Below, piece by piece: positions 1 to 32,000 of a DNA stretch of 32,000 nucleotides. The first letter of the stretch is position 1, and each line of letters opens with the position of its first letter. Below the pieces are notes generated by a model, which was not told where the DNA came from, searched no databases, and worked only from the letters and a program-made list of their open reading frames with translations. A program made the position numbers and the translations under genes. Source of the DNA: Caedibacter taeniospiralis (GTDB taxonomy: Bacteria; Pseudomonadota; Gammaproteobacteria; Francisellales; Francisellaceae); NCBI RefSeq assembly GCF_002803295.2, contig NZ_PGGB02000010.1, positions 1 through 32,000 on the forward strand, in the 5' to 3' direction.

Positions 1-174
1 TGCCTGTTTAATCGTGTCGATTAAAAGAGATTTACCAAAGCGTCTGGGACGCGAGAGGAAGTAGTATTTACCGTTCTCAGTCAAACGATAAACATGTTTT
101 GTTTTATCAACATAGATATAATCGCTGGTGATGATTTCTGCCAAACCAGAAATACCAATCGGAAGTTTTTTCAT
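1..174 (-). CDS. AAA-ATPase-like / DUF1703-type protein, N-terminal 58 codons only (gene runs off the window start)
   Basis: A minus-strand ATG at 172-174 opens MKKLPIGISGLAEIITSDYIYVDKTKHVYRLTENGKYYFLSRPRRFGKSLLIDTIKQA. The YVDKT and FLSRPRRFGKS motifs are the N-terminal hallmark I recall for the PF09820 AAA-ATPase-like family. It is absent from the ORF track because it is truncated. Confidence 0.7.
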   Translation of the reverse strand, partial: MKKLPIGISGLAEIITSDYIYVDKTKHVYRLTENGKYYFLSRPRRFGKSLLIDTIKQA

Positions 175-322
175 GGGATTGAATCAAGCCATTTAAGATC
201 GCAAAAGTATAACAGCTCGTGAGCGTTAAAACTATCCTTGATTTAAGTCTGCGCCCAAAAGGCGCTCACGATGTCAAATGCAGATTACTTCGGGCGAATT
301 CCAAATTTGTGGACGATTGTAC

Positions 323-358
323 TTCCTTGTTCCCACGCAGGAGCGTGGGAGCAAGGAA
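323..358. repeat. REP-like hairpin, family 2 (core TCCCACGCAGGAGCGTGGGA)
   Basis: TTCCTTGTTCCCACGC-AGGA-GCGTGGGAGCAAGGAA forms a 16-bp stem with one G-T position. The same core occurs in inverted orientation at 9243-9268. It lies in the 250-bp spacer downstream of the kinase gene. Confidence 0.6.
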
Positions 359-425
359 TGTCGCTTCATACGACATATGTGTTGTGTCAGCTCTGGCAAA
401 TCACCCACACCACAATGGATAAAAC

Positions 426-1466
426 TTACTGAATGCTTCCATATTCATTTTCTGTGGTCTCCCTTCTTAATAAAGCAAGTTTTGCCTGATATGGAGGAAT
501 AATATTCCTTTGCCATACCTCTTTGAAAAAGTGTAATTCTTCATATTTCGTCAAAACATTATCGATATAGTGCATCACTCGTGGCAAGTAAGCTAAGTAA
601 TTTTTGCGCTTATTCTGCAAATCTTGACGGGTAAATATTCCTAGGCATTTCAAGTGCCGCTGCAACCCCATTAAATCAAACCATTGTGTAAAAAGTACTT
701 TTGTCACCGTTTCGTCAAGGTAACCTTCAGACTTCGCCAGAATATAAAAGTTGTCCACTTCCTTTTTCACAAACGTCTCTGGCAAAGTTAAATAACAATC
801 TCGCAAAATCGACACCAGATCGTAAGTAATGGGTCCATTAACCGCATCTTGAAAGTCAATCAAACCCAACGAATTCGACTGATACATGATGTTCTTACTG
901 TGAAAATCACGAAATACAAATACGTTAGGCTGCGCCATTGCGTTATCTACCAGAGTTTTTTGCAGCTCTTTGTATGATGTTTCAAGTTTCTGCAATGTAT
1001 CGGCATCCAAACCCAGCCACTGCCAAAACCAAAGCTTCATTACATCAAGCTCGCTCGCAAATTTACTTTCTTCATAATTGGGGAAAAGCATTTTCTCTAC
1101 TTGCCAAAACTTCGGAATGAGTGCTAACACATCCTGGTACAAAGACAGATCTTTTTGTTGATATATCGCATGATAAACTTGCGTGTCACCAAAATCGTCC
1201 AAAAGTAGAAAACCGCTTTCTTGATCATAGGCATAACACTGAGGTGCATTAAGCCCAAAATAGCGCAATAAGCGCGCAACTCTAAAAAAAACATCGGGTT
1301 TTTCGCGATCTAATGGCGCATCCATGACCACATAGCTTTTAGTGCCAACGCAAACACGATAATATTGGCGAAAACTCGCATCTCCAACGATTGGAACCAG
1401 AGCAGGTTTATCTATGGGGAAAAGCACTGATAACCACTCGGTAATCTGTAAAAATCTGGATTGCAC
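426..1466 (-). CDS. amgK: aminoglycoside-phosphotransferase-fold kinase, probable anomeric MurNAc/GlcNAc kinase
   Basis: 346-aa ORF with an APH-type catalytic loop (RDFHSKN) and a downstream IDFQDA metal-binding motif. It is transcribed divergently from lptD, the position amgK occupies in Pseudomonas. The substrate assignment comes from synteny only. Confidence 0.6.
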   Translation of the reverse strand: MQSRFLQITEWLSVLFPIDKPALVPIVGDASFRQYYRVCVGTKSYVVMDAPLDREKPDVFFRVARLLRYFGLNAPQCYAYDQESGFLLLDDFGDTQVYHAIYQQKDLSLYQDVLALIPKFWQVEKMLFPNYEESKFASELDVMKLWFWQWLGLDADTLQKLETSYKELQKTLVDNAMAQPNVFVFRDFHSKNIMYQSNSLGLIDFQDAVNGPITYDLVSILRDCYLTLPETFVKKEVDNFYILAKSEGYLDETVTKVLFTQWFDLMGLQRHLKCLGIFTRQDLQNKRKNYLAYLPRVMHYIDNVLTKYEELHFFKEVWQRNIIPPYQAKLALLRRETTENEYGSIQ

Positions 1467-1571
1467 GACTTTTTCCTAGAAATCTAACAACAAAGCGATA
1501 GAATAGCAGTAGTTTTGGTTTGGCGAAACCTGGAATTCCTAGCAAATAAGCAAAAGGATAATATTTATTTA

Positions 1572-4196
1572 ATGAAATCATTAATCACCTTACATAGAAA
1601 AATTTTGCCTATGGCAATGCTTTGTGCAATCCCTGGGGCTGGATTGAGCAAAATCACCATTGATAACCCCCTGCAAAGATCATGGCAATGTACAGCTGAT
1701 GGCAACAGTTGGAAATGTGTTGAAATTAACAGTAATAATGCCGACTTGTTTAAAAAGGGTGTACTTCCCAAGGAAAAAAAACAAATTATCGCCGATGCCT
1801 TAGGTTGGGTACTCTCCAATAACCCCAATAATATTTGCGGCGGTTATTACTATCAACCCCCAGTTGAAAAAACACCATCTAACGAGGCAAAAGTCAATGC
1901 CCAGCAGTATCAGTATGCTCAAAGTGGGACGATTACCGCTGAAGGCGCCGTTGAGGTAAAAAAAGGCAATCAATACCTAAGCGCAGATAAAGCAATATTA
2001 ACGCAAAATAAAGACAAAAAGATTGATCAAATTGACTTGATGGGCAACGTGAATTTAAGCCAACCTGGACAACTTGCCATAGGCTCACAAGGTCAAGCAA
2101 ATATTAGTAGCAATACAGCCACCTTGGATGACACCTATTATTTAATGCGTGTGCGCCAAAAGCCAGGTGGCTCTATGGCAAATCTCACTGCTGATGAAGT
2201 GTGCAGTCAAGAAAACAACTTCACAGGCTTCGCTCATGGGCATGCGGATAAGATCATTCAAAACAGTAAGACCAGCTACTCACTTAAACACGCAACTTAT
2301 GCCACAGATAGTCCTTATGACAATACCTGGATGCTAAATGCCACAACGATTGATCTGGATCGTGAATCGGGTATAGGCACGGCATATAATGCGTTATTCT
2401 ATGTGAAAGATGTCCCGATTTTATACTGGCCTTATATGACCTTTCCAATCGATAATAGAAGACGCACTGGCTTCTTATACCCAACTGCAGGCTATAACAG
2501 CAATTCAGGCTATTTTTTATCCACACCATTTTATTGGAATATGGCACCTAACTATGACCTTTTGCTGACCCCAACGATATACAATCACCGTGGTGTTTTG
2601 CTTGATGGCAACTTTCGCTATCTCACGACAACACAAAGTGGTGAGCTAGATCTCGAATATATGCCACATGATCGTAGAGCAGGCATAGATCGTAAAGCAC
2701 TCTCGTTCACTGATAATGGTAAGTATGATCAAAACTGGTCAAGCTACCTTAATTATCAATATATCGGTGATAAAGATTTTTATAATGATTTTGACAGTGA
2801 CGACATGGGCTTATCGACACAAACCCTGCTCAATCGTCAGGCCTCATTGCGTTACAGCGACCCACATTGGAATATGAATACCACCGTACAGTCCTATGAT
2901 GTCATTGATGACACCATGTATCTTGCTAACCGCCCCTATTCAATGCTACCGCAAATCAATGCTAATGCTGCCTATCCAGGTCTTTTACCCCATCTGGATT
3001 TAAACTGGGACAACCAGTTTACTTACTTCTATAAGCCTGGTTTAAACAGCATTTCACAAGTACAAGGTCAGCGCTACTACAGCTCCCCTAAGCTCAACTT
3101 TCCCTTGCAAAAAACCTGGGGGTTTTTCACCCCTTCGGTGACTTTGTCAGAAACTGCCTACACATTGCAAAATCGAAGCGCTGTTGCTTTTACTGGTGCA
3201 ACCAACTTTAGTCAAAATCAATATCCACAGCAAAATATCACACGAAGCTTACCCATCATTAATCTCGATACGGGTTTGTATTTTGATCGCAAGTTCGGCT
3301 TCAATAACCATGAATACACACAAATCCTATCACCAAGACTGTTTTACACTTATATTCCTTATCAAAACCAAAGTAATATTCCCCTATTTGATACCTCTTT
3401 AAGTAACTTCAGCTATGCCTCTTTGTTCCAAACTAACACCTTCACGGGAATTGATCGCATTAATAATGCCAATCAACTCTCCTATGCGTTAGAGACATCG
3501 GTTAATGATCAGGCAACAGGAGTGAGTGTGCTTAGTGCTGGCATTGGTCAAATGGCTTATTTTACCGACCGCAAGGTTTCTCTTTGCTCAGGGACCGATG
3601 CAGACTGTGCCAACTCATATGTGCCATTTTATAATAGCAATTTTTCGGATGTTGCTGCCTTCTTAAACTATCGCTTTCTACCCAATTGGCAGCTGATGAC
3701 CTCGGGGACCTATAACCCGCAAAATAATAATGTTGACTCACAGACCTATCAGATTCAATATATGCCCGACACTGATCATGTATTTAATATCGGTTACCAG
3801 AATATTAAAAATAACTACGCAGCCCTTACCCCCGCGCAAATTCAGGCAAACACACTTCCTGATTCGCTATCACAGATCAGCTTTTCAAGCATATGGAAGC
3901 TCTCCCCGCACTGGTCAGTCACAGGTCTTTGGAGCTATGCCTTTAACTCCAGACACACCACCAACATGTTTGCAGGTATTCAATACGATGCCTGCAGTTG
4001 GGCGGTGAGATTCCTGGCACAACGTTATGTCAACTCATCCAGTAACCCAAATGATCCAAATAATATCACGGGACCTTTGACCAATGCCTTTATCGTTCAA
4101 TTTGAATTGAAAGGTTTAGGGGGAAGCAGTCAAAGCTCGCTTGATGAACGCCTCAGCATGATTCCAGGCTACACACCAAATGGTGGATTTAACTAG
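1572..4196 (+). CDS. lptD: LPS-assembly outer-membrane protein LptD (OstA)
   Basis: Large beta-barrel-type ORF rich in aromatic residues and Asn/Gln, with an OstA-like N-terminal region. I prefer the internal start at 1572 (MKSLITLHRKILPMAMLCAIPGAG, signal-peptide-like) over the non-ATG start at 1515 given in the track. Confidence 0.9.
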   Translation: MKSLITLHRKILPMAMLCAIPGAGLSKITIDNPLQRSWQCTADGNSWKCVEINSNNADLFKKGVLPKEKKQIIADALGWVLSNNPNNICGGYYYQPPVEKTPSNEAKVNAQQYQYAQSGTITAEGAVEVKKGNQYLSADKAILTQNKDKKIDQIDLMGNVNLSQPGQLAIGSQGQANISSNTATLDDTYYLMRVRQKPGGSMANLTADEVCSQENNFTGFAHGHADKIIQNSKTSYSLKHATYATDSPYDNTWMLNATTIDLDRESGIGTAYNALFYVKDVPILYWPYMTFPIDNRRRTGFLYPTAGYNSNSGYFLSTPFYWNMAPNYDLLLTPTIYNHRGVLLDGNFRYLTTTQSGELDLEYMPHDRRAGIDRKALSFTDNGKYDQNWSSYLNYQYIGDKDFYNDFDSDDMGLSTQTLLNRQASLRYSDPHWNMNTTVQSYDVIDDTMYLANRPYSMLPQINANAAYPGLLPHLDLNWDNQFTYFYKPGLNSISQVQGQRYYSSPKLNFPLQKTWGFFTPSVTLSETAYTLQNRSAVAFTGATNFSQNQYPQQNITRSLPIINLDTGLYFDRKFGFNNHEYTQILSPRLFYTYIPYQNQSNIPLFDTSLSNFSYASLFQTNTFTGIDRINNANQLSYALETSVNDQATGVSVLSAGIGQMAYFTDRKVSLCSGTDADCANSYVPFYNSNFSDVAAFLNYRFLPNWQLMTSGTYNPQNNNVDSQTYQIQYMPDTDHVFNIGYQNIKNNYAALTPAQIQANTLPDSLSQISFSSIWKLSPHWSVTGLWSYAFNSRHTTNMFAGIQYDACSWAVRFLAQRYVNSSSNPNDPNNITGPLTNAFIVQFELKGLGGSSQSSLDERLSMIPGYTPNGGFN

Positions 4197-4242
4197 CTGA
4201 GTCTGCCGCTTCACCCTATACGCTCCACCCGTACAATGGCTT

Positions 4243-5493
4243 TCAATGGAGCAAATCCTTAATATGCGCCTCCAAGCTTGCTATATAACTTGCAAGCGTT
4301 GTTTCATCCCGTTTTAACAGCATAATAAGCGCTTTGGCAAAACCTGAGATTAAGAGACTCATTGCTTGCGCTTTCGGAATACCTCTGGACTCGAGATAAA
4401 ACAAAGCCTGCTGATCCAGCTGCCCAATTGTCGCACCATGGTTGCAAATCACATCATCCGAATAAATCTCAAGCTCAGGTTTGGTATTAATTTCTGCCGT
4501 ATTGCTTAATTGGATGTTGCGGTTATTCTGCAACGCCTTAACGCCATACAAACCATGAGCAACATACGCTTTCGCGTTAAAAGTGGCTGAGGCTTTGTCT
4601 CCGACAACCCCTCGAAACAAAATATCACTTTGCGTGTTGGAGGCTAAATGTTTAACATTAAAACGATAATCTGCTTTGGCAGATGCTGCTAGGGTGTATA
4701 TGCCCTTAGCGTCAAAGCTCGCCCCTTCCTGCATTAGATCAATCTCAAATTCAACACGATTTAATGCAGCATACGCGCCAAGCTGGAAAGTCTCATATTG
4801 CGCACAGCACCCAATTGAAATGCTTAGTTTATGTGTAATGAGTAACTTCTGAAGACTCATATTCGCCAGCACATCATACGTACACTGCGCAAAATCCTGA
4901 AGCGTCACATCAGTCACGATATTTGCTGCTGAAAATTCTTCACCTAGCATGATATGATGTTCAGCAATCGTGCAAGCAGAAGATTTCTGCACAATGATGC
5001 TGTTATGATAATTTACCAACTTTGAGCTGCTATCTTTCGTATAAAGATAAGTCATGAGAATAGGCTTAGCTAACTTTATATTTTCTTTGAGCTCAATAAC
5101 AGTTCCTGCCAACGTTGATGATGCGTTTAATAAACTCAACGCATTTTTTGAGCCTGCTATGGTGATCTCTTGCGATGAAAGTCCCCCTTTGACTGTAAGT
5201 CCCTCCACCTGATCGCAATGTAGCAGAACTCCATCGACAAAAACAATATTATGTGCATCCATGTTTAAATTTACAAGACTAAGAACACTTCGCGCATCAA
5301 TATTGGCTTGCAGTTTAACCGTCTTAATACCATGCTTCTTATATAGGGCATCAAGGTCAGTATAACGCCAGCTTTCAGTCTTTTTTGTTGGAAAACCTTC
5401 TTGGACAAATGCCTGCCATAAATCTTGCCTGTTTTTGATTCCAGCACTATCTAAAAAAGCCAATTGTGCAAATGGGTGCTCTAATTGCAGCAT
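4243..5493 (-). CDS. sufD: Fe-S cluster assembly protein SufD
   Basis: It follows sufC, and its C-terminal half resembles the SufB/SufD beta-helix family (NHGATIGQLD...LFYLESRGI). The start at 5493 has an AAGGAG box 7 nt upstream and lies 10 nt after the sufC stop. The start at 5583 in the track would overlap sufC by 80 nt. Confidence 0.85.
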   Translation of the reverse strand: MLQLEHPFAQLAFLDSAGIKNRQDLWQAFVQEGFPTKKTESWRYTDLDALYKKHGIKTVKLQANIDARSVLSLVNLNMDAHNIVFVDGVLLHCDQVEGLTVKGGLSSQEITIAGSKNALSLLNASSTLAGTVIELKENIKLAKPILMTYLYTKDSSSKLVNYHNSIIVQKSSACTIAEHHIMLGEEFSAANIVTDVTLQDFAQCTYDVLANMSLQKLLITHKLSISIGCCAQYETFQLGAYAALNRVEFEIDLMQEGASFDAKGIYTLAASAKADYRFNVKHLASNTQSDILFRGVVGDKASATFNAKAYVAHGLYGVKALQNNRNIQLSNTAEINTKPELEIYSDDVICNHGATIGQLDQQALFYLESRGIPKAQAMSLLISGFAKALIMLLKRDETTLASYIASLEAHIKDLLH

Positions 5494-5503
5494 TTTCTGC
5501 TCC

Positions 5504-6247
5504 TTATTCATTAATCCACGCGTAACCTTTATCTTCAAGCTCAAGAGCAAGCTCTCTGCCACCTGACTTGACCATTTTGCCATCGGCTAACACGTGGACA
5601 AAATCAGGAGCAATATAATTTAACAAACGCTGATAATGGGTAATGATAATAAATCCACGTTGACCGTTGCGCATATGATTGGCGCCTTTTGACACGACTT
5701 GTAAAGCATCGATGTCAAGACCAGAGTCCGTTTCATCTAAAATACATACTTTCGGCTCAAGCATCATCATTTGCAGCATTTCGTTGCGTTTCTTTTCCCC
5801 TCCTGAGAAACCTTCGTTAACTCCACGCTTCATGTATTTTTGATCCATTTGCAAAATATCCATATTAGTACGTAATTTTTTCATAAAACTCATTGCATCA
5901 AGCTCAGACTGTCCTTTGGCCTTGCGTAAACTATTGACTGCACTTTTTAAAAACTGAGTGTTACTCACCCCTGGAATTTCCACAGGGTATTGAAAACTTA
6001 AAAACATCCCCGCATGAGCGCGCTCTGAAGCATCGAACTCAAATAAATTCTGTCCATCCAGCAATACTTCGCCTTCAGTGACTTCATAGCCAGACTTCCC
6101 TGCTAACACATTGCCTAAGGTGCTTTTACCGGCACCATTAGGACCCATAATGGCGTGAACCTCGCCAGGGTTTACCGTGAGGTTGATTCCCTTTAGAATG
6201 ACTTTATTTTCCACCTTGGCATGTAAATTTTTAATCTCTAATAACAT
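5504..6247 (-). CDS. sufC: Fe-S cluster assembly ATPase SufC
   Basis: MLLEIKNLHAKV N-terminus, Walker A GPNGAGKST, ABC signature FSGGEKKR and Walker B ILDETDSGLD. Confidence 0.95.
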   Translation of the reverse strand: MLLEIKNLHAKVENKVILKGINLTVNPGEVHAIMGPNGAGKSTLGNVLAGKSGYEVTEGEVLLDGQNLFEFDASERAHAGMFLSFQYPVEIPGVSNTQFLKSAVNSLRKAKGQSELDAMSFMKKLRTNMDILQMDQKYMKRGVNEGFSGGEKKRNEMLQMMMLEPKVCILDETDSGLDIDALQVVSKGANHMRNGQRGFIIITHYQRLLNYIAPDFVHVLADGKMVKSGGRELALELEDKGYAWINE

Positions 6248-6291
6248 ATTCTTTGCTTCGCTTTTCTATTTTTCTATTTTTTGGCATATTG

Positions 6292-6344
6292 AGCGTATAT
6301 TGATACGCCCCTACAATCCTTGGATATATGTGATACGCCCCTAC
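6292..6344. repeat. two GTAG-headed REP-like units (family 1) in the sufB-sufC spacer
   Basis: TGATACGCCCCTAC is repeated perfectly at 6301-6314 and 6331-6344, which reads GTAGGGGCGTATCA on the coding (minus) strand. GCGTAT-ATTG-ATACGC forms a hairpin at 6292-6307. Related units occur at 15759-15781 and 29661-29683. Confidence 0.6.
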
Positions 6345-7783
6345 CCTATTGCACCCTCTAAACTGACTTCCATCAGTTTTTGTGCTTCAACCGCAAATTC
6401 CAAAGGTAGCTTTTTAAATACCTCTTTGCAAAAACCATTGACGATCATTGCCACCGCATCTTCTGCTGACATACCACGCTGGAGACAGTAAAACAACTGC
6501 TCATCGGAAATCTTGGACGTAGTTGCCTCATGCTCAATTTGTGCACTTTTCGATTTATTTTCAATATAAGGGTAGGTATGAGCGCCACAGTTGTGTCCAA
6601 TAAGTAATGAATCACATTGCGAGAAATTGCGTGCATTTTCCGCCGTTGGCAACATTCGCACCAGCCCGCGATAAGCATTTTGTGCATGCCCAGCTGAGAT
6701 GCCTTTTGAGATAATCGTGCTTCTGGTATTTTTACCCATATGGATCATCTTGGTTCCTGTGTCAGCTTGTTGCCTATGGCGCGTTAGTGCCACCGAGTAA
6801 AACTCACCAACACTGTTATCCCCTCGCAATATGACCGATGGATATTTCCAGGTAATGGCTGAACCTGTTTCCACTTGCGTCCATGAAATTTTAGCGTGAC
6901 TGCCTAAGCACGCCCCGCGCTTGGTGACAAAGTTGTAGATTCCCCCTTTGCCCTCTTTATCCCCTGGATACCAATTCTGCACGGTGGAATATTTAATTTC
7001 GGCATCCTTGAGTGCGATAAGTTCAACAACAGCTGCATGCAGCTGATTTTCATCGCGCATGGGAGCCGTGCAACCCTCTAAGTAGCTCACATAGCTGCCC
7101 TCATCGGCAATAATCAGTGTGCGCTCAAACTGCCCTGTATTTGAAGCATTAATCCGAAAATAAGTCGATAACTCCATGGGACAGCGTACCCCTTTGGGAA
7201 TATAGACAAAAGAGCCATCGCTAAACACGGCTGAATTTAGTGCCGCAAAATAATTATCAGTTTGTGGCACAACCGTGCCTAAATATTGTTGCACCAATTC
7301 TGGATATTTTTGTAATGCTTCCGAAATAGGACAGAAAATCACGCCCGCTTCAGCCAACTTCTCTTTGAATGTAGTCACCACGGATACGGAATCAAACACC
7401 GCATCCACCGCAATACCTGCCAGCATTTCCTGCTCATGCAAGGGAATACCCAACTTGTTATAGGTCTCAATCAACTCAGGATCCACCTCATTAAGGCTTT
7501 TAGGTCTGTCTACGTTAGATTTTGGCGCTGCATAGTAACTAAGGTTTTGGTAATTAATTGGTGCATACTTGACATGTGCCCAGGTTGGCTCCTTCATCTC
7601 CAGCCATTTATGATAGGCTTTTAAACGCCAGCCTAGCATAAACTCAGGTTCATTTTTACGCTTAGAAATTTGACGGATAATCTCCTCATCCAGTCCCACA
7701 CGAAACAACTCTTGTTCAATGTTGGTCACAAACCCATGCTTATACTCCTGCTCAAGAATCTTATTTATTTTGTCATCAGCCAT
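6341..7783 (-). CDS. sufB: Fe-S cluster assembly scaffold SufB
   Basis: 480-aa ORF with strongly SufB-like sequence throughout ([37 protein letters not shown]). It sits upstream of sufC. Confidence 0.95.
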
Positions 7784-8210
7784 GTTGCATGATCTCTTTA
7801 TCGTTGTACGGTTTTTTTATTAAATCTTCGATTGCAAACTCGCTTAGCGTAGCGCGGACTTTTTTATTGATAGCATGCCAATAGCTCCCCATCTGGCAAT
7901 TACCCACTGAGCATGATTTAAAACTTTGTGCACAACACTCGGTAAACGCAAGCTGTCCATCAATGGATTCAACTACGTCAAGCACCGATATAAAGCCAAT
8001 GTGTTTTGCCAGAGCATAGCCACCATCCGCACCACGTCTTGCCAATAAAATTCCGCTTATGCTTAATAACTTCACTATTTTTCGTACCGTTGGCAAATTA
8101 AGTCCTGTCATACTTATCAGCTCAGTTGCGCTGTATAATCGCTCAGGATTCTGAGCAAATTTCAATACGATCATCACGCCATAATCAGCAAGCTTACTTA
8201 CTTTTAACAT
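7776..8210 (-). CDS. Rrf2-family transcriptional regulator (IscR-like, cysteine-containing)
   Basis: [16 protein letters not shown]-terminal winged helix typical of Rrf2 proteins, plus the cysteine cluster [15 protein letters not shown]. It overlaps the sufB start by 8 nt, so it is the first gene of the suf operon. Confidence 0.8.
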
Positions 8211-8314
8211 TAAATGGTACTAGCTTAGTCTCATATGCGCAAAGGTTAATGGGTTTTGAAGTATGTGTCAACGGATTATAACCAGCTTAAATAGACTTGA
8301 AGTCAAGCAAGATA

Positions 8315-8845
8315 CTAAATTTTTCCCACAGAATTTAGCGCTTGATATATTGTGCTAAATGGTAATATCAAAGAGTTAGGCTTATCTAATAACCTTATCG
8401 CACCAAAAGTTTCGTACCATTTTGCTGCTTTTTCATCTTTTGCATCAATTAGCATTGCCACCCCACCTGCCTGTGAAGCAACAAAAATACAACGCTTTCC
8501 AGCAGATAGCAGTAGTTGCCCTCCTAAACCAACTCCCTGATAATTAACATCAACCGCCAGTCTTGCTAAACGAAACACGGGAATTTCGTGTCTAGCCAAG
8601 CCTTGTGTTAATTTTTGCGGTGCTGCATTGTAAGCAATAGACGCGGGACTTAACGTATAATATCCCATTACTTTACCATCATAATCATTAATGGCTACAT
8701 ACGTTTTAGCCACCCCCTTATCATGATTTTGTCTTGCATATTTCACAAAAAAACCATTCAACTCACCATTACCACAATTAAATGATTGCCAATCATGAGT
8801 TGTTGCAATGGCTTCTTCATGCCATGCCATAGGCTTTATACTCAT
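8315..8845 (-). CDS. GNAT-family acetyltransferase toxin (TacT-like)
   Basis: 176-aa ORF with GNAT motif A (RLAVDVNYQGVGLGGQLL). Its start overlaps the stop of an upstream DUF1778-type gene by 4 nt (ATGA). Confidence 0.8.
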   Translation of the reverse strand: MSIKPMAWHEEAIATTHDWQSFNCGNGELNGFFVKYARQNHDKGVAKTYVAINDYDGKVMGYYTLSPASIAYNAAPQKLTQGLARHEIPVFRLARLAVDVNYQGVGLGGQLLLSAGKRCIFVASQAGGVAMLIDAKDEKAAKWYETFGAIRLLDKPNSLILPFSTIYQALNSVGKI

Positions 8846-9126
8846 TTTATTGTATATTTAGGGAGATCAAATGCTGCTTTCAACATTTTTGCATTGGGTT
8901 TCTGAGGATCGTCCAGCAGTTTCATGACTTCTATACTATCCCTTTTACTTAATTCAATTCTCTCATTCTCCTCAATCACCCTATGAGCTGCTGATATGGA
9001 ATTTTTTAAAACAAATTCCGTCAAATTGACATGAAGCAAACTTGCCGCCTTCATTAACAAACCCTTTTCCTCGATGTTAATACGTAACGACATTCTCTCA
9101 TTGTGTTTAACTACAGCTTGTGGCAT
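8842..9126 (-). CDS. DUF1778 ribbon-helix-helix antitoxin (TacA-like)
   Basis: The sequence RMSLRINIEEKGLLMKAASLLHVNLTEFVLKNSISAAHRVIEE...LDDPQKPNAKMLKAAF matches the DUF1778 pattern. The start at 9126 has AAGGAGAGGG just upstream; the start at 9153 in the track is less likely. Confidence 0.8.
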   Translation of the reverse strand: MPQAVVKHNERMSLRINIEEKGLLMKAASLLHVNLTEFVLKNSISAAHRVIEENERIELSKRDSIEVMKLLDDPQKPNAKMLKAAFDLPKYTIK

Positions 9127-9164
9127 AGCCCTCTCCTTTTTGTGCACATTCAAGTTGTACGTGC

Positions 9165-9192
9165 ATTATAAGCAATTTCAACTTAAAAGCAA
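9165..9192 (-). promoter_or_regulatory. putative sigma-70 promoter of the toxin-antitoxin operon
   Basis: The minus strand reads TTGCTT, a 16-nt spacer, then TATAAT. It is followed by an inverted repeat TGCAC-N13-GTGCA (about 9142-9164) just before the antitoxin ribosome-binding site. This is sequence pattern only. Confidence 0.35.
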
Positions 9193-9242
9193 ACCACCAT
9201 CTAACTTTAAGGAGCTAGAATGAATAAATTCAACCAAGACCT

Positions 9243-9268
9243 CATTCCCATGCTCCTGCGTGGGAATG
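9243..9268. repeat. REP-like hairpin, family 2
   Basis: CATTCCCATGC-TCCT-GCGTGGGAATG. Its core is the reverse complement of the 331-350 unit with one substitution. Confidence 0.55.
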
Positions 9269-9618
9269 CGTAATTTTATACCCTAAGGTAAATTTTAAAA
9301 ATCTCGTCCCTTTAGGATCAAACTATAAAAATGCTTTGCAATTACTTTTTTCCACTGTACTCTGTTTGCTTAGAGATAAATTTTCGGCAAAAGTACCTAA
9401 TTAGATGCGTTTTTACAATCGTTCATTTGTGTTAAAAAGCAGCTTAAACGCTTGTGGAGCCTGTTGTTTATTTCCTTTATCCTGTTGCTGTCGATGTAGC
9501 AAGCCTAATTAAGGTTTTCTCATTGAGCGTTTGTTTTCAAACACAAAATAATCACCTTTAAATTAGGCTTTTCTCCACAGTTTTATTATTTTTGTAAATC
9601 AAACAACAGGATAACAAT

Positions 9619-10839
9619 ATGATTAAATCAACACTTTTGTTTATTTTAGCGGCCCTTTTTTTATTTTTTGAAATGGCACTTCAAGTCTCCCCAGGCATCA
9701 TGACCTATGACTTAATGAAAAGTCTCAATATCGATGTCTTTTGGCTAGGGGTCACCTCTGGGGCTTACTTTATTACTTATACCTTAATGCAGATCCCCGC
9801 AGGTCTTTTTTATGATCGTTTTTCTGCTAGAAGTGTGATTTTGCTCCCGCTTCTTATTTGTATCATCGGGGGCTTTTTATTCGCGCTTGCACCTAACTTT
9901 TATTTAGCCGCCTGTGCACGTATTTTTATGGGCTTTGGTTCAGCCTTTGCCTTTATTGGCGTGCTTGTTGTTGCAAGTCATGTCTATAGCAAACGCTACT
10001 TCACTTTAGTTGCAGGAATCACCCAAATGCTTGCGGCTTTGGGTGCCATGTGTGGCGCACTGCCGCTGATTCCTTTGATCAATCATTTTGGCTGGCGTGC
10101 GACAATGATGATCATCAGTGGCTTGGGATTAATTCTATTCATCGCCATGATTTTTTATTTAAAGCTACCCAACAAACATCTAAGCAACACAGCTGCGACT
10201 AATTCTTGGGTTGCTTTTAAAAGCGTTGCCCAAAAATCACAAACCTGGATGATTGCCATTTACGCCTGCTTACTATGGATGCCGATGTCGGTAGTCGCCT
10301 CGCTGTATGGCATTCCCTTTGTCGAGCAGTACTTTAAGCTTTCCTTTTCATCATCAGCGACAGTCATTACCTTCATGTGGATTGGCATCGCCATTGGCAG
10401 CCCAATCTTTGGATTTTTAGCAGATAAAGCCCACAAACTTAAAGAAACACTGGTTGTGTGTGGCATGCTTGGGGTCATTTCTTTTGCCCTTATTACTTTG
10501 GTCCCAATCAATCAAGCCTTCTTGCTTATTTTGTTATTTTTTATTGCGGGTGCCGCATGCGCGGGTCAAGCGCTAAGCTTTTCCCTTGTTTCACGCAACA
10601 ACAAGCTCGAGCATCGCGCAACAGCAATCGGTTTTAACAATATGGCAGTCGTTATTTCTGGTTTTATCTTCCAGCCACTCATCGGCTATATTATTCGCAC
10701 AAGCCAAAGCACACCTGTAACCGATTACTTGTATGATGGCAACAGCTACCACAAGGGTATGCTGGTCGTGTTACTTGGTTACATTATTGCAACTATAACG
10801 GTTATTTTCTTTATTAGAGGGAAAACTAGCAGCACCTAG
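9619..10839 (+). CDS. MFS transporter, substrate unknown
   Basis: 406-aa ORF that is hydrophobic throughout, with about 12 predicted helices and an MFS-like loop motif (GLFYDRFSAR). Confidence 0.85.
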   Translation: MIKSTLLFILAALFLFFEMALQVSPGIMTYDLMKSLNIDVFWLGVTSGAYFITYTLMQIPAGLFYDRFSARSVILLPLLICIIGGFLFALAPNFYLAACARIFMGFGSAFAFIGVLVVASHVYSKRYFTLVAGITQMLAALGAMCGALPLIPLINHFGWRATMMIISGLGLILFIAMIFYLKLPNKHLSNTAATNSWVAFKSVAQKSQTWMIAIYACLLWMPMSVVASLYGIPFVEQYFKLSFSSSATVITFMWIGIAIGSPIFGFLADKAHKLKETLVVCGMLGVISFALITLVPINQAFLLILLFFIAGAACAGQALSFSLVSRNNKLEHRATAIGFNNMAVVISGFIFQPLIGYIIRTSQSTPVTDYLYDGNSYHKGMLVVLLGYIIATITVIFFIRGKTSST

Positions 10840-11225
10840 ACTCTGCAAAAAGAAATATTATAACTTGTAGCTTGAGGTGCTGGAGCGTTGAAGCTAATCA
10901 ACTTCTGCAGATCACCATAAAGCTCAACAGGTGTCCATGGTTGAGGCTGCCCTACATTAAAGCCAGTTTTATCCAGCCATTGCACTTGATACTGAAACTT
11001 TTGCGTTGAAGATTTCTTATTCTGCACCAACACTTGTCCTTGCAATGTGTCACCTGCTGAAGTTTTTACAACTGGCTGCATTGCCTTTAATTGACCAAAG
11101 CCTGAGCCAAAGCTCTCAGCCGATACCGTATTGGCAGGCAAGGTAATACAGCGACTAGCACATCCGCTTAAGCCCAACACTAAGATCACCAATAACCCAC
11201 TGCACTTTACTGCTTTAATTTCCAT
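10836..11225 (-). CDS. YcfL-like (DUF1425) lipoprotein
   Basis: Lipobox LGLSGC after a hydrophobic N-terminus, and a FQYQVQWLDKTGF motif resembling YcfL-family proteins. Its stop overlaps the MFS stop within a shared CTAG. Confidence 0.6.
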   Translation of the reverse strand: MEIKAVKCSGLLVILVLGLSGCASRCITLPANTVSAESFGSGFGQLKAMQPVVKTSAGDTLQGQVLVQNKKSSTQKFQYQVQWLDKTGFNVGQPQPWTPVELYGDLQKLISFNAPAPQATSYNISFCRV

Positions 11226-11268
11226 GTTTTATACCTCATTCTATTTAGTCCAACCACTCAGTCTGACA

Positions 11269-13173
11269 TCAGGACTCAGATAAAAAACTCTTTAGGGTTT
11301 CTGAACGTGATGGATGTCTTAATTTACGCAATGCTTTGGCTTCAATCTGACGAATACGCTCACGTGTTACATCAAACTGCTTACCAACCTCTTCCAAAGT
11401 GTGATCAGTATTCATATCAATGCCAAAACGCATCCGCAAAACTTTTGCCTCACGCTCAGTCAAAGTGCTCAGAATACCTTTGGTAACTTCTTTTAAGCTT
11501 TCACTTGTTGCACTATCCACAGGAGAGTCAGAAACTGAATCTTCAATAAAGTCGCCCAAATTAGAGTCTTCATCGTCACCAATCGGAGTTTCCATTGAAA
11601 TGGGTTCCTTAGCGATCTTCATGATTTTACGAATCTTATCTTCAGACATATCAATATGTTGACTCAACTCTTCAGGAGTTGCCTCCTTGCCCGTTTCTTG
11701 AAGAATCTGGCGCGAGATACGATTTAGCTTATTGATTGTCTCAATCATATGCACAGGAATTCGGATTGTGCGCGCCTGATCAGCAATTGAGCGCGTAATG
11801 GCCTGACGAATCCACCATGTTGCATAGGTTGAAAACTTATAACCGCGCCGATATTCAAACTTGTCAACTGCCTTCATTAACCCGATGTTTCCCTCCTGAA
11901 TCAAATCAAGAAATTGCAAACCTCGGTTGGTGTATTTTTTGGCAATCGAAATCACCAAACGCAAGTTTGCCTCAATCATTTCCTTTTTTGCGCGTCGTGC
12001 TTTTGCTTCACCAACTGAAATACGCTTACTTGCCTCTCTTAGATCATGGATTGACATATCCGCACGATCTTCGATAAGCCCAAGCTTTAATTGAATGGCT
12101 TTAGCATCTTCAACTACATCCACTAACTCTGGATACTTTTCAATACAATCATCTAACCAATTAATATCTGTTTCTCTCCCCTGGAAGTGAGAAACAAAAT
12201 ATTGTTTAGGCATTTTTCCCTTTTCAACACATAAACGCATAATCTTGCGATCATGCCCACGAATTTCTGTCACAAGACCTCGAATGGAGTTGATCATACG
12301 ATTCAATTGCGCACTGGTATATCGCATACTTAAAAACAAGACTGATATTTCGCTTGAAGCATTAACATACGCCTTACTGCCAACGTCCTGATCCAAAAGA
12401 TAATTAAACTTAAGCTCAAGTTCTGCAAATTTTTGGGCAGCAAATTCAGGATCTGGACCTGTGTCCTCTACGGTATCAACTGAAGCACTACCTGCATCCT
12501 CTTCATCCTCAGCAGTATCCTCTGGGGGATTATCCTCTAGAGTGGCTTCTGGGTTATCCAGCATTGAGCCAACATCAGTTCCTGAGGCATCAACTTCATC
12601 GTCTTCATTAAAACCTGAAATGAGATCTGAGAATTTAATGAATTCGTACAAAGGTATTTCTTCCCTTTCTTCATCATCAAGCTGCGTGTGTTCTTCACGT
12701 GCTGCATCCGTCAAATCCTGATAGCGTCCCAGCAAAGACTTAATGACATAGGGGTATTCAGACAGTGCGTTTAACACTTCCTTTGTGCCTTGCTCAATGC
12801 GCTTGGCAATTTCAATTTCTCCTGAGCGTGTCAACAAATCTACCGCACCCATTTCACGCATATACATTCTAACGGGGTCTGTTGTTCGTCCAAAATCCCC
12901 ATCCGAGGATAATGCCTGAACCGCATCCTCATCAGATGTGCTTTCGGATTCAGCCTCCAATAACAACAAATCTTCCACATCAGGCACCGATTCAAATACC
13001 TTTACCCCAACGTCATTGATCATCTGAATTACTTCTTCAATACGCTCAGGATCAGTGATCTCATCAGGCAAATAATCATTGACATCCGCATAGGTTAAAT
13101 AACCCTGCTCACGCCCCAATGCTAATAACTCTTTTATTCGCGACAGTTGCTGTTCTTTTGTTTGATCTGACAT
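11269..13173 (-). CDS. rpoD: RNA polymerase sigma-70 factor RpoD
   Basis: Region 1.1 ([15 protein letters not shown]), an acidic non-conserved insert, region 2 ([37 protein letters not shown]), and regions 3 and 4 ([27 protein letters not shown]). Confidence 0.97.
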
Positions 13174-13316
13174 TAAAATCTCACTTTTACATTTATCTCA
13201 ATATTTGCTTATTTTATCACACCATGATCAAATACTCGGCGGTAACTATATTTCCGCCCATCACCCAGTGTGAGTTGTCAGTGTGACACTGATTACTCAC
13301 TGCTTCCCCATAAACT

Positions 13317-13346
13317 AATGGCACTACCTTAAGCACTAACTACCCC
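13317..13346. repeat. solo or truncated end of the MITE family (matches the left terminal repeat of copy B)
   Basis: AATGGCACTACCTTAAGCA at 13317-13335 is identical to 25401-25419. It is followed by CTAACTACCCC (compare GAAACTACCCC in copy B). No matching right end is visible. Confidence 0.5.
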
Positions 13347-13415
13347 ATAAACCCAGCCAAATGCTTTACGATGGGTATACACACGTACATGATGCGCGAT
13401 GAGCGCGTAGCCCCT

Positions 13416-15203
13416 TCATACCTTGTCTACTTTATGCAAAATTGTCTGCATTCTCTGCTTCTCTGGCGCTGTTAGGATAGATGTTTTTGCTTTTGCTATC
13501 AGGTGTTCTAATTCATTTTGACGTGCCTGCTTCATTATCTTATCTAACATTGCCATTAATTCATCAATAAGTTGTTCTGCTTCAAGCTCAATCTGCAGTT
13601 GTAAAAGCTGGTAGAAATAGGTTTTAAACAACTCATACTTTTCAATCAGCATCTGCACTAGCAAGGCAGAAGACAGCCCGTCATTTTGCCTGATTATATT
13701 CAAAGCATCAAGCAAAATAAAATGCTGTTCGGTGACGCACTCAAACTCTATTTCTATAGCTTGTTGCAACACTACTTTATGCACTTCTTGCGGCATATTC
13801 ATCATGTACGCCAGTGCTCTTTCGACCAGGCTTAGTTTATTTATATTCAACTGCCCGCATTTTGGTAGCATTTTTGATGAAGCATTCCTATCTGTAGACG
13901 CTTTTTGCTTTATCATTCGCTGTAATTGCAATGATGAGATATCTATTGCCTTGGCAAGCTGCTCTATTATCATCAGAGTGTAGGCACTTTCTGGCATGTT
14001 CTTTAAAATGCGTCTGGTTTCCTCTATCAATTGAGCCAGGCTATCCGCGCTGCTTAAATCATATTTGGTCACTAAATTATGGACAAAAAAATCTGCTGCA
14101 CTAAGCGCAGTTTCCAAAGATTTTGTAAAGCCTCCTAAGCCAAACACTTTGATATATGAATCTGGATCATGTTCTTGTGGTAGCAATAGAAAACGTGCTT
14201 TCTTATGTTCATTCAGTAGTGGCAATACCATTTCAAATGCTCGCAAGGCCGCGTTTTGTCCTGCATTATCTCCATCAAAGCACAACACAATCTCTGAGGT
14301 GTGACGAAATAAGGTTTTAATATGAGTTTCAGACAATGCAGTTCCTAAAGTAGCCACAGCCATGGTATATCCATGTTGATAAAGACCGATCACATCCATA
14401 TACCCCTCAACCACCATGATATGTGAAGGGTTTTTGTGTTGCTGTTTTAACTCATATAAGCCATATAACTCGTGACTTTTAAAAAATACGGGTGTCTCTG
14501 GCGAATTTAAGTATTTAGGATTTGCGTCTTTATTGGGTAATACTCGCCCACCAAAACCAATCACAAGTCCTTTACGATTACGAATTGGAAACATTAAACG
14601 CTCACGAAAGCGATCATATACGCGTGTTTTGTCTTTGCAAATAACCAAACCCGCCTGATCTAAAACTTCCAGTGAAAACTGTTTTCTCAACACCTCATAC
14701 AACGCCTGCCACTGATTTGGGGCATAACCCAGCTGAAAATATTTGATCGTTTTTGCTTCCAAGGCGCGCGCTTTTATATAATCAATAACGGCTGCTTTGT
14801 CGATATCATGACGCAAACACCATTGGTAATATTTATTTGCCATTTGCAAGGCTTCATATATCGATTTCGTTAGTTTCTCCTGCGATAAGTCCCTCTTGGC
14901 GTTCTCATAGGGGACTTCAAGCCCTTGCATATACGCCAGCTCTTCAATCGCTTCGACAAAGGTTAAACTATTGTAATCCGACAGGAAATCAATGACATCA
15001 CCCGAAACATGGCAGCCGAAACAGTGGTACATTTGTTTGTCTGGATTTACTGAGAATGAAGGCGTTTTTTCATGATGAAAAGGGCAACACGCCATATAAT
15101 TCTTGCCAGTTTTTTTAAGCGTCACATATTTTGAAACAACTTCAACAATATTTGTGGACGCCACGACCTGACGCACAAAAGTTACGGGAATACTTCCCCT
15201 CAT
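13416..15203 (-). CDS. dnaG: DNA primase DnaG
   Basis: Zinc ribbon CPFHHEKTPSFSVNPDKQMYHCFGC, a TOPRIM region (VVEGYMDVI, CFDGDNAGQNA) and a position between yqeY and rpoD. Confidence 0.95.
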   Translation of the reverse strand: MRGSIPVTFVRQVVASTNIVEVVSKYVTLKKTGKNYMACCPFHHEKTPSFSVNPDKQMYHCFGCHVSGDVIDFLSDYNSLTFVEAIEELAYMQGLEVPYENAKRDLSQEKLTKSIYEALQMANKYYQWCLRHDIDKAAVIDYIKARALEAKTIKYFQLGYAPNQWQALYEVLRKQFSLEVLDQAGLVICKDKTRVYDRFRERLMFPIRNRKGLVIGFGGRVLPNKDANPKYLNSPETPVFFKSHELYGLYELKQQHKNPSHIMVVEGYMDVIGLYQHGYTMAVATLGTALSETHIKTLFRHTSEIVLCFDGDNAGQNAALRAFEMVLPLLNEHKKARFLLLPQEHDPDSYIKVFGLGGFTKSLETALSAADFFVHNLVTKYDLSSADSLAQLIEETRRILKNMPESAYTLMIIEQLAKAIDISSLQLQRMIKQKASTDRNASSKMLPKCGQLNINKLSLVERALAYMMNMPQEVHKVVLQQAIEIEFECVTEQHFILLDALNIIRQNDGLSSALLVQMLIEKYELFKTYFYQLLQLQIELEAEQLIDELMAMLDKIMKQARQNELEHLIAKAKTSILTAPEKQRMQTILHKVDKV

Positions 15204-15212
15204 GACGACCTG

Positions 15213-15659
15213 TTAGGATAACTGTGATTTGATGATTAAACCAACTTTCCCCATATCAGCCCTACCGTTTAGTTCGGCTTTAATGGCACCCATAATTTTA
15301 CCCATGTCTTTAACTGATGACGCGCCCACCTCTAAAATAGCGCGTTGGATAATCCCAATAATTTCATCTTCTGATAAGGGTTTTGGTAAATAAACCTGTA
15401 AAATTTCTATTTCTTCCAGCTCTTTTTGTGCAAGCTCATCTCGACCTGCCCGTTTAAATTGCTCAGCCGAATCCTTCCTTTGCTTGATCATTTTTGTCAG
15501 AATGCCGATAACATCTGCCTCTGTTACTTCGACACGCTCATCAACCTCTTTCTGCTTAAACGCAGCTAACGCCATACGAATAGTCGATAGACGATTTTTG
15601 TCTTTGTTCTTCATTGAGGTCTTCATATCTTCAACAAGACGTATACGTATTTCAGACAT
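15213..15659 (-). CDS. GatB/YqeY domain protein
   Basis: 148-aa ORF matching the YqeY family pattern (MKNKDKNRLSTIRMALAAFKQKEVD...GKIMGAIKAEL...ADMGKV). Confidence 0.85.
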   Translation of the reverse strand: MSEIRIRLVEDMKTSMKNKDKNRLSTIRMALAAFKQKEVDERVEVTEADVIGILTKMIKQRKDSAEQFKRAGRDELAQKELEEIEILQVYLPKPLSEDEIIGIIQRAILEVGASSVKDMGKIMGAIKAELNGRADMGKVGLIIKSQLS

Positions 15660-15758
15660 TTATTAATCCTAACACTTTGATTTGGTGAGTTTATTTTTTC
15701 ATACACTTAACTACTACTGCAAATTAGGTCTTACCAGAATTTCCACCCATTTTTGCAA

Positions 15759-15803
15759 GGGCGTATACAATACGCCCCTCCGCACCATCTGTCGTGGGCG
15801 GAG
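15759..15803. repeat. REP-like hairpins (family 1 unit plus an adjacent hairpin)
   Basis: GGGCGTAT-ACA-ATACGCCC at 15759-15777, the same stem as at 29665-29683. It is followed by a CTCCGC...GCGGAG inverted repeat at 15778-15803. Confidence 0.5.
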
Positions 15804-15843
15804 ATATTATCGTTACCTGCAAATATGGCATCCATAAATGCAA

Positions 15844-15876
15844 CAGCCAACTATACCACAGAAGCATAGCTGGCTG
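15844..15876 (-). terminator. possible partial terminator or attenuator between rpsU and yqeY-dnaG
   Basis: The minus-strand RNA can form an 11-bp stem (CAGCCAGCUAU / AUAGUUGGCUG, one G-U pair) with an 11-nt loop, followed by UUGCAUUUAU. E. coli has a terminator at the equivalent operon position. The U-tract is weak. Confidence 0.35.
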
Positions 15877-15902
15877 GCTGATTTGCAACAATCTTTTTGG
15901 TT

Positions 15903-16112
15903 CTAGTGGTGAGGCATTGCTGAACCTGAACGCGATTGCTTCATTGAGCGCTTAACCGCTGCTGCTTTCTTGCGTTTGCGCTCCCATGTCGGCTTCTCAT
16001 AAAATTCTCTGCTACGAAGCTCAGAAACAATTCCCGCTTTCTCACAACTACGCTTAAAACGGCGGAGCGCAACATCGAAAGGCTCTGTTTCTCTTACACG
16101 TACTGCTGGCAT
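15903..16112 (-). CDS. rpsU: 30S ribosomal protein S21
   Basis: [42 protein letters not shown] is near-identical in pattern to E. coli S21. The ATG at 16112 has GAGGTG upstream; the GTG at 16121 in the track is less likely. Confidence 0.95.
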
Positions 16113-16406
16113 ATATCTCACCTCGCTTAAATGCCATTAAAACATCAACAACTCTATTTGTAAGGTCTAAATAAACAGGCTTACCTGCCACTTTAGTCCT
16201 AAAAATCAAACGCGCCAAGTCTACAAACTTTCCCTCCAAAAAGCAAATGCGTTTTGCTGAAATTTGCTCCAAAAATAATAGGCTTGGCAGGATTCCCACT
16301 CATAAATCTGTTGCAGCTTTTGATTAGGTAGCACATAATGCTGACGGCAATGACCATGTCATGGTCTTTGACTCTCTTGTGTTAATTGGCGAAGTGGCTA
16401 AATATT

Positions 16407-16853
16407 ATGATCCAAAGCGAAACTAAAAATCAGCTCATCATCGCAGATGAGCATGCGATGCTTGAACTTGGTAAAAAAATCAGCAAATCTCTCAAAAAAG
16501 GCGGTGTTATCTATCTTTATGGAGATCTAGGCGCTGGCAAAACTACACTTACCAAAGGTATTTTACAAGGTTTTGGGTTTACAGGGAGTGTCAAAAGCCC
16601 TACTTACACACTGATTGAAACTTATCCGATTAATGGCACCATCTTGCAGCACTTTGATTTGTATCGGTTAAGTGATCCAGAGGAGCTTGAATGGATTGGC
16701 ATTCGTGACTACTTCAACGGCGACAGCATTTCGCTGATTGAGTGGCCACAAAAGGGTGGCGACTTTCTGCCCCCCCCCACCAGGGAAATTCACATTGCGT
16801 ACACAGGTACAGGTCGTTCTGTCACCATACTACCTCTTGGGCTGACATTTTAA
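16407..16853 (+). CDS. tsaE: tRNA t6A37 biosynthesis ATPase TsaE
   Basis: GDLGAGKTTLTKG P-loop, SPTYTLIETY and HFDLYRL motifs. The start is uncertain between ATG 16407 and TTG 16386. It contains a C9 tract at 16770-16778. Confidence 0.9.
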   Translation: MIQSETKNQLIIADEHAMLELGKKISKSLKKGGVIYLYGDLGAGKTTLTKGILQGFGFTGSVKSPTYTLIETYPINGTILQHFDLYRLSDPEELEWIGIRDYFNGDSISLIEWPQKGGDFLPPPTREIHIAYTGTGRSVTILPLGLTF

Positions 16854-16869
16854 AAACCAGATCATCGAT

Positions 16870-19800
16870 TTACAAGAGGTGAATATAGGGGATCAATGGG
16901 AAATACAAGGATACCTTGATGTGTGTCTTGTTTATTTGAAGATGTGTTGCCAGTAAGGTTTGATAGGTCTTTAGCTGTTCGCTGTAGTGAGTCTCTTGCA
17001 CTTTAAGAAAATCTTCTAATGTCTCTCCGAAGGCAGGTGATGTAAATTTGTAGTCCACAATATGGTACTGGTTATTGTCAACAATGATTCTATCGGCAAT
17101 ATTTTTCTTCAGTTTGCCAAAGTTTAAACTTAGCATCATTTGTTCACTCATGCCCGTGGCAGAAAATATCCAGGGATAATGCTGTTGTGTGTATTCAACA
17201 GCGAGCCTGGCGTCGTTTAGAGCTTTAATTTTAAGCGTACCTGAAAGCGCATATTCATGGGCACAGAGTGAGAAATATGCTTGCCAGTCACCGATGTGAT
17301 CAGGATTACGGCATAGATAGTTAAATAATTGGTGAAGCACTGATCCCATCTGGCGATCTTCACTTACTATCAACTCATTCATATCAGGATGATTAAGCTC
17401 ATCTTGCAACATCATGGAAGGGAAGATGTCTGTCAAGGAAATGGAGTAGTGACTCACTTGTTTGATGGGTTTATAGCAGGCGAGTCTTTCTACCTTATCT
17501 TGTAATAATTGCTGAGATTGAGTTTCATGTGGCGCAGTCTTCCAGGGAAAGTTTAAAGGTTGAAGTAATGCAAGTAGACTATTGTTTTTAGCAGTGAGCT
17601 GATCGCTGTTATTTTCAGTAATCGCGGTAAGAAGAAGCTTTGATTTTGCGCGTGTGACCGCTACGTAGAGAAGGCGCTGCTGTTCATAGGCAGCACGCTT
17701 CTTTTGCATATTTTGAATGACTTGATAAAGGGCGGGGGCTGATTTATCCCAGCTGTGTTTGATAGGACTCAATAACAAATGTATCTTGTGATCATTTAAG
17801 CGCACGCTTTCGTGTAGAAATAATGGGTTTTCATCGCCTTTGCTGCCCTTATCCAGCTGCGGGAGAATCACAAAATCAAACTCAAGCCCCTTGGCCTTAT
17901 GAATGGTCATAATAGAAACCTGGGCTTGTGAGGGGATACTGATATATTTTCGTTTCAAGGTATCAATTAAACGATCCATATTGGCAATCGAAGTCTTATC
18001 AGGAGTTAAATGCCCATCTAGCAAAGCCAAAAAGCTGGTGTACAGGCTTTTTTGCGCGCCATGAATATTCATTCCATCCAGCCTTTGCCATAAGATGCTT
18101 AAGCGGTCAATTAATGATCCACGCAAACTGGTAAACGGCATATTCATTAGCCACTGTAAAAAATGATGGGCTTTTTGTTGGTGAGCATGAGTCTGATGAT
18201 GACAAAGATAAGTCAGGAGTTGCTGGCAAAATGAAATATCCTCCCGCCCGCACATGGATATTTTTTTAACCGAAGTTTCGCACTTTTGCAAATTTACACG
18301 TTTAAGAAACACCCCGTCAGCCTGCGGCTGCCACCCCTCTACAAGAGGGGAATCTTTTGATGGCTTTCTATCAAATTCCCCTTCATTTGTGAAGGGGTGG
18401 ACGCAAAGCGGACGGGGTAGTTCAGCAAGCAGTGCATAATCCGAGCTTTTTATGCGATTCAATTCATTTAAACTAAATCCAAATAAGGATGATTGTAATA
18501 AGCTTATCCAGTAAATCTCTTGTTCAGGATTAGTTAAAATCGCCGCAAGAGAGACAAGATCCATAACCATTGGCTGGTGATAAAAAGGCTCAATCTCGTT
18601 TTCAACGAGTCTGATTTGATGCGCTTTTAGAATGGGGATCATCGTTTTAAGCTGTGTTCGTGTACGCACCAAGATAGCGATATGATGCTTGGAGTGCTCT
18701 TGCAGATAATGTTTAATCTTATGAGCGATATAATGCGCCTCGTCTTGAGCGTCACTAAAGAGTGAAAAACTTACTGCTTCTTGATTATCAGTTTCAGACA
18801 GTGTGCTTGCGTAAGCATAACTAATACCTCCATAGTTCATATCATCTTCAGCAGGAAAAATCTGACTGAAGCTTTTATTCACCCAATCAACGATGCTTTT
18901 TTGCGAACGAAAATTACAATGAAGTTGCAAAAATTTGGGTTTAATTTGGTTAATACCTTGAGATTTAACTTCTAAAAACTGATTCACTTCCGCTTGACGA
19001 AAGCGGTAAATAGATTGCATAGGGTCTCCGACAACAAACAGTGTTTTACCATCGTCAGACTGCCATTCCAAAGTTAGCATTTGCAGTAATTTAAATTGTA
19101 AAATTGAGGTATCCTGGAACTCATCAATGAGTAAATGCCTGATCTGATGATCCAGATAAAGCATAAGCTCTGTTGGACTGTCTTCATTACCTAATGCCGA
19201 CAAAGCCTGGAGTGATACTTCATTAAAATCAAGCAAGCCCTGCTGTTTGAAAACAAGCTTAAGATATTGCACTAAACGCAAGCTGATTTGAGTGATCGCC
19301 TTGAGTATTTGCCACTCGTTATCATCAAAGATAAGCTTTTCATAGAGTACAAGCTCAGAAATAACCGCATAAATCCTGAGCTTGTCTTTATCGCTAAACT
19401 GTTCAATGTAGGTAAGGAGCCATTTTTTATGTGCCTCGGCAGTTGGGTCTTTGGCGGGCAGTCCCTGTCTGGCATTAAAAGTCTTTCGAAACTGAAGCTC
19501 ACTTGTAAACAGTAGCTGAATGAGTCGTTGCCAAAAATAAGGATGATTGCGGTTATCCTCAAACGATTGAATTAAATTTTCATCAGTGGACTGATTAGAG
19601 TCTTGATGATCACAAAATGCAATAATCTGCCCAAGCCTTTCACTATAAGTCTTTTGGTCCAAACAAAGCAGATGCGTGGCTTTCTGGCATAATGCTCTAA
19701 AAAGCGCCAAAAAGCCTGATTCAATCGTTGACCTGGTATTAGTATCCTTTTGGTAAAGGAGTTCGGATTGCAATAAAACCGGTAGCCACTGTTCACGAGT

Positions 19801-20412
19801 TGACAGTAGATTGGTAAATAGTTGTTTGACATTACTGATATTGTTATCAAGATGAAGCAACAGTTGATAAAAATCCTGATAATAAGGACTCGTATCCGTT
19901 GTGTCAGCAATGAGTTGATCAATGGCTTTTTCATACAAAAGCTCTGGCGAGTCAGTCACTTCGGCGCTAAATGCTTCACCCGTTTCAAAAACAAGCTGTT
20001 TTGATAAGAGCTGACAAAAGGCGTCGATGGTTGTGATGCGTAATCTCTTGGGGTTATTGAGAATTTGCCAATGTTTCATCTGACTTTGTTTGAGTGCTGC
20101 TTGTGCAAGCTCAAAGGTCAGTTTTTTATGTGACTCATCGGAGGCGCGCGTGCTTTTTGCATCCATAAGCGCCTCATAAATTCGATGGTGCATTTCATTG
20201 GCCGCTTTATTGGTAAAGGTTAGCGCGATAATTTCTTCAGGTGCATCGGCATGTGCCAACAGGTTTAAGTAACGCTGTGTCAGAGTTTCTGTTTTGCCAG
20301 AACCAGCGGGTGCTTGAACGATAAAAGATCGACGGGGGTCTAACGCTTGCTTACGCGCGTGAGCATCATCAGGGATCATGGATAAGGCTGCATTTATTAC
20401 ACTAGCCAACAT
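16870..20412 (-). CDS. AddA/UvrD-type SF1 helicase fused to a RecB-family PD-(D/E)XK nuclease, carrying an in-frame repeat insertion
   Basis: Helicase motifs: I APAGSGKT, Ia TFTNKAANEM, II LLIDEFQDTS, III VVGDPMQSIYRFRQAE, IV NFRS, V MTIHKAKGLEFD, VI YVAVTRAKSKL. C-terminal nuclease motifs are GSVLHQLF, IADRIIVDNNQYHIVDYKFT and QLKTYQ. An alternative start is Met12 at 20379. Confidence 0.85.
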   Translation of the reverse strand: MLASVINAALSMIPDDAHARKQALDPRRSFIVQAPAGSGKTETLTQRYLNLLAHADAPEEIIALTFTNKAANEMHHRIYEALMDAKSTRASDESHKKLTFELAQAALKQSQMKHWQILNNPKRLRITTIDAFCQLLSKQLVFETGEAFSAEVTDSPELLYEKAIDQLIADTTDTSPYYQDFYQLLLHLDNNISNVKQLFTNLLSTREQWLPVLLQSELLYQKDTNTRSTIESGFLALFRALCQKATHLLCLDQKTYSERLGQIIAFCDHQDSNQSTDENLIQSFEDNRNHPYFWQRLIQLLFTSELQFRKTFNARQGLPAKDPTAEAHKKWLLTYIEQFSDKDKLRIYAVISELVLYEKLIFDDNEWQILKAITQISLRLVQYLKLVFKQQGLLDFNEVSLQALSALGNEDSPTELMLYLDHQIRHLLIDEFQDTSILQFKLLQMLTLEWQSDDGKTLFVVGDPMQSIYRFRQAEVNQFLEVKSQGINQIKPKFLQLHCNFRSQKSIVDWVNKSFSQIFPAEDDMNYGGISYAYASTLSETDNQEAVSFSLFSDAQDEAHYIAHKIKHYLQEHSKHHIAILVRTRTQLKTMIPILKAHQIRLVENEIEPFYHQPMVMDLVSLAAILTNPEQEIYWISLLQSSLFGFSLNELNRIKSSDYALLAELPRPLCVHPFTNEGEFDRKPSKDSPLVEGWQPQADGVFLKRVNLQKCETSVKKISMCGREDISFCQQLLTYLCHHQTHAHQQKAHHFLQWLMNMPFTSLRGSLIDRLSILWQRLDGMNIHGAQKSLYTSFLALLDGHLTPDKTSIANMDRLIDTLKRKYISIPSQAQVSIMTIHKAKGLEFDFVILPQLDKGSKGDENPLFLHESVRLNDHKIHLLLSPIKHSWDKSAPALYQVIQNMQKKRAAYEQQRLLYVAVTRAKSKLLLTAITENNSDQLTAKNNSLLALLQPLNFPWKTAPHETQSQQLLQDKVERLACYKPIKQVSHYSISLTDIFPSMMLQDELNHPDMNELIVSEDRQMGSVLHQLFNYLCRNPDHIGDWQAYFSLCAHEYALSGTLKIKALNDARLAVEYTQQHYPWIFSATGMSEQMMLSLNFGKLKKNIADRIIVDNNQYHIVDYKFTSPAFGETLEDFLKVQETHYSEQLKTYQTLLATHLQINKTHIKVSLYFPLIPYIHLL
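18271..18445. mobile_element. MITE-like palindromic element, copy A, inside the helicase ORF
   Basis: The core at 18305-18422 is collinear with 25429-25544, including a 28-nt perfect match (18311-18338 = 25436-25463). The outer stem is ACCCCGTC/GACGGGGT. Internal hairpins lie at 18334-18350 and 18378-18397. The left flank 18272-18290 matches the left terminal repeat of copy C at 16 of 19 positions by hand alignment. The right flank is weaker, so the outer boundaries are approximate. Confidence 0.7.
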
Positions 20413-20431
20413 CCTAGCGGATTCTCGCTAT

Positions 20432-20602
20432 CTATTCATTATTATTGCCGCATTCGTTTTTTAAATGGCGAATTTTCTCGACAGGAATCTGTAATGTCTT
20501 GGCAACCACAGAGATCGGCACGCCCATCTTAAGCATGGTCTCAGCTTCGCTTAACAGTGCGTCTTGTGCTGCATCGTTGTTATCTGTTTGATTGGATTCC
20601 AT
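20432..20602 (-). CDS. unannotated 56-aa ORF, possible small helix-turn-helix protein
   Basis: It encodes MESNQTDNNDAAQDALLSEAETMLKMGVPISVVAKTLQIPVEKIRHLKNECGNNNE. An AAGGAG box lies 8 nt upstream of the ATG. The stop is 19 nt before the helicase start, on the same strand. The GVPISVVAKTLQIPVEKIRHL segment looks like an HTH. The ORF is below the 60-aa cutoff of the track. Confidence 0.4.
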   Translation of the reverse strand: MESNQTDNNDAAQDALLSEAETMLKMGVPISVVAKTLQIPVEKIRHLKNECGNNNE

Positions 20603-20675
20603 TTTAGCTTTCTCCTTACCTTAGAAACTCACTTTATCGTAGCTAAAAACTCACTCAGATGCTAATGGTTTTCAC

Positions 20676-21956
20676 TCAAATTTTACCTGTTTTTTGTAAC
20701 AGGCAATAATAAAAACCATCACCGCCATTTGGTTGTGGCAGGATCTGGTAACCATATTTTTGCTTGATCGTTTTTGCAAGTAATGGAATATCAAGTGCCT
20801 GAAAATATGGATGGGCATCTAGAAATTGTGTGATCTGTTTTTCGTTCTCTTCGGGCAAGATAGAACAGGTTGCGTACAGTAACAATCCATCTGGTTTTAA
20901 CTGAGAGGCTAAATTGTCAAGTATTCGTCCTTGAAGGTTGGCAATTTCTTTTACTTCTTCAGGAGTGCGTAATACCTTAATATCAGGATTGCGGCGTATC
21001 ACTCCCGTAGCACTACAAGGCGCATCCAGTAAAATCTTATCAAATTGAAGTTCTGGGTCTAACTGCCCCGTAGCATCTTGAATAAGCAAATGAATATTGA
21101 GTTTATCCAGTTTCAGACGAATAAGGTTTTCTTTGATGCGCTCAAAGCGCTTAGCATTATTATCCATAATGCTAAGCTCAATCTCAGGGCAAAGCTCCAA
21201 TAAATGCGTGCTTTTACCACCAGGAGCCGCACAGGCGTCAAGGATTTTTTCGGAGGGTTTTGGCTGTAAAATATGAGCCGCAAGCTGCGCTGAGGCATCC
21301 TGGACACTAAAGCACCCTGCAGCAAAAAACGGAAGCTCACTGATGTTTTGTGTTTCAGCCAAGCAAATGCAATAAGGTACCTCCGTGAGTCTATACTGGA
21401 TATTTTTTTGTTTAAAAGCACCACTAAGTTCAGTCTGGCTTCTCTGTTGATTCAAGCGTAAAAAAATAGGAGGCTGACGATTACTATTTTGCGTAATTGC
21501 ATTGATCTCAAGTGGGTAGTGCTTCTTTAACTTTCCATACAACCAGTCGGGTAACTCCTGGAAACTCTCGATGTCAGGTAAGTTCTGCTCATGTGCAATC
21601 TTACGTAAAAGCGCATTAATAAATGTTCTCGTGTTACCAAGGTTAAGTTCATTACAGGCATTAACGGTTTCATTAATCGCGGCATGTATTGGCTTGCGCA
21701 TAAAGAGAATCTGGTATATTCCAATGAGTGCCAGCACACGCACCTGTGCTTTGGTTTTCCCTTTTGCCCATTGATCAAAAAGGTGGTTAAGATAGAAAAA
21801 ATGGCGAAAAACTCCATAACATATGGCATAGACTAAGCGGCGATTTTGCTCACTTAAGGAATAGGCGTTTAAGCGAGTATCAAGATGTGCCAAAGAGTCT
21901 TTGTTTTGCATGATCTGATGAATGATATGGCAAGCAATAGCGCGTGGATTTTCCAT
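20676..21956 (-). CDS. rsmB: 16S rRNA m5C967 methyltransferase RsmB
   Basis: NusB-like N-terminal domain, SAM-binding site DACAAPGGKSTHL, and catalytic motifs DAPCSATGVIRRNPD and LLYATCS. Confidence 0.9.
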   Translation of the reverse strand: MENPRAIACHIIHQIMQNKDSLAHLDTRLNAYSLSEQNRRLVYAICYGVFRHFFYLNHLFDQWAKGKTKAQVRVLALIGIYQILFMRKPIHAAINETVNACNELNLGNTRTFINALLRKIAHEQNLPDIESFQELPDWLYGKLKKHYPLEINAITQNSNRQPPIFLRLNQQRSQTELSGAFKQKNIQYRLTEVPYCICLAETQNISELPFFAAGCFSVQDASAQLAAHILQPKPSEKILDACAAPGGKSTHLLELCPEIELSIMDNNAKRFERIKENLIRLKLDKLNIHLLIQDATGQLDPELQFDKILLDAPCSATGVIRRNPDIKVLRTPEEVKEIANLQGRILDNLASQLKPDGLLLYATCSILPEENEKQITQFLDAHPYFQALDIPLLAKTIKQKYGYQILPQPNGGDGFYYCLLQKTGKI

Positions 21957-21975
21957 GAGTTATTATCCATTATTA

Positions 21976-22081
21976 CTGGAGTTACGCACTTTTGCTGCAC
22001 TACCCCCACCTCGCTTGCCTGACCACTACTGGAGTGGTCAGGCGGGGTAGTTAAAAAATCAGTAAAAGTACGTAACTTCAG
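21976..22081. mobile_element. MITE-like palindromic element, copy C (short form)
   Basis: Terminal inverted repeats are CTGGAGTTACGCACTTTTGCTG (21976-21997) and TCAGTAAAAGTACGTAACTTCAG (22059-22081). The inner CTACCCC...GGGGTAG stem encloses a perfect 10-bp hairpin, CCTGACCACT-ACTGG-AGTGGTCAGG. Confidence 0.65.
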
Positions 22082-22095
22082 ATTGTTAGAAAAAG

Positions 22096-22902
22096 TTAGC
22101 CTTGCTCAGAAGGGATCAGGTGAGGTGCTAAAAACTTAGTGAGTTTGGAAACAATTCTTGGATTGCCGCCGATTAACCGACCATCTTCAAGAAAATTAAC
22201 GCCACCATCTAAGCCACAAAGCATACCACCTGCTTCTTTAATCACAAGGGCAGCCCCTGCGGTATCCCAGATTTTAGCATCTCGAGATGTCCAGACAGCA
22301 TCCAGAAATCCTGCGGCAACATAACACATATCAAGAGCCAAAGAGCCTGAATAACGCAGTCCTGATATTTCCTTATGCAGATCAAGCACGGCTTCTGGGT
22401 AAGTGTGAGCAAATACTTTCTTACTAAACTTTAGCGCGCCTGAAAACAGGCAACCCGTAAACTCCTTGCGATTAGCAACACGAATACGCTGACCGTTTAA
22501 CTGTGCCCCTGAGCCTTTAGTTGCGGTAAAAAGCTGATCCAGGTATGGGTTGTAAATAACAGCAAGTTCTGTTTTGCCACGAAACTGCATGGCAATAGAC
22601 ACACAATGGTGCGGAATGCCGTGAATAAAGTTATTTGTCCCATCAATGGGGTCAATAATCCAGGTATGATCACTATCTTCATTGCCAAATTCCCCTGCTT
22701 CTTCGGTAATGTAATATTGATCAGGAAAAGCACGCTCTAATGTATCAACGATTGTTTTTTCAACCTCGATATCAATATTGGTAACGTAATTATTAGGGGA
22801 CTTGGTCTCAATTTTCACAGTTTGCATGTTTTCATTTGCGTTTAAAATCATACGCCCCGCTTTACGCGCCGCCTTAACTGCAACATTCATCATTGGATGC
22901 AT
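22096..22902 (-). CDS. suhB: inositol monophosphatase family protein SuhB
   Basis: MHPMMNVAVKAARKAG N-terminus as in E. coli SuhB, plus the WIIDPIDGTNNF and WDTAAG motifs. It is divergent from trmJ, as in E. coli. Confidence 0.9.
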   Translation of the reverse strand: MHPMMNVAVKAARKAGRMILNANENMQTVKIETKSPNNYVTNIDIEVEKTIVDTLERAFPDQYYITEEAGEFGNEDSDHTWIIDPIDGTNNFIHGIPHHCVSIAMQFRGKTELAVIYNPYLDQLFTATKGSGAQLNGQRIRVANRKEFTGCLFSGALKFSKKVFAHTYPEAVLDLHKEISGLRYSGSLALDMCYVAAGFLDAVWTSRDAKIWDTAGAALVIKEAGGMLCGLDGGVNFLEDGRLIGGNPRIVSKLTKFLAPHLIPSEQG

Positions 22903-22988
22903 TGAAATACCTTCTGCTTTTTGCTCGACTAAAAAATTAGTTGTGTATAATACCCCATTTACATATAAGGTGATAGTTTCTATTTAAG

Positions 22989-23716
22989 ATGTTAAATAAA
23001 ATCCGAATGGTGCTCGTTGAAACGTCGCACCCTGGCAATATTGGCTCTAGTGCACGAGCCATGTTAAATATGGCGCTAACCGAACTTTATTTAGTCAATC
23101 CAAAACATGTGCCTGATGAAGACGCTTTGGCAACGGCCGCGCATGCAGCTGAGATTGTTAAAAATGCCAACATTGTGCCAACCCTGATAGAGGCTTTAAA
23201 TGGGGTGGATTTAGTCATTGGCACCAGCGCAAGAGTAAGACGCATGAGTTTACCGATGTTAAGTGTTGAAAACGCAAGTAAAGAAGCCCTTCGGTATGCC
23301 AATCAAGGTTTGACTGTGGCCATATTATTTGGTCGTGAGCGTACGGGACTTTTTAACGATGAGCTTTTGATGTGTCATTATCACGCATATATCCCAAGCA
23401 ATGAATCCTACACTTCATTGAATCTGGCGCAAGCCGTGCAGATTGTAAGCTATGAGCTCTTTAAACATTTCCAGGCATATGAAGCAGGACTGATGCTGCC
23501 CAGACAGAATCGAGTGCATGAAAAAGCTTCAATTGAAGAAATTCAAAATTTGTATAGGATGCTTGAGGATAAAATGTTTGAGGTGGGGTTTTTAAATCCA
23601 GACAGGTCAGAGCATGTGATGAACAGGCTTAAGCGGATGTTTCAGCGGACTCAGTTAGAATCAAAGGAAGTCAATATTCTACAAGGCTTTTTAAGTCAGA
23701 TCACAAAGGAAAATCA

Positions 23717-23720
<4 letters not shown>
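22989..23720 (+). CDS. trmJ: tRNA (cytidine/uridine-2'-O)-methyltransferase TrmJ
   Basis: [34 protein letters not shown] and [14 protein letters not shown] match the SpoU/TrmJ pattern closely. Confidence 0.9.
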
Positions 23721-25361
<1,641 letters not shown>

Positions 25362-25398
25362 TAACCAAAGTTATGGACTTTTGCGAATTGAATAAACA

Positions 25399-25568
25399 CC
25401 AATGGCACTACCTTAAGCAGTCTTAATGAGAAACTACCCCGTCAGCCTGCGGCTGCCACCCCTTCGCTAACGAAGGGGAATTACACATATGCCACAATTC
25501 CCCTTCACTCGTGAAGGGGTGCCGAGCTTGCGAGGCGGGGTAGTGACTGCTTAAGGTAGCGCCATTGG
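25399..25568. mobile_element. MITE-like palindromic element, copy B, with terminal inverted repeats and a target-site duplication
   Basis: The terminal repeats are CCAATGGCACTACCTTAAGCAGTC (left) and GACTGCTTAAGGTAGCGCCATTGG (right), matching at 23 of 24 positions. They are flanked by direct AATAAACA(C) at 25391-25399 and 25569-25577. The inner CTACCCCG/CGGGGTAG stem encloses hairpins at 25459-25478 and 25500-25519. Confidence 0.8.
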
Positions 25569-25590
25569 AATAAACACAGGGTAATAACAA

Positions 25591-27969
25591 ATGAAATTTA
25601 GTCATCGTTGGTTGGAAAGTTATCTGGATCAAACACTTGATATTGATGTATTAAGCGAAAAATTAACAGCAGCAGGTTTAGAGGTTGATTCAATTGAGGC
25701 AGTGGCGCCTGAATTTAACGGGGTTGTCGTCGGTGAAATCAAGAAAATTGATAAACATCCTGATGCGGATAAATTGAATATATGTCAAGTGGATGTCGGT
25801 GACGACGAGTTATTGACGATCGTCTGTGGTGCACCCAATGTGTACTCTGGAATGAAAGCACCTGTTGCCAAAATTGGTGCCTCTTTACCTTATGACTTTA
25901 AAATTAAAAAAAGCACCCTTCGAGCTCAGGAATCCTATGGCATGATGTGCTCACAAAAGGAGTTAGGACTTAGCGAAGAAAATGAGGGGCTGATGGATTT
26001 GCCTCAGGATGCTCGAGTTGGTGAGGATATTCGCGACTATCTTCAGCTGGATGATCATGTGATTGAAGTAGATTTAACGCCAAATCGCGCGGATTGTTCA
26101 AGTGTATATGGTATCGCCAGAGAAGTTTCAGCATTGACCGAAGCCAAACTTTTGCCATTGACAGAAATTAAGCTAACAGCAACTAAAAAAGCGGATAAAC
26201 AAGTTATCAGTGAAACACCTGAAAACTGCCCACGATACTTTGGACAAACGATTTATAACATCAATGCCAAAGTGCAAACCCCGCTGTGGATGAAAGAACG
26301 TTTACGTCGTTCAGGGCTGAGATCCATTTCAGCGATCGTTGATATTACTAATTATGTATTGCTTGAATTAGGACAACCTATGCACGCCTTTGATGCAGAT
26401 AAAGTGGGCAGCAGTATTTATGCGCGTATGGCAAAAGACAACGAAAAAATCACCCTGCTTGATGAAACCGAAATAACGCTTAAACCAGGTACGCTGGTGA
26501 TTGCTGATGCGCATCATGCTCTGGCAATTGCTGGAGTTATAGGGGGGCTTAATTCGGCTGTTACTACTGAAACCCGCAATATTTTTTTGGAAAGTGCCTA
26601 TTTTGCGCCAGTTGCCATTGCAGGCAAAGCTCGTCAATACGGTTTACATACGGATTCGTCACACAGATTTGAACGTGGTGTTGATCCCAAACTCTGTCAA
26701 TATGCGATTGATTATGCAGCAGCATTAGTCGTTGAAATTGCAGGTGGTGAGCTTGGTGAGATTGTTTGTGCTGATCATTATGATGAAATTGCGCTTGAGA
26801 TACCGCTTCGTTTAAGTAAGTTAAATTCTATTTTAGGCATGAACTTTTCAGCAGACTTTGTAGAAGCAGTGCTTACTGCACTTAAGATGAGCCTTACTCG
26901 AGTGACTGCCAATGGCGATGTGATCTGGCAGGTGAGCGCCCCCAGTTATCGCTTTGATATGATAATCGAAGAAGATTTGATTGAAGAGGTGGGGCGCATC
27001 TATGGCTATCAAAATTTACCCATGAATCTACCTCAAATGTCATTGATGCCACAGCATGTCTCTGAGCAGACGATCGCATTAGCGACACTTAAAAGCACGC
27101 TGGTAAATCGTGGCTACCATGAAGTGATCAACTATAGTTTTATCGATCCTAAGCTTGATGAGCTGTTTTTTGGCATGGCTGGACTTTCTTTGCAAAACCC
27201 GATTTCGCAGGATATGTCTATTATGCGTCAAGGTTTAATTCCGAGTTTAGTCAGCACATTTAAAACCAATTTAAATCGCCAGCAGTCACGTATTCGTATT
27301 TTTGAGGAGGGGGTGTGTTTTCAACCTGCTGAAAAATTGGCGCATGAGTATTCCCATTTTGCAGGTCTTGCCTATGGCAGTATTAACCCTCTTAACTGGC
27401 AGGAGAAGTCGATCAGTGACTTTTATTCGGTGAAGGCGGATGTTGAAGCCTTATTGCAATTGAATAAACATGCCATTCATTATATCCCGTGTGAAGACAT
27501 TGACTGGCTGCATCCAGGACAATCTGCCTACATATATCAAAGTGGAGAGAAGGTGGGCGTAATCGGCGCGCTGCATCCTAATGTCATGAGCGTGTTGCAG
27601 ATTAAAGGAAAAGCGCCGATTGTGTTTGAATTGCAGACGAGTAAAATCTCTAACAAACATATCGCGAAATTTATGGCAATTTCTAAATATCCATCGGTTT
27701 CCAGAGACATTGCTGTGACTGTTGATCGCCATACCACCGCGCAAAGCTTGGTTGATGCTGTCAACAAAGCCGATGTGCAGCAATTGAATCAAGTCGATCT
27801 TTTTGATGTTTATCAAGGTGATAATTTACCTGAAAATAAAAAGAGTATTGCGTTGAATTTGACTTTCCAGGACAACACAAAAACCTTGACGGATGAAGTG
27901 ATGAGTGAAGTCATGGCAAAGATTCTCACTTCGCTGAAAACCCATGCCAATGCGAGCTTGCGTGAGTAA
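25591..27969 (+). CDS. pheT: phenylalanine--tRNA ligase beta subunit
   Basis: 792-aa ORF with an N-terminal tRNA-binding domain (MKFSHRWL...HPDADKLNICQVDVG), B3/4 and B5 domains, and a C-terminal FDX-ACB domain (YPSVSRDIAV). Confidence 0.95.
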   Translation: MKFSHRWLESYLDQTLDIDVLSEKLTAAGLEVDSIEAVAPEFNGVVVGEIKKIDKHPDADKLNICQVDVGDDELLTIVCGAPNVYSGMKAPVAKIGASLPYDFKIKKSTLRAQESYGMMCSQKELGLSEENEGLMDLPQDARVGEDIRDYLQLDDHVIEVDLTPNRADCSSVYGIAREVSALTEAKLLPLTEIKLTATKKADKQVISETPENCPRYFGQTIYNINAKVQTPLWMKERLRRSGLRSISAIVDITNYVLLELGQPMHAFDADKVGSSIYARMAKDNEKITLLDETEITLKPGTLVIADAHHALAIAGVIGGLNSAVTTETRNIFLESAYFAPVAIAGKARQYGLHTDSSHRFERGVDPKLCQYAIDYAAALVVEIAGGELGEIVCADHYDEIALEIPLRLSKLNSILGMNFSADFVEAVLTALKMSLTRVTANGDVIWQVSAPSYRFDMIIEEDLIEEVGRIYGYQNLPMNLPQMSLMPQHVSEQTIALATLKSTLVNRGYHEVINYSFIDPKLDELFFGMAGLSLQNPISQDMSIMRQGLIPSLVSTFKTNLNRQQSRIRIFEEGVCFQPAEKLAHEYSHFAGLAYGSINPLNWQEKSISDFYSVKADVEALLQLNKHAIHYIPCEDIDWLHPGQSAYIYQSGEKVGVIGALHPNVMSVLQIKGKAPIVFELQTSKISNKHIAKFMAISKYPSVSRDIAVTVDRHTTAQSLVDAVNKADVQQLNQVDLFDVYQGDNLPENKKSIALNLTFQDNTKTLTDEVMSEVMAKILTSLKTHANASLRE

Positions 27970-27974
27970 ATAAG

Positions 27975-28394
27975 ATGCTGGATGTACAATTTATAGAAAA
28001 ATGCAATGCAACTTTGATCGAAGCCTATCGCCTGTTAGGGGAAAGCGAGTCAGAAGGCGTTCACTATGATCTGTATCTCTCGGCAATTATCAAAGAGTTT
28101 GAAATACTGCTTGAACAGTGCGGAAAGTTATTGAAGAAAGCCCTGGTTCCTTACTTTCACTCAAAAAAGGCTGTGGATCAGTTGACTTTTAAAGATATTT
28201 TTAGATACACAGGTAACTATGGGCTATTAAGTACAGATGAAATTGAACGCTGGTTAAACTATCGAGATAACCGAAATCTCACGGCGCATGATTACGGCTT
28301 TGATTTAGCAGAGGAAACTTTGCCACTTATCCCCATGTTTATCGAAGATGTGAAACGTTTAATTAAAATGCTTAGGGCACAAAATGCTTCTTAG
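27975..28394 (+). CDS. HEPN-domain protein, HI0074 / nucleotidyltransferase substrate-binding family (putative toxin)
   Basis: 139-aa ORF with an Rx4HxY HEPN motif (RNLTAHDY) and an overall PF08780-like pattern (IKEFEILLEQCGKLLKKAL...W...RD.RNLTAH). It starts 5 nt after the pheT stop. Confidence 0.8.
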   Translation: MLDVQFIEKCNATLIEAYRLLGESESEGVHYDLYLSAIIKEFEILLEQCGKLLKKALVPYFHSKKAVDQLTFKDIFRYTGNYGLLSTDEIERWLNYRDNRNLTAHDYGFDLAEETLPLIPMFIEDVKRLIKMLRAQNAS

Positions 28395-28695
28395 GGATAA
28401 AGATAGAGAGTTACTGATAGCGCTTGCAGTGAAAACGCTCAAAACGCCTTGTGAGATTTGGGTCTATGGCAGTCGCGTTGACGGCTCAGCACACGATGGC
28501 AGTGATTTGGATCTTGTAATTAGGACGAAAAATCTCGCTCCCTTGAACGCGCTAATGTTGCAGGCATTTAAAGACGCAATACAAACTTCAAATATTCCCA
28601 TCCTGGTGCAAGTTCTGGATTGGGCACGAATTCCTCAAAGTTTTCATAGCAACATCTTAAAAAACTACGCTGTTTTAAAGCCACTTAATAGTTAG
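28384..28695 (+). CDS. minimal nucleotidyltransferase (MNT, HI0073-like; putative antitoxin)
   Basis: 103-aa ORF with the pol-beta NTase signature GSRVDGSAHDGSDLDL. It overlaps the HEPN gene by 11 nt. Confidence 0.8.
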   Translation: MLLRDKDRELLIALAVKTLKTPCEIWVYGSRVDGSAHDGSDLDLVIRTKNLAPLNALMLQAFKDAIQTSNIPILVQVLDWARIPQSFHSNILKNYAVLKPLNS

Positions 28696-28706
28696 TCATC
28701 ATCACC

Positions 28707-28726
28707 CCTCCCCCTTGTGGGAGAGG
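28707..28726 (+). terminator. GC-rich hairpin downstream of the HEPN-MNT pair (possible terminator or REP-like unit)
   Basis: CCTCCCCC-TTGT-GGGAGAGG pairs at 7 of 8 positions and starts 12 nt after the MNT stop. It is followed by TCGAATTTC, a poor U-tract. Confidence 0.3.
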
Positions 28727-28749
28727 TCGAATTTCTAGGTCATGGACCA

Positions 28750-28824
28750 TATTCCCGCCCATCGCTACCCTGTGCGAGATTGCAGGAGTCATTTCAAAGC
28801 TGGACTTCCGCCTTCGCGGGAATA
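28750..28824. repeat. inverted repeat pair TATTCCCGC / GCGGGAATA bounding a 75-bp segment
   Basis: Perfect 9-bp inverted repeats at 28750-28758 and 28816-28824. The right arm is also part of a local TTCCGCC-TTC-GCGGGAA type hairpin. Confidence 0.4.
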
Positions 28825-28891
28825 ACAGCGCCCATTTTGTTTGGGTGAAGATTTGTTCTAAGCCAATTTCTATGCATGCGGGTGAAGATAG

Positions 28892-29539
28892 TTAAACCTT
28901 TCTGGAGCTTTTGTCACTTAATTGCATCTCAAGTGCGTTTGCCCACAGGTAACTAAAAACACCGATGTAAACACCACCCAAAACATCACCAAGATAATGC
29001 TCTGTACTTAATATTCGGCTAATGGTAATGACAAGCGCAAGAGCGATACACAGGATGGTTATTTTCTTATTCTGTATAAGCTCGGTAAGTCCCAGTAATC
29101 CAGCAAAAGCCAGTGTAGCATGCCCTGAAGGAAAACTGTTAAATAAGCGCTTGTGTGAAAACCAGTGAAAACCATAGAGTCCTTCTTGCAGAAAGAGCTC
29201 AGGACGATAGCGTGCCAGGGTGACTTTAATAACCGTTGCCACCCCAAGAGCAAGAAATAAACTCAGCGCCCAGATAGCTAAGCGGGGGTTTAGCTTCTGG
29301 CGCCACTTTTGCCAGATACACACAATCGATAGAATAACAAATAGCACAAGCCAGTGATCAGGATCAAAAACAGTGGAGATAAAATTTGCGAGTTTAACGA
29401 CAGCTGTATACTGAAGCTCATGATAAGCCGTAATCGCCAGAGGGCGGTCCAGGTAAACATAACATAAAGTTAAAACTGCCAGGGTGATAATTCCGTAAGA
29501 AAGTGTTTGTTTAAGAAGCGTTCTGATATTCGTCATCAT
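28892..29539 (-). CDS. PAP2-family membrane phosphatase
   Basis: All three PAP2 motifs are present: KVTLARYRP, PSGH and SRILSTEHYLGD. I prefer the start at 29539 (MMTNIRTLLKQTL, followed by a transmembrane helix). The extension to 29677 in the track runs through a REP cluster. Confidence 0.8.
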   Translation of the reverse strand: MMTNIRTLLKQTLSYGIITLAVLTLCYVYLDRPLAITAYHELQYTAVVKLANFISTVFDPDHWLVLFVILSIVCIWQKWRQKLNPRLAIWALSLFLALGVATVIKVTLARYRPELFLQEGLYGFHWFSHKRLFNSFPSGHATLAFAGLLGLTELIQNKKITILCIALALVITISRILSTEHYLGDVLGGVYIGVFSYLWANALEMQLSDKSSRKV

Positions 29540-29640
29540 TGCATTGTTATCTAAGAAGTAGGTGTAAAAAGCGTAACTTTTTTTACGAGTTGAGAAAAGA
29601 GAAATTACACTAAATCGGGTTTTGTCGCACACTATATCTT

Positions 29641-29697
29641 CGCCCATGATGGCGTATTGCGTAGGGGCGTATTGCATACGCCCTTCTAAAATGGGCG
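29641..29697. repeat. GTAG-headed REP-like cluster (family 1)
   Basis: GTAG, then GGGCGTAT-TGC-ATACGCCC at 29661-29683. It is preceded by a direct copy of GGCGTATTGC (29651-29660) and bracketed by CGCCCAT / ATGGGCG (29641-29647 and 29691-29697). Confidence 0.6.
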
Positions 29698-29753
29698 GAA
29701 ATTCAGGTAAAACCCTGATCTATTTGAAGAATGGCGTATTAGTCAGGATTGGA

Positions 29754-30845
29754 TTAGACATTAAATCTAAAATGAATTACATCTCCGTCATGCACAATGT
29801 ATTCTTTGCCCTCAAGGCGTGCTTTGCCTGCGTCTTTGGCACCCTTTTCTCCGTTATATTGAATATAGTCATGGAAGCCTATGACTTCGGCGCGAATAAA
29901 TCCGCGTTCAAAATCTGTGTGAATTTTTCCTGCTGCTTGCGGTGCCGTGGCTCCTACAGGAATTGTCCAGGCGCGGACCTCTTTGACGCCCGCGGTGAAA
30001 TAGGTTTGCAATTGTAAAAGCTTGTAGCCCGCGCGAATAACACGATTAAGTCCAGGTTCATCTAAACCAAGATCGGAAAGAAATTCCATTTTTTCATTAT
30101 CCTCAAGCTCAGTAATTTCAGACTCAATTGCAGCACAGACAGCGACTACATCAGCGTTATCCTGTTTAGCAAACTCAATAACTTTATCAAGTAGAGGGTT
30201 GTTTTCAAAGCCTGACTCATCGACATTAGCGATATAAAGAGTTGGTTTGTGAGTTAGTAGTGGCGTTTGTTTGATCCATGTGAGCTCATCCTCATTAAAC
30301 GGAAAACTACGAGCTGGTTTTTCAGACTCTAAATGTGTCTTTAAATTTTGGTAAAGATCCAGTTGCAGCTTGGCTTCTTTGTTGGCACTTTTAGCCAGTT
30401 TTTGCACACGCTGAATAATTTTGTCAACGCTTTCAATATCGGCCAAAAGAAGTTCAGTGTTAATGGTTTGGATGTCATCGATGGGATCAACTTTGCCAGC
30501 GACGTGGACAATATCGCTATTGTGAAAGCAGCGGACAACATGGGCAATGGCTTCTGTTTCACGAATATTGGCTAAAAACTTATTGCCTAATCCCTCGCCC
30601 TTAGAGGCTCCAGCAACAAGACCTGCAATATCAACAAACTCCATGGTGGCAGGTAAAACTCGTTGTGGTTTTACGATTGCTGAGAGCTGATCTAAACGTG
30701 GATCAGGAACTGATACCATGCCAACATTAGGCTCAATGGTGCAAAAAGGGTAATTTTCTGCCTGAATACCTGCTTTTGTCAACGCATTAAATAGGGTTGA
30801 TTTTCCAACGTTAGGAAGTCCAACAATGCCACATTTAAAACCCAT
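29754..30845 (-). CDS. ychF: ribosome-binding ATPase YchF
   Basis: [29 protein letters not shown] and a C-terminal TGS-like domain (FIRAEV...[18 protein letters not shown]). Confidence 0.95.
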
Positions 30846-30875
30846 AATAAAACCCTTATGAAATATTGTTTGTAT

Positions 30876-31454
30876 TTATTTCTGATGAAGCTCATTCATC
30901 ACGCTTTGATGATTGCCCCGTATTATATCGTCCAGATAACAAAGCGCACGCTTAATGCCATGATCAATGGCAATTTTATCTTCGATCGATGGTTTTCCTA
31001 ATACATAACCCACGACTTTATGGCGATCTCCTGGGTGATCAATGCCGATGCGAAGGCGATAATAATCACGTGTACCTAAAGAGGCATCAATATCTCTTAA
31101 GCCATTATGTCCGCCGTGTCCACCACCCTTTTTGAGGCGCACCTGCCCGCAAGGCAAATCCAGCTCATCGTGCGCAACCAGGATCTCATCTGGTGTGAGT
31201 TTGTAAAATTGCGCAAGCTTAGCAACGGCTAAGCCACTTTTATTCACATAGGTGTGAGGATATAAAAGCCAGAGTTTATCAGTTCCCATTTGAGTTTGTG
31301 CTGTGGCACCATGGAATTTATGATCTGCTACTAACGCTAGATGATATTTTTCCGCAACACCTTGGAGAAACCATTCTCCTGCATTATGGCGTGTGTCCTG
31401 GTATTGACTGCCAATGTTACCAAGTCCAACGATAAGCTTAATAGTAGTCGTCAT
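30876..31454 (-). CDS. pth: peptidyl-tRNA hydrolase
   Basis: LIVGLGNIGSQYQDTRHNAG and GGHGGHNGLRDI motifs. It lies upstream of ychF, as in E. coli. Confidence 0.95.
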   Translation of the reverse strand: MTTTIKLIVGLGNIGSQYQDTRHNAGEWFLQGVAEKYHLALVADHKFHGATAQTQMGTDKLWLLYPHTYVNKSGLAVAKLAQFYKLTPDEILVAHDELDLPCGQVRLKKGGGHGGHNGLRDIDASLGTRDYYRLRIGIDHPGDRHKVVGYVLGKPSIEDKIAIDHGIKRALCYLDDIIRGNHQSVMNELHQK

Positions 31455-31569
31455 GTCTTAACCAAAGTTTAAAATTGGGGTGGAGTATAGCGAAGGCAAT
31501 TTTGAATGACAAGTTTACTGACGCCATGCTACCATAAACGAAATTTTTCTTGGGTGTTTTTCTGTGTAA

Positions 31570-32000
31570 ATGAGTATTAAAAAGCTTGAATCACTAATTG
31601 TTGCGGTACCTGATTTTCCAAAGCCAGGAATTTTATTTCGTGATGTTACCCCATTGCTGGCAGACCCTGCTGGCTTGACTCTCACCGCAAAACTGATGGC
31701 TAAGCGTATTAAACAGCTTAAACTTAAACCCACGGTGATTGCAGGTCCTGAAAGCCGAGGGTTTATTTTTGGTGTGGCACTGGCCAAGCATTTAGGTATC
31801 GGTTTTGTCCCTATTAGAAAGCGAGGTAAGTTGCCACGAGCGGTTTATGATTGTGAATACGAACTGGAATATGGGATGGATCACTTAGAGGTGCATCAGG
31901 ATGCTTTTCATGCCAATGATCAGGTACTGTTGGTCGATGATTTGCTGGCAACAGGAGGAACTGCAAACGCCTGTGTTGAGCTGGTGAAAAAAGCAGGTGC
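31570..32000 (+). CDS. apt: adenine phosphoribosyltransferase, 5' part (truncated by the window end)
   Basis: The translation MSIKKLESLIVAVPDFPKPGILFRDVTPLL...VLLVDDLLATGGTANA matches Apt, including the PRPP-binding motif. It is absent from the track because it is truncated. The antisense ORF at 31515-31787 is spurious. Confidence 0.9.
   Translation, partial: MSIKKLESLIVAVPDFPKPGILFRDVTPLLADPAGLTLTAKLMAKRIKQLKLKPTVIAGPESRGFIFGVALAKHLGIGFVPIRKRGKLPRAVYDCEYELEYGMDHLEVHQDAFHANDQVLLVDDLLATGGTANACVELVKKAG

Follow-up and report, generated by a model that had tools for sequence, protein, structure and literature searches.

Rickettsia palindromic elements (RPEs) were described by Ogata et al. in 2000 and 2002, and the summaries of that work in PMC10969869 and PMC3733652 portray a palindromic class of ~100-150 bp that occurs in intracellular hosts, lies in frame within housekeeping genes and is read through. 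The extra residues are believed to fall at positions that the protein fold can accommodate. An insertion in a RecB/AddA-like helicase-nuclease gene, which we found in a 32-kb stretch of Caedibacter taeniospiralis DNA (hereafter the window), is alike in these respects: a palindromic repeat lies in frame within the gene with the reading frame kept, and we liken its location to that of the RPE peptides. This comparison is by description and not by sequence, the host being a gammaproteobacterium (Fastidiosibacteraceae) rather than Rickettsia. Set against RPEs as those summaries present them, the helicase copy has recognisable terminal inverted repeats (TIRs) and a target duplication, and is the one intragenic copy in 32 kb.

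The QMITE2 elements of Coxiella burnetii (PMC5896051; PMC10969869) provide a parallel in architecture, again not in sequence. They span 150-190 bp, carry variable direct repeats of 7-11 bp and end in terminal repeats of 23-29 bp; the helicase copy and a second copy in the spacer between pheS and pheT measure 176 and 168 bp, with direct repeats of 7 and 10 bp and terminal repeats of ~20 and 23-24 bp, respectively. In both QMITE2 and the elements described here, the core is strongly structured and includes a GTAG REP; both occur as full-size and as REP-only small versions, and both include occasional in-frame intragenic copies. However, where QMITE2 copies lie in genes of known function, they are reported only at 3' ends, whereas the helicase copy is mid-gene; the genus also differs, and IS1111 was not seen in the window. 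The original prediction had likened the insertion to both RPEs and QMITEs, and this holds for its behaviour and for its QMITE2-like architecture, although the host is Caedibacter and not Coxiella.

The GTAG REPs reviewed by Di Nocera et al. in 2013 (PMC3733652) comprise 24 published families, with which we compared our locus by description. Like the repeated unit described below, they are hairpins ending in GTAG that form predominantly outward-GTAG ‘HH’ dimers, and their intragenic copies occur in the same gene classes (UvrD/Rep helicase, recBCD, uvrA/B, tRNA synthetase and truB). The unit also shows a stem-loop with an unpaired terminal GTAG. Unlike the single 20-40-bp stem-loop of GTAG REPs, however, it is ~50 nt long and has two hairpins and long invariant blocks, its GTAG lies 3' of the hairpins, and its dimer resides inside TIR-bounded MITEs. 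Since earlier work already documents REP and MITE insertions in genes of the UvrD/RecBCD type (PMC3733652), the helicase insert is a fresh example of a known phenomenon and adds to a known kind; it had been put forward as a clear case in a DNA-repair enzyme, and it is a clean example but not the first.

An insertion in a helicase-nuclease gene

The gene and the parts of the inserted element are arranged as follows (window coordinates).

16870 to 20412, minus strand: RecB/AddA-like SF1 helicase-nuclease gene, an ORF of 1180 codons (Pfam UvrD-helicase, UvrD_C and PDDEXK_1)
18264 to 18270: target-site copy TTTTAAC
18271 to 18289, plus strand: left terminal inverted repeat, ‘TIR-A’, CGAAGTTTCGCACTTTTGC
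18309 to 18354, minus strand: ‘beta’ unit, ATTCCCCTC-loop-GAGGGGTG-hairpin-CGGGGTGT (covariance model R1, 40.6 bits, E = 1.3e-11)
18374 to 18421, plus strand: ‘alpha’ unit, AATTCCCCTTC-N6-GAAGGGGTG-hairpin-CGGGGTAGT (covariance model R1, 69 bits, E = 8e-22)
18422 to 18446, minus strand: right terminal inverted repeat, a degenerate TIR-A
18447 to 18453: second target-site copy TTTTTAT, decayed (5/7 match to TTTTAAC)

Except for the called start, the gene product is identical to RefSeq WP_158107016.1 of C. taeniospiralis, which is listed there as an intact protein. The best named ortholog is likewise from this species, and a Coxiella origin, suggested by the QMITE-like look, was rejected on these two grounds. 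The best Foldseek match is AddA 4ceh_A (E = 7e-37), followed by 3u44_A (AddA) and then RecB, and both an SF1A helicase core and a C-terminal PD-(D/E)XK nuclease fold are evident from Pfam and Foldseek. The protein scores below the NCBIfam equivalog cut-offs for AddA (TIGR02784, 231.8 bits vs 860.75; TIGR02785, 206 vs 707) and below that for RecB (201 bits vs 696). Adjoining genes are rsmB, a 56-aa ORF and tsaE, with no AddB-like partner among them. The invariant alignment columns hold Walker A, DEFQD, motifs III-VI and the nuclease residues D1107, D1120, K1122 and Y1150.

Codons 654-714 constitute the inserted segment (18271-18453, minus strand; 183 bp; IKSSDYALLAELPRPLCVHPFTNEGEFDRKPSKDSPLVEGWQPQADGVFLKRVNLQKCETS), which consists of the 176-bp element (18271-18446) and one copy of the target duplication, with predicted junction peptides such as one ending in SLNELNRIKSSDYALLAELPR and another reading VNLQKCETSVKK. 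In a DNA alignment with a 91%-identical orthologous locus (L001), this segment is the sole indel in the whole gene, and the ORF runs open through all 1180 codons, free of stops and frameshifts. The original prediction of a palindromic element lying in frame in this gene was therefore essentially right, and its quoted peptide is confirmed, although the insert adds 61 residues rather than ~58. The ortholog alignment that it proposed yields a single clean 61-aa gap at this position in all 11 orthologs inspected, one of them 84-89% identical. Of the six frames of the insert, the one in use is the only one free of stops. An independent assembly (GCA_031972495.1) carries the insert with its frame intact and three substitutions within it, which rules out an assembly artefact as its source.

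The boundaries of the insertion are defined by its empty site. L001 has a single TTTTAAC, in the sequence GGTTTTTTTAAC followed directly by GCGATC, and the flanking BLAST blocks overlap on these same 7 bp. The left end of the element matches that of a short element at 21976-22081 (15/16) and a half-site beside the pheS-pheT copy (24/28), with none of 2000 shuffles reaching the scores of the TIR-A matches. At the right end, positions 18415-18442, once reverse-complemented, align with the left end of the 21976 element at 25/29 with two gaps, again a score attained by 0/2000 shuffles. The mutual similarity of the two ends is weak, and each is recognisable only via the 21976 element. Between ~20-bp terminal inverted repeats, the element carries a ~50-nt two-hairpin unit with a GGGGTAG end as an inverted dimer, and the covariance model that detects both units was built only from other, unrelated genomes. 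The 176-bp length, the terminal inverted repeats, the 7-bp target duplication with an empty site in L001, and six frames that hold no transposase gene and nothing but repeat-derived peptide are the hallmarks of a MITE. An intein or intron was considered and rejected: there are no intein termini and no match to a ribozyme or intron model, and the segment is a TIR-bounded repeat. Its 61 residues also fall below mini-intein sizes.

The insert lies between helicase motif IV (NFRS, residues 500-503) and motif V (TIHKAKGLEF, residues 836-845), as had been proposed, and just after residue 655, where the alignment to AddA 3u44_A stops. Ortholog lengths already vary directly after this point, and the element went into an indel-prone loop where helicase domain 2B begins. 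The AlphaFold model (mean pLDDT 83.5) gives residues 660-723 values below 50 and no secondary structure, with confident helices on either side; the 61 added residues would accordingly form a disordered loop at this end of domain 2B, in keeping with the earlier assignment to a loop-tolerant 2B-type region. A word-index search with the 61-aa peptide gave no match. An exhaustive HMMER search against 1.84 billion representatives gave four: three come from spurious ORFs that translate tandem copies of a related unit (SPPVEGWQAQPDGVV), and the fourth matches by chance. We found no terminator-like or promoter-like site on the sense strand of the gene.

Related elements in the window

Further sites carrying the same termini or the same interior are present.

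13314 to 13346, plus strand: solo TIR-B followed by ACTACCCC, a truncated remnant in the rpoD-dnaG spacer
21976 to 22081: short TIR-A MITE, 106 bp, between rsmB and an inositol-monophosphatase gene
25362 to 25389, plus strand: solo TIR-A-like half-site abutting the pheS-pheT element
25390 to 25577: pheS-pheT spacer copy, a 168-bp element with its direct repeats (sequence; inverted repeat I5)
25390 to 25399 and 25568 to 25577: direct repeats GAATAAACAC, perfect over 10 bp
25400 to 25422 and 25545 to 25567: ‘TIR-B’, CAATGGCACTACCTTAAGCAGTC, 23 bp, the ends of the pheS-pheT copy
25433 to 25482, minus strand, and 25496 to 25544, plus strand: two alpha units (R1, E = 7e-24 and 9e-17)

The pheS-pheT copy has a 122-bp core with GGGGTAGT ends, contains the inverted repeat I5 (24 nt, 96% identity), and folds as DNA at -57 kcal/mol (z = -10). 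The 28-nt perfect identity noted at the outset was recovered as an exact repeat (18311-18338 = 25436-25463), of which ~1e-8 are expected by chance in 32 kb, and a second collinear block (18374-18399 vs 25496-25521) is 92% identical. The hairpin pattern CCCCTTC-N6-GAAGGGG occurs three times, against 0.03 expected. The two copies, for which collinear similarity had been claimed on both sides of the 28-nt core, share the inner dimer but differ in their shells, TIR-A in one and TIR-B in the other. Also as reported earlier, the spurious ORF at 25423-25632 (minus strand) includes the peptide signature HPFTSEGEL...GWQPQADGVV. Together with the terminal repeats, the target duplication and the R1 matches in the helicase gene, this bears out the view that the inserted segment is repeat-derived and not native helicase sequence. 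No Rfam family scored above its gathering threshold anywhere in the window, and BLASTN of the pheS-pheT element against plasmids gave no match. The only Rfam matches to the pheS-pheT copy were microRNA-like chance matches with E > 1.

TIR-A is borne by three sites in the 32 kb and TIR-B by two. The terminal repeats of the 21976 element match at 19/22 positions, and its 7-bp target duplication, ATTATTA (21969-21975) and ATTGTTA (22082-22088), is conserved at 6/7. This element is missing from L001, where the empty site has a single ATTGTTA. The helicase insert and the 21976 element are independent insertions that have a terminal-repeat family and a duplication length in common. TIR-B is the terminus of ~1.5-kb elements in metagenomes that encode a DDE_Tnp_1 (PF01609) transposase, and in many metagenomes it also ends 150-200-bp MITEs with 9-11-bp duplications. 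We call its family IS4-like, a label drawn from the Pfam domain, element size and duplication length only. IS4-like insertion sequences and their MITE derivatives share TIR-B with the pheS-pheT copy, whereas the helicase copy has TIR-A instead. No autonomous element with TIR-A was found, and the window has no transposase genes, those of IS110/IS1111 included.

A two-hairpin unit in many phyla

The inner unit is 44-60 nt long, with two hairpins and the invariant blocks AATTCCCCTTC and GAAGGGGTG. Among the matches listed, it occurs in at least dozens of unrelated genomes from many bacterial phyla, and the alpha unit also occurs by itself in many phyla, with no terminal inverted repeats around it. 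Of the units listed, 113/123 have GGGGTAG after the hairpins, though it lay outside the search pattern. Both hairpins show covariation above that of 500/500 shuffles; in the variable one, C-GNA-G is a frequent loop, and <1% of paired cells are G-U. Elsewhere, the unit lies in the reading frame of genes for PriA, ArgRS, PheT, TruB and aldolase, and it is single in those for ArgRS, TruB and PriA. It is also plentiful in Rickettsiales MAGs among the matches listed.

ORF clustering across 113 unit-bearing 8-kb loci revealed no RAYT, transposase or other recurrent neighbour protein, only ordinary housekeeping families, a scan that would miss a single-copy RAYT elsewhere in those genomes. Viral contigs gave one match only, and phages are thus no obvious vector. 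A full-text literature search for the motif strings returned unrelated primer and guide sequences only. With due caution, we tentatively suggest that the unit might be an uncatalogued pan-bacterial mobile DNA-hairpin module of the form AATTCCCCT(T)C-loop-G(A)AGGGGTG-variable hairpin-CGGGGTAG/TGT. Such a module would keep ~30 bases unchanged over eight or more phylum-level lineages while its second hairpin covaries freely; it would ride unrelated MITE shells (TIR-A and the IS4-like TIR-B) and repeatedly be accommodated in the reading frame of essential genes, those for helicases, tRNA synthetases, TruB and aldolase. If this is true, the unit would be a cross-phylum counterpart of RPEs, and its conserved bases would be the recognition site of an enzyme.

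Origin and status of the insertion

The insert is very probably a non-autonomous transposable element that entered the coding sequence of the RecB/AddA-like helicase-nuclease in one C. taeniospiralis lineage, after its split from the L001 lineage, and is read through as a tolerated passenger loop. According to this model, a transposase acting in trans would have cut and pasted a 176-bp MITE, with ~20-bp terminal inverted repeats and an interior formed by an inverted dimer of the ~50-nt GTAG-ended REP-like unit, into the A/T-rich heptamer TTTTAAC, which would have been duplicated. Given that 183 bp is a multiple of three, and that the element landed in its only stop-free frame and in an indel-prone loop, the ribosome would read on through it, adding 61 residues as a predicted disordered loop. 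With no demonstrated function, the insert is best seen as a tolerated passenger, and the protein that carries it presumably still works.

A rival reading is that the insertion has inactivated the gene. The host is an obligate Paramecium endosymbiont (PMC7297999). Such an organism may be shedding repair functions, and the intact frame could then mark a young pseudogene in which stops have yet to accrue. The lack of an adjacent AddB partner gene and the strong mRNA fold across the insert (-75.8 kcal/mol, z = -5.7) are in line with this reading. The two insert-bearing strains are uninformative: outside the insert they differ by four nonsynonymous and two synonymous changes, too few to demonstrate recent constraint on the gene. 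Nevertheless, we judge inactivation unlikely. All 466 codons 3' of the insert are stop-free, every catalytic motif is kept, and the insert occupies its sole open frame. dN/dS against L001, which counts every change since the two lineages separated, is 0.21 for the whole gene, with 0.19 for the part upstream of the insert and 0.23 for the downstream part. Moreover, the divergence of the gene between the two strains (0.25%) does not exceed that of the housekeeping neighbours rsmB (0.23%), ychF (0.3%) and pheT (0.63%).

It also seems improbable that, in place of a TIR-bounded MITE driven by a DDE transposase, the mobile entity at this locus was the REP dimer itself, with an HUH/RAYT-type enzyme moving it as a REPIN-like single-stranded DNA hairpin. 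Solitary alpha units without terminal repeats, including the single in-frame copies noted above, the occurrence of one dimer type in two different TIR shells within the window, and the C-GNA-G loops and scarcity of G-U pairs, both of which fit selection on DNA hairpins, would all suit such an entity. The boundaries of the helicase insertion, however, are TIR-A ends with a 7-bp duplication, as they are at 21976-22081, and the 113 loci have no RAYT or other recurrent neighbour. RAYT-bound REPs carry GTAG 5' of the hairpin, and here it is on the 3' side. Co-option of the insert, as a new surface loop altering helicase regulation or partner binding or as a regulatory mRNA or DNA structure, is very unlikely. 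Domain 2B is regulatory in UvrD/Rep/PcrA helicases, and the insert is kept in two strains. Di Nocera et al. (PMC3733652) noted an excess of intragenic REPs in genes for replication and repair. Yet the insert is predicted to be disordered, is missing from the sister lineage and every ortholog inspected, and evolves faster than the rest of the gene: it makes up 5% of the gene but contains three of the nine sites that differ between the strains (binomial p = 0.009). The converse proposal, that the segment is native and the pheS-pheT copy derives from the helicase, has nothing beyond the shared sequence in its favour and is refuted by the ortholog gaps, the terminal repeats with their target duplication, and the many unrelated genomes that contain the unit.

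Implications

With the helicase insert read as a transposon-derived passenger, the RPE and QMITE phenomenon gains a case in Caedibacter. This is an endosymbiont of protists, and its genome paper (PMC7297999) leaves such repeats unmentioned. A survey devoted to the inner unit would be worthwhile, should the unit still be undescribed, on account of its cross-phylum conservation and its in-frame copies in core genes. The locus itself offers a natural experiment, in which two lineages with 91% DNA identity possess the same seemingly essential repair helicase, one with the 61-residue transposon-derived loop and one lacking it. The sister lineage retains the empty site, and another TIR-A insertion, an intergenic one, lies nearby, so that the insert-bearing protein is directly comparable with insert-free forms such as the natural 1108-aa ortholog. 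Such a comparison would probe how an SF1 helicase makes room for selfish palindromes in its domain 2B.

An insertion in the helicase-nuclease gene

The helicase ORF (16870-20412, minus strand) extends without a stop for 1180 codons, and its product, which differs only in the called start from RefSeq WP_158107016.1, carries UvrD-helicase, UvrD_C and PD-(D/E)XK domains. Foldseek placed the predicted model closest to AddA (4ceh_A, E = 7e-37) and then RecB, so by modelled fold the protein is RecB/AddA-like. It falls below every NCBIfam equivalog cut-off, and no AddB gene is adjacent. The host of this gene, Caedibacter taeniospiralis, is a Paramecium endosymbiont of the Fastidiosibacteraceae.

The original prediction held that a segment of about 58 residues in this protein is repeat-derived rather than native. 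In a 12-sequence protein alignment, one clean block spanning IKSSDYALLAELPRPL to LQKCETS is missing from 11 of 11 orthologs, and thus the expected gap is present, with a measured length of 61 residues. One ortholog (P0002, 1108 residues) comes from a second lineage carrying the same species name, and is 84% (BLASTP) or 89% (alignment) identical to the window protein. Relative to its syntenic DNA (locus L001), the sole indel in the gene is 183 bp, and identity over the other 3327 bp is 91.3%; the empty site reads GGTTTTTTTAAC/GCGATC. Because the insertion is also present, with three substitutions, in the independently assembled GCA_031972495.1 (locus L003), an assembly artefact is ruled out.

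The repeat origin is also evident from a second copy in the pheS-pheT spacer. The predicted 28-nt identity (18311-18338 and 25436-25463) is exact, where chance would give about 1e-8 such matches in 32 kb, and collinear similarity resumes at 18374-18399 and 25496-25521 (92% identity). The spurious minus-strand ORF at 25423-25632 does carry the peptide signature HPFTSEGEL...GWQPQADGVV.

Anatomy of the helicase copy

The insert comprises a MITE and one copy of its target duplication. Within it are opposed 'alpha' and 'beta' units (REP-like, approximately 50 nt, with two hairpins), whose GTAG-type ends point outward, and which were scored with R1, a covariance model built from other genomes.

Features of the helicase copy
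18271-18453, minus strand: 183-bp insert (gene positions 1960-2142, codons 654-714), from DNA comparison with L001
18264-18270 (TTTTAAC) and 18447-18453 (TTTTTAT): target duplication; the flanking BLAST blocks overlap on the same 7 bp of L001
18271-18289: left terminal repeat, TIR-A, CGAAGTTTCGCACTTTTGC; matches the left end of the element at 21976 (15/16) and a half-site at 25362-25389 (24/28)
18422-18446: right terminal repeat, degenerate TIR-A; reverse complement matches the left end of the 21976 element (25/29)
18309-18354, minus strand: beta unit, R1 E = 1.3e-11
18374-18421, plus strand: alpha unit, R1 E = 8e-22

The terminal-repeat scores exceeded those of all 2000 shuffles, and the hairpin pattern CCCCTTC-N6-GAAGGGG occurs three times in the window against 0.03 expected. 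The whole insert folds into a long hairpin, at -40.9 kcal/mol as DNA (z = -5.6) and at -75.8 kcal/mol as sense RNA (z = -5.7). No terminator-like or promoter-like sites were predicted on its sense strand.

State of the interrupted gene

Only one of the six frames of the insert is stop-free, and it is the one used by the helicase. The helicase motifs and nuclease residues lie in columns that are invariant across 53 homologs (Walker A, 34-41; DEFQD, 430-434; motif III, 461-472; NFRS, 500-503; TIHKAKGLEF, 836-845; VAVTRAK, 917-923; nuclease D1107, D1120, K1122 and Y1150). Over the whole gene, the dN/dS ratio relative to L001 (Nei-Gojobori) is 0.21, with values of 0.19 for the codons before the insert and 0.23 for those after it. 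These results speak against a pseudogene of long standing, though on their own they cannot establish that the protein has functioned since the element inserted; the helicase-nuclease otherwise looks functional. The two insert-bearing strains differ at nine sites in this gene (0.25%, similar to rsmB, ychF and pheT), and three of the nine fall inside the insert (binomial p = 0.009), which suggests weaker constraint there.

The alignment to Bacillus subtilis AddA (3u44_A) extends to residue 655 (...FGFSLNELNRIK), the start of domain 2B, in agreement with the predicted location between motifs IV and V. Ortholog lengths vary just past this point. In an AlphaFold model built from a 53-sequence alignment (mean pLDDT 83.5), residues 660-723 are predicted with pLDDT below 50 and no secondary structure, between confident helices at 648-656 and 728-738. 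The original interpretation is thus upheld: the helicase copy is a real lineage-specific, in-frame MITE insertion with a REP dimer, in a tolerant loop.

Related elements in the window

Other elements and repeats
21976-22081: 106-bp TIR-A MITE between rsmB and the inositol-monophosphatase gene, absent from L001
25390-25399 and 25568-25577: perfect 10-bp direct repeats, GAATAAACAC, of the pheS-pheT copy
13314-13346: solo TIR-B with ACTACCCC in the rpoD-dnaG spacer, probably a truncated copy

The terminal repeats of the 21976-22081 element pair at 19 of 22 positions. Its flanks, ATTATTA and ATTGTTA, form a 7-bp duplication, overlap on 7 bp of L001 by BLAST and correspond to a single ATTGTTA there, and therefore this element is an independent check on the TIR-A ends and 7-bp duplication of the helicase copy. 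Its core is minimal (ACTACCCC...hairpin...GGGGTAGT), without the first hairpin.

The pheS-pheT copy holds two alpha units (R1 E = 7e-24 and 9e-17) between terminal repeats of 23-24 nt, TIR-B (CAATGGCACTACCTTAAGCAGTC), that are unlike TIR-A in sequence. Given that the same core occurs within TIR-A and TIR-B ends, two MITE shells carry the REP-type dimer here. Each of the window's three TIR-bounded insertions is specific to this lineage relative to L001, whose 22.5-kb syntenic stretch has no units; TIR-B is also not found in L001. In the pheS-pheT spacer of that locus (L001:3546-4328), approximately 765 bp of unrelated sequence, including a 244-residue ORF with no Pfam match, stands where the window has the 188-bp MITE.

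Two further small palindromic families, TTTTGCAAGGGCGTATACAATACGCCCC... (15751-15784, 29658-29691 and 6327-6349) and TTCCCACGCAGGAGCGTGGGA (330-350 and 9246-9266), suggest that the genome has several REP or MITE families. Approximately 840 bp missing from L001 (8488-9327), which includes a TacA-like antitoxin ORF (8842-9153) and extends into a GNAT acetyltransferase ORF (8315-8845), looks like a lineage-specific toxin-antitoxin module. A HepT/MNT-type toxin-antitoxin pair lies at 27975-28695. Relative to GCA_031972495.1, tsaE (16386-16853), the HepT-like gene (27975-28394) and PAP2 (28892-29677) differ by 4-10% versus 0-0.6% for their neighbours, which looks like local recombination or replacement.

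Beyond this genome, a TIR-B 19-mer was found in at least 119 metagenome contigs. Among the contigs listed, TIR-B bounds 150-200 bp MITEs whose cargo varies (e.g. L126, L139 and L204), as well as IS4-like elements of approximately 1.5 kb with a DDE_Tnp_1 (PF01609) transposase and duplications of 9-11 bp (e.g. L206, L223 and L227). TIR-B (AATGGCACTACCTTAAGCA) thus marks the ends of a DDE_Tnp_1-encoding IS family that is very widespread, and those of its MITEs. Many copies adjoin GGGGTCAGACCCC-like sequence, suggesting a preferred target.

The inner unit across bacteria

An exact-pattern scan for AATTCCCCTTC-N6-GAAGGGGTG, with one genome per species, returned at least 113 stretches. The matches listed include Bacteroidales, Chitinophagales, Balneolaceae, Kapaibacteria/Ignavibacteria, Rickettsiales, other Alphaproteobacteria, Deferribacteraceae, Endomicrobia, Arenimonas, Ghiorsea and one Francisellaceae MAG. 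Among these, the pattern is followed by a 10-37 nt hairpin (87 distinct sequences in 113 units) and then by GGGGTAG (113 of 123 units), neither of which belonged to the scan pattern. R1 detected 215 units over 735 kb of unit-bearing loci, and in 113 loci neither a transposase nor any other protein family was a recurrent neighbour of the units. The inner unit is far commoner across bacteria than the original prediction implied.

Both hairpins are paired in 92-97% of cells, with covariation of 0.33-0.36 versus 0.07 after shuffling (none of the 500 shuffles scored as high). Fewer than 1% of paired cells are G-U, and many loops have the C-GNA-G form, a stable DNA mini-hairpin type; both features are consistent with selection acting on the hairpins as DNA, not as RNA.

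Kapaibacterium, Ghiorsea and Balneolaceae are among the lineages that share the beta'-spacer-alpha dimer of the helicase copy, and TIR-A-like CTGAAGTTACGC lies beside units in Kapaibacterium, Ignavibacteria and one uncultured lineage. The sequence of the unit (AATTCCCCTTC-N6-GAAGGGGTG-variable hairpin-CGGGGTAGT) and inverted dimer is kept across Bacteroidota, Rickettsiales, Deferribacterota, Elusimicrobiota and Zeta- and Gammaproteobacteria, with the second hairpin covarying freely.

Units and dimers in other genomes and the window
L014:7808-7932, L034:4166-4298, L094:872-1001; window 18309-18421 and 25433-25544: unit/dimer examples
L008:5968-6017: in frame in PriA
L054:3467-3514: in frame in ArgRS
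L079:3106-3159: in frame in class II aldolase
L094:944-993: in frame in PheT
L097:6886-6933: in frame in TruB

These in-frame cases come from Rickettsiales and Balneolaceae MAGs, and the genes concerned are essential. For the PheT case, the unit aligns to a gap in the window's own PheT. Units also form head-to-tail arrays (L070:5-441, 127-bp period, in a Chitinophagales MAG), which gene callers turn into spurious repeat proteins (SPPVEGWQAQPDGVV...; P0121, P0122 and P0124).

Comparison with known systems

In-frame palindromic insertions typify the Rickettsia palindromic elements (PMC10969869). Over 80 species carry GTAG- or CGTC-tagged REPs according to Di Nocera et al. (2013), who explicitly listed intragenic REPs in UvrD/Rep helicase, recBCD, uvrA/B, tRNA-synthetase and truB genes (PMC3733652). 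The helicase copy therefore adds one more case to a known phenomenon. In architecture, Coxiella QMITE2 would come nearest, especially to the pheS-pheT copy: its direct repeats span 7-11 bp, its terminal repeats 23-29 bp and its core, which contains a GTAG REP, 113-145 bp, and it exists in both full-size and REP-only forms (PMC5896051; PMC10969869). Such repeats go unmentioned in the Caedibacter genome paper (PMC7297999). No Rfam family matched the window's unit copies, and the inner unit, which we matched to no described family, may have been described before. The more unusual lead is the conservation of this unit across phyla together with its repeated in-frame presence in core genes.
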